NCBI RefSeq assembly: GCF_035084215.1 | Contig: NC_090351.1 | Location: forward strand, 34,038,001-34,102,000 | Reading direction: 5' to 3' | Length of the DNA stretch: 64,000 nt | Source: Heptranchias perlo | Taxonomy: Eukaryota | Shown here: in pieces, positions 1-64,000 of the stretch | Layout of the letters: the number at the start of each line of letters is the position of its first letter | Numbering within the stretch: position 1 is the first letter of the stretch | The notes under the pieces: generated by a model | What the model was told of the DNA's origin: nothing | What the model saw: the letters and a program-made list of their open reading frames with translations, nothing else | Database searches by the model: none | Made by a program: the position numbers and the translations under genes

Positions 1-1020
1 AGGCCAAAGTGCATGCACACTACAACTGCAGAGTTAATGTGCAGCGGTTTCGTTCAGCACTGATGCTACAGGGTAATGTTCTGAGCTTGTGCAGGCAGTG
101 TGGAACCTCTCAATCCAGCGAAGCCTGACAAAATCGTGGGCGTCCCGATACACACTGGGGGTGTGCAGGGTTCCCTCCAGCCAGCACGTACTTGGGGGAA
201 ACTATCCCTTTGGTGTAAATGTTGCCCAAATCCTGAGCAGAATGGGGTGAGAATCCCCGAGGAAGGAGTGTCACTGGAGTTGGGTCGAACCTTACCACCT
301 GATTTTTATACTACACAGGTTTGAAGTCCACGCAAGAACACTAGCCCTGTAGCTCAGGATTGTCCACTTCTGTGGTCCCCATTCGTTCTAATGGGTGCAG
401 AATCATGGGCTGGAGGGCACAGAGGATGAAAGTCGTGGCTGGAGTGCAAACACACAGACAGAAATGTCCTCGGGTGCTGTAATCTGAAGCTGTACAATAT
501 GGGCTGACAGTTATGGAAACATGATGCTCTCTGGTTTGAAGTACTTTTCAGGCAGCTCTCCTTTCAGTGGGATGTTCTTCGACTTCAGAAAACAGCATTC
601 CTGTTTAGACGAGATGTGCCGTGACGATTTCAAATGAGTATTTCACAAAATAGAACAGGAATAGGTAAAAGACTGCTTTTAAAGAGCAAAAGTAAAACTT
701 CCCCAACCACTTAAATACAGGGCTGGTCTGATGGGCTGCAGTGATCTCTTCTGCTCCTGTACGTTCCCATTTTGCTTATGCCAACTTCAAAATAGTCTTG
801 TCCTCTTAATTCAAAATTGTTTATCTGATGATTCAGATTTTAGTTGTAGCATTAAATTCCTATTTTGCTGCACTATTTACATTGCTTGATTTAAATCCTT
901 GGATAATTCAACTCAATAGACTGCATACCAGTTCTACAGAATATGCAAATTGAAAAGTTTATAAAATGTTTTAAAAAAAATTTCAGGAAGGAAGTTGACT
1001 TGGGTCTTTCCCTGACTCAC

Positions 1021-1144
1021 CCTTCTGCACTGTAGCTATTTCTGTTCAGTTCCATCGTCTGATAATACTGCTCCTCTGTACATCTCTCTTCCTCCTCATC
1101 GGATGCAGCGCGGCCCTCGACCGCTCTCAGTAAACGTTCCTCAT
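1021..1144 (-). CDS. EFCC1: EFCC1-like coding exon 3
   Basis: Acceptor tttttccacgcag| and donor GG|GTGAGT. 124 nt encoding DEERLLRAVEGRAASDEEEERCTEEQYYQTMELNRNSYSAEG, matching the EFCC1 motif DEQLFRSVEGQAASDEEE as I recall it. Confidence 0.85.
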
Positions 1145-2504
1145 CTGCGTGGAAAAACCGGTTAGAGCAGGTGCTCTCTGAAGTCTAATCAGACTTGACT
1201 GTAGTAAAGTTTCAGTAAGTATTGGATTTAATACAATAATCGTCTACGGCAAAATCATTTGCAACAGTGTCAGCAGCAAACCTATTTCCTGCATTAGCTC
1301 CTTGTATAGGGGTGTGACCAAAGGTTCCATGCACTCAAATCTCTGTTATAAAGTCTGATAACTGATCTTCTGGTGTTGGGAGTTTATGTATTCTGATTTA
1401 GTTGGGATCTAATTATTGGTCGTCTTCTGCCAAATATGCATCCAGTCTCTCTTGGATCCTGTTCAAACCTCAACCACTAGTCCAGCAGTTGGTACACATC
1501 CAACCCTGGCTGATCCTGTCATAACATCAATCAGCTGGTTCTGAAATAATCTCATCCAGGTGAATAAAGTGCAAGGCCTGTTATCACTTCCTCCAGCTAA
1601 AATTATATCGTATGGGACACGGACTGTTCCACAACTGGTGTTATTGATATTCCGTGGTGAGTCAATAGAGGCATGATTTAACTGGCCATTGACTTGATTT
1701 TTATTTGTTCTTATGAATGGTGGGACTCTCCACTAGCCCTCCCTCCCTCCCCCTCTCAAAGAAGAAATAACCAGCACACTGGCTGAATGCCAACAAAACT
1801 TATTCATCATGAGCTTAGCGATGCTTCAAAGTTTTTCAATGAGTAACTGTGCAATATGGACAAGGGTCCTGGGTTCAATCCCTGGTTTGTGCTGAATTTA
1901 ATAATCCCTGCAAGGGGTGCACACATGTGGTTATCAGATGAGGCCATAATTGAGGTTGGCTGTGATGCCTTTCATGTTGAATAGCCTGCCAAGTCTCACT
2001 CTTCAGGCTTCTGAATGAATAACGGCCACTTGACCAAGTTAACAGAGGGTGATTGGCAATCATGGCATCATACCTCAGAAAAGAGACAACACCTTCAGGG
2101 GAGAAGACTAAGGGGGAGAAATCAGCAGAGAAAAAAAATCAAGGCAACTTGATTTATTATATTTTATGGGGATCTCACAGAGCGAACATAATTTGTTGCC
2201 AGTCTTCAGAGCTTTGACACTGGACATCACTCTCCTGGTGTGGGAATCCAGTTGATGCAACTGGGTGATTCTGCAATCCAATGTGGAGATTGCAGGTCAT
2301 AATGCATGATTTTCTATCCATTAATGGAATCCCCCAAGTCTCATACATATTTCATCCTCTGTATTTTAGGAAAAACCTTGTCCAGGATGAACCCAGTAAT
2401 AAACAGTACAAGGTTAACAGGTTAATGGGTTAAACGTGACTCATACAAACAATGCCCTTTGGTCCTGTTATAGTATCAACCAGATGTATTGAGCTACTAG
2501 TCCT

Positions 2505-2815
2505 TGTGTGGGGATCCTAAACTAGGGGTCATAAATATATGAGAGTCTCTGATAAATGCAGTAGGGAATTCAGGAGAAACTTCTTTACCCAGAGAGTGGT
2601 TAGAATGTGGAACTTGCTACCACATGGAGTAGTTGAGGTGATTAGCATAGATGCATTTAAGGGGAAGCTAGATAAGTACATGAAGGAGAAAGGAATAGGA
2701 GGATATGCTGATAGGGTTGATTAAGTAGGGTGGGTGGAGGCTCATATGAGGCTCATATGAAGCATAAACACCAGCATAGACGAATGGCCCTTTTCTGTGC
2801 TGTAAATTCTATGTA
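2505..2815 (+). mobile_element. CR1 LINE 3' fragment
   Basis: Encodes RRNFFTQRVVRMWNLLP, followed by a CR1 tail (...ctgtgctgtaaattctatg). Confidence 0.85.
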
Positions 2816-2978
2816 ATAGTCCTGATGTGACCTCAGTGATCCTGTTACAATCTCGTCCAACTGAATGACTGCGATCTCCTCCACTAATCACTGTTGTGCT
2901 TTGCACTCAAAAATGTGATAAATACCCTTTTCAATCATTTTATCTGACAAGATGGGGTTTTTTCAGAATTGAAATTAC

Positions 2979-3178
2979 CTTCGTAACAGCAAGGATGTCC
3001 ATTCTGCCAGCTGCGATATTCCCTGCTTTCTGAGGCAGAATCGGCTTTCCCAGACGGTGATCCCCGTGTTTGTTGGGGGGAGAGACTCCACTTACTCTGG
3101 CTAGAGCCGCAATGTTTCTGGAAAAGTTGTGAGTGGTTCAGTGAAGCCGGGGCCTTTTTGACCTGACCACCCTGTGAT
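2979..3178 (-). CDS. EFCC1: EFCC1-like coding exon 2
   Basis: Acceptor ttgttttcaattaag| and donor G|GTAATT. 200 nt, open in the phase 2-to-1 frame required by exons 1 and 3: (R)SQGGQVKKAPASLNHSQLFQKHCGSSQSKWSLSPQQTRGSPSGKADSASESREYRSWQNGHPCCYE. This is a low-complexity linker, so support comes from phase and splice sites. Confidence 0.7.
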
Positions 3179-3228
3179 CTTAATTGAAAACAAATTAAGG
3201 CGCATGTCAGTATTGGCAGGTTAATATC

Positions 3229-3275
3229 GGGGGAGAGGGGCAGGGGCAGGGGCAGGGGCAGGGGCAGGGGCAGGG
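3229..3275 (+). repeat. (GGGGCA)6 microsatellite, potential G-quadruplex
   Basis: Six perfect GGGGCA units read directly from the sequence. Confidence 0.9.
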
Positions 3276-3387
3276 AGAAGGTGTTTCTTTAACATAAAAT
3301 CTTTATCACCTCTGTCAACTTAGAACCTATTCTGCCAACACAGAACTCCTTTGCCAAAGTCTATTGTCATTTTATTCACATGTTTTC

Positions 3388-3720
3388 AGGATATGGGCAA
3401 CACTGGCAAGGCTGCATTTATTACCCAACCCTAGTTGACCTGAGAAGGTGGTAGTGGGGGGGCTGTCGTCTGGAACTCCTGCAGTTCTTAGCAATTTTCT
3501 ATATAACTGAGTGGATTGCCAGGCTACTACAGAGGGGATTTAAGAGTTATCTCCGTAATGTGAGACTGGTGCATGTAGGCCCAGCCCAGGCAGGTTCCCC
3601 TCCCTGAAGGACATTCATGAACCAGTTGGGTTTTTACATCAATCTTGTTTTTTGCACCAGTGCCAGCTCACACATTATCAAATTTATTGAATTCAATTCC
3701 ATCGCTTGGATCTGAACTCA
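3388..3720 (-). mobile_element. Non-LTR retrotransposon 3' end (family unassigned), degraded
   Basis: Matches the repeat seen at 7925-8092 (+), 58258-58592 (-) and 61986-62220 (-), with core ...ggcaaggccagcatttattgcccatccctaattgcccttgagaaggtgg. Confidence 0.6.
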
Positions 3721-5789
3721 TCATAATGAGAAGGTTCAGTTAACAGTTTTAAAGACCGTTTCTGGACCATTCTTTCTTATTTTCTGTTCCCATTTAGGTT
3801 CCATGAACCATTCTGATTGCTTTTGTGGCTTTTTTCTTTCACTGCAGCTCCATTTGTGGCAGTGGATTTCCCAATGGGAATCCCTGTAATATGTGAGCTT
3901 TTTGGAGAGGAAGAGGGAACCAGAAGAAGAATGCCAGGCAAGGCTAGATCCAAAGCAGTCTGTGCCCATCTGCACAGATTAACGGTGGTGCACATGCCAT
4001 AGAGTGAAGAGGCTCCAACTCAGTTTGTAACTTTGTGCCCAATGGCATAGATATGATGTGTCAAACGATAATGCTGGACAGTTCTTTGGAAGCACTCCAG
4101 TCGTGGTATAGTCATGCTTTTCAGTGATACTACATCACAGAACGCATGCCAGGATGATCCAACAGCCAGCTTGGCTTAATTGGCCACATCCACCAAGATA
4201 CCACCAACCATATCAGCAGGTATTGTTGCACCTAGCTAGCAACAACCGAGGGGAATGATCTTCACAGAATCTGGGTCAGCAGAAAGGCAGATGCAGAGCT
4301 GTACCATCTGTTGCAAGGAAACCTGCAATGAAGTCTAGGACAGCCAGTGACAGTAATGGTCAGCTTTATTCTCCAAACTGCTTCCACTTCTTTGCAGACA
4401 TGCTGCAGTGCTGCCCGACGGGGCCCAGCCTCCTTGCAGCCACTTCATGCTGTTATCACTTCCACTTCAGCAGCCACCAAACAGGGATCAGGTGCTGGGC
4501 TGTTCCATCACTTGCTTGCAGACTCCTGCCTGTATATTGTGTTTCCTGTCCCTTTCCAGCTCTCTTCCCCCTTTTAGCATCAGGGGAATGGGTTGCGATG
4601 CCTTTTGCACCCTCCTATTTTGCAACTTCCCATTAATTATCCACACCCTTTTTAATTTTCATATACACCACAATTTTCTGCTCCCTGCACAATTCCAAAT
4701 AGGCACCGGGTGCAGCTGCGAAGAATTATGCAAATGAGCTGACCCAGGAAAGTTGCAAATAGTTGGCACATTACAATTACGGCAAGACTTACACCAATTC
4801 TTAATCATTATGAACTGAATGGGACCAGTACACAAAAACCAGGGCCTTTGTGTTTAGCGTAGAAGATCTTAAGATAGGTTAGAATGAAGAAGGCTCTTTG
4901 TCCCTTTGGACTCATCCTTTGAGAATACCAAGTCTTTTACTTTAACATCTAGCTGCTTATTAAATGAGTCTGGTGTCCTGATCTTAACCACTCTTCCTGC
5001 AACCTGTTCCAACTGTTGACCATCTTCTGTGTAAAGAAACTGGGAGTTTCGGAAAAATACTTACATTATATGTACGTCCGAGCTATCATCAGAACAACAT
5101 TCCTTTGTCTATGTGGGAATTCTTTCACTGACATAATGTCACACACATGGATGGAGATGTCAATAAACAATAATTGTGAAAAAAACACTTTTTCTCTCTC
5201 TCAACAATGACTCTGATTTCATAATAATGTTGCTATTTTCTTTCATTACATCACTCCCTTGTGGAGACAGGAGGAGAATATTTCAGGTTGACTTGATCGT
5301 TATTGCCTTGTGAAGTGAGCAGTATTTTTGCTCTGTTCTCTATTGTGTATCTTGGCTGTCTGGTTACACTGACATTAACAAATGATCTATGCTCTCAAAT
5401 GAAGTGTTACAAGGTGCTGTGGTTTCACTCCAACAAACAACAGTTTAGAGACAGCTGATGGCAGCAAAACCTGTTACAAAACACTTGACAAGTCCAGGCC
5501 ACTTCACTGTCTTAAAAAAAATACATGAGCTCACTGTGGGCACAGTGACTGCTCATGGAGTTATGAAGAAATCTATAAATCGTGAGCATTTTATCAGCTG
5601 TCTTGTCCAACGACGGATCACGACGTCGATTGATTGCAAATTAGCCCTGTCTGTCTCGAGCAGGATTTCCACACCAACTCACTGCATCAATTCAATTCCA
5701 TTCTACTCAACTCCACTTCACTCTATTCCATTTTATTCCACTCAATTTACTCCATTCTGTTATGCTCCTCTCCATTACACTTTGTCCCT

Positions 5790-5985
5790 CAACCTAACAC
5801 CACTAAAACAGATTAGCTGGTCATTATCACGTTGCTGTTTGTTGGACCTTGCTGTGCACAAATTGGCTGCTGCGTTTTCTACATCACAACAGTGACTACA
5901 CTCGCAAAATACTCCTTTTGGCTGTAAAGCGTTTTGAGACATCCTGAGGTCGTGAAAGGCGCTACATAAATGCAAGTCTTTTTTT
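5790..5985 (+). mobile_element. DeuSINE (SacSINE1-like) 3' half
   Basis: Matches the 3' half of the full copy at 36821, with the L2-type tail aaggcgctacataaatgcaagtc. It sits within (CTCCA/TTCCA)n low-complexity DNA. Confidence 0.8.
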
Positions 5986-6059
5986 CATTGCACTCCACTG
6001 CACTGAACTCCCCTCTAACCCACTCGGTCCAGGCTATGGAAGTGAATTTCTGTGGGGTT

Positions 6060-6765
6060 TCTCCTTGGCGCCCTATTTGACCCTGAGATAAGTTTCCGAC
6101 CACATATCCGCTCCATCACCAAGACTGCCTACTTCCACCTCCATAATATCGCCTGTCTTCACCCCTGCCTCAGCACATCTGCTACTGAAACCCTCATCCA
6201 TCCCTTTGTTACCTCTAGACTTGACTATCCCAATGCTCTCCTGCGGACCTCCCATTGTCCACCCTCCATAAACTTGAGCTCATCCAAAACCCCGCTGCCC
6301 GTATCCTAACTCGCACCAAGTCCTGTTGTTCACCCATCACCCATGTGCTCACTGATCTACATTGGCTCCCGGTCCAGCAATGCCTCGATCTTTAAAATTC
6401 TCATCCTTGTTTTCAAATCCATCCATGGCCTCGCCCCTCTCTCTATCTCTGTGACCTCCTACAACCCTCCGCAATCTCTGCGCTCCTCCAATTCTGGCCT
6501 CTTGCACATCCCCGATTTTAATCGCTCCACCATTGGCGACCATGCCTTTAGCTGTCTAGGCCCTAAACTCTGGAATTCCCTCCATAAACCTCTTTGCCTC
6601 TTCACCTCGCTCTCCTCCTTTAAGGCGTTCCTTAAAAGCTACCTCCTGTTCTAATATCTTCTTATGCGACCTTGGTGTCAAATTTTATTTGATAACGCTC
6701 CTGTGAAGCACCTTGGGACATTTTACGACGTTTAAAGACGCTGTACAAATGCAAGTTGTTGTTGC
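6060..6765 (+). mobile_element. L2 LINE 3' fragment
   Basis: Encodes FDPEISFRPHIRSITKTAYFHLHNIA...FVTSRLDY...FKILILVFKSIHGLAP, and ends tacaaatgcaag(ttg)n. Confidence 0.9.
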
Positions 6766-7924
6766 TCGTCCACCGTAACTGCAGAGGAGCCCAAAAAAGA
6801 GCTGTAGACATTCCACAATCTCCTGGATCTGTGGTCTCGATGGTCAGCGTCATAACTGATCAAATGGCAGCTATCAGATCCTGAAAACCCCGAGACACAA
6901 CAGTCGCCCACAGTCTGGAAGCGATGAATCATGCCATACTCCACTCTGTCCCCTATTGCCTCCAGAGCTGCAGTCACCGACTGGTTCCTTAACTGGGGAC
7001 CTTCCGCGGATTCCACTGAAGCTGCCAATCACTCCATTAGTGCTCCTATTATGTTTCCTCAATAGACAGGTGTGACTTGAGTCTACAGCTGTCAGCTGCC
7101 ACACATCCTTTTGAGATTTACCTCAGAGCCTGCACGTTGGTATGTTTCTCAAATATTCTTCTTTTCGGGGCAAGATCTTTTGTTGTAAAGATTGTTTCTT
7201 TATAATTTAAGTGATTTTATTTTGCTGAAAGTAATGGTATTAATTAGCTCCTTTTTGGAAGGCATTATTTGAATGGGAGTAGGATGGTGTAGGGACATAA
7301 GAGAGCAGAGACTTGCTGCCCTTGAAACACATTCGTGTCCAATTCCTTTTGTCCTCTACATTTAAGAGAAGTGTTAGCCCATTTAACACAAAGCCACATT
7401 ATGTACTGTTCCTGTTATTTTTGGGATGGGACAGCTCTTGTATAATTAATAAAATGTATTACTTTCAATGTGCTTTGTTATTCCCATCCACCCTTTAAGT
7501 AAACAAGAAGTGTACACAGTAAAGGTTTTAAAGGCACTATGGAGTCAATAAGAAAACATGCTTTCAGGGCAAGAAAAATCAAATGCTCCTTGGTCCTGAA
7601 CATGATACAATCCCAATAGTATGGATCTTAGCACAGTAAAGGCATTCAAGCAAAGATTGCTTAGTACAGTTTGTACAAGTTGCAACACTAAGCAGTGCTC
7701 AATGCACACTGAGCTGTGGTATTCAAACACTAGAACGTAATTTCAGGACACTGTCCATTTTTAAGGTACAATATGTGACAATATCTGGTTTTGTCAGCAG
7801 TACAATCCAAAAGCCTGAGGCTCCAAACTGTATTAGCTCTGATAAGAATACTAGATGCACTGTAAACATACCTGCCTCTGAAATCTCCGAGTTTCATTGT
7901 GTGCAAATGGAGAGGAGGGAAAAA

Positions 7925-8092
7925 GTCACTGGGTCAAAATCCTGGAACTCCCTACCTAACGGCACTGTGGAAGTACCTTAACCTCACGGCCTGGAACGGT
8001 TCAGGAAAAAGGCTCACTACCACCTTCTCGAGGGCAACTTGAGATGGCCAATAAATGTCAGCCTTGCCAGCGATGCCCACATCCTGAAAATA
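7925..8092 (+). mobile_element. Non-LTR retrotransposon 3' end (same family as 58258)
   Basis: Contains WNSLP and ends ...aataaatgtcagccttgccagcgatgcccacatcctg. Confidence 0.65.
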
Positions 8093-8227
8093 ATTTTTTT
8101 TAAAAAGAATATTTTTCCTGGTCGCTCCTTTTAGTGAAATCATAAACATGTTATACTTTAGAACACTTTCACAATTTCACTGGAAATAGAAAAAAAAATA
8201 AGAAATTATCCCTCTCCTGTCTGTAAT

Positions 8228-8356
8228 GATGTGGAGATGCCGGTGATGGACTGGGGTTGACAATTGTAAACAATTTTACAACACCAAGTTATAGTCCAAC
8301 GATTTTATTTGAAATTTATAAGCTTTCGGAGGCTTCCTCCTTCCTCAGGTAAATGT
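8228..8356 (-). mobile_element. 129-bp hammerhead-containing short retroposon (Penelope-type/retrozyme-like), copy 1, in EFCC1 intron 1
   Basis: TSD tgtaat at 8222-8227 and 8357-8362. The minus strand reads CTGAGGA-A-GGAGG-aag-CCTCC-GAAA-GCTT. Same length and ends as the copy at 49515. Confidence 0.8.
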
Positions 8357-8756
8357 TGTAATAACAGATCGGCTCCCCTTCCCCTGTCCCCTGCTCTTGT
8401 CTGTCATTACAGGTAGGAGTGGATAGGGCTGGAATGAGATGATTCAAACAAAATATATGTTTTGGATGGTTACTGCCAAAAGGTAGTGACTTTCATCACA
8501 ATAGTCTGGGCTGGATTTCAAGTCAAGCCCCATCCTTTAAAGTCAATGTACCACTCGGGTCTATAACCAGCTATAATACCTGCTCTTAAAGACATCAAAA
8601 CATACAGTCATTTGAAAACTGCACCATGCAAAAAGTACATGAATGGATATCTATGGTCATAAATCATTATTTGTGTTTTTTTATTTATATTTTAATGTTG
8701 ATTTATAAAGAATGATTTAAACAGTGTGTTTCAACTGCCCTCCGCCTCCCACTCAC

Positions 8757-9844
8757 CTGTATCGCTCCAGCTCTTGTTCCAACTCTTGGACTCTGCTCTG
8801 TAGCTCAGGGACTCTGCTTTCCAGCTCCTTCACTTTCTCCAAGCCACCCAGGAGAGCTGCGCTCGCACGTCCCGCTTTCTTCCTGATCTCAGCATTCCCG
8901 GCTTTGAGCACCAACAGGGACTGCTCCCACCGCACCAGCAGACCGTGAGCTTTCCTCAGTTCCTCTTCCAACTCCTGGTTAAAGCGCATGGCCTCATCGA
9001 TCTGCCCGTCCCTGGAGGACCTGATCAGCTCCAGCTCCCGGAGCACGTTCTCGAACCCTCTACAGGTCTGCTTGGCCGACCAGATGTCCTCTCCTACCTT
9101 GGCTCTCCTCTCCCCCTTCTTAGCCCAGGTTTGGGGGTCGAGGCTGCTCCCGGTGTAGACCTTTTGCAAGCTCACCTGCAGAGCCAGACACCTGGCGTCG
9201 CTGCCCTGGAGCGCACCCCGGAGATCCTCCACCAGTTCCCGGAGACTGGCGTTCTCCAACTCCAGCAAGTTGGGGCTCCTCTCTCCCAACTCCAGCTCCT
9301 GAGCGCAAGAAGGCGTCTTGTCCCGTTTGAGGATGGAGTTAGACCGCCTGCAAAGCTCTGCGCCCGGGCCGGGACCCTGGCTCTCCATCCAACCTTTGGA
9401 GAGGTCGAAGGAGACGCATTTCCTCCTCCTCCTGCGGGGACATCTCAGCCGGATCTGCCTCTCGATGTGCTCCGTCTCCTTCCCCACCGGCAGCCGGTCC
9501 GGGTTTTGCTCGGATCGCTGGTGGAAGTGCTCGCACAGCCTGGCGTGAAACTGCCTGAAACTGACCACCTGGGGCAGGTCGGCGACCAGCCTCTGACCTT
9601 CCTCGCCATCCAGCAGATCCAACACCGAACAAAGGAGCCGAAAGTCCTCCCCTGAGATCAATCCATCCCCTTCGTAGTTCAGATGGTGGAAGATCTCCTG
9701 CAGGTACTGGTCAACGCCCGTGGCCAGAACCACGATCTCGTTGTCCACTTGGCCGCTCTCTGAGCTGAAATGATGGGACAAGGTGCTGACCAGCCACGCG
9801 GTCCTGCGGACAGGACGAGCAACAAGTTCCGAACAGCCCAGCAT
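8757..9844 (-). CDS. EFCC1: EF-hand and coiled-coil domain-containing protein 1-like, coding exon 1
   Basis: The ORF reads RPVRRTAWLVSTLSHH...VDNEIVVLATGVDQYLQEIFHHL...FRQFHARLC...ENASLRELVEDLRGALQGSDARCLALQV, which are recognisable EFCC1/CCDC48 motifs. It is GC/CpG-rich and ends at donor AG|GTGAGT (actcac at 8751-8756). Length 1088 nt, phase 2. Orthologue versus paralogue is not resolved. Confidence 0.9.
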
Positions 9845-10320
9845 CGTCTGAGAAGGAAGCAGATTTTTGTTTTGAATTTAAAAAAAAATTAATTTAAAAT
9901 TTCAAAAAAAATTCTTAAGGAAATTCAAAAGTTCAGTGCCCACGATCAATAAATCTTCCAAAATATTGTCACAAACTCATCAATTTTGATCGGCGCAGAT
10001 TAGAAGCCAGGGTCAAGTTTTTTTTTGTTAAAAGTTTAAACTTTTAAAATCTTGCAAGTTCAATTTTTTTTTTAAAAGTGCAACCTATATACACGCTCTA
10101 AGGTTCCCGCCTTTGCAACAACACTGCCGGGGCTGCAGGCTGATATTCCTGCTGCTTGCTCTGCTGTCACTGTATATATTCACTGGAAGTGTTTGTTTAA
10201 AGTCCCATTTTCCTGTAACTCGCCTCAAAGGACGTGAGATGCTTGAGCTGATGGGTGTAACGAGATGGAGCGAGGCGGTTTCCCCTGGGGTCCTAGCGCG
10301 ATATATACATATCTCCTGGC
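9845..10320 (-). promoter_or_regulatory. Putative 5' UTR and proximal promoter of the EFCC1-like gene
   Basis: AT-rich leader upstream of the ATG, TATA-like runs near 10086, 10173 and 10301, and an adjacent CpG-rich exon 1. The TSS is not determined. Confidence 0.3.
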
Positions 10321-11505
10321 ACTGGACCAATTTTGTGGTACAGTTGACTTGTAATAAGCGCAGAGCACAACAGATCTTTACAGTCTGCAGTTGTACTCAG
10401 TTTCCAATCTTAAGCCAGTTGCTTTAATTACTCTACAAATAAACTGGGATGAACCTGGAACGTTTTGTACACAAGAACAAGGAATTACAGTACACTATAA
10501 TTGTGGCCTTTAACCCCACAGAATTTTAAATATATATATATATATAATTAAAACAAATGTTTGTGCTTTTAGGTGGATTGAAGCAATCAGCTCATAATAC
10601 TGAAGGAGCTGTGTTTCAAAATGACTACCCAGATTGGACTTATTCATGCAGTTTCAGTTCTGAATATTCAGGGAATGCCATTCCTCTTCCAACAGGATGG
10701 TGAAGGGGAAGGGAGTCTTGCTTAGTTGCAAAGTATCCCTTTTGACCCCGAGGGCACCTGCCCCTATAGGGTTGATTCTGTGATCTGACACTTCCAGCAG
10801 GGGAGTGGTACTTGTAGGAAAGGCATCTCGGGAAATTGCGGCCTGCAGCCTGTGGTTTTCCATCCGTTAACCCCCTTGATTTCCCAAGATGCGCTCGCTG
10901 GGAGCACCTCGTGGTGGAATCACCCCTTATAACTCCCTGACTGCAGAACTGAGCCGCAGCATTCACTCATTGAGCGGATATACACTTTGTGGAATCGTGA
11001 AGTTACTGATGGTGACGAGTGGAGTCACACTTTCTTGAAGATTCTGACTCTTCAACCAGCACTTCCAGCCAGTGTTGCCACTTATCGATTTCGACATAGT
11101 TTGGATGTGGTTACTAAATAAAAGAGCCAAATATTTATAACTAAAGGGAACTTGGTACTCTTATGGAGTATCGGTGGATATGCAGCATCACAGCCAGGTT
11201 ATGACAGTTATTGACTTGATCTTCTCATGCTGAGGGTAACACCATTTGCCTGCCAAGCCTAGATCTACCTGTTAAGTCTATAGGTCATCAAGGACTATTG
11301 CTCTGACTTTAAACTGAGCATCAAGATAAACACTCCATTTGACAGTGCTAAAGGTTGCCCAGTTTGTACTAAAGCCAGTATGGGAAACAGATAGTAGATG
11401 GTTAGTGACTGAGTTGTTGTAAATGTTGACTGGAACGGCAGAAGGAATTCTGGTCTGTAGTTATCCTGATTTAACTTTTGAGTCTTTATTGCGGCTGGGC
11501 ATGAT

Positions 11506-12000
11506 GGCCTAGAAATTCAATGAGGCAACGCCCATTGTACAGGCATACACCGGGTGCCAAAGTGTCCAATATGGCGGATGGCATGTGCACGCACATTCTG
11601 AGCCAGAAGTGTGCGGTCCACCATTTTGGTATAGGCATCAAAAGAGGTGTTCAGTCCCGCGCCTGAAATAGGTGTTAGGCCCTTTTGCATACGCAAAGAA
11701 GGGGCTTAATGCCTGGTTTGAGGCCTTCGTTATCAAATTGGTTTGCCCTGAACATAGCCAGTGCCAGGCCGGCTGCATTCAGGAAAACCAGGTCTACATA
11801 CTGTCTAACCAGTAGGGACCTTAAACCTTAAAGGGACCGCTGCTGCCAGCACCAAAAAGGTAAGTTTTTAAAAAAATACTTGCCTGATGTGGAGCAGGAG
11901 TACTCCTCCCGACTTCACATTAAAACTATGGGCCGCTATCAGCCACAGCTCGCCCCCTCCTGATTTCTACCTCGACATCTCTCCCAGCCGCCCTCTTGCA
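11506..12000. mobile_element. Degraded non-autonomous DNA transposon (Harbinger-MITE-like)
   Basis: GC-rich and shares the aggtaag...ggagcaggagt core with 22560-22970 and 59692-60488. Boundaries are approximate. Confidence 0.4.
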
Positions 12001-12329
12001 GATACCAGAACTCCCTAGCTCTTCTTCAAACAGTGCCATAGGATTGTATATGTCCATCCAGTGTAATATACAATGTATAGATTGTATAACGTGTGATTTA
12101 TATAGTGTGGTTTGTAAGATAAGTGGTGCACAATTTGTATAGCAGTGTGTGTTTGTTTTCAATATGTTGTGTATATAGTGGCAGTTATGTATATAATATG
12201 TATTATGTCTTCTACATAACATCAAATGAGTTGTATGTGTATATAAATATAATTATATAGTCTCATTAGTTTCATTAACGCTGACAAAAGGACTCCTAAT
12301 AATACCAGTTATGCGATGGCATATAACGT

Positions 12330-12770
12330 CAACAACAACTTGCATTTATATACTGCCTTTAATGTAGTAAAATGTCCCAAGGGGCTTCACAGGAGCGTAA
12401 TCAGACAAAAATTGACACCGAGCAAAAGGACAAATTAGGACAGATCAAAGAGGTAGGTTTTAAGGAGCATCTCAAAGGAGGAGAGAGAAGTGATTTAGAG
12501 AGAAAATTCCAGAGCTTAGTTGAAGGACAGCTGAAGGCACGGCTGTCAATAGTTGGACAAAAGGAGTGCAGGATACACAAGAGGCCAGAGTTGGAAGAAT
12601 GCAGAGTTCTTGGAAGGTTGTAGGGCTGGAGGAGGTTACAGAGATACAGAGGGGTGAGGCCATGGATGAATTTAAACACGAGGATGAGAATTTTAAAATC
12701 AAGGCATTAGTGAACCGGGAGCCAATGTAGGTCAGTGAGCACAGGGGTGATGGGTGAACGGGACTTGCAT
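12330..12770 (-). mobile_element. L2 LINE 3' fragment
   Basis: Reverse-complement homolog of 6300-6765 (FKFIHGLTPLYLCNLLQPY...). Confidence 0.85.
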
Positions 12771-13231
12771 GATTATCTTTTTTACATATGTTATCATTCA
12801 GAGCCCACCCCCCCACCACACATGTAATTATAGGAATATCAAAAATAATGTTTCAGTTTCACTGTTTCCAAAATTCTCTCAATTTAACCTGTAATATGCT
12901 CCCAGCCATCCAGTATCCTACATTAATAACACTTCCCCTCTCCATATACTTTGTACAACCCCCTTAGATAATCTGCTTTATAACTTGATTTTTTAAATAA
13001 ACATGTTGAACGCAATCTTAAATCAGTTTGGAAACTATTACTTCAATTTGAGAAACACTTTACTTTGGATTTGTACACTTTGATACTGTAGATGGTGAGT
13101 TAGAGAATTTGGTGTTTTATTATATGGGCCCACTAAGCCACAAAAACAACTCTCTCTCACTCCCATCGGAGCTGGAGATGCCCCACCGCAATAGAGTTTC
13201 TCAAGTTTTCTCTTGATCCATTCCCCCCACT

Positions 13232-13380
13232 CTTTCTCTTCTCTCTCTCTGTCTGTCTGTCCCAACAAGATGTGTGTCTCTCTCTCTGTCTCAACAAGAT
13301 GTCTCTGTCTATCTCAGCAAGATGTGTCTGTGTCTCTGTCTCAACAAGATGTGTCTGTGTCTCTGTTTCTCTGTCTCACT
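13232..13380. repeat. (CT/GT)n simple repeat with tctcaacaagatgtgtc minisatellite units
   Basis: Four caacaagatgt-type units read directly. Confidence 0.8.
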
Positions 13381-14564
13381 CTTCTCCTTTCAACAGTGAC
13401 GTAGGTGAGGAACTGCCATGGTAGCTGTATCTTACGGAATCTTTTTGCTGGCATTTGTTTGATAGAATGTGGTTGGGGATAAAATTGAAATGGGGAGAAA
13501 GATTTTTGCATAATATGATCGGCTGTACTTTACCAATCGGAAAAGTAAAAAACACAGCAACTAACACTGAGAAGAAAACTGACAATCTGACTGGACGGTC
13601 AGGAAATGGACAACAGTGATTGTAAAGATATGAAGAATTGTTAGAATATCATGGACCTAATTTTATTCTTTTATTTTGTAAATTATTGTTAATTTACAAA
13701 AACAAAACACAACATTTTAGTAGACATGCAAAACCTATTCAAGGTTACATCATGTATGTTTGATTAATAGTAGCATTGAAATAAAAGTATTTGTAGCCCA
13801 AAGGTTTTGTCTTTAAGTAAAATCTCTTATTTTGTCTGAAAAGAAAGGTGGTGTACAACCCACATTCCTTCACAATGAATTTCAGAATGACTCCGAGATC
13901 CTAAATTGAATCTTAGACAGCTATCTCCTCTTTGATACAATAACCAGTCATATCGGCTGTCCTGAGCACCCACTGACTAATCATGAAGCAGAAATCTAAT
14001 CCGTAGAAAGAAAAGCACACACCTGGATTGCAGATAAAGTTTCTCCCCCTCACTATGCATCATTTACCTTCTGCTCTCATAAGACAATGGCTGAAGCAGG
14101 AAGTACAGTAGCAGAAATATTTGGTGACTCTCTTCTTTTGAGGAAATAGTTGCAGCGTTTTGTCATTGTGACAGTTTTATATTTTAGTCATTCCTTTTAA
14201 TCTCCAGTTTGCAACAATTAAGGAGAACCCACATCCTGTGTACACCGATACAAAGTAAAACACCCATTCTGTGCCCAAGAATGAGTGGGGGACACATATT
14301 ACACGAGATCCAATATCCTGCAAATAAAAATACAAAGGGGACATGCAGCCTGTGTATAAAACCAAGAAGCATACATATCCTATGCACAGACACAGGGCCC
14401 AAAGAATAGCAGAGTATAAACGAAGCCATTTATTTTAGTGAATGGCCTCCACTTTGTCTGTGTTGCATTCCCTGAGCTTGTACCTTTAAAACAAAATTAA
14501 TTGCGTAGATTATTCTCTTCCATTATTAAGGAGGTTTTCAAACATAAAATTAAAGCTTGAATTA

Positions 14565-14885
14565 CAGAGTCTACAACACTGAAACAGGCCATTCGGCCCA
14601 ACTGGTCTATACAGGCGTTTATGTTCCACGGGAGCCTCCTTCCACCCCTCTTTAACTAATCCTATCAGCATATCCTTCTATTTCTTTCTCCCTTGTGCTT
14701 GTCTAGCTTCCCCTTAAATGCATCAATGCTGTTTGCCTGAACTACTCCTTGTAGTAGTGAGTGCCACATTCTTACCACTCTTTGGGTAAAGAAGTTTCTC
14801 CTGAATTCCCTATTGGATTTATTGGTGACTATCTTATATTTATGGCCCCTAGTTTTGATCTCCCCTACAATTGGAAACATCTCCA
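14565..14885 (-). mobile_element. CR1 LINE 3' fragment
   Basis: Encodes TRGHKYKI...RRNFFTQRVVRMW. Confidence 0.85.
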
Positions 14886-17790
14886 TGAATTACCACACAG
14901 GGAGTTTCTTAATCTCATCCAGGTTGATATGGGGAGCGTTATGCAGAGACTTTCCCACAGGGAAGAGTGGAAACATTCAAATGCTGAGACTACCCACCTT
15001 GCTTGCTCTGCCCTCTGGATCAAGTGATGATGTGTTGGAGGAGGTTTGAAATAAAAAGGGGGAAACTTTATTTCTTTTAAATGAAGAAAAAGCAAATTAA
15101 AATCATCTTGCAAGTTCACTTATTCACTCTAGCTGTAGAGTCCATTTGGACTGTCATAAAAGTTACATATTTATGAGTACATTAACGTGAAACAAACTCT
15201 GCTTCTAATCTTTTTTTTTAAAAGGTGTGGCACAGTACGTAGACACACCAGTTCTCTGTGCTGCAGCAGTTTCAGGACACAAATTTGATTCCCTAGGCTT
15301 TGAGTTTCTGTCAACCCCACTAAACAGAGGCCAGGCACCTCTCTACAGAATGGAGAGAAAATCAGAGGGCCATTTTTTTTATGCCTTCTGGGTTTGGATC
15401 CTTATTGCCAAAGACAAGGAAACAGGTCACCCTCTTGGGCATAGGTGGTGTACTGCCAGAGAAAGTTTCTACCTCAACAGACTGACCATGCACCCTGGGC
15501 AACCAACTATCTACTGCACTAACGGTTTCCTTAATCAGTATAAAAATATATAAACAGTTATAAATGCATGTTTGAGTGACAGTGCCAAATTGATGATCGT
15601 TTTATCTTGTGGGCCCATGTCCACAAAAAACTGGATTGAGACTTCACAAACTCATTTCAGAGGTGACCATTGTTTCATCAGTCTGGACCGGATTTGAACT
15701 CAGGTCCCAGAGGTGAAAGGTAAGTATTTAAGTCACTGCACTACCCAGTTCCACGCTGTACTCGGTCAAACATATCAACTCTCAGTGGTGCAGAAATTAA
15801 TTTCACCACCCTGTTTCATTCTGATACTCTAATTTGCTGGGCAGCCTTGTGATAAGTCTTCTGATTTTATGTTGCTAGGTAGGCTGCCTTTTGTGCAATA
15901 TTATCCTACCTCAGCGAAGATATAAACTGATACAGCAACAAGAGCGCTTAAGAGATTGAGCATTTTTGAAAAGAGACTGCAGTCTACCTTGTTGCCTCAT
16001 GTCTAATGCCTTATGGCAAAATATATGAATACATCCCAGTTTCATCAATATGACTAAAACAAATCTTTGTATTTCACATTTCTTATTGGCTATCTTCTTT
16101 CAGGCACATTCATTTGGACAAAGAACTGACTCTACAATGAACTTTTACAGGAACTTTGGTATTGAACTCTTGCAACCTTACAAATGTTAATGATCTTAAT
16201 TATGTGATACTGGCAAACCTAGACATAAAACCAGAAACACAAGCAAATCTAAATGTGGACTTGGATAACTGCTAATTTTAGCAAGGACAACTTGTCTTTT
16301 GCCATTGCTGAGGTAAAAGAGAAGATAGTGGCTCCATTCTGGCTCAGGTTTTGATGGTCGTTCCAGTTATTCACATCAATCCAAGGCTAGTTTCCTTTTT
16401 AATGACTATTTTGTTTTCCCTTCTCCAATTTTCTCCTTTCCTCTCCATAACTGTCCTGAAGGTCTGGAGGTCCTCACTGCCCTCCAGTGCCTCAATCAAG
16501 TGGCTATTTGTCCTGTGTGCGATAGTGAGTGTCAGCAGGTTACTTGACTGTAGAGGACGTCACAGCCAAGCCCTGCCTGGTCCTCACCCAAAGCACACGC
16601 ACACGCACACCAACAATGCTGGCAAGTTACCCATCCCTACCCTAGGGATGCTGCAGCCAATTGCTCAGCCCAGATTAGGTATTGAACTGGCCTGTACGGC
16701 TCAAAGGTCGTGACTTTACCTTTAAGCTAACACCTTGCACCCCGAGCAGTTTATCCCAGGACTCGGTATCCATCAATCTCGAACAGGTTCTCATTCCACT
16801 GGCACACCTGCACGAGTACAAGTTAACATTTTCCTATTGCTTCCTCTCAATAGTTTGGCATCAAAAAACAACGCCCCTTCCAACGACCATAGGCTATTGT
16901 GGGCGATAAATCTTTCCGGGCACACAACCTCTTTCTCCCCACTGTAAACGAGCGAGGTCCCAACCAGGAGTGTTATTCACATCAGTAGCTTTTACCCACA
17001 GAATGCTAACTAGGCTGACTAGAATAATCCGCACCAACCCACTTCCGTCAGATCAAGAGGACTGAGCCAAGAATCCGTTCTAATGACATTAGCAATGTTA
17101 GTTTCTTGTTACAAAAGAGAACCTCCTATTTGGGAAGTTTATGCAAATTGCAATTGTTGGCTTTCCCATTATTTTGTTCTGTTGGTGCCTTGCTCTGCGC
17201 CGCACTGCTGCTACTCCTGGGCATTCCTGCTTACCTCTTGCAAATTCTGGCTGTTACTAGCTGCGTCAAGTTTTAATTGTCATCTGTACATAGTGGAATA
17301 GATTTTTATCTTTATGCCTGAACTTAAGCATCATCTGGGCAGATCACAGAAAGGAAAATCAGATGGGGAGGATTTCTGTTCCCCATTCAGATATTTTATG
17401 CCAAGATATGAAAAATGAAAATCTACCCCAGCGATTCCTAACTGTCTATCTTTGCTCCTGATAACCACACAGCAATAGCCAGAGGCGATCATTCCACCAG
17501 GTTGCTTGCACTGCTTATATGCAGATATATCTACCTATACTTGGTCATTCATGGATATTCATAGTTAGTATTTAGCTGTCTCTAAACATTGTTGGCTGTT
17601 GCTGTCCTGGTCGTTCCTGATCATACTTGCTTGTTCTTGACATTAAGAACATAAGAACATAAGAAATAGGAGCAGGAGTAGGCTATTTGGCCCCTCGAGC
17701 CTGCCCCGCCATTCAATAAGATCATGGCTGATCTGATCCTAACCTCAAATCTAAATTCATGTCCAATTTCCTGCCCGCTCCCCGTAACCC

Positions 17791-20580
17791 CTAATTCCCT
17801 TTACTTCTAGGAAACTGCCTTTCTGTTTTAAATTTATTTAATGATGTAGCTTCCACAGCTTCCTGGGGCAGCAAATTCCACAGACCTACTACCCTCTGAG
17901 TGAAGAAGTTTCTCCTCATCTCAGTTTTGAAAGAGCAGCCCCTTATTCTAAGATTATGCCCCCTAGTTCTAGTTTCACCCATCCTTGGGAACATCCTTAC
18001 CGCATCCACCCGATCAAGCCCCTTCACAATCTTATATGTTTCAATAAGATCGCCTCTCATTCTTCTGAACTCCAATGAGTAGAGTCCCAATCTACTCAAC
18101 CTCTCCTCATATGTCCGCCCCCTCATCCCCGGGATTAACCGAGTGAACCTTCTTTGTACTGCCTCGAGAGCAAGTATGTCTTTTCTTAAGTATGGTCACC
18201 AAAACTGTATGCAGTATTCCAGGTGCGGTCTCACCAATACCTTATATAACTGCAGCAATACCTCCCTGTTTTTATATTCTATCCCCCGAGCAATAAAAGC
18301 CAACATTCCGTTGGCCTTCTTGATCACCTGCTGTACCTGCATACTAACTTTTTGATTTTCTTGCACTAGGACCCCCAGATCCCTTTGTACTGCAGTACTT
18401 TCCAGTTTCTCGCCATTAAGATAATAACTTGCTCTCTGATTTTTCCTGCCAAAGTGCATAACCTCACATTTTCCAATATTGTATTGCATCTGCCAAATCT
18501 CCGCCCACTCACCCAGCCTGTCTATATCCCCCTGTAGGTTTTTTATTTCCTCCTCACTCTCTACTTTCCCTCCCATCTTTGTATCATCTGCAAACTTTGA
18601 TATGTTACACTCGGTCCCCTCCTCCAAATCGTTAATATAGATTGTAAAGAGTTGGGGACCCAGCACCGACCCCTGCGGAACACCACTGGCTACTGGTTGC
18701 CAGTCCAAGAATGAACCATTTATCCCAACTCTCTGCTTTCTGTTAGCTAACCAAACCTCCACCCATGCCAGAATATTGCCCCCAATCCAGTGATTCTTTA
18801 TCTTGAGCAATAATCTTTTATGTGGCACCTTGTCGAATGCCTTCTGGAAGTCCAAATACACTACGTCCACTGGTTCCCCTTTATCCACCCTGTACGTTAC
18901 GTCCTCAAAGAACTCAAGCAAATTTGTCAGACATGACTTCCCCTTCATAAAGCCATGCTGACTTTGTTCTATTAAATTATGTTTATCCAAATGTTCCGCC
19001 ACTGTCTCCTTAATAATAGACTCCAAAATTTTACCCACCACAGATGTTAGGCTAACTGGTCTATAATTTCCAGCCTTCTGCCTACTACCCTTTTTAAATA
19101 AGGGTGTTACATTAGCAGTTTTCCAATCTGCCGGGACCTTTGGCGAGTCCAGAGAATTTTGGAAAATTATTACCAAAGCATCCACAATCCCGACTGCCAC
19201 TTCCCTCAAGACCCTAGGATGTAAGCCATCGGGTCCAGGGGATTTATCCGCCTTGAGTCCCATTAATTTACTGAGTACCAATTCCTTAGTGATTTTAATC
19301 GTATTTAGCTCCTCCCCCCCTAGAGCCCCCTGTTTGTCCACTGTTGGGTTATTCTTAGTGTCCTCTACCGTAAAGACTGAAACAAAATATTTGTTCAGCA
19401 TTTTTGCCATCTCCATGTTTCCCACCATTAATTTCCCGGTCTCATCCTCTAAGGGACCTACGTTTGCCTTAGCTACCCCTTTTCTTTTTATATAACTATA
19501 GAAACTCTTGCTATCTGTTTTTATATTTTATGCTAATTTATTTTCATAATCTATCTTCCCTTTCTTAATCAATCCTTTAATTACTTTTTGCTGTCTTTTG
19601 AAGACTTCCCAATCTTCTATCCTCCCACTAAGTTTGGCTACCTTATATGTCCTTGTTTTTAGTCGGATACTATCCTTAATTTCTTTACTTAGCCACGGAT
19701 GGCTGTCATTTCTTTTACACCCTTTTCTCCTCAGTGGAATATATATTTTTTGAAAGTTGTAAAATAACTCCTTAAATGAACACCAATGCTCATGTACCGT
19801 CTTACCCTTTAATCTATTTTCCCAGTCCACTTTAATCAATTCCGCTCTCATACCATCATAGTCTCCTTTATTCAAGCTCAGTACGCTTGTTTGAGAGCCA
19901 ACCTTCTCACCCTCTAATTGGATATGGAATGTAGCCATGTTATGGTCACTCATTCCAAGGGGATCCTTAACTAGGACGTTATTAATTAATCCTGGCTCAT
20001 TACACAGGACCAGGTCCAAGGTTGCTTGCCCCCTTGTAGGATCAGTTACATACTGCTCAAGAAATCCATCCCTAATACACTCAATAAACTCTTCCTCAAG
20101 GCTGCCCTGCCCAATGTGATTTGTCCAGTTAATATAATAGTTAAAATCCCCCATAATTATAGCTGTTCCCTTATTACATGCCCCGACTATTTCCTGATTA
20201 ATACTTCTTCCAGCAGAGTTGCAACTATTAGGAGGCCTATATACTACGCCCACTAGTGTTTTTTTCCCCTTATTATTCCTTATCTCTACCCAAACTGTTT
20301 CATTATCCTGATCCTTTGACCCAATATAATTTCTCAGTATTCGTGATTATTAACATAACCACCCCACCTCCCCTTCCTTCCTTCCTGCCTGTCCTTCCTG
20401 ATTGTTAAATATCCTGGCATATTTAATTCCCAGTCGTTGTCACCCTGCAGCTATGTTTCTGTAATGGCCACAAGATCATACCCATACGTAGTTATTTGTG
20501 CCATTAACTCGTCCATTTTGTTACGAATGCTACGTGCATTCAGATAAAGAACTTTCAAATATGTTTTGTGACACTTAGTT
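17791..20580 (-). pseudogene. CR1 ORF2 (APE endonuclease plus reverse transcriptase), disrupted
   Basis: Motifs YLNARSI...AITET, GDFN, SDHN, YLDFQKAFDKVPH, GVPQGSVLGP and FADD, split across several ORFs by stops and frameshifts. Confidence 0.92.
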
Positions 20581-20912
20581 CCTGCTTTTTCCTTTTTTAA
20601 CACTTTACCTTTTACTCCATACCTTCTGTCCCTTCCTGACACGCTTTCCTCTGTCTCCCTGCTCAGGTTCCCAACCCCCTGCCACAGCTTTGATGCTGGG
20701 TTAATCGCCTTACGCCTTCTAGTTTTTATTTTATCTGTCGTGCCTAAAGTACACTTTCTTTCCGCTGCTCTACGCTTTTCCCTTTCACTTGTTCTTGAAC
20801 AACTGTTTGTACTATTTGTATTGTAGATTTCCCCTGGGTCTTCCCCTCTCCTTGCTGCTCTCAACTTTATTCCCTTCTGACTCCCCGCTCTGGTTCCCAT
20901 CCCCCTGCCACT

Positions 20913-21898
20913 CTAGTTTAAACCTTCCCCAACAGCACTAGCAAACACCCCCGCAAGGACATTGGTCCCGGTCCTGCTCAGGTGTAACCCGTCCCGCTTG
21001 TACAGGTCCCACCTTCCCCAGAACCGGTCCCAATGTCCCAGGAATCTAAATCCCTCCCTCCTACACCATCCCTGCAGCCACGCATTCATCCTGTCTATTC
21101 TCCTGTTCCTATACTCACTAGCACGTGGCACCGGTAGTAATCCTGAGATCACTACCTTTGAAGTCCTGCTTTTTAATTTATCTCCTAACTCCTTAAATTC
21201 ACCTTGCAGGACCTCATCCCTTTTTTTACCTATGTCGTTGGTACCAATATGGACCATGACTACTGGCTGTTCACCTTCCCCCTCCAGAATGCCCTGCAGC
21301 CGCTCCGTTACATCCTTGACCCTAGCACCAGGGAGGCAACATACCATCCTGGAGTCACGTTTGCGGCCGCAGAAACGCCTATCTGTTCCGCTTACAATTG
21401 AATCCCCTATCACTATAGCCCTGCCACTCTTTTTTTCCTCCCCTCCTGTGCAGCAGAGCCACCCGTGGTGCCCCGAACCTGGCTCTTGCTGCTTTCCCCT
21501 GATAAGCCATCTCCCCCAACAGTATCCAAAGCGGTATATCTGTTTGAGAGGGAAATGGCCCCAGGGGACTCCTACTCTACCTGCCTAGTCCTTTTACTCT
21601 GCCTGGCGGTCACCCATTTCCTTTCTGCCTGCGTAGTCTTTACCTGCGGTGTGACCACCTCACTGAACGTGCTATCCACGATAGTCTCAGCATCGCGGAT
21701 GCTCCACAGTGAATCCACCCGCAGCTCCAGCTCCGAAAGACGGTTAGCCAGTAGCTGCAGCTGGACACACTTCCTGCACACATGGTCACCAGGGACACTG
21801 GTAGTGTCCATGACTTCCCACATAGTGCAGGAGGAGCATATCACTGGTGCGAGCTGTGTTGCCATGACTTGCCTTAGACTCTCAGACTCTCCTCCCAC
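20913..21898 (-). pseudogene. CR1 ORF1 (zinc finger plus SGNH/GDSL esterase), disrupted
   Basis: Motifs CSSCTMWE...CRKC and IGDSIV...HIGTND...DGLHL. There is a premature TAG (RQVE*) and a frame change between the two ORF pieces. Confidence 0.9.
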
Positions 21899-22559
21899 TC
21901 TCGGTCTCTCCTTTTATACTGTGCTCACCTCTCTGACTCTCCTGCTTCACCTGTGACGTCGCACAGTAGTTGTCTCTTGTTGCAGGTCTGCTGCTGCTTT
22001 TATTCCCCAATCTCAGTCTTCTATTCTCAGGTCCACTGCCGCTCTTGGGAAAAAGTTAGGAAAAGCAAGGCAAAGCAGCACCTCCTTCCCCCAACTCCCA
22101 CACTTAGCAAACTCTCAGTTCACATTCCTGGCTGTTTCTGACCATTCCTGCCTTGGATTGTTCTAGTTAACTTCAACCTGTTATAACTCACTTGCAAGAC
22201 CATATTTGGCACTGGAAACATGAAATATTTGCACACAACATATGGATGTCAATTAGTTGTGGATTTCCAATTACATTCTCCTCCCCCAATGCAGCCCAAT
22301 TTCATCCCTCCACCAGACTAGACCAATCACCCCACCCCTGTCAAGTAACCCAATCATTTGCTCTTTCTCAACAGAGACCAATTAAAGTCTCCTTCCTCAG
22401 TGAAATCCAATCACACCATCCCTCTCCAACTCAGTCCAATAATACTCTTCACCCTGGATACAACCCAGTCACACTCATCCCTCAGTACAGCCCATTCATA
22501 ACTCAGAGACCATTGCCACAATTTAACCAAAGAACTATTGCAAGTTTACTTCACAGAAG

Positions 22560-22970
22560 GAGGACCTCAACCCAGCAGGGGTTGGTTTGGTGGCGTCCGA
22601 GTGACCCACTCTGGAGAGGCGGGTCCGTGGTTATATTTGGCAGCCATTTAAATTTAATGCTGGCCGGCCGGGTTTTCCGGGGCTCGGGAAACCCAGCAGG
22701 TAAAGAGACGTGGGAACAGCCAGATCCAGCAGGTAAGTGCTTTTTATAGCACTGCTTGTGAGCCAGGAGAAGCAGGAGTGCTTCCTGGGACCCCTCAAGC
22801 AAATCTCCTNNNNNNNNNNNNNNNNNNNNNNNNNNNNNNNNNNNNNNNNNNNNNNNNNNNNNNNNNNNNNNNNNNNNNNNNNNNNNNNNNNNNNNNNNNN
22901 NNNNNNNNNNNNNNNNNNNNNNNNNNNNNNNNNNNNNNNNNNNNNNNNNTCCGGGGTCCCCTCTCCCTCC
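22560..22970. mobile_element. Harbinger-MITE-like repeat interrupted by an assembly gap
   Basis: ccagatcca..aggt.agtgcttttatagca..gct.gtg.gcc.ggag.agcaggagtgcttc is shared with 60022-60086. Confidence 0.55.
22810..22949. other. Assembly gap (140 N)
   Basis: Run of n characters. Confidence 1.
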
Positions 22971-22974
22971 TGAT

Positions 22975-24900
22975 TGACTGTACTTGAAAGTGAGAGTCCA
23001 GGTAAATAAAGTCAAGGAATTATATATTTGAAACCCAAGGTCTTTGTGTTCCTCCAAACCCTTCAGCATCATTCCATTGAGTTTAAACTTCTATTCCTTG
23101 TTTTCTTTCGCCTAAATGCATTACTTCACACTTCTCTGCTTTAAATTGCACCTTTCGTCTGTCTTCCCTTTATATTCTCTTGAAGTCTTTTACAACCTTC
23201 CCCACTGTTTATCAAACCCTCTACTTTTGTGTCATCAGCAATTTTTGATATCATGCTTTCCATGCCCAAATCAAGAGAACAAGGTAACGAGAACAAAAGT
23301 GAACCCAACACAGACTCCTGACCACCACTTCCAACCATTCTACAATCTGAGCAACACCTATTTACCCTAAATCTGTTTCCTGTTCATCAACCAACTTTCT
23401 ATGCATACTGCAACACTCCCTCATACCATACAACTGCATTTTTTGTAACAAGCCTTATTGAATGTCTTTTGAAAATTCATGCACAGTACATCTAATTTTC
23501 TCTATCTATACAGTCAGTGGCTTCTTCAAAAATCTTCATTAAATTTGTTAAGCATGATTTTCTTTTTATAAGTTCATGCTGGCTGTCCTTGATTATCCCA
23601 TGCTCATCAATTTGATGTAGAATTATGGATTCTAAGAACTTGCTTACAATTGACGGTAAATTAACTAGTCTATGCTTGTTGTTAGCTTCTCTCCCAATTT
23701 GAAGAGGGGTGTTACAATGGCTGCCTTCCAATCCCACAATATGCACATCTAAGGAGGGCTGAAAGATTGTGGTCAGGGACTTTGGTATCTCCTCTTTCAC
23801 ATCCTTCAATAGCCTTGGGTGCAGCCATCAGGGCCCACTGACTAATCCACCTCCAGCTCTGCTAATTTTTTCTTTTCTATCAATTTTTTTTTACAGCTTC
23901 CTCTAGTGCACCTACATTCTCACTGCCACCGCCATTTGTTTAAAAAAAATCGCAAAATATTTACTTAACATATCTGTAATAGTTTCACCTCCACAACTAA
24001 ATTCCCCTCTTCATCCCTGAACTGTCCTACTCTCTCTAACTATTCTTTTCATTTTAATATGCTTATAAAAGTCCCTACTATTTCCTTTTTATATTATCTG
24101 CCAGTCTTTTTTTTTCTTCTCTTTCAGCCCTTTTAATCTCCCTGATCACCTCTAACTACACTTGCTATATTCTTTAGTTTCATTACCATATGTCTCCCAT
24201 TTAAATTTTAGTTTGGTATTAATTTTCCTATTGATCCATAGAACCTAATCCTTCCATGCACTTCCTTATTGAGATATATATATATATATTTGGAAACTTA
24301 GCCATGTCATATTTGAAGATTCCCCACTGCTGATCCATCATTCTGTTTGCTAACTTTTCTGCCTAATTAATTTGGGCCAGATTCCTTGGGGGCAATTTTT
24401 AAAATTGGCCCGCCCGTTCGGGAAACTGACGGGATCTCGTGCAAAGCTGGTTTTACACCGCACCTAATTTTACTCTCCATTAAAGTCAATATAGAGCAAT
24501 ATTGGGCGGGGTGTAAAACTGGCATTCCACCCGATTCGGTGGGTTTCCCGCCTGGCGAGTTAGGTTAAAATGACCCTCCTTATCTCACTGAACTTTGCCT
24601 TATCTTTGACTCTTCGTTATCCTTTTTCTATTTTCACATTGTACCTAACAATGTTGTGGTTGCTATTTCCCAATCATTCTCCTACTGTCACATTAGCTAT
24701 TTGTCCCACTTCATCGATTGAACTCAATCAAGCAAGATTTCTTTTTTGTTGTACTAGAAACATACTGATCTAGGAAGCAGTCTTGAGTGCGTTCAAAACA
24801 GCTTTTCCACTTTGACCCCATACACGCTCCACATCCTAGTCCACCTTGGGATAGTTTAAAATTTACCTTTTTATCCCAATCTCCCTCTTGGCACACACAC
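22975..24900 (-). mobile_element. Old degraded CR1 ORF2 fragment
   Basis: Remnant motifs ISKIADDTK, KSCLTNL and QDCFLDQYV, with many stops. Confidence 0.8.
24388..24578. mobile_element. 191-bp palindromic MITE nested in old CR1
   Basis: TIRs gggggcaatttt / aaaatgaccctc, 3-bp TSD ctt (24385-24387, 24579-24581), and internal inverted repeat gttttacacc...ggtgtaaaac. Confidence 0.75.
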
Positions 24901-25714
24901 CTATCCCCAATCCATTACAATTTCCACACCTCCTCTCCCTTCCAAAGCACCACAATCAAAGGTTTTTTTTAAGCATTTCCATAAACATTTCTTATTTTTT
25001 CCTTTTCTCTTAGTCAGTTGTTACAGATGTGTGCGCACGTCTGTGGTGGGGCTGTGCTTAGTTGACCAGGGAATTAAATTAAAACGGGTTGGGTTTAAAA
25101 GAATAATCAATTGGGCGTGGTGAGAACACTGCTGCCTTTGATTCTCCGCAAGAAACCAGAGCGTTCTTTGATCCTGGGTTTTTAATAATTAACAGACTGT
25201 CAAAGCTTAACCAACGCTGTCAGCAGCACAGCCATTGTATCACATCGCTGGCTGTTGTGTGCAGCCCCACAACACAATGCAGTCATCTGATCACTAAATC
25301 CTACTGCACTTCAGTGTTTGATGTTTATGGGTCATTGTAAAGTTTCTTTATGTCTGTTTATATTTTAGTTTGGTATTAATGCTCCTGTTAAACGCTAATA
25401 GCCAATAGTGACAATGGAACTCTCTTTAAAAATTCTCATTTGCAGAGGCTGTTGTAACATTTTGAAAATGGGTTTAATATTTGTGATGATGCTTTGTGTC
25501 CTTTGCTGTACATAGAAACACAGCAAGATATCCTAAAGCAGCCCATAACAGAGAATCAAAATGAAGTTCAGATTGTATAATCAATCTGATTTCTAATTAG
25601 TGCAAACCTCTTGGAAGTGGAACTGAGCCAATAAAGTTGCTGTTCCCTTCCACAGCAAAGGGGGACAAAAAGTCCCAATTTTTCAAACTTTCCATCTGCA
25701 TAAAGCAAGAGTTA

Positions 25715-26130
25715 GGAACACAGGAACAGGAGTAGGCCATTCAGCCCCTCGAGCCTATTCTGCCATTCAATGAGATCATGGCTGATCTGTATCCTAACTC
25801 CATCCACCCGCCTTGGCTCCATAATCCCTTAACGCCCTTGGCTAGCAAAAATCTATTGATCTCCAATTTAAAATTATTAATTAAGCTAGCATTTATTGCT
25901 TTTAGTGGGAGGGAGTTCCACACTTCCACCACCCTTTGCGTGAAGAAGTATTTCTTACCTTCTCTCCTGAATGGCCTGGCTCTGATTTTAAGGTTCTGTC
26001 CCCTTGCCCCAGTCTCCCCCACCAGCGGAAAAGCTTTCTCTCGATCAACCCTATTAATTCCTTTCAAAATCCTAAAAACCTTAATCAAATCACCCTTAAT
26101 CTTATATATTCCAGGGAATACAAGCCTAGC
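25715..26130 (-). mobile_element. CR1 LINE 3' fragment
   Basis: Encodes GDLIKVFRILKG...FFTQRVVEVWNSLP. Confidence 0.85.
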
Positions 26131-26161
26131 TCTGCTATTTTTAAAAAAAGAAGCAAGAAAA

Positions 26162-26410
26162 AGGCCAGGGCCAGAGTGATCTGGACTAGTTTCAATCGCC
26201 AAAGTGGGGGGGATCGAAGAGGAATTTCCCAGATTCTTTTTTCCCCAAATTGGCCTGGGTTTTTATCTGGTTTGTCGTCTCTCCCAAGAGATCACACGGT
26301 TTTGGGTGGGGTGAGGAGTGTATAATATTGTGATGCACAAGATATTACAATTGTGTGGGACAGGCTGGATGGACCACAGGGTCTTTTTCTGTCCATCACA
26401 TGTTCATATG
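26162..26410 (+). mobile_element. CR1-type 3' UTR repeat (same family as 48858-49095)
   Basis: Reverse-complement match to 48858-49095, ending in a CR1-like hairpin tail. Confidence 0.65.
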
Positions 26411-26494
26411 ACCCCATAAATAAGCATGACTTGGCTTTGGGCTCCGGATGTTTCAACTATGGACTGGCTAACTACAGCCATTGCTTTCCTCATT

Positions 26495-27849
26495 TGGCCT
26501 GGATTTTGCTCTGAAAATAACAGCGAGGCTAATGGGGGGTCACCGTTATTTCAGTGCACCTGGTACCGCACATGCGCAGTTAAACACGGAAATCCAGAAG
26601 TTCCTCTATCAGATACCCTACTGCTTTGTAAGCTTTGCAAGAACTGCATCTTGCCGGGTGAGTCACCGTTAAAATTAATGCAACAGTGCAAAGTTCCTCT
26701 ACTGCCCAGAAGGAAACCGTACCTGGAATACTGCATACAGTTTTGGTCTCCAGACTTAAGAAAAGACATACTTGCTCTCGAGGCAGTACAAAGAAGGTTC
26801 ACTCGGTTAATCCCGGGGATGAGGGGGCGGACATATGAGGAGAGGTTGAGTAGATTGGGACTCTACTCATTGGAGTTCAGAAGAATGAGAGGCGATCTTA
26901 TTGGAACATATAAGATTGTGAAGGGGCTTGATCGGGTGGATGCGGTAAGGATGTTCCCAAGGATGGGTGAAACTAGAACTAGGGGGCATAATCTTAGAAT
27001 AAGGGGCTGCTCTTTCAAAACTGAGATGAGGAGAAACTTCTTCACTCAGAGGGTAGTAGGTCTGTGGAATTTGCTGCCCCAGGAAGCTGTGGAAGCTACA
27101 TCATTAAATAAATTTAAAACAGAAATAGACAGTTTCCTAGAAGTAAAGGGAATTAGGGGTTACGGGGAGCGGGCAGGAAATTGGACATGAATTTAGATTT
27201 GAGGTTAGGATCAGATCAGCCATGATCTTATTGAATGGCGGAGCAGGCTCGAGGGGCCGATTGGCCTACTCCTGCTCCTATTTCTTATGTTCTTCTTATG
27301 TTTCTTATAATCTCACCAAAAAAAGGTACGTCAAGCTTCTTTTAAGTCTAAGCAAATTTTAACGGTAAGTCTTAATTACTACCAAGCAACTTCTCTGGCA
27401 CCAAAAATTAATTTTTACAAGTGTGGCGTCTCATTCCCTCACATTTTAATTGTTGTTGGACATTTAAAAAAAAAATTTAATTTACGTTTTTATTTTTTTA
27501 CATTTTCTTTGTCTTTTTTATCTCTGTCTTTTAATTCAGTATTTCTTACCCTCTATTTATTTTGCTTTCCGTGACTGATTTTACATTGAATTCACTATTC
27601 CAATTTACATTTCCTGGTTCTGTGTCTGCGCTGCTTATTAACATGCTTCAATCTGATCGATTAAAGGGATACACAGCAGCTTCCCCCGTTCACACAGGTC
27701 CCAGATACCCGGGAGAGGGCGCTGCACTGGATTGAGGGCCCGACAAGAGGAACTTGCAGTGTTAAAAGCCCATGAAAAGTCTATGGGCAAGTCCAAGTCT
27801 AACAAGCAGCAGGTGGCGTTTGTTCGCTGCTCAGAGCAAAATCAGTCCC
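26495..27849. mobile_element. MITE/non-autonomous DNA transposon hosting a CR1 insertion
   Basis: Imperfect TIRs ggcctggattttgctctga / tcagagcaaaatcagtccc. Confidence 0.55.
26716..27308 (+). mobile_element. Young CR1 3' fragment (same subfamily as 17645 and 29370)
   Basis: Near-identical to the 3' ends of the other two copies, with a (TTCTTATG)n tail. Confidence 0.93.
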
Positions 27850-27867
27850 AGTGTCTTTGTGTAATAC

Positions 27868-27960
27868 TACACCGTACCAAGGGAAAAGGATTGCTCTTAT
27901 CCGCCTACATCGTACCAAGGGAAAGGACGTGTTCTTATCTGACATCGTACCAAGGGAAAA
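27868..27960. repeat. Short tandem repeat, ~35-38 bp unit with core CGTACCAAGGGAAA (3 copies)
   Basis: Read directly from the sequence. Confidence 0.8.
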
Positions 27961-29015
27961 CCAACCAGTTCAATGGAAATGTAGTTTTATCTGAATTAAA
28001 ATTATTTCTAATAATTGTTGCTACTAATATCATAAGCAGAAAGGTCTGTGGTATATTACATATTGGAATGTTTCCCCACCCGTTGAAACAAGACTACCAA
28101 GATCAGAAATGATAAAACTCTCTCTTTTAGTCACCTTGAGAGATCGTGCCAGTGATTTGCTTCCATATTTTGAAGAAAAAAATGCCTTGGATAAATGAAC
28201 ATTGAACACCTTTTCCTAACAGTCATGAGCGAGATCAGACCTTCATCTGGCTGAGCTAGATTCAAAGGCCTGTTCTTGGAATCATACAGCACAGAAGGAG
28301 GCCATTCGGCCCATCGTGCCTGTGCCAGCTCTTTGAAGGAGCTCTCCAATTAGTCCCACTCCCCTGCTCTTTCCCCATAGCCCTGCTCTAAGGACATTGT
28401 CAAATTGCACCCATTATGTTCCCTGCTGTTACTATTACAAAGTCAGGAAACAAAACTAAGATCAGTAAAGCGGTCAGCATTCACGAGCAGGACTAATGAC
28501 TGCTCCGCTAAGATCTGGCAATAATCTTAGATCTGTATTAATAAAATACCAAAAGAAAAGAGTGATAAATTGCAGCTAGTTCTGACTTGTGCGTCAAGTG
28601 TGCCAAGAGCTGTGTTTGTTCACTTCGGAATGCATTCCAGTTTGGCTACATCAGACAATTTATGTGTAATTACAGGTTCTAAGGTAGACTCCCAGTGTTT
28701 AAAATGTGAAATGAAACAATGATGCTGAAGGGATTTTTTTTTGTTCTCTTTAGCTGTATCGAGGTGCCAAAAAACTGTTCCAGATTGTTGTTTCCTGTCC
28801 CTAATACTACTCTCTGCAGTTCATCAAGCAACTTGTACGAGACTTCACATTTAACCTGTAAATTGATCAGAAGTGCCAGCTGTTCTATTAGTGTCTTTTA
28901 TTTTACTGTACATTTGATATAGTGAAATGTGAAAAGAGCAGCAGATGTGAAAATATTGGTCAAAGGAAGTTTCTTGGAGATAATTCAACATCAATTTGGG
29001 AACATCAGTGGGAAC

Positions 29016-29225
29016 TGTTAATTGTATCCATATGATTTATAACAATTAGTGTTAATTGTATTCAGGTGGTGTGTGTCAACTGGGGACTCTCGTATGCATT
29101 TATAAGAGGGCTTATCTGGGGTGTGGGGTGGGTAATGTGGATCTCTGTGAATATAGGCTGGGAAGCAACTGAAGACAAGCCTCTCGTATTCTATCCTTCA
29201 ACAGCTGGCTATCCAATTTATTACA
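29016..29225 (+). repeat. Copia 5' LTR
   Basis: tgttaattgta...ggctatccaatttattaca, homologous to 34708-34883. Confidence 0.8.
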
Positions 29226-29242
29226 TGGTAGCAGAGGATGGT
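29226..29242 (+). promoter_or_regulatory. Primer-binding site complementary to initiator tRNA-Met
   Basis: TGGTAGCAGAGGATGGT immediately follows the LTR-terminal CA. It is the reverse complement of the vertebrate tRNA-iMet 3' end (ACCATCCTCTGCTACCA). Confidence 0.9.
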
Positions 29243-29369
29243 ATTGAAGAGAAACTGGGTGATGCAGATGTTTGAGTGGATTCTCCCACTGCTGGAAAGG
29301 TAATCTTAAAAATCTTTTTGGTAACACATTTATGGGAGTGTAGGTCAATTGAATACAGAATTGTTGGAT

Positions 29370-32321
29370 AAGAACATAAGAAATAGGAGCAGGAGTAGGC
29401 CAATCGGCCCCTTGAGCCTGCTCCACCATTCAATAAGATCATGGCTGATCTGATCCTAATCTCAAATCTGAATTCATGTCCAATTTCCTGCCCGCTCCCC
29501 GTAACCCCTAATTCCCTTTACTTCTAGGAAACTGTCGATTTCTGTTTTAAATTTATTTAATGATGTAGCTTCCACAGCTTCCTGGGGCAGCAAATTCCAC
29601 AGACCTACTACCCTCTGAGTGAAGAAGTTTCTCCTCATCTCAGTTTTGAAAGAGCAGCCCCTTATTCTAAGATTATGCTCCCTAGTTCTAGTTTCACCCA
29701 TCCTTGGGAACATCCTTACCGCATCCACCCGATCAAGCCCCTTCACAATCTTATATGTTTCAATAAGATCGCCTCTCATTCTTCTGAACTCCAATGAGTA
29801 GAGTCCCAATCTACTCAACCTCTCCTCATATGTCCGCCCCCTCATCCCCGGGATTAACCGAGTGAACCTTCTTTGTACTGCCTTGAGAGCAAGTATGTCT
29901 TTTCTTAAGTCTGGAGACCAAAACTGTATGCAGTATTCCAGGTGCAGTCTCACCAATACCTCCCTGTTTTTATATTCTATCCCCCGAGCAATAAAAGCCA
30001 ACATTCCGTTGGCCTTCTTGATCACCTGCTGCACCTGCATACTAACTTTTTGATTTTCTTGCACTAGGACCCCCAGATCCCTTTGTACTGCAGTACTTTC
30101 CAGTTTCTTGCCTTTAAGATAATAACTTGCTCTCATTTTTCCTGCCAAAGTGCATAACCTCACAAATTTCCAATATTGTATTGCATCTGCCAAATCTCCG
30201 CCCACTCACCCAGCCTGTCTATATCCCCCTGTAGGTTTTTTATGTCCTCCTCACTCTCCACTTTCCCTCCCATCTTTGTATCATCTGCAAACTTTGATAC
30301 GATACACTCGGTCCCCTCCTCCAAATCGTTGATATAGATTGTAAAGAGTTGGGGACCCAGCACCGACCCCCTGCGGAACACCACTGGCTACTGGTTGCCA
30401 GTCCGAGAATGAACCATTTATCCCAACTCTCTGCTTCCTGTTCGATAACCAATCCTCCACCCATGCCAGAATATTACCCCCAATCCAGTGATTCTTTATC
30501 TTGAGCAATAATCTTTTATGTGGCACCTTGTCGAATGCCTTCTGGAAGTCCAAATACACTACGTCCACTGGTTCCCCTTTATCCACCCTGTACGTTATGT
30601 CCTCCAAGAACTCAAGCAAATTTGTCAGACATGACTTCCCCTTCGTAAAGCCATGCTGACTTTGTCCTATTAAATTATGTTTATCCAAATGTTCCGCTAC
30701 TGTCTCCTTAATAATAGATTCCAAAATTTTACCCACCACAGATGTTAGGCTAACTGGTCTATAATTTCCAGCCTTCTGCCTACTACCCTTTTTAAATAAG
30801 GGTGTTACATTAGCAGTTTTCCAATCTGCCGGGACCTTTGCCGAGTCCAGAGAATTTTGGAAAATTATTACCAAAGCATCCACAATCCCTACTGCCACAT
30901 CCCTCAAGACCCTCGGATGTAAGCCATCAGGTCCAGGGGATTTATCCGCCTTGAGTCCCATTATTTTACTGAGTACCAATTCCTTAGTGATTTTAATCGT
31001 ATTTAGCTCCTCCCCCCACCCCCCCCCCCCCTAGAGTCCCCTGTTTGTCCAGTGTTGGGATATTCTTAGTGTCCTCTACCGTAAAGACTGAAACAAAATA
31101 TTTGTTCAGCATTTTTGCCATCTCCATGTTTCCCACCATTAATTTCCCGGTCTCATCCTCTAAGGGACCTACGTTTGCCTTAGCCACCCTTTTTCTTTTT
31201 ATATAACTATAGATACTCTTATTATCTGTTTTTATACTTTTTGCTAATTTATTTTCATAATCTATCTTCCCTTTCTTAATCAATCCTTTAGTTACTTTTT
31301 GCGGTCTTTTGAAGACTTCCCAATCTTCTATCCTCCCACTAAGTTTGGCTACCTTATATGTCCTTGTTTTTAGTCGGATACTCTCCTTAATTTCTTTACT
31401 TAGCCACGGATGGCTGTCATTTCTTTTACACCCTTTTTTCCTCAGTAGAATATATTTATTTTGAAAGTTGTAAAATAACTCCTTAAATGGACACCACTGC
31501 TCATGTACCGTCTTACCCTTTAATCTATTTTCCCAGTCCACTTTAATCAATTCCGCTCTCATACCATCATAGTTTCCTTTATTCAAGCTCAGTACGCTTG
31601 TTTGAGAACCAATCTTCTCACCCTCTAATTGGATATGGAATGTAGCCATGTTATGGTCACTCACTCCAAGGGGATCCTTAACTAGGACATTATTAATTAA
31701 TCCTGGCTCATTACACAGGACCAGGTCCAAGGTTGCTTGCCCCCTTGTAGGATCAGTTACATACTGCTCAAGAAATCCATCCCTAATACACTCAATAAAC
31801 TCTTCCTCAAGGCTGCCCTGCCCAATTTGATTTGTCCAGTTAATATAATAGTTAAAATCCCCCATAATTATAGCTGTTCCCTTATTACATGCCCCGACTA
31901 TTTCCTGATTAATACTTCTTCCAGCAGAGTTGCAACTATTAGGAGGCCTATATACTACGCCCACTAGTGTTTTTTTCCCCTTATTATTCCTTATCTTTAC
32001 CCAAACTGTTTCATTATCCTGATCCTTTGTCCCAATATCATTTATCTGTATTAGTGATTCCTTCGTTTATTAACATAGCCACCCCACCTCCCCTTCCTTC
32101 CTGCCTGTCCTTCCTGATTGTTAAATACCCTGGCATATTTAATTCCCAGTCATTGTCACCCTGCAGCCATGTTTCTGTAATGGCCACAAGATCATACCCA
32201 TATGTAGTTATTTGTGTCGTTAACTCGTCCATTTTGTTACGAATGCTACGTGCATTCAGATAAAGAACTTTCAAAAATGTTTTGTGACACTTCGTTCCTG
32301 CTTTTTCCTTTTTTAACACTT
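29370..32321 (-). mobile_element. 5'-truncated young CR1 (most of ORF2) nested in Copia
   Basis: APE and RT motifs near-identical to the 17645 copy, with frameshifts including a poly-C expansion near 31011-31031. Confidence 0.95.
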
Positions 32322-32339
32322 CACCTCTATCAAATCTCC

Positions 32340-33422
32340 TCACATGGATACAGAATTGGCCAAGGGACAGGAAACAGATTAGTGGAGAATGGTTGTTTTT
32401 TGGACTGGAGGGAGGTGTACCGTAGTGTTCCCCATGGGGTTGGTGCTGGGACCACTGCTTTTCCAAAGATGTATTAATGACTTGGACTTGGGTGTACAGG
32501 GCACAATTTTAAAATTTGCAGATGACACAAAACTTGTAAGGTTGGTAAATAGTGAGGAGGATAGTGATAGAGTTCAAGAGGACACAGACAAGCTGGTGGC
32601 ATGGGCGGACACGTGGCAGATGAAATTTAAAGCAGAAAAATGTGAAGTGATACATTTTGGTTGGAAGAACGAGGAGAGGCAATATAAAGTAGAGGGCACA
32701 ATTCTAAAAGGGGTACAGGAACAGAGAGATCTGGGGGTATATGTGCACAAATCGTTAAAGATGGCAGGGCAGGTTGAGAAAGTGGTTAAAAAAGCATACG
32801 GGATCCTGGGCTTCATAAATAGCGGCTTAAAGTACAAAAGTATGGAAGTCATGATGAACCTTTATAAAACATTGGTTCGTCCACAACTGGAGTATTGTGT
32901 TCAGTTCTGAGCACTTCAGGAAAGATGTGAAGGCCTTAGAGAGGGTGCAGAAGAGATTTACTGGAATGATTCCAGGGATATGGGACTTCAGTTATGTGGA
33001 AAGACTGGAGAAGCTGTGGTTGTCCTCCTTGGACAGAGACGGTTGTGAAGAGATTTGATAAAGGTATTCAAAATCATGAAGGGTCTGGACAGAGTAGATA
33101 GAAACTGTTCCCATTGCCAGAAGGGTCAAGAACCAGAGGACATAGATTTAAGGTGATTGGCAAAAGAACCAAAAGGTGACATGAGGAAAAACTTTTTTAC
33201 ACAGCGAGTGGTTAGGATCTGGAATGCACTGCCGGAGGGGTGGTGGAGGCAGATTCAATCATGGCCTTCGAAAGGGAACTGGATAAGTACTTGAAAGGAA
33301 AAAAATTGCAGGACGCTACAGGGAAAGGGCGGGAGAGTGGAACTAGCTGGATTGCTCTTGCATAGAGCCGGCGCGGACTTGACTGACTGAATGGCTTCCT
33401 TCCTTGCTGTAACCTTTCTATG
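32340..33422 (+). mobile_element. CR1 3' fragment, different subfamily, nested in Copia
   Basis: Encodes LVLGPLLF...KFADDTKL...LVRPQLEYCVQF, followed by a CR1 tail. Confidence 0.9.
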
Positions 33423-33424
33423 AA

Positions 33425-34630
33425 TTGACATAAAAGCTGCATTTCTGTAGAGCGATACTTTTCAGAGAGAAGTGTTTCTGAAACCGCCTAAAGAGGCAAC
33501 AGATGCGGAAGGAAAACTATGGAAACTAGATAAATGCTTCTATGGCCTGAATGATGCTTCCTGGATATGGTATTTTTCAATGAGATCTGTTTTGCTGAAA
33601 ATTGGTTGCGTTCAAGTAAAACCAGATCCTGCAATGTTTTATTGGTACCATAACAGAAAACTTTCAGACACCTTCATGTTGCATGTCGATGATTTCTTAT
33701 GGGATGGTACTGCGGAATTTGAGAAATTCGACACTAATAAGATTAGAATAGAATTTAAAATTGGGAGTCAGGCCTGTGGGGCTTTTAAATATACTGGTTT
33801 AGATATTAAGCAGAGTGGGTGTGGTTATAATTTTCAATCAAGAGTCCTTCTTAGAGAGTGTTACTCCCATCCCGGTGAATCGTACGAGGTCATCACAGAA
33901 AGGTAATGTTATATCTAAAGAACAGACAGAGCAATTACAAAGCTTGATTGATCAGTTGAACTGGTTGTGCACTCAGACTAGACCAGATGCTAGTTTTGAT
34001 GTGTTGGAGTTAAGCACTTCAATAGTAGAGAATGTTTTAAGTGCAAATAAAACATTATGAAAATTAAATATGGATAAATGCGTACTTAAGTCCCCGTCCT
34101 TAGGTGTCCCAAAGACACCTAGCAAAGAAGCTAGTTATCTTTTTAGTGATGCTTCACACGCTAATCTTCTTGATGGGTATTCGAGTGCAGCTGGTTTCAC
34201 TGTTTCTTATGGATGAGAATGGGAAATGTTGTCCAATTTTTAGCTTGGGAAGCTAAGAAAATAAAAAGGGCTGAAAAAAGTACTCTGGCTGCTGAAACAC
34301 TGGCTGTTGTCAACACCGTGGATATGGGATTCTATTTGGCAAATAATTTGAGTGTCATCTGGTACAATGGGAGTACTGAAGATTGTCTACATAACAATCA
34401 GTGGGTATATTGTCGTTCATTGTGAGATAACGTACATTCTACGAAAAATATGAGTGAGAAAAGATTACGGATTGACCTTGCTGGCTCGAAACAAATGCTG
34501 GAGAGAAAGGAAATCTCTAAAAATGAAACGGGTGGATTCAAACCGTCGACTGTCGGATTGTTTTACTGAAAGAAATACATGCACGAAGAAATTATTATGG
34601 GTTCTGGAGAAGGCTTGCCTCACAATGTAA
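33425..34630 (+). pseudogene. Copia pol remnant (RT-RNaseH)
   Basis: Motifs DIKAAFL, WKLDKCFYGLNDAS, HVDDFL, TRPDAS, FSDASHA and AWEAKKIKRAEKSTLAAE, with stops and frameshifts. Confidence 0.88.
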
Positions 34631-34707
34631 TGCTTTGAATAGTATAAGTTGTACAGAGTATGGAAGTTTTTGATTTTTGATGTGTGTGTGTTTTTTACAT
34701 CAATTCG

Positions 34708-34883
34708 TGTTAATTGTATGCAGGTGGTGAGTATCAATTGGGGACTCTCTTGTATCCATTTTTATGAGCGCTTATCTAGGATGTGGAGTGGGTAATGTGG
34801 AACTCTGGATAAAGGCTTGGAAGCAACTGAAGACCAGACTCTAGTATTCTGTCCTTCACCACTGGGCTATCCAATTTAATACA
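34708..34883 (+). repeat. Copia 3' LTR
   Basis: tgttaattgtatgcagg...ggctatccaatttaataca; diverged homolog of the 5' LTR. Confidence 0.8.
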
Positions 34884-36820
34884 GGGAGGAGTTAAGATAC
34901 TTTTTCTGACACATTTTATCTGGGGGTCACAGTATGTAACACGATTGCATGGTACTTACAGGCACATACATTGATATTCTTACCCAGCACTGTGCATTTT
35001 GATAGCTCTACTCAGGTTAATCATTGGAAGGAAGCTTAGGAAAAAACAAGGAGGGTTCGTCAGCGATTTGTTGGACTTTGGAATTAGGCAATATTTAGTC
35101 AGTATGTGATCCTTGGGGGTGGGGGGGGGGAAAGTGTGCAGGGTGGAGCGAGTCCTAATCTTACATCAAGCTTGAGATCGATAGAATTTTTTTTTGTTAG
35201 GCAAGAGTATCAAGGGATATGGAGCAAAGGCGGGTAAATGAGCCATGATCTAATTGGTGGAGCAGGATCGAGGGGATGAATGGCCTACTCCTGTTCCTAA
35301 TGTTCTTATCAGCTGATCCCAGGTTCCCTTTGGCTGTGATGGGTTCAGGGCGTAAGGAGGTCCATGGGGAAGAATTTTGCGGAATAGGCTAAAAGAAAGA
35401 GGCCCACGGTTCCTGGTCCTTTCCTAACCTCGGGTTTGAGCTGCATTACTTTGCATTAGGGTACTCTTGTTGGTAATTGAGTGTTAAATGTACTGACTCA
35501 TCACAATTTCTGCAGTATTGCTTGTTACACCAACTGCCCTCCTCCAGCAGTAAGCTAAACTATCCAGTCACACAATAATTGGCTTTAAAAAGCACAATGA
35601 GCTGGAAATGATCCCGTTACATGAGACTATTAAGCTTGGAACAAGAAAAGGCCATTTGGCCCATCTTTCCACAGTCCCTGCATGGCTACCTCAAATCAGT
35701 TAGTTTCTCTCTCTCTCTTTTACAGTGCCATCTGGTTTGTTTGAATTGATTTGATGACTTGTTTGAGCTGGTCAAATCTCTGGTCCGTGAATAATATTTT
35801 CCGTCTGTCCTAACGTGGTACGAGGCTATGCTTATAATCCGATAACGGTAACGCAACTGGGACCATTATTAATCTTGGAATCCAGGGGCAGAACGCAAAA
35901 AGATTTCAGCTTGTAGAAACGATAGAAATTATTAGTCATTGAAAGGAAGTCATAACACCTTAAAGCAACCACGGCATTCATGATAGCTTATGTCATTGGT
36001 AAGTTGAAACTGGATTAATGTCAATTTATTTTAGAGTTTTTAAACATAATATTCTTCTGCGTGCATCTGAATGTATCGCAGTTTATATAACTTTGTTTAG
36101 CTGAGACAATTCAGTGTCTATGGGCAGTTTAGCCATGGCCTTGGCAGAAAACATATTTTTAATTGAAATGTGATTGAATTATATTAAAATGGATCTCTCC
36201 CACTGTGGCCAAGGCATTGCCTCCTGCTGCAGGCTGTTTTAAATTTCCTTCATCCACAGCCAGACCATGAATCAGTTTTGTCTTCCATTGTGTCAAGATT
36301 GATGGTTCCCTCTTGTGTTGCCAGGTTACACAGAATGCAGCAAGGCACAAGAACACTTGGAAAGCTTTTGGGGATTACTGCAGACCCCTCCCTCCCCTCC
36401 CCCTCAAAGTGGTCCAAGCATTGAAATTATTATTTTAAGATCTCAAGGTTTCTTTTCTATAATGGCTCGGGTGGACTATAGTTGGATCGACAGTCCAGTG
36501 TTTGTGGGTAATACAAAGGCAACCTGACTTCAGATCATAACTTTGGTCCTCTCGAAAAGCAATAATTGTCTTGCAATTACAAGAAACCATAAAAAGGCAT
36601 TCATAAAATTTACCCTATAATGTCACTGACTGCATCATTGAGCTCTCCTTTTATAATACAGACTCTTCTGTTGCCAATTAATGTGCTGCAAATGTATGTT
36701 TATGTTTTAAGGAAGGGACTGGCAGAATTTGACAATCACCTATGTACTTTAATGATAAGCCACCTCCTACCATCTAAATAAGGAGCGTCCAAATCTTTTG
36801 TCTTTGTGACTACTGTGTTA

Positions 36821-37278
36821 GCCTTGGCTCAGTGGTAGCACTCTCGCCTCTGAGTCAGAAGGTCGTGGGTTCGAGCCCCACTCTAGAGACTTGTGCACAA
36901 AATCTGGGCTGACTCTCCAGCGCGGTACTAAGGGAGCGCTGCATTGTCGAAGGTGCCGTCTTTCAGATGCGACGTTAAACTAAGGCCCACTTTCCCCCTC
37001 GGGTGCACGTAAAAGATCCCATGGCACTATTCGATGGGCAGGGGATCTCTCCCTAAGGTCCTGGCCAATATTTATCTCTCAGCCAACATTACTAAAACAA
37101 ATTATCTGGTTATTATCACACTGCTGTCCGTGGGACCTTGCTGTGTGCAAATTGGTTGCTGCATTTCCTACATTACAACAGCGACTACACTTCAAAAGTA
37201 CTTCATTGATTGTAAAGCTCTTTGGAGCATCTTGAGGTTGTGAAAGGCTCTAGATAAATGCAAGTCTGTCTTTTTCTT
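36821..37278 (+). mobile_element. Full-length DeuSINE (SacSINE1-like): tRNA head, Deu core, L2 tail
   Basis: A box tggctcagtggt, B box gttcgagcc, Deu core gtaaaagatcccatggcactatt, and tail ataaatgcaagtc. Confidence 0.88.
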
Positions 37279-37884
37279 GGGTGCATACCATGGAATCTTG
37301 TGATCTGCATGTAAAGATTAAATGAGTGTTCCTTCATGCTGCTGGTACGAACAGATCATAGGGCACGATTTTAAAAGAAATCTGTGGGGGCCGGGGGGGG
37401 GGGCAAATAAAATTGTGTATTTGAGGAGCGGGCAGAAATCCCGGCTCCAACACGCCGACACGGCCATCTGGGTGCGTGCGCTGTTCCTGAACCCGGAAGT
37501 CCCGCTGGCAATTAAAGCCGGTGGGACGGTATTTAAAGCAGCAATTCAACTAGTTAAAGTAGTTTTTTTTTAAAAAATCCATAAATGTAATTAACTATGA
37601 AGGCAAGCAATTTCAACGTTACCTCAACGTGTTTCCCGTGCTGTGAAACACGACGTGGGAAAGTCGGCAAGTTGCAGTTGGCAGCCATTTGAAAATTTAA
37701 ATCCCTGTTTGACAGATGGGAATAAAGAGTTGAGTTATTGCAGCAGTTATTGCAGTTCTCTCAGACAAACTTTTGGCTGGGAGACCTTTGTGTTTAGACT
37801 GAAAATTCTTGGTTTACACTCAGAATTGTTCTGTTTACACATATTTACCAACTTTTAGGACCCCCTCAAACTGACACCTTCAGG

Positions 37885-39266
37885 ATGGGGGGGGCACAAT
37901 GGCTGCATTCACCAATATATCCGAGGAGGGGGAGCATCACCATCCTCGCCAGGCACGGTGTGCACTTCTGACACTTGGAGCTCCACAACACAGTGCTGTG
38001 CCACAGGCACCTGAACAAGAGCACGGGGGAACAACAGAGGGAGCGACGTCACAGGAGGCACTACCCTCATCAGCAGGTCTATAGACCGAGGCTCAGCTTC
38101 CTGGACCTCTCTGAGGAGCAGTGCACACAGAGGCTGAGAGTGAGTTGCCAGGCGGTTGCAGACATCTGCATCCTCCTTCATGCCGAGCTGCTCCGGGCTG
38201 GGCCTAGTGGCATCTCATTACCCTCCACTGTTAAAGCCACCACTGCCCTCAACTTCTTTGCCTCTGGATCATTCCAGGGTGCCACTGGTGACATTGCCGG
38301 GGTGTCTCAGTCCTCTGCCCAGAGGTGCATAAGGCAGGTCACCGGCGGCTTGTTTCGCAGGGCCCCACGATACGTCAACCTCCCTGTGGACGACCTCAGC
38401 CAGACGGAGAGGGCAGTAGGATTCCACTCTGTGGCTGGCTTCCTGTATACAGGGTGCAATCGATCGCATGCAAATAGCAATCTGAGCATCTCCACAGGAG
38501 CCAGGACTGTTCATCAACAGAAAGGGGCATCACTCATCAACACTCAGCTCGTTTGTGACCACCACAAAAGATTTCTTCATGTGTGCACCAGATTCCCTGG
38601 CAGCTGCCATGATTTGTTCATTCTGAGGGAATCCAACATCCCGTGTGCCCTCTTCCACACACCAAACAGATTTAAGGGCTGGCCCCTTGGGGATGTTGGA
38701 TTCCCTCAGAATGAACAAATCATGGCAGCTGCCAGGGAATCTGGTGCACACATGAAGAAATCTTTTGTGGTCACAAACGAGCTGAGTGTTGATGAGTGAT
38801 GCCCCTTTCTGTTGATGAACAGTCCTGGCTCCTGTGGAGATACTTGTGTTGCTATTTGCATGCAATCGATTGCACCCAGTACACGAGGTTGATAACACCT
38901 GAGGAACCCTATCGATATACCAACCTCATCGTTAAAACGATAGCCACATCGCCACCAGGTCTGTAATTGAAAGGCGATAGGGCTGCTCAAGATGCGATTT
39001 CGGTGCCTCGATTGTTCTGGGGGAGCGCTTCAATATGCATCAGCGAGAGTGGGTCACATTATAGTAGTGTGTTGTGTCCTGCATAACGTGGTGTAACAGA
39101 GAGAGGTACCGGTTGATGAGATCCCATGCCCTCATCCAGCATCCACATCTGCAATAAACATTGAGGAGGAGCAACAGGAGGAGAAGCAGGACAAACCCAT
39201 GGGCAGGGCTGCGGCTCACCTGACTGCTCGTGAGGCCGGGAAGTCACTTGTGAACGGTTTTCGTAA
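37885..39266 (+). pseudogene. Harbinger DDE transposase (HARBI1-family), disrupted
   Basis: Motifs YRPRLSFLDLSEEQC, ALNFFASGSFQ...GVSQSS, GAID, FINRKG, QLVCD, RFPGSCHD and GWPLGD, with frameshifts and an inverted duplication. Confidence 0.9.
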
Positions 39267-39559
39267 GATCACAAAGTGAGAATAGTCCAGTCCTCACACT
39301 ACCTGGAAAGACCAGCGCCAACACCAGCCCACCACCCCCCTCCTTCACTAAACAGTCCTGCAACTACACATACACCCACTGTAAAGTGACCCACTGGGTG
39401 GCATCAAATGTCGCCGTTCATAGCAACCTTTCATATGCTTCACTATCACAAAAGCCAATCAAGAATGGGCAAGACGTGGTAGTAGTGGTGAGAATGATAA
39501 CATTTAATGTGACTTTAACAAAAACCAAATATAAATGAAAAACATGACAGTCTGTCAGA

Positions 39560-41457
39560 CGCCCTTGTGCCTACCCTTTGTGATCACAAAACATTAGCCT
39601 TTCTCTTCCTACTACTTTTATGTGGTGCATCCCCTGTGGCTGCAGCAGAGGTTGTGGCAGGTTGCTCATGTCTGTGTCCGGACTACATAGGTGCTTTGGG
39701 CCTATGCCTTCGGGGTTTTGGAGCCCCTGAGGGCCCTTCCAAAGACTGCTCCACCTGCATCTGTGCAGGGGCAGACTCGGCCACCTGGAGAGGAAGCAGC
39801 ATTACGGGTACTGGTTGAGAGGCGGGCAACGGGTGAGACGTGGGAGCGCTTTGAGTGGCGTCCCCACTTCCATGTCCCCTTTCGCCATCATCCCTCTACT
39901 GGACTAGGCCAACATCGCTCCTACCACCCTGCTGGAGAACAGTTTGGAGGACATGTACGATGCCTTGGAAGCCCAGATGTAAAGTTTTTGTCTGCCTGTT
40001 TCAGGCGGCAGAATGTTCCTCATGAGTCCAAATGGCCATTGTCAGGGTCTGAATGGACCCATTTGTGAGCCATGCTTGGCGCTCAGTGGAGGCTAGTCTT
40101 CTCTCCATCGCAGATATTTCCGCAGTTATCTGAGACACTATCTCACAGTTCTTCATGTCCCTGTGACACTATCTCGGATGTTTTCGCACGCACCTGTGCC
40201 ACCATTCCACTAATGCAGGAGTTGGACGCCTCCATCCTCTGCACTATTGTGGAGAGCGTGCGTGGCACATGTTTCAGTTCCTCACAAATGTGCTACTTTT
40301 CCCTTGATCATTCTCCTTTTAAAGGATGGCTCCCAGGATTCAACATCTGCGTCCAGCTGAGCAGAGCCTGGAGAGGAGTGCGCCCACCGACGCGATCTCT
40401 CCACAGTTTCCCCTGCCACTAATGTCTGCTCGTGCTCGTTTGTGTGTGGTGACTCACCAGGTGCCAACCCAACTAACTGACTACGAGGACCCACTGAGGT
40501 GTGAGTATCTGCGCTGGTGGGTGGCTCACTAAGATGTGACAGTGCACCCTCAGAGGCCGGGAGCTCCTCTTGAGGAATCGCCCTCTCTCGTCACTGCAGT
40601 CGTTGAAGGACCTGTAAGAGAACAGAAGGCAATATTAAGCATCATCACAGATGTGTCATTTTGCGATGAGCATACTGAAGGATTCAATATGCCAAGCATT
40701 GTTAACATCAATTTATGTTGTGTCTGATGAGAAAGTTGTGTCGCCAGACATTTGTGGGTGCCAGTCTCGGCGTCCCTAATGAACAGGCATTCGAGGGTGT
40801 GGCTGGTCTCCAGGGCCGCCCCCACTGCCTCTGTGAGGGCCACTATTTGTTGTGGACCCCCCCCTCCTGTCCTCGTCCTCTTGCGTGCATTTTGCATGCT
40901 CTTCTAGGAGGGAAGAAAGTAACAGACGTGTGAGTGAGTGATGAAGTGGTCAGCCGATGAATGCGTTGCTTTGGGTGAGGCTGACCATGAAAGAGATGCA
41001 GCAGAAGGTGAGTATCAGACAGAGACATCACATTGGATCAGGATTGAGGTGAGTGGTAGTGGTGGGGTCACAAATGGGGAGGTGAGGAAGTGAAGGTAAG
41101 TTGAGGATGAGCCTTAAGTGTGTGTGAGGAGTGATGTGATGGAGTAGTCTTGGCTGTGCAGAATGTGAGGGTGGGGGTGGGGGGTGACATGGAATGCAGG
41201 AGAATTAATAAGTGTACTCACTTTTGCTGACCTAGTTAGGTCATTGAAATGCTTCCTGCACTCGACCCAAGTGCGGGATATGTTGCTCCTGCTCGTGACG
41301 TCCTCTGCCACCTTGGGCTAGGCCTTGATTGCAGAGGCGCAGGGCGCTTCCTCCTGTTAGCCAGGTAAAATAGTTCCCTCCTCCTTGCTCCGGCGAGTAG
41401 CACCTGAAGTGAGGAATTGCCAAATCTTGGAGCAGCCTTGCCCCTGTGCTGCTCCAT
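39560..41457 (-). pseudogene. Harbinger Myb/SANT-like DNA-binding protein, multi-exon, disrupted
   Basis: MEQHRGKAAPRF...VAEDVTSRSNISRTWVECRKHFNDLTRSAK ends at a gtgagt donor near 41221. The next exon reads ...NARKRTRTGGGGP. The 3' boundary is approximate. Confidence 0.8.
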
Positions 41458-43372
41458 TGGGTCTTCTTGCTCTTTGCTCCAGCAAAAATCCATTGGAGCA
41501 ATGGCCCTTTAAATCTAGACGCTGCAGCTGACAGCCTGTCACGCGGGTGCACAGTTCGACCGCTGCGCAGCTTTCGGACGACAAACCTAGAAACAAGATT
41601 AACGGCCACCGATTAAGTCGCAATCGCGTGGGGAACAGTAAGTTTTTATTATTCGCGTTTGCCGAGCGCCCAATGACCCCCAACCCCCCCTCCGCCTTTC
41701 TGCTGCCATCCCACCGCCTTATTAAAATCGTGCCCATAGTGTTCAATTTCAGCATTCATCCACCAAAGAGAAAGCAGTACTGAGAACAGCCCAGCAAAAT
41801 TCAATCAGGAGAAATCAGCAGAGTAAGAATTCAGAGCTCAGAGTACCTAAGCATCCTGGGCCTTGTCGGTCAGATTGCCCACAGCTCACTGACCACATAT
41901 GGCCAATGGGTCATCGTTTGGACACGCTGGGGAAGACACTGTCCCACTGGTGGAGCCTCACACACAGCAGATGGTTTATTGGAAAATCGCCGGTGCATCT
42001 CTCACCAATGTCAATGGATGAAAAACAGTGAGCAAGGCACCCTTCAATTTTCGGATAAGTCACCTGCTGTGTGTGGGGCCCCATCGATGACGAGGGCTCC
42101 TTGGAAAGTTCCGCCCATCAGATCTAAAGTTTGTTTCTTTCAAAACACTTTTTTTTTTGCATGGAATCCAAGATGGCTGCCAGCCAGTCAGCAAGGCTTT
42201 GAAATGTTGGTTGCCACAGTGATCTTGAAATCCATGCAGTCAATTGTAATCGGCTTTTACACTTCATTTCTTGGCATATCATTTCCAAGAAAGCTGAATT
42301 GTAAGAGCTCAACCATGGCCACAACAGTTTAACAATCTACCGAACAGAATCAATTCCAAATGCGATTTATCAGCCTGATAGTCATTTTTCTCATTTCTAA
42401 CCATTGAGTTAATTGACAGAAGTGTTGAGTATCTGAGTGTTTGACTGTCAGGTTATGAGAGGTGACACTTAGTCAATAGGACTTTTTTTAAAATTTATAG
42501 CACAACCAGACTTACAAAAGCTTTTTATGCAGTTTGTGTTTTCATTTCATTCATTTTCCTGCACACACTAGAATGCCAAATAAACAGTTTGCTACACAGT
42601 TATTTTATGTAATGACTACCTTCTAATAAAAAAAAACAGGTGCCATAGCTCACTAGCAATTAATATAAAATTAATTCCGACAGTTTATGAATTTATTTAT
42701 TTTTCACTTCTAAACACTGTTTAAATCATTGAACAATAACATAGACCATAATTGAGCCTTACAGATTGAGCAAGATACTAGGTCTGATCTGCAGTTTGTG
42801 CTGAGGTAACTGAAAACAATCAGGGTGATGATGGAGACACTGCTCTTTAAATGTGAGTTGTTGTTGTTGTTGTTGTGTTGATTGGCCTCAGTACACAAGG
42901 CTAGAGGGGAAAGGTCAGTCAAGATTCCAATCGATCGCTATCCAATGACCCCTTCTGAAAAGTCGGTATGGGGTGAATACTGGACTTGGCTGCAATGCCC
43001 CCTGTAATGGAACATTCACTCCTGGATTTTCCAATCAGCCCTACTTTAATGCTGACAGTAACCCATTTCAAGTAAAGTCAGTTTTAAAATAATGCTGCTC
43101 AAACAATCTAGGTTTTAATGTCTATGTTCAGACGAAAGAATAGCCACTTAAGGAGATCAGCCAATGGTATTGATGCAAAAATTCTACTGTGAGCCCTTTT
43201 AACACATCTTCGATGAGCTGAAGTTGCAGTTTCTTTGTTGTCTTTAGCCCAACCTTCCCCTCCACTCTACCAGTGGAAAGAAGCCTCCTTTAAGGGGCCA
43301 ATTGAGAAATTTCCAGCTTGACTGAACCATTGCCTGACTTGTTTTGCCTTTTGGACTCCATTGATCAATATA

Positions 43373-43595
43373 AAGAAAGAACTTACATTTATATTGCACC
43401 TTTCATGACCTCAGGACGTCCAAAGTCGCTTTACAGCCAATGAAGTACTTTTGAAGTGTAGTCACTCGTAATGTAGGAAACGCGGCAGCCAATTTGCACA
43501 CAGCAAGATCCCACAAACAGCAATGTGATAATGACCAGTCTGTTTGTTTGTTTTTTAAGTGATGTTGGGTTGGAGGATGAATATTGGTTAGGACA
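43373..43595 (-). mobile_element. DeuSINE 3' fragment
   Basis: Reverse complement of the 36821 copy's 3' half. Confidence 0.8.
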
Positions 43596-44004
43596 GTATA
43601 TACAGTAAATGGTGGCAGAATTTGCACTTTTTTACATGAATAAAGTACACGTGCAAGAGGTAAATGAGTTAATTTACAAGAGTTAACGCCAAAGTCACCA
43701 CTGATGTCCACCAATGTAAAAATCCAACCCATTAATTTAGGTTTAATTTTATGCCTCTCTGACAATGCTTTAAAGGGAAATTTCGGACTCGAAACAGTTC
43801 CCGCTTAACACACTGACCTCCCCTCAAATCTATTTCCAAGCATTAATTTATTTGGTACCCAACTACACAGAAAAAGCCAGATTCAAAGACAGTGTTTACC
43901 TCTCACTGCTTAGGAAAGATCAGATTACAATATAACATGGAATCTATAGCTGCACCTGGATGATCAAATTAGGATAAACTTCGCTCAAAGATTGCTAAAT
44001 GTTT

Positions 44005-44224
44005 ATGGTAAGAACAGAAAATGCTGGAGAAGCTCAGCGAGTCAGGCAGCATCTGTGGAGAAAGAAACAGAGTTAACGTTTCAGGTCCGAACTCTGCCGA
44101 AAGGTCTTCGACCTGAAATGTTAACCCTGTTTCCTGCTCCACAGATGCTGCCTCACTTGCTGAGCTTTTCCAGCATTTTCTGTTTTTATTTCAGATTTCC
44201 AGCATCTGCAATATTTTGCTTTTG
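44005..44224 (+). mobile_element. 220-bp palindromic Penelope-type non-autonomous element with degenerate hammerhead core
   Basis: TSD gctaaatgttt (43994-44004, 44225-44235), ~74-bp inverted arms (44014-44087, 44110-44183), and core CTGcCGA-A-AGGTC-ttc-GACCT-GAAA. Confidence 0.75.
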
Positions 44225-44306
44225 GCTAAATGTTTCGAATCATTTAAGAAGGAAAGTACGAGAGGCAGGACCAGGATTTTTCGGAGTTACTGGGGTAAAG
44301 TGTCAG

Positions 44307-44728
44307 TCATAGCTCAGTGGTAGTACAGTCACCTTTCAGTCAGAAGACTGTAGGTTCACATCCCACTCCAATACGTAATCTAGGCTGATGCTTCAGTCCA
44401 GTGTGGAAGGAATGTTGTATTATCGGAGGTGCTGTCTTTCAGATGAGATGTTAAACCGAAGCCCCATCTACCTGCTTAGGTGGATGTTGAAGATCCCATG
44501 TTGAAGAAGAGCTGTGGCGTTCTCCTGGTGTCCTGGTCAACCAACCAACGCACATTAATTGGTCATTCACCTCCTTGCTGTTTGTGGGACCTTGCTGTGT
44601 GCAAATTGGCTGCCACATTTGCTTAAATTACAACAGTGACTACACATCAAAAGTACTTCATTGGCTGTGAAACACTTTGGGACATCCTGAGGACACGAAT
44701 GATGTTACATAAATGCTAGTTCTTTCTT
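44307..44728 (+). mobile_element. DeuSINE, near full length, diverged
   Basis: Colinear with the 36821 copy. Confidence 0.85.
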
Positions 44729-45945
44729 TATTCAAAATACAATTGGATGCTGTAGTGGGGGATTTTATGTACCAGAAGGATAAATGTGAATGGGCCACTG
44801 TATTAGAAATAGAAACTAAATCAATGCCAGTAACTACTGGTCCACTCACAGTGATAGAAATAGAGATTACAACACACCAATCTACCTACTCACCCACTTC
44901 TGGAGGCTGCAACACTCCACGTCCACTTGCTGCATTAGAAACCGAGACAGTATCGCTGCTAGCAACCACCAACCCATTCACTAAAATAGAAAGTGAGGCT
45001 ACAACACAGGCAGCACTCACCAAACCACCGACCGCCTGCATTAGAAATAAAGGCCGTAATCACAGACAGCAACCATCTGCCACATTACAGCGAGGAGCCC
45101 ATCACAATTTTACAACAGATTTCCACTATTTCATATGTCAGCTCTTAACATTTTCCCAGATTCTCGTGAATGCTGAAACTGCACAAGAATCTCCTTCCTG
45201 TGAAGGTGAAGATACGGCATTCCCCTCTCATCCCTATTCTCCCAACTAGCTAGCATTTGTACACTGGAACTTTATAAAAACCAGAAATCACACTATTTTG
45301 CCTCTTTGACAAGGCTGCGAACGATTGACTGCTGAGGGCAACTTGTCACTTGCTTGATCAGCTTTTTTCTGGCAATCAAATCGAGGCTTTTCAGCTAAGC
45401 TTATATTTCAATTGTTAGATGAAGCTCTTTAATGCGCCTTGTCTGTTCGTGGCCTGCCTTGTGGACAAAAGGCTAAAGAACGGAGATGAGCTGAGAGAAG
45501 TGAAATCTACTTATTGAGCTGAAACGCCAGTGATGCCCCACACAGTGCATTTGTTTTCTGGCAATGTCAGTCGAACAAACAAGCCTCGTGTTTATTATCA
45601 TAAGTGTGAAACTTGGAGGTTTATTGGAAACCACATTTCTTTGAGCAGAGCGCTGGCTTCACAGCAGGGACAAAGTAACCACGTGAGATTAGATTAAAAA
45701 CTGGAAGCTTCAAAGCTTATCAACAGTAAAGATTCAAACTTCCTCTGCGTAGAACAAGATCGTCCCCCTAGATCTGAGGTTGAAGTGAAGCTTTGCTACA
45801 AACCAAAATATAAAGCAATGGATTTAGATTTCAATCTGATTAAAAGAAATCTTTGCACCATCTCTATCACCTTCTATTTTATGGCGGTCCAATTGCACGA
45901 ACATTCTTTGTTAATACGAATCTATTGCATATCGGAACTCAACCA

Positions 45946-46437
45946 TGTGGTAAATGATCTGAATTAGAGATGACCAGGCAGGAATGGATTTGGTAACTTA
46001 ATACCAATCAGGGAAATGAACACCAGGCTTTCTGTTCCATTGTGTAATTAAGTGCATAATCTGACTTTACTTATTTGCTTGGGATAAACAGTTGAGGATC
46101 AAAATTATACATGCGTAACTAGATAAAAGGGAACAACACAGTTATTTTTGGTATTGTATTGCTTGGATATATTTCAGCACCAGTTCTGTATGCTGGGAAA
46201 ATGTATGTGCCCGTGATAGAGGAACCAGTACTTAAGCATATTAGTCACGATGGTGCTGGTGTTAATTTTCTACCATCTGAGATGTGTACAGTAGCTGCAG
46301 ACATTAGAAACACCTGGTATGTAAAATGACACACAACTGTGGTAAATGATCTGAATTAGAGATGACCAGGCAGGAATGGATTTGGTAACTTAATACCAAT
46401 CAGGGAAATGAACACCAGGCTTTCTGTTCCATTGTGT
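45946..46437. repeat. Identical 100-bp direct repeats flanking a 292-bp spacer
   Basis: 45946-46045 is identical to 46338-46437 when read base by base. Confidence 0.9.
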
Positions 46438-46499
46438 GATAAAAGAACTCTGTGGTGCAGAGATGATGCTCTTCTCAGGAGTACCTTCTACTCCAGGAG

Positions 46500-46672
46500 T
46501 TAAGAGCATAAATAGGAGCAGGAGTAGGCCATACGACCTCTCGAGCCTGCTCCGCCATTCAATAAGTTCATGGCTGATCATTGACCTCAACTCCACTTTC
46601 CTGCCCGATCCCCATATCCCTTGATTCCCTTAGAGTCCAAAAATCTATTGATCTCAGTCTTGAATATAATCA
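46500..46672 (-). mobile_element. CR1 3' tail fragment
   Basis: Contains ataggagcaggagtaggcc...catggctgatc. Confidence 0.75.
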
Positions 46673-46976
46673 ACATTATATTTCCCCCTCATGCACAATG
46701 TGCAGATGCCACACACCAGTGCATAAATGTATTACAACTAGTGGTGTTGTAAGCAGGGAGCAAAGACCAACAGTCGTCTTCAGGTGAAGCAGGATTAGAG
46801 ACCAGGTATAATTTGACCAGATGTACAGACATAATCAGTCCCCATTTTAAAGTCATACTTTCTATCCTTATTTTTAACACTTATTTTATGCTATTATTTA
46901 TAGTTAACTGGAATAATTTGGGAAGCAGAGAAGTAGAGTTGGTCAGATCATTAGTTTCTCTGCTGTAAACTGAGGG

Positions 46977-47018
46977 TTGTAAACAATTTTACAACACCAA
47001 TTTATAGTCCAGCAATTT
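46977..47018 (-). repeat. Internal fragment of the 129-bp hammerhead element
   Basis: ttgtaaacaattttacaacaccaa.ttatagtcca matches 8264-8300. Confidence 0.7.
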
Positions 47019-47628
47019 GAGGTAGGAGAGATGCAAAACTGCAGCACTACATCGCCACCATTGGGTGGGAGGTCATAATTACAGCATAACATCTTTACCT
47101 CGGTAGTTTCAATTCTAAATGTGGACATAGAAACTTATAATGGCAAATGTTGACCCAGGAAATGCACACAGACGTAAGGTTATTAATATTATACCAATAT
47201 GTCAGCCAAATAAATTACTATCACATTGTTAAACTGTGTTATTCAATCATGGGAGCCTACTATCTGTCACACTAGCAATACTTTTATCAAGAACAGAAAA
47301 ACACTGAAAGTGGTAAGAAATCACTTTAAGAGGTGAAATTCCTCTTTTAACAAATGAGAAGGTCTGATCTTCTCATTCAATTAATTAGGCTAGTAGCAAG
47401 AGACGGTATGAACTTAAATTAGTGAAAAGTAAATTTGAATCAGATATATGGAAGAACTTCTTTTCTTAAAAAGTGATGAATGTTTGGAATAATTTGCAGA
47501 ATAGCAGATCATAAAACATGTGGAAGGGTGAGGTTTAAAATTATTGAATGCTAGACTAAAGAAGTATTAGAGGGATGAGCCTCCATTGGCTAATAGCTGT
47601 CTTGCATCCTTGACTCTCTCTATAACAA

Positions 47629-47629
<1 letters not shown>

Positions 47630-47664
<35 letters not shown>
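47630..47664. repeat. (CA)n microsatellite
   Basis: Read directly from the sequence. Confidence 0.95.
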
Positions 47665-47667
<3 letters not shown>

Positions 47668-48744
47668 AAATCAGAGAAAACGCCCACCTTTAAAACAGGC
47701 AACATCTTGAGAGTGTGATTCCATTAACGGCCGTCAATTCTCCCATTTTTTGTTGAGGAATTTTGAAGGCATAACTCATTTAGGGTTGAGATGGCTTCAA
47801 CCCAAACCCTCAATGTGTCAGTGACTTGTAACCTATTCTGTGTGAAAACATACATATTTTATCCATATCTTTGTATTGTGCAGAAATATTCTGATATCTA
47901 TCAGCAGATGGCTAAGTCATTGCACACATCTGTTTTTGCACCCCATGATTTTATTATTTGAGAGTGTAAATTGCCTATTTGCTTCATCTTGTTTGTCTTT
48001 AAATTTTGTCCATAAGTTGTGCATATCATAAATGCCTGACTGAGTCCAATATTGAAGGTGTGAAGAGTTCAAGTAGCCAGATCTGGTGAATCACTGAAAT
48101 ATAGTGGAAACACAACAGAGCTTAATTCCCTAGAGGAAACCCAAAGACAAGACAGATAAATGAGATCAATGCCACCTGAAAAGTAATCCAGAATATGTTA
48201 AAATGCACATACTCTTTGTAGTGAATGCTTCAGATATATAGTCGTATGTTTGGCTATTTTTCTATCTCTCATGATGGTTGGATTTCCTTCAACCAGTGGA
48301 AGTGGAGAGTTTGCCCATTTTCTGTGATAAACTAATGACCCAGTGTGAAAATGGAGGGTGAGGCACTGTTTTACAGTGAGAGAATTATCATAGAGTGAAT
48401 TTGTTCCCATTGACAACAGAGGCCAGTGAGTCAACAAACAGCTGCTGTAATAAGCATTTCACACGACATGAGCAGCTCAAAGCCCAATTGAAAAGGTTAA
48501 AAGAGGAGGAAAAATGCAGCTGTTGATGCACAAATCAGCAATGTCATGGTTTCATATCCAAGTCACAAGGCCTGTTTCACCCAAGAAGCCAATCAGGCTT
48601 TGTTGGAGAACGTAATGGCTAGATGTGATTCTTTTGGGTGGTGAGGAGGTAGAGAACATGGTAGCTGGTGACTGATGACATCAGCCCGTGTCCATGATCT
48701 ACAAGACCTGGAAAGGAGTCTGCAAGAAGTTGCATTATCTGAAA

Positions 48745-49972
48745 AAGTATGGTCATTGTACTAGCGTGCCAAAAGACCCAAAAAATATAAAGGCACAATT
48801 TTAGATTTGCCAGGAGGGAACTGGGGAGAGAATTCTGAAATATGGTAAACAGTGAGGATGAACAATGACTAACAGGAAAAGACCCTCTGGCCCATCCAGC
48901 TTGTCCCACACAATTGTGATACCTCGTGCATCACAATATATACACTCCCCACCCCACCCGAAACCATGTGATCTCCTGGGAGAGGCGAAAACCAGATAAA
49001 AACCCGAGCCAATTTGGGGGGATAAAAGTCCAGGAAATTCATCTCCGATGCCCTTAGGTGATCAAAACTAGTCCAGGAGATCACTCTGGCCCTGATAATT
49101 CTATGCATGTAGTTCCAAGAAGTGTGATTAGAAGTAGGAAGTGATGCATTTTGGTAGGAAGAATGAGGAGTGGCAAATATAAACTAAATGATACAATTTT
49201 AAAGCGGGTGCAGGAACAGAGAGGCTTATAAACAGAGGCATAGAGTACAAAAGCATGGAAGTTATGCTAAACCTTTATAAAACACTAGTTAGGACCCAGC
49301 TGGAGTATTATGTCCAATTCTGAGCACCACACTTTAGGAAGGATGCCAAGGCCTTAAGAGAGGGTGCAGAGGAGATTTACTAGCATGGCACCAGGGATGC
49401 GGGAATTCAATGACTTAGAGAGACTAGAGAAGCCAGGGTTGTTCTCCTTAGAGCAGAGAAGATTAAGGGGACATTTAATAGTGTTCAAAATCATGAATGA
49501 CTTTGATAGAGTAGACATTTGCCTGAGGAAGGAGGAAATCTCCGAAAGCTTGTGAATTTAAAATAAAATTGCTGGACTATAACTTGGTGTTGTAAAATTG
49601 TTTACAATTGTCAACCCCAGTCCATCACCGGCATCTCCACATCTTGATAGAGTAGGGTTGTGGCAGAAGGGTTGATAACCAGAGGACACAGTTTTACGTT
49701 AATTGGCAAAAGAACCAGAGGCGAGATGAGGAGAATTTTTTTTATGCAGTGAGTTGTTATGATCTGGAATGCACTGCCTGAAAGGGTGGTGGAAGCAGAT
49801 TCAATAGTAACTTTCAAAAGGGAATTGGATAAATACTTCAAGGAGAAAAATGTGCAGGCCTATGGGAAAAAGGCAGGGGAATGGGACTAATTGGATAGCT
49901 TTTTCAAAGGGTCAGCACAGGCATGATTGGCTGAATGGCCTCCTTCTGTGCTGTACCATCCTATGATTCTAT
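48745..49972 (+). mobile_element. CR1 3' fragment carrying two nested insertions (48858-49095 and 49515-49643)
   Basis: Encodes QRRFTSMAPGMRE...LFSLEQRRLRG and ends ctgtgctgtaccatcctatgattctatg. Confidence 0.85.
49515..49643 (+). mobile_element. 129-bp hammerhead-containing short retroposon, copy 2
   Basis: 12-bp TSD ttgatagagtag (49503-49514, 49644-49655). Core reads atttgc-CTGAGGA-A-GGAG-gaaat-CTCC-GAAA-GCTT-gtgaat. Confidence 0.85.
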
Positions 49973-50666
49973 GTAGTAGAGATTTGTAACTGAGTACAAC
50001 TTCCAGCATGAAACCACAGTGTTGTTCTATTTGCGGGTAAAGAGTTCTCACAACGAGCAGGTTGACTGGGTACTGATGGTAGGTGATTATAGAAGAGCCC
50101 TAATAGTGCACGTGGAGCAAACTGTTGAACTGATGGGGCTGGAGATGCTGAACAACATGGAAACCTGCGATGTGGGTGGCTGTAGTAATGGTCATCGTAG
50201 AATTTAACAGCACAGAAGGAGGCCATTCGGCCCATCGTGCCTGTGCCTCATCCTGTACTCAGACTAGCAGACTCCAAATGTGTCAGATAACAGCAATGAG
50301 CGACTTGTTTCTGACTTTTTTAAACTACTGAGCCAAATTTCTCTATGATCATTGTGTCAGCTGTATGTATTTTACATATTAAATACCAGTAAATGAATCA
50401 TTTAAATAAAGCAGTCACTGGCTGAATCAGGAAATTGCTCTGGCAGGGACATTGGTTTATTTTGGCCTCACATTCACCCTCCTGTACATTCTCCTCTTAA
50501 CCAGTACAAAGGAAATGAAACCATTTGTCCACTAATCTCTGTATCTTTCTGAACTATTAGTCTGTGTCTCCCCCTGCAGCTGGAAGTCACTACAGCAGGG
50601 TTCCTGTTTTGCTTCTGTTTAACCTTCGCACTGCTGGAATTTAACCTGGAAAAAAAAGAATAATTG

Positions 50667-51445
50667 GTGTTATCCTTGAGGAATAATTGGGGCTATCGAT
50701 GAAGGATAATATGGGGATATCAATGATAGCCCCATATTACCCTTCATTGATAGCCCCCTTGTTGTCCCTCATCAATAGCTTATCGCTCATTGAAGGATAA
50801 TATGGGGCTATCAATGAAGAATAATAGAAGCAATCAATTAGGGAAAATGGGACTATTAGTGTGGAATATTGGAGAACTATCAATAAGGGATAATGGTGGT
50901 ATTATTGAGAGATAATAGAGGTCATCAATGAAGGATAATAAGGGGCTATCAATGATGAATAATGGTTATCAGTAAGACATAATAAGGAATTATTCATGAG
51001 GTTAAAAGGGGTTATCAATGAGGAATAATGTGAGATTTAATGAAAGATAACGTGAGTTATTAATGGTTAATATTGTGGGGGAGGGAGGAGATGTTTATCA
51101 TTTAAGGATATTTCAAGTTAGCAGTGAAGGACGATGGGAGCTATCAAGGAGGGTTAATCAATGACCTGTTAGTCTATTTTCTAACAGTGCTGGTTGTGGG
51201 ATAAATGTTAGCGAGGACAGCTCCCCTGCTCTTGAGATCTTTAGAGTCCAACTGAGAAGGCATGTGGGGGCTATGAACGAGGGATAATGGGGAATATCAA
51301 TTGGGCTGAATGAGTTATCAGTGAGGTATAATAAGGGTGAGAAGTTACCAGCGGGAAATAATGGGAGTTATCATTAAGGAATAATGGGGGATAATGAAGG
51401 AGGGAATTACTGATGAGAGGTACCAATTGGGGATAATAGCCTCAA
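50667..51445. repeat. Degenerate ~23-24 bp minisatellite (GGGGCTATCAATGAAGGATAATAT) with an inverted block
   Basis: Recurring atcaatga.ggataat.gggg units; 50724-50790 is in the opposite orientation. Confidence 0.8.
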
Positions 51446-51549
51446 ATAGATGTTGTATGTTAATAACCATTTTGCATAAATGCAAATTATATCATTTATT
51501 TTTCTTTCACTGTTTCCTGCCCTCAATATATCTGTTATACAATCAGACA

Positions 51550-52475
51550 AATTTATGGCACAGAAGGAGGCCATTTGGCCCATCGTGTCTGTGCCGGCTG
51601 AAAGAGCTTTCCAGCCTAATTCCACTTTCCAGCTCTTGGTCCGCAGCCTTGTAGGTTACGGCACTTCAAGTGCATATCCAAGTACTTTTTAAATGCAATG
51701 AGGGTTTCTGCCTCTACCACCCTTTCAGGCAGTGAGTTCCAGACCCCCACCAGCCTCTGGGGAAATAATTTCTCCTCAGCTCCCCTCTAATCCTTCTACC
51801 AATTACTTTAAATCTATGCCCCCTGGTTATTGACCTCTCTGCTAAGGGCAATAGGTCCTTCCTATCCACTCTAATCCACTCATAATTTTATGCACCTCAA
51901 TTAAATCTCCCCTCAGCCTCCTCTGTTCCAAAGAAAACAACCCAGCCTATCCAATCTTTCTGTATTGTGGTGACCAGAACTGTATGCAGTACTCTAGCTG
52001 TGGCCTAACTAGTGTTTCATGCAGTTCTAGCATAACCTCCCTGCTCTTGCCTTTATTAGCTGAGGCATAGAATACAAGTATCCCGTATGCCTTTTTAACC
52101 ACCTTATCTTCAGGGATCTGTGGACATCTGTGCACTCCAAAGTCCCTCTGTTCGTCTACACCTCTCAGTATCCTCCCATTTATTGTGTGCTCCTTTGCTT
52201 TATTTGCCCTCCCCAAATGCACTACCTCACGCTTCTCCGGATTGGATTCCATTTGCCACTTTTCTGCCCACCTGACCAGTCCATTGATATCTTCCTGCAG
52301 TCTAAACATTCCTCCTGACTATCAAACACACGGCCAATTTTTGTATCATCTGCAAACTTCTAAATCATGCCCCCTACATTTAAGTCTAAATCATTGATTT
52401 ATATACCACAAAAAGCAAGGGACCTAATACTGAGCCCTGAGGAACCCCACTTGAAACAGCCTTCCAGTCACAAAT
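51550..52475 (-). mobile_element. CR1 3' fragment
   Basis: Encodes LQEDINGLVRWAEKWQM...LVRPQLEYCIQFW. Confidence 0.88.
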
Positions 52476-53185
52476 GTTAGTATCTATTAAGCAGCATCTG
52501 GGGATTATTTTCATAGAATGCAGTTTTCCATTCAATCTACCAACCCAATTGTAATAACATCAAAGTTTGATATGGTTTTAATCTGGTCATCCTGTTAAAC
52601 AGTTGGTAAGTGCACACTCACAGCATGTTCCTGGTTGAAACTGAGCTTGGTTCATGCCTGCAACAACTTACGCAAGACAAGAGAATTTACTTGGCGTGAT
52701 GAGATGGCACCGTATTAATGACACTGTGTTGAGAGTGCGTTGGCTGGGATTAGGGTGTGCATAGAGGCTTCTGACAATGATCACAGTGTGCTGAGATTCT
52801 TCTGGCACTAGGGAACAAAGTAGGGTGTTGATCAAATGTAAGATACTTGTAATAACTTTCACGTCCTAAGAATCAGAAGTGAGGAAAATAGACTTAAATT
52901 CTGAAAAAAAATATTTTTGGGGATCAAATTCCTTCTTTTAGTGCACTGGTTAATGTGTTCATGGTGACTTTCTGTCTCTGCTATTTTAATATTGCAGTTA
53001 ATCCATTTGAAATATAAATGGTTAACAACTTTTGTGCTAAATAGCAGAAGATGAAGTTGATGCTAAAAATACTGCACACAGGGAATTAAACAGTCATATC
53101 TGGTTTTGAAATTTCTAACATTCTTAAAAAGCATGTTTTTCTGATCTAAAATCGATGTATGTCAACCCTAGAGGCCACTGGCCAG

Positions 53186-53312
53186 AATTGCAGTGTGGTA
53201 ATCAGGATAATGAGGTGATTGAGTATGTGCGAGGTTTGTTTGCAGTGTGTTAACCAGGATTATGAGCATGTATGGGGCTAGATTGCAGTGTGCTAACCAG
53301 GATTTTGATGTG
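53186..53312. repeat. Three degenerate units with core TTGCAGTGTGnTAAyCAGGAT
   Basis: Units start near 53188, 53240 and 53283. Confidence 0.7.
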
Positions 53313-54467
53313 TTTGAGAATGATCAACATTATGGTGAGTTAAGAATCTTTTGGCAGGAATTATAACGTGATAAAATCATGTTGCCTAAACTTTCCAGTA
53401 AATCACCTCCCTCATTTAGTCACTAGAGGGGGCATGCACTGTATTTTAATGACAATTTACTGAAATCCTTTAACTCTACTGAATCTTATTAAATTTTCAG
53501 AGATGGAGTCATTATGTGGAGTATTATTTCATCATAGTAGATTGAAACACTGCTCTTTCTTAGCTAGCTAAATGATTAAAACAATTGTGTCCGATTTGCT
53601 CATAAAGATGAGGAAAGTTAACTCTGAGGAATGAACATTTTTTTCCACTTTTGCACCCTGTCATATCCATCACTCCCACTTCACCCATAACACAGGTTAT
53701 ATGGAGAGCAGCCCTCCCTCTGCGCTATCTAAGCAATGCCCCTTGATGGCGACCTCAAGCAACTACTGCTGCACACAATGGCATTTCCCATTGCCCCTTT
53801 GCAGCCATCTTTGTGCCATCTCTGTCTGAGGCTGCCAATTTAGTGGCATATTAGTCTCCATATTGAAACTTATAGGGCATGGGGGTCCCAGATCACCTGG
53901 GATAACTGACACCCAATGGCATGTCTCCCAACTGCGCTGCTTCATTGGCCTGTCTGGAGCGATGACATCAGAGCATTTGCCTGTGGAATCGGGGGTGGGG
54001 TGGTGGGAGGGGTGGCGATGAATTAACACCCACTAGACTGGGTGTAGGACCCTTGCAGTGGCAGAAACGGGAGGCGCTCAGCCTGTCAGTCTAGGGGGAT
54101 TCAAAGGCACTCTGCCTTCTTCCTAGAACAATGCAGCCTTCCCGATCTTACAGAAAATCAAAAACATATCCATAATAATAAATAGCACCTTTCTTTAAAT
54201 CAGAATGTGCAAAGCAGATAAAGTCTCTCTCATTTCCATTCTCCCTTTCCAGATGGACTGGTCAGTTGGTTCAAAAAACTGTCCTTTCATTCTTGGGACC
54301 TGGTTTCAAATCTGTCTAGGACTGAGTGGATGAAAGCCTCCCCATTCCCCTTCTAAGAATCTTAAGAGTGCATCTCACATTTCATTTATCAGAGAGGTTG
54401 AGACAGCTGCTGATAGTTTAGCACCAGTCGCCGTGAACTACAGTACAATAAAGGAGAGACATGTTAT

Positions 54468-54905
54468 ACAACAACAACTTGCACATATATAACACCTTTT
54501 AACCTAGTTTCTAAAGGCAGCTTCACAGAGGTGTAATCAAACAAAAATGGATGCTGGGCTAAAGAAGGAGGTATTAGGAGGGGTGACCAAAAGCTTGGTC
54601 ATAGAGGTGGGTTTTAAGAAGGAACTTAAAAGAGAAGAGGGAGGAGGAGGGGTTTAGGGAAGGAATTCCAGAGCATTTGACCTGGACGGTTGAAGGCACG
54701 ACCGCCAATGGTGGGGTGAAGGGCGGTGGGGGGAATGTACAAGAGGCCAGAGTCAGAGGAACAGAGAGTTCAGGGTGGGGGCGGGTTGTAGGATTGGCGA
54801 AAGTTACAAAACTAAAGAAGGTGGGGCCATGAAGAGATCTAAACACAATATTTGTCATTTTAAATTTGAGGTGTTGGAGGACAGAGAGTCAATGTAGGTC
54901 GGCAA
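54468..54905 (-). mobile_element. L2 LINE 3' fragment
   Basis: Homologous to 12330-12770, with tail (aac)n ttgca. Confidence 0.8.
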
Positions 54906-55096
54906 AGATGTACTCTTCGTTTGAATGCTTCCATGGATTATGGAATATAACTGGCTGGTTTTGAATAACAATTATGAGGGATCATTTTCGATTTCTCACT
55001 CCTGGGGTAGGGTGGGGGAGGGGGAGCTCGACTGCTGCTAGCGCACTTGGGCACCAAGTGCACTTAATTTTCTAACCATTACTTTAAATAAAGGTA

Positions 55097-55492
55097 AAGG
55101 AAAGAACTCGCATTTCTATAGCGCCTTTCATGACCTCAGGATCTACAAACGCGCTTTACACCTAATGAGTTACTTTTGAAGTGTAGTCACTGATGTAGGA
55201 AATGTGGCAACCAATTTGTGCACAGCAAGTTCCCACAAACAGCAATGAGATAATGACCAGATGATCAGTTTCTATTGATTAACATGGTTGACAGATAAAT
55301 ATTGGCCAGGACACTGGGGAGATCTCCCCTGCTCTTCGAATAGTGCCATGGGATCTTTTACCTACACCTGAGAGGGCCTCGGTTTAACGTCTCATCCCAA
55401 AGACAGAATCCAACAGTGCAACACTCCCTCAGTACTATGCTGAAGTGTCCGCCTGGATTCCAAGCTCAAGTCACTGGAGTGGGACTTGAGCC
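55097..55492 (-). mobile_element. DeuSINE, near full length
   Basis: Reverse complement of the 36821 copy (gtgccatgggatcttttac). Confidence 0.85.
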
Positions 55493-56789
55493 AATGGCGA
55501 GAACATCACGTGCAGTGTGTGTCTGAATTTCCAAAATGTGTTCCTGGTGGACGAGACTTCCCATCATGAGTGCAAAGCTGGAAAATTACACCACAGCGTC
55601 AGATTAATATTCTTGAAGCTTTTCCCTGTGATTGTTTGTTTACCTGCGTCAGAAGATTAAGTAACCTGGAGGGGCACGCATGTTATTGCAGATCGGATCT
55701 GGTCTGTTTGATGGGCCAAGTGACCCTTTCTGATTGAGACAATGAGTGTTACAGCAGTCTAACGGGTGCCTTGCAGGCAACAAATAACTCAGTGAGAAGC
55801 TGTAGCAAGTGTTGCAACAAGCTTGTGGGAGAGGCAGCAGACAGCAAACATTATGGCAGGCTGGAGGGGCCCATTGCAGACAAGTATTCTAGCAGACTTG
55901 GAGGACCAGATGCAGAGACTTGAGTATTACAGAGACCTCTCGAAGGCAATGCAGACAGCAAGATTTAGAGATGGTTTCCAGTGGGTTATGCAATCGGTTT
56001 TATGACAAGTTTGAACAAGACAATGCAGATGGCGACCATTAAGCCAGGTTTGTAGGATCTAAGACAGATAAAGAATGTCACTGCAAGCATTATACACAGT
56101 TTATTGAAGATTATGCAGACAGAAAACATTGCAGAATAGTTGATGCAGGTAGCAAGCATCACAGCTGGGTTACAGGAGATGCTACACATACAGCACTGAT
56201 GAAGCCTTGAAGACATGCAAACCGAGAGAGTCACAGCAAGCTAGAGTTATAATGAACTTATGGAGATAGTGTGGAGGGTAGGTGTAGTGGCAGATTTATA
56301 GGAAGAGGGAGCACAGACAGTTGAGTGTTACAGCAGGTTGGTAAGAAGTGATGCAAAAAGTGTTAGAGCCTTGAAAGGGAAGATGCCAGCAAGAAAATTT
56401 GTAACTTTTTTTGGTGTGGAAAGTGAAAAGAGGAATCATTGCAGCACATTTATTGAAAATTAAGTTTTACAGCTGGCTTGTAGGAGAAGATTACAACAGA
56501 AAGCATTACAGAAGTCTTGTTGGAGACGATGCTTGTAAAAAGCGTCATCATGAAGGTTGGCCAAAGTATATTCATATACATGTTTAACGAAATAATAATG
56601 GGTGCAAGTTTGGTATTCAGTTTCTGTCAACTTATTCGTCCCTTGAGATGTAATGAAATTATGTAATTTGCAATTGTTTTGGCTTAGGCCCATGTCCTGT
56701 TTTGTTTGGTCCAAGAGAGAAATCCGACTCCATTTGAAAACAGGAAACATCAATTGTTTCCTCAAAAACGTGATCTGCTGCCAAGAGTT

Positions 56790-58230
56790 AGGAACATAAG
56801 AAATTCCAGAGAGTATAGGCCCATTCTACTCAACCTCTCCTCATAGGACAACACTCTCATCCAGGAATTAATCTGGTGAACCTATGTTGCACTGCCTCTA
56901 AGGCAAGTATATCCTTCCTTAGATAAGGAGACCAAAACTGAATGCAGTACTCCAGGTGAGGTCTCACCAGAGCCCTGTATAATTGTAGTAAGACATCCTT
57001 ACTCTTGTACTCCAACCCCCTTGCAATAAAGACCAACATGCCATTTGCTTTCCTAATTGCCTGCTGTACCTGCATGTTAACTTTCTGTGTTTTGTGTACA
57101 AGGACCCCCAAATCCCTCTGAACTCCAGCATTTAATAGTTTCTCACCATTTAAAAAAATATTCTGTTTTTCTATTCTTCCTACTGAAGTGAATAACCTCA
57201 CATTTCCCCACATTATACTCCATCTGCCATCTTCTTGCCCACTTACTTAACCTGTCTATATCCCTTTGCAGAATCTTTGTGTCCTCGTCATAGCTTACTT
57301 TCCCACCGAGCTTTGTACCGTCAACAAACTTGGATACATTACACTCGGTCCCTTCATCCAAGTTATTAACATAGATTGTAAATAGCTGAGGCCCAAGCAC
57401 TGATCCTTGCGGCACCCCACTAATTACAGCCTGCCAACCTGAAAATGACCCGTTTATCCCTACTCTCTGTTTTCAGTCCATTAACCAATCCCCTATCCAT
57501 GCTAATATGTTACCCCCGACCCCATGAGCTCTTACCTTGCATAACAACCTCTTATATGGCACCTTATCGAATGCCTTTTGAAAATCTAAATATACTACAT
57601 CCCCTGGTTCCCCTTCATCTACCCTGCTAGTTACATCCTCAAAAAACTAGTAAATTTGTCAAAAACGATTTCCCTTTCATAAAACCATGTTGACTCTGCC
57701 TAATCGTATTATGATGTTCTAAGTTACCACTTCCTTAATAATGGATTCCAGCATTTTCCTGACAACTGATGTCAGGCTAACTGGCCTGTAGTTCCCTGTT
57801 TTCTCTTTCCCTCCTTTCTTGAATAGCGGAGTTACATTTACTACCTTCCAATCTGCTGGGACTGTTCCAGAATCTAGGAAATTTTGGAAGATCATAACCA
57901 ATGCAGCCATTATCTCTGCAGCCACCTCTTTTAGAACCCTCAGACGTAGGCCATATGGTTCAGGGGATTTATCGGCATTTAGTCCCATTAGTTTCTCAAG
58001 TACTTTTCTTTACTGATAATAATCACTTTCAGTTCCTCACTCTCATTAGGCCCATGGTTACCCACTATTTCTGGTGTGCTTTTTGTGTGTTCTACTGTGA
58101 AGACAGATACAAAATATTTGTTTAACGCATTTGCCATTTCCTTATTCCCAATTATAATTTCTCCTGTCTCAGCCTCTAAGGGACCAACGTTTACTTTTGC
58201 TACTCTCTTCCTTTTTACATACTTGTAGAA
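56790..58230 (-). mobile_element. CR1 RT-region fragment with internal deletions
   Basis: Motifs NYRPVSLTSVV, PQGSVLGPQLF and LVRPHLEYCIQFW. Confidence 0.9.
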
Positions 58231-58257
58231 CCAGCAAAGGACGACCAATTGTTTTGG

Positions 58258-58592
58258 TCATGGGATGTGCGCGTCGCTGGTGAGGCCGGCATTTATTGCC
58301 CATCCCTAATTGCCCTTGAGAAGGTGGCGGTGAGCCGCCGCCTTGAACCGCTGCAGTCCGTGTGGTGAAGGTTCTCCCACAGTGCTGTTAGGAGGGAATT
58401 CAAGGATTTTGACCCAGCGACGATGAAGGAATGGCGATATATTTCCAAGTCGGGTTGGTGTGTGACTTGGAGGGGAATGTGCGGGTGGTGGTGTTCCCGT
58501 GTACCTGCTGCTCTTGTCCTTCTAGGTGGTAGAGGTCACTGGTTTGGGAGGTGCTGTCGAAGAAGCCTTGGCGAGTTGCTGTAGTGCATCCT
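58258..58592 (-). mobile_element. Non-LTR retrotransposon 3' end
   Basis: CpG-retaining, so probably a young copy; colinear with 61986-62220. Confidence 0.7.
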
Positions 58593-59691
58593 GTGCTGGT
58601 TTCTAAAACTGTCCGTTAGGAACCGTGGGCTGTTGTATTTCTGAATTCGTCCAGTTCTTAACAAGGCAACCTTTTTTTACCACCACAGGGGTGACATTAC
58701 TTGTCTTGACTGCAGTGTGTTTCCCAGAAAGATGACATTACTTATTAATAATGTGCATTGAGGATGTGCTGGGTCACATGTCGTAAGTGAAGTTAGGGTT
58801 TGTATTATGTGTCAAACCGAGAACAACACCATACATCTAAAGGGCAGAATGTTGCAGTTTAGCAAAGAGAAACAGTGGCACTTCCTTTGGAGTCTATGGT
58901 TGAGTTGGCCAATTCTCTGTCCTCCCAGAACTGGCAAAGTGCCCGCTTGGCATGAGTGGGTGGCGCCACCACTGCCGACTTCCCGCCCATTCCAGGCAGA
59001 AGTCGAAGATTGTTCCCTATGTGTCTAGCGACCCCCTAGCATTTTTGTCTGACACAGCGTGAATTAGAGAGGCTTAGTGGCAGAAATTGATCATGGTTGC
59101 AGGCCAAGATTCAACAGCCATCAGGTAGGCTAGTCGAGGGAATGCAGTAATTCGTATCTCTCAAGTCTGACCACCAGTTATCACTTTTTGACTTTGATGG
59201 CTTTACACTTAGTCCTTCTTCACCTATCGCGTTTTTTGGTCTCATTTATGTCCTCTGATCCTAAATGAAGTCCTCATCCATTGCTTAGGATGGCTCCCAA
59301 CAAGCTTGTTTCATCTTTTTTATTTCAAATACTTCTTTCCCCTTAATAACCAGAAACACTCTCAGGCCCAAGTGTTCTCTCATCCCCCCATCTGGAAAGA
59401 ATCTTCCAGTACCTCTCATTCACTCATCGAAAGAATAAACTTGACATTGGATAGACAATCCCTCTCTCACTTCGAGCCTCCAACCTCTCTCTCCATCACA
59501 GCCTTTCCTGTATTTCTGTATTTTATTGATGTTACGATGATCATTCATCCCCTGAACTTCTCTTGTTTTTCCTCAGCTCCAACTACATCTCGCTGGCTCC
59601 TTTTCCTTCTTGTATCCTCGCCGTGTTGAAATTAAAATTCATTGCAGCATAACAGATTCTAATCCTCTCTTTCCCAAGACCTCAACACTGT

Positions 59692-60488
59692 GGGAGTAAT
59701 TTTAAACCCCCAAGAACAGGTGGGTTGGGGGCGAGGGGGGGCAGGGCAGTCAAAATAGCAGATACTCGGAGCGGGACCGCATCCCGGCTCCAACTCGCCC
59801 ACTTCTGGGTTTAACCCCGGCAGGTTTGTATGCGTGTGGACAACAGACACCAGGAAGTCCCGCCCCCACTTAAAGATGGTGGGCCAACACTTAAAGGAGC
59901 AATGTACCTCATTGAAATACCTGAGGTACTTAATATTTTGTGTAGTGGAAAACTTACTTACCTGTTTGTTTGGGTTTCCCATCGCTTCCGATTCATGTCG
60001 GGTGAAAGCAGGCGGGAAGGGCCAGATCCATGAGGTGAGTGCTTTTATAGCAATGCTCGTGGGCCCGGAGGAGCAGGAGTGCTTCATCCAGGCCAAACAA
60101 GCTCACCTGGCCGACAGGACCCCCGCAATCAGCCAACCCCCCCCCCACCGAAATCCCCAATGTCGTCGCTGGCTGGACCCTTCCGATATGGTCGCTGGCT
60201 GACCCCCACCACCCCGGATGTCGTCCACCTCCCTCCTCACCACCTCTCCGGTTTCTTTTTTGCAGTGCCGATGATCTCTCTCTCCCTCCCACCCCTATCT
60301 CTGATTTGCAGTTCCTTTCACTGCCCGTCACTTTGGCTGCCTGGCGCGTGGGGAACCCGGAAGCTCAAATACTCACTTTCAATTGAGTTGAGATCGCAGA
60401 TTGCGATGCACTCAATTGGCTTCTGGGTTCCCCACGTGATTATCTGCGGACACGTGGGGTACCTGGCTCCAAGTGGAAAATCATGCCC
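59692..60488. mobile_element. Harbinger-derived non-autonomous element
   Basis: Right end aaaatcatgccc resembles the Harbinger TIR (aaaatcgtgccc), left end is gggagtaattttaa, and subterminal motifs resemble 37380-37560. Confidence 0.6.
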
Positions 60489-61239
60489 GTTATCTCGCTG
60501 ATTTCCCTTCCTCTACAGGCGCAGAAAACCCAAACTTGGGGGCACTGCTCGAAGATCGTAAAGAGTAGGAAAGAAAACAATTTCAATCAAAAAATAATCA
60601 AGAAACACCAAACTAGATCCTTAGTGAAGAGAGTTTAGTTATTTTCTATCCTGCTCCTACTAAGCCAGATTCTAAGATTCTATGATTCTATATATGGGCC
60701 AAGTGCAGGCAATTGGGACTAGCTTAGTGGTATAAACTGGGTGACATGGACATGTTGGGCCGAAGGGCCTGTTTCCATGTTGTAAACTTCTATGATTCTA
60801 TGATTGAATCAAATTGCCTCCAATGAACCACATCATAAAATGTCATTAATACACAATAAAGAACCCCATCCAGTGAGACCCAAGTAAACCATCTTGTCTC
60901 AATCCCTGGCAATTGGCTTGTTTTGCTCATTTTCTGTGTGTGTGTTTTTACAATATTAGATTGCTGCTTAGACAGATTTAAATATTTTCTTGGAATATTT
61001 TTTTCCTGCTTTATGTGGATGTTTCATTAACAACAGCTTGCGGCAACAATAACCGCAATGAAACCTAATATATGTCTGGCTGCAAAAGTTGCTGAGGGCA
61101 TAATATTTAGAACAACTGGGAGTGGTGTGACCTTTCATAGACTGAATCATTTGTGACTTCAGTCACTGTGGGATGAAAATATTAAGTGGTTTGGGAGAAC
61201 TTTTTTATTTTTCCAAACATAGAAGGCATGAAGAATAAA

Positions 61240-61900
61240 AGTTACAACACCGAAGGAGGCCATTTGGCCCATTGTGCAGTGCAGGTGCTATCTCTTCAAC
61301 TGGGTCTATTTACTGCAATCCATTTCCTGTATCCTCTTATATTTTTTATTTTTCAATTACTTACACAATTCCCTTTTCCATGATGTTATCGTCTCTGCCT
61401 CAATAACCCAAGTGATAAAGGATTCCATGTCCTAATAAGCCTCTGTGTGGAAAAATTACTTTGGACTTTCAACTTTGTTGTTCTTGTGATAATCCTGAGT
61501 TTGCGTTACTTTGTTACCAATTTTCCAACCAGTGGAAACAATCTTTACTATTAATCCTCTCAAATCCTTTCATATTTTTGAAAATCTCTATTAGAACCCC
61601 TTTAACTTTTTCTGTTCCACTGAAAAAGATTCTTTCTTTTCATTCCTGGTATCATCCTAGTGAATCTTCATTGTACTCATTCTATGGCTCTAATATCTTT
61701 CTTATTATGGGGTGCCCAAAACTAAATGCAGTACTCCATTTGTAACCTAACCAATGTCTTGTACAATATCAACATCACTTACTGCTTTTTATATTCAAGC
61801 TAATCTAAGTAAATCTATAGGAGCTATAGATAAAATTGAAAATCCCACTTGACTTTTATATCACCTTTTCCATCTGCATTCCCACCTTCTAAAAATTTGT
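61240..61900 (-). mobile_element. Old degraded CR1 3' fragment
   Basis: Tail gaaggaggccatttggccc and a remnant of the LEYC..FW region. Confidence 0.65.
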
Positions 61901-61985
61901 GTAGGATTGGCTTGAATTCGTTTTGGCACTTAAACCTAATCGTTTATTTCCTTTTATATATGCAGTGTTGATTACAGTTTTTTTT

Positions 61986-62220
61986 TATTCATTCATGGAA
62001 TGTGGGCATCGCTGGCAAGGCCAGCATTTATTGCCCATCCCTAATTGTCCTTGAGAAGGTGGTGGTGAGCCGTCTTCATGAACCGCTGCAGTCCGTGTGG
62101 TGAAGGTTCTCCCTCAGTGCTGTTAGGTCGGGAGTTCCAAGATTTTGGTCCAGCGACTATGAAGGAACGGCAATGTATTTCCAAGTCAGGATGGTGTGTG
62201 ACTTGGAGGGGAACGTGCAC
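61986..62220 (-). mobile_element. Non-LTR retrotransposon 3' end
   Basis: Colinear with the 58258 copy. Confidence 0.7.
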
Positions 62221-62714
62221 TTAAATTGGAGGATACACTGTATAATAACAAAAGGAGTGTTATAGAATTTAATGCACAATGTGTTATTCTGCAGCCAAAG
62301 TGGAGCCGTGTTTTACGTAACCGGTCCTTTTGAGGCCCTAAAGTCTATTTGCTGTTGAGACTTACTTTTCCTAATTAAGAGCTAATTGCTGTTGCCGAGG
62401 GACATTTGTAGATTGGCAACTGCTCCCTTATGTGCAGGTCCATACATTTTTCATAGTGTGCATTTTCTTTTCCAGAATCCTTGAGACTTCATGAAATGAA
62501 CAATCCGGTGTATTTCACAGAGGTCTCCCGCAGTCTCTGTCGAGCACGTCCATGAAATGTATCAGGTCCTCCAACTTCATGGAGCTTCGGGGGCTCGGCA
62601 AAACTAAAATGCACTCTCAGCACCATGTGCAGCCCTAACTACGTATCACTTAGTGGCTGAGAAGCTGAACGGGCTTCCGGGGAGCTATTTTCCATTAGTT
62701 GGTGAGTTGGTAAC

Positions 62715-62945
62715 TAGAAGACAGCAATTTGGGATCATCACCAGAAAAACAAAAGGAGGGGTCGGGAGAAATTTTTTAAGCGGAGGGTTGTTAGGACATG
62801 GAATGTTCGAGCAGAAATAGTGGGGGAATAGCAGAATCCATAATAGCAAGAGCAGAGGAAAGGGATTAGGTGGAGAGCTCTTTCAAAGAGCCGGCACAGG
62901 CACGACAGGCCGAATGGCCTCCTTTGTTGCTGTAAAATTCTACAC
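62715..62945 (+). mobile_element. CR1 3' fragment, degraded
   Basis: Tail gagctctttcaaagagccggcacaggcacga..ggccgaatggcctcc. Confidence 0.7.
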
Positions 62946-63557
62946 TTGGCAGGCTGTTGGGAGATGTGGCTTCACCTCCAATTTACACTCACTCTCTGTG
63001 AGGAAAGAACGTTGCCTCTGCTCAGCCTCCCTTACCCCGAATGCAGAGTTCAAATCTGACAGTCACCACATTGGAAATCATTGTCAGAAGCTCACAACAC
63101 CAGCAGTTTACCTCTTTGTAGACTTTTTCAGTACCAAGGAAGAAATGAGACCAGTGTTAAGATGCTCTCATTTTTAAACAATTTTGTGAAATAAATTTGA
63201 AATGCACCTGGAAATTTCTTTTGCACCTAGTTAGATTTTCTGTTCCATAAAATGATCAAGTCAAGCGTCCAGCTCCTCTGTAGCTGGTTTCACAGTGTGA
63301 CCCCAGGTCTTCCATAAATTCCTTCTCCTTATGACACAATCAGTCTAGTCTCTGTAAAACAGTTCAGTGGTGTCCCTATCCCCGCTCAATGGCCTAAATG
63401 ATGTTCACATAGTCAGCCAGTGATCTCACTGGTGTCCACATCTCCAATGGCCTCAGTAACATTTATATCTCCATCCATTGCCTTCATGAGCATCACCAGC
63501 TTCTATAGCATTCATGTGTCGTACTAGCAGCTTTAGAAGAACCTATGTCGTGACAGA

Positions 63558-64000
63558 ACTATAGAAATTTACAGCACAAAAGGAAGGCATTTGGCCCATC
63601 ATGTCTATGCTGGCTCTTTCCTTGAGCAATCCAAAACCCACCAGCCTGCTCTCTCCCGATAGTCCTGTGTCCTTTTCTGCTTCAAATATTTATCCAATTT
63701 CTCTTTAAAAGATGCAGTCATCTCTGTCCCAACCACTCCCTGTGGCAATGCAGTCCATGCTCCAAAAACCCCCTCTGTAAATTTCTTCTACTCTTTCTGC
63801 TCATTCTCAGTGCTAATTTTATATTGATGATGACTCATCATCGAGTTCCCAGCCAGAAGAAATAGTCTTTCCCTATTCACTCTATCAAAACTCTTCATAA
63901 TTTTTAAAAAATCTCTCTTAAATCTCCTCTTAGCTTTCTCTGCTCCACTGGAAATAGTCCCAGTATCTCAAGTTGCTCTTCATAACTAAAGTTTCCCATA
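63558..64000 (-). mobile_element. CR1 3' fragment, degraded, runs off window
   Basis: Tail atagaaatttacagcacaaaagg...ttggccc plus a C-terminal ORF2 remnant. Confidence 0.7.

What the first reader, a model, noticed from the sequence alone, without database searches (positions are those of the whole stretch)
49515..49643. A discrete 129-bp mobile element built around a minimal hammerhead ribozyme
Seen: two copies 41 kb apart (8228-8356 minus, 49515-49643 plus) are both exactly 129 bp, start ACATTT, end CTCCACATC, and have their own TSDs (6 bp tgtaat; 12 bp ttgatagagtag). Each begins with a type I hammerhead layout: stem I (atttgc/gtgaat), CUGAGGA, one extra A, stem II (GGAG/CTCC; GGAGG/CCTCC in the other copy), GAAA, then a palindromic AGCU in place of stem III with a predicted CUU cleavage triplet. 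AATAAA and a TTGTAAA/TTTACAA hairpin follow. There is no ORF, Pol III box, TIR or poly-A tail. Known: Penelope-like element terminal repeats and retrozymes carry minimal hammerheads with palindromic stem III that act as dimers. Inference: this is a non-autonomous, ribozyme-processed retroposon moved in trans by a Penelope-type RT/endonuclease, inserting with fixed ends and variable-length TSDs. I do not know whether this family is already catalogued.
Basis: partly seen in the sequence, partly recalled or inferred. Interest (0 to 1): 0.8.

Follow-up and report, generated by a model that had tools for sequence, protein, structure and literature searches.

The report
Truncated Penelope retrotransposon leader in shark
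The two 129-base repeats are not a jumping element of their own but the ribozyme-bearing front end of a very common, known kind of jumping gene (Penelope-like), and where such short copies stop suggests they were copied up to the start of that gene's messenger RNA.

Summary
Both copies, their target-site duplications and the minimal hammerhead are real. The 129-mer is not a discrete element. It is the last 129 bp of the pseudo-LTR of an autonomous Penelope-like retrotransposon (902-aa RT + GIY-YIG ORF, Neptune-type linker) and ends at that ORF's ATG. Its 29-nt 3' end has 43,266 exact genomic matches; head-to-tail 129-mer junctions numbered 6. Ends are not fixed: 5' breaks cluster 115-143 nt from the 3' end (46 of 98 copies), with two 3' ends about 35 nt apart, the known PLE 'tail'. 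Only 2 of 80 breaks lie near the ribozyme cut site, so the ribozyme does not make the unit. One point I did not find in print: 5' breaks peak 30 nt below a TATA box in two subfamilies whose TATA-to-ribozyme spacing differs by 6-8 nt (15:1 versus 7:26 loci, p 1.4e-6). I infer that reverse transcription primed in the mRNA's 5' leader ran off at the transcription start. No RNA data tested this. Verdict: known kind, modest mechanistic interest.

The parts
49503..49514 (+). left target-site duplication of copy B (12 bp)
   Evidence: single in paralogous host-repeat copies
49515..49643 (+). copy B: last 129 bp of the pLTR of a Penelope-like element, from about the inferred transcription start (TATA+32) to the base before the ORF's ATG
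   Evidence: 100% identical to the pLTR that abuts the 902-aa ORF in L031; TATA distance
49517..49557 (+). minimal type I hammerhead motif: stem I 49517-49522/49552-49557, core 49523-49529, extra A, stem II 49531-49543, GAAA 49544-49547, AGCU palindrome, predicted cut between 49551 and 49552
   Evidence: sequence; core intact in 56 of 64 unselected copies; pair counts; cleavage not tested
49562..49567 (+). AATAAA; two of its positions vary in about 9% of 389 copies; role as polyadenylation signal untested
49590..49611 (+). small hairpin whose 3' side is the second (short) 3' end of insertions, positions about 91-97 of the 129-mer; inferred RT start site 2
   Evidence: 3' ends peak at position 95; hairpin in MFE fold
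49610..49643 (+). PLE 'tail': about 35 nt between the short and the long 3' end; long end at the ORF start is inferred RT start site 1
   Evidence: tail defined in PMC8557442 and PMC11167929
49644..49655 (+). right target-site duplication of copy B
8222..8227 (+). target-site duplication at the 3' side of copy A (6 bp)
8228..8356 (-). copy A: same leader from another subfamily; its first base is TATA+30 in the identical, longer copy L049
8314..8354 (-). hammerhead motif of copy A, with a C-A mismatch at the inner stem I pair
8357..8362 (+). target-site duplication at the 5' side of copy A (6 bp)
46977..47018 (-). third fragment of the same element (positions 52-93 of the 129-mer), ending at the short 3' end; no clear TSD

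Best explanation
The two copies are dead-end, extremely short insertions of an autonomous Neptune-type Penelope-like retrotransposon (PLE) of a shark. SHOWN: the 129-mer is the end of the pLTR, carries the hammerhead motif and abuts the ATG of a 902-aa RT + GIY-YIG ORF; insertions have two 3' ends about 35 nt apart, TSDs of mostly 12 bp, and often a head-to-head inverted arm. INFERRED: (1) a TATA box in the pLTR starts the mRNA about 30 nt downstream, so the 129-mer is the mRNA's 5' leader; (2) the element's protein nicks target DNA and primes reverse transcription inside the RNA, at the ORF start or about 35 nt before it; (3) because the pLTR occurs at both ends of the mRNA, priming in the 3' copy gives ordinary, variably truncated insertions, while priming in the 5' leader runs off the RNA's 5' end after about 95 or about 130 nt, giving solos like these two or, when both target strands are extended, the head-to-head pairs; (4) the template is uncut by the ribozyme, which probably acts only as a dimer on tandem transcripts; (5) solos lack the upstream TATA box and the ORF start, so they do not propagate.
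For: Intact element in L031: 129-mer, ORF 902 aa, 129-mer; RVT_1 E 3.2e-10; GIY-YIG E 3.8e-4; YIDD, C-X5-C-X2-C linker, VVY...YIG; relatives at 80-96% identity named from sharks. Unbiased sample of 98: 46 break at 115-143, 30 run past the TATA box, TSD of 8 bp or more in 55 with mode 12. 3' ends bimodal at about 95 and 131. TATA test: in the copy-B subfamily (TATA to core 40 nt) 16 of 27 short copies break at TATA+29 to +33; in a subfamily with 46-48 nt spacing 30 of 52 break at +27 to +32; mode +30 in both; relative to the ribozyme the peaks differ (15:1 versus 7:26 per locus, p 1.4e-6). In the long subfamily the modal first base is the A of a TCATTTT that fits the initiator consensus (consensus recalled), and a second copy of the same motif 14 nt upstream, above the inferred start, is hardly used (1 break at 31 nt). 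Some solos carry 6-11 nt of the ORF start (L085, L108), so their template ran into the ORF. Internal priming at two sites that bound the tail, extension of both target strands and insertion from uncut RNA were shown in vitro for an anole PLE (PMC11167929).
Against: No RNA 5'-end data: the four runs laid were contigs of guessed RNA status. Breaks are spread: 9 of 40 long-subfamily breaks fall in the short-subfamily bin, and 6 copy-B-type arms break 25 nt above the core at a hairpin. The Fisher bins were chosen after seeing the data, though the direction was noted before (note). A cap-derived extra G was seen in only 1 of 5 solo junctions with added bases. GIY-YIG score 21.1 is under the curated 22.6. 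D. virilis Penelope has a TATA-less internal promoter (PMC2377424), and some subfamilies here lack an exact TATA (L101, L104). In a nearest-neighbour test 33 of 95 TATA-less, non-inverted copies were closer to each other than to a TATA-bearing copy, 8 the reverse, 54 tied. Samples come from the first part of contigs C1 and C2 only.
Confidence: 0.65

Rival explanations
1. Same run-off at the transcription start, but the templates are short RNAs from ORF-less donors that keep the TATA box (5'-truncated copies or mini-arrays such as the 404-bp array), moved in trans. Solos would then be non-autonomous in origin though still dead on arrival.
For: Many truncated copies keep TATA plus leader (30 of 98 run past it). 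A ten-unit 404-bp array with TATA, ribozyme and 128 nt of ORF start sits between 11-bp direct repeats. pLTRs sufficed for trans mobilisation in a rotifer (PMC3846280).
Against: The anole protein needed the first 172 nt of the ORF on its RNA (PMC11167929); most truncated copies are followed by host DNA after 0-6 nt of ORF. Solos show no host sequence carried from a donor in the junctions read.
Confidence: 0.17
2. All copies are primed in the 3' pLTR and the pile-up is a truncation hot spot set by RNA structure, microhomology or the endonuclease's ATT preference, with no link to transcription start.
For: PLE insertions are generally 5'-truncated (PMC8557442, PMC8969392). A hairpin just upstream in the copy-B subfamily is predicted to pair with the ribozyme's 5' arm and 6 inverted arms break in it. 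ATT motifs lie near both peaks.
Against: The peak moves with the TATA box, not the ribozyme. The long subfamily has a direct repeat, not that hairpin, and its upstream ATT repeat is hardly used. A stalled RT should stop on the 3' side of a stem (inference), whereas these breaks lie beyond its 5' arm.
Confidence: 0.12
3. One reading: a separate 129-nt retrozyme-like element, cut out by its hammerhead from multimers, circularised and inserted in trans with fixed ends.
For: Solos with TSDs are common (16 of 98). Six head-to-tail junctions exist and three more after the short end. One contig in 1 of 4 runs goes back by 129 nt. Animal retrozymes derive from pLTRs (10.64898/2026.07.22.740005).
Against: Ends are ragged and shared with ORF-linked copies; the cut site is internal and unused (2 of 80); the six junctions have 3-12 nt spacers, four beginning with ATG-like or AT bases as other insertions do; 42 of 95 solo-like copies are identical over 86 nt to a TATA-bearing pLTR, and only 2 haplotypes (2 copies each) were private to them; the back-joined contig can come from a genomic tandem.
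Confidence: 0.05

Closest known systems
Endonuclease-bearing Penelope-like elements, Neptune group (Craig et al. 2021, PMC8557442; passages read)
   Same: Single RT + C-terminal GIY-YIG ORF, CX2-5CxxC linker, pLTRs, partial tandems, inverted 5'-truncated arm, 30-40 bp tail at one end, hammerhead in the pLTR.
   Different: Nothing structural. Nematis shares the linker and I built no tree. I could not search Repbase or Dfam, so whether this shark family is catalogued is open.
[quoted passage not shown]
   Same: Type I, no stable stem III, palindromic 15.2-16.2, extra base after position 9, G10.1-C11.1; the paper already reports most such motifs as single, dispersed copies probably from truncated PLEs.
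   Different: Stem II here is 4-5 bp. The parts I read do not cover sharks or the 5' boundary of solo copies.
PAc, Poseidon PLE of Anolis carolinensis (Frangieh et al. 2024, PMC11167929; main text read, supplements not seen)
   Same: Two RT start sites that bound the tail; both target strands extended; uncut RNA is the insertion template.
   Different: In PAc the ribozyme overlaps the start codon and RT starts 111-118 nt into the ORF; here the ribozyme is in the leader and the two 3' ends lie at and about 35 nt before the ATG. The main text does not describe run-off at a transcription start.
Animal non-LTR retrozymes (PMC7229834, passages; Li et al. 2026 preprint 10.64898/2026.07.22.740005, parts 1 and 3 and passages)
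   Same: Non-coding, type I hammerhead, pLTR-derived, larger TSDs.
   Different: Retrozymes are tandem arrays of ribozyme-bearing units; the 129-mer is almost never tandem. The 404-bp array L318 fits that definition; the window copies do not.

Membership tests
EN+ Penelope-like element (parent) | single ORF with RT and C-terminal GIY-YIG endonuclease | tested here: met
   902-aa ORF; RVT_1 E 3.2e-10; GIY-YIG E 3.8e-4, just under the curated cut-off; many relatives carry PF01541
EN+ Penelope-like element (parent) | ORF flanked by direct pseudo-LTRs; tandem units | tested here: met
   129-mer on both sides of the ORF in L031; 3,083-bp head-to-tail units in L316-L317
EN+ Penelope-like element (parent) | 5'-truncated and inverted arms, 30-40 bp tail at one end, TSD | tested here: met
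   54 of 98 copies with an inverted arm, TSD mode 12 bp; 3' ends at about 95 and 131
Neptune group | CX2-5CxxC linker between RT and endonuclease | tested here: met
   CHGNLCKTC at residue 753; feature shared with Nematis
Neptune group | RT phylogeny with reference Neptune elements | not tested
   no named reference PLE proteins were at hand
Minimal PLE hammerhead | conserved core CUGANGA and GAAA, cleavage triplet, only N7 free | tested here: met
   strict core in 56 of 64 copies selected on the 3' end only; invariant except N7 in 20 of 20 haplotypes seen 3 or more times, partly by selection of the query patterns
Minimal PLE hammerhead | stems I and II kept by compensatory change | tested here: inconclusive
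   95.9% of cells paired (0/500 shuffles), 2 of 11 pairs with changes on both sides (63/500), covariation score 11/500; inner stem I pair broken in 4 of 20 haplotypes; sequences closely related
Minimal PLE hammerhead | extra base after position 9, G10.1-C11.1 pair, palindromic 15.2-16.2 | tested here: met
   all invariant in alignment A2; features listed in PMC4209133
Minimal PLE hammerhead | self-cleavage as a dimer | not testable with these tools
   needs an in vitro assay
Rfam hammerhead families | score at or above gathering threshold | tested here: not met
   no match
Non-LTR retrozyme | tandem array of two or more ribozyme-bearing units | tested here: not met
   window copies are single; 6 + 3 head-to-tail junctions for the variants searched against 43,266 3' ends
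Non-LTR retrozyme | expressed as unit-length linear and circular RNA | tested here: inconclusive
   one contig going back 129 nt in 1 of 4 runs, contigs only, RNA status guessed
Independent non-autonomous family (SINE-like) | fixed ends | tested here: not met
   solo lengths 115-143, none 129 of 16; a second class ends at about 95
Independent non-autonomous family (SINE-like) | own lineage with private variants | tested here: inconclusive
   42 of 95 identical to a TATA-bearing copy, 66 within 2 changes; but 33 closer to another solo-like copy against 8

The most novel reading that the evidence does not exclude
About half of all insertions of this 43,000-copy shark PLE family are copies of the mRNA's 5' leader, primed internally and run off at a TATA-directed cap site. 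The genome then holds a natural 5' RACE of the element in tens of thousands of events, shows in vivo that PLE reverse transcriptase primes next to the start codon on RNA that the hammerhead has not cut, and explains both the solo hammerheads scattered through animal genomes and the head-to-head inverted pLTR as two run-off products of one cut target.
Probability: 0.55. Interest if true: 0.55.

Novelty: new member of a known kind. Interest (0 to 1): 0.32.

Why it matters
The element itself is ordinary: hammerheads in PLE terminal repeats, and their scatter as single copies, were described in 2014. The useful residue is mechanistic. How PLEs make their inverted and solo pLTR insertions and what the ribozyme does are open questions in the papers read. 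A young, very large family with subfamilies that differ in TATA spacing gives a ready natural test, and one CAGE library or an in vitro priming assay would settle it. It also warns that short 'retrozyme monomers' found by motif search can be by-products of an autonomous element.

Tried and rejected
Rfam: nothing at gathering score, no hammerhead at E<=10. Folding z-scores not significant; co-folding two ribozyme domains did not give the double-hammerhead fold as the minimum. DNA search with the last 64 nt returned nothing because common words are skipped; a pattern count was used instead. First boundary script was spoiled by references holding inverted arms and was redone; ungapped extension stopped at a T-rich tract 170-190 nt upstream and was redone with gaps. 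RNA: no RNA holder listed on record; contigs cannot show a start, strand or level. Cap-G signature: 1 of 5, not supported. Ribozyme cleavage as the source of the 5' end: rejected (2 of 80). Splice acceptor as the 5' end: no AG precedes it in the subfamilies seen. Nearest-neighbour test for a solo lineage was inconclusive; its 'solo' class includes subfamilies without an exact TATA. Rows dropped: 3 of 55 short long-subfamily copies whose best reference had 40-nt spacing; copies breaking under 7 nt above the core were left out of the Fisher test (17 of 44 in the copy-B set) to match the other pattern; 100 listed places collapsed to 98 distinct, two pairs of which are local duplicates. Lunse et al. 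2017 is not held (title seen only). PMC3681739 seen as a listing only. Earlier scan notes: none for this sequence or genome; those concern other genomes.

Full report
OBSERVATION. The two copies lie where stated and are 129 bp long. The flanking direct repeats are exact. For copy B the host is a repeat with many paralogs among the loci fetched; they carry the site once, so the 12-mer is a true duplication, with the right flank about 16 nt shorter than in the paralogs. The hammerhead reads as described: stem I, CUGAGGA, one extra A, stem II, GAAA, an AGCU palindrome and a predicted cut after position 37. Rfam does not detect it and the 129-mers fold no better than shuffles. Across copies the support is better: 56 of 64 copies chosen only by their 3' end keep a strict core, and in 20 haplotypes seen three or more times the core varies only at N7 while 95.9% of stem cells pair, with two pairs changing on both sides. 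That covariation is modest, the haplotypes are close relatives and partly chosen by patterns over the motif, and copy A has a mismatch at the inner stem I pair.

WHAT IT IS. A genome search with copy B gave 801 candidates; the 40 scored were identical over all 129 bases. Of 30 such loci, 20 continue upstream into the same sequence, 8 abut an inverted arm and 2 are solos. Upstream lies the end of an ORF; downstream of position 129 lies its start. L031 holds the whole unit: 129-mer, a 902-aa ORF starting at the next base, 3' region, 129-mer. The protein has an RT domain, a C-terminal GIY-YIG match just under the curated cut-off and a CX5CX2C linker, which marks Neptune and Nematis PLEs (PMC8557442, passages). 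Its best relatives among 824 hits of 8,000 scored are 80-96% identical and named from sharks, so the host is inferred to be a shark. Copy A is identical to L049, which runs 555 nt upstream into element sequence. The 29-nt 3' end occurs 43,266 times exactly; 927 places run on at least 15 nt into the ORF start.

ARE THE ENDS FIXED? I fetched the first 100 places listed for the 3' end (98 distinct, all from the first 7.1 Mb of contig C1). Measured from the 3' end, 46 break at 115-143 nt (30 into an inverted arm, 16 solo), 17 below 115, 5 at 144-189 and 30 at 190 or more; none of the 16 solos measured exactly 129; TSDs of 8 bp or more were found in 55, with 12 bp in 27. Copies chosen by the ribozyme region show two 3' ends, about positions 95 and 131, and solos of both lengths. 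The 35-nt difference is the PLE tail, which in an anole PLE lies between two RT start sites (PMC11167929). The ribozyme cut would leave 92 nt; only 2 of 80 breaks lie within 5 nt of it. Head-to-tail junctions of the leader number 6 after the long end, all with 3-12 nt spacers, and 3 after the short end, for the variants searched.

WHY THE PILE-UP? A TATAAAT lies 32 nt above the first base of copy B and 30 nt above that of copy A in their longer twins. Subfamilies differ in the TATA-to-ribozyme distance, which gives a test. I took 101 copies of the copy-B subfamily (818 in the genome) and 78 of a longer-spaced one (11,237; first 70 or so of 100 listed). In the first (spacing 40 nt) 57 run on 100 nt or more; of 27 that break 7-99 nt above the core, 16 break at TATA+29 to +33. 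In the second (46-48 nt) 23 run on; of 52 short ones, 30 break at TATA+27 to +32. The mode is +30 in both, while relative to the ribozyme the peaks differ: 16:1 against 9:31 per copy, 15:1 against 7:26 per locus, p 1.4e-6 (bins set after seeing the data). The modal first base in the long subfamily is the A of an initiator-like TCATTTT (consensus recalled), and an identical motif 14 nt further up is hardly used. A TATA box about 30 nt above the start site is textbook knowledge (recalled). A putative TATA plus initiator was noted in rotifer pLTRs (PMC3846280), whereas D. virilis Penelope is TATA-less (PMC2377424).

MECHANISM. Shown: identity with the pLTR, two 3' ends, TSDs, inverted arms, 5' pile-up that moves with the TATA box. 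Inferred: the mRNA starts at TATA+30, so the 129-mer is its leader; RT primes internally at or about 35 nt before the ATG; priming in the 5' leader runs off the RNA end and gives solos of about 95 or 130 bp, or head-to-head pairs when both target strands are extended, as the anole enzyme does in vitro. The template spans the ribozyme uncut, matching the in vitro result that cleavage is not needed. The ribozyme most likely works as a dimer on tandem transcripts such as the 3,083-bp units of L316-L317; in read-through RNA of the copy-B subfamily an upstream hairpin is predicted to mask it (computation only). Against: no RNA 5' ends could be read, the cap-G signature was seen in 1 of 5 junctions, 6 inverted arms break at the hairpin, and the test for a solo lineage was inconclusive.

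COMPARISON AND NOVELTY. Minimal hammerheads in pLTRs, dispersed mostly as single copies from truncated PLEs, are in PMC4209133. Retrozymes are tandem arrays derived from pLTRs; the window copies fail that test, though a 404-bp, ten-unit array elsewhere meets it. A pile-up of PLE 5' breaks at a TATA-defined start was not found in searches or in the passages read; subscription papers, Repbase, Dfam and supplements were not seen, so it may be known. Verdict: new member of a known kind, interest 0.32; the run-off reading would deserve about 0.55 if confirmed.

Noticed in passing
L318 (G000:C2:21271500-21278500), 1346-5192: Ten ribozyme cores at a 404-bp period; unit = 128 nt of ORF start + 276 nt of 3' region and pLTR; the whole array lies between 11-bp direct repeats, so it looks like a retrozyme-type multimer inserted in one event.
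   Followed up: partly
L316-L317 (G000:C1:188730500-188745000): Head-to-tail full-length units at a 3,083-bp period, each ORF preceded by TATA and ribozyme; two 902-aa ORFs read open.
   Followed up: partly
window 46977-47018 (-): Third fragment of the element, positions 52-93, ending at the short 3' end, no clear TSD.
   Followed up: partly
window 49250-49960: Copy B sits in the 3' part of an abundant LINE-like repeat (CR1-type by recall); the flank right of the TSD is about 16 nt shorter than in paralogs.
   Followed up: partly
L040, 25 nt upstream of the 129-mer: In the copy-B subfamily a hairpin above the inferred start is predicted to pair with the ribozyme's 5' arm in read-through RNA; three insertions invert exactly there.
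   Followed up: partly
L101, L104: Subfamilies with the ribozyme but without an exact TATA box; a natural control for the start-site model.
   Followed up: no
L032:4991-5119, run X4: One contig goes back by 129 nt; a circle or a genomic tandem cannot be told apart.
   Followed up: no
L128-L131 (G000:C1:3.99-4.02 Mb); L028/L029: Element copies duplicated together with their flanks, i.e. local segmental repeats.
   Followed up: no
P0016: A shark protein annotated as an epn2 isoform holds a 96% identical piece of this ORF (29% of the query): exonised element or annotation error.
   Followed up: no
window 17650-20610, 26713-27294, 29370-32326, 56860-58230: Several young copies (95-100% alike in part) of a 3-kb repeat, one inverted; not identified.
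   Followed up: no
window 38445-38884 and 44009-44188: Long, near-perfect inverted repeats with short spacers (arms of 118, 82 and 79 nt).
   Followed up: no
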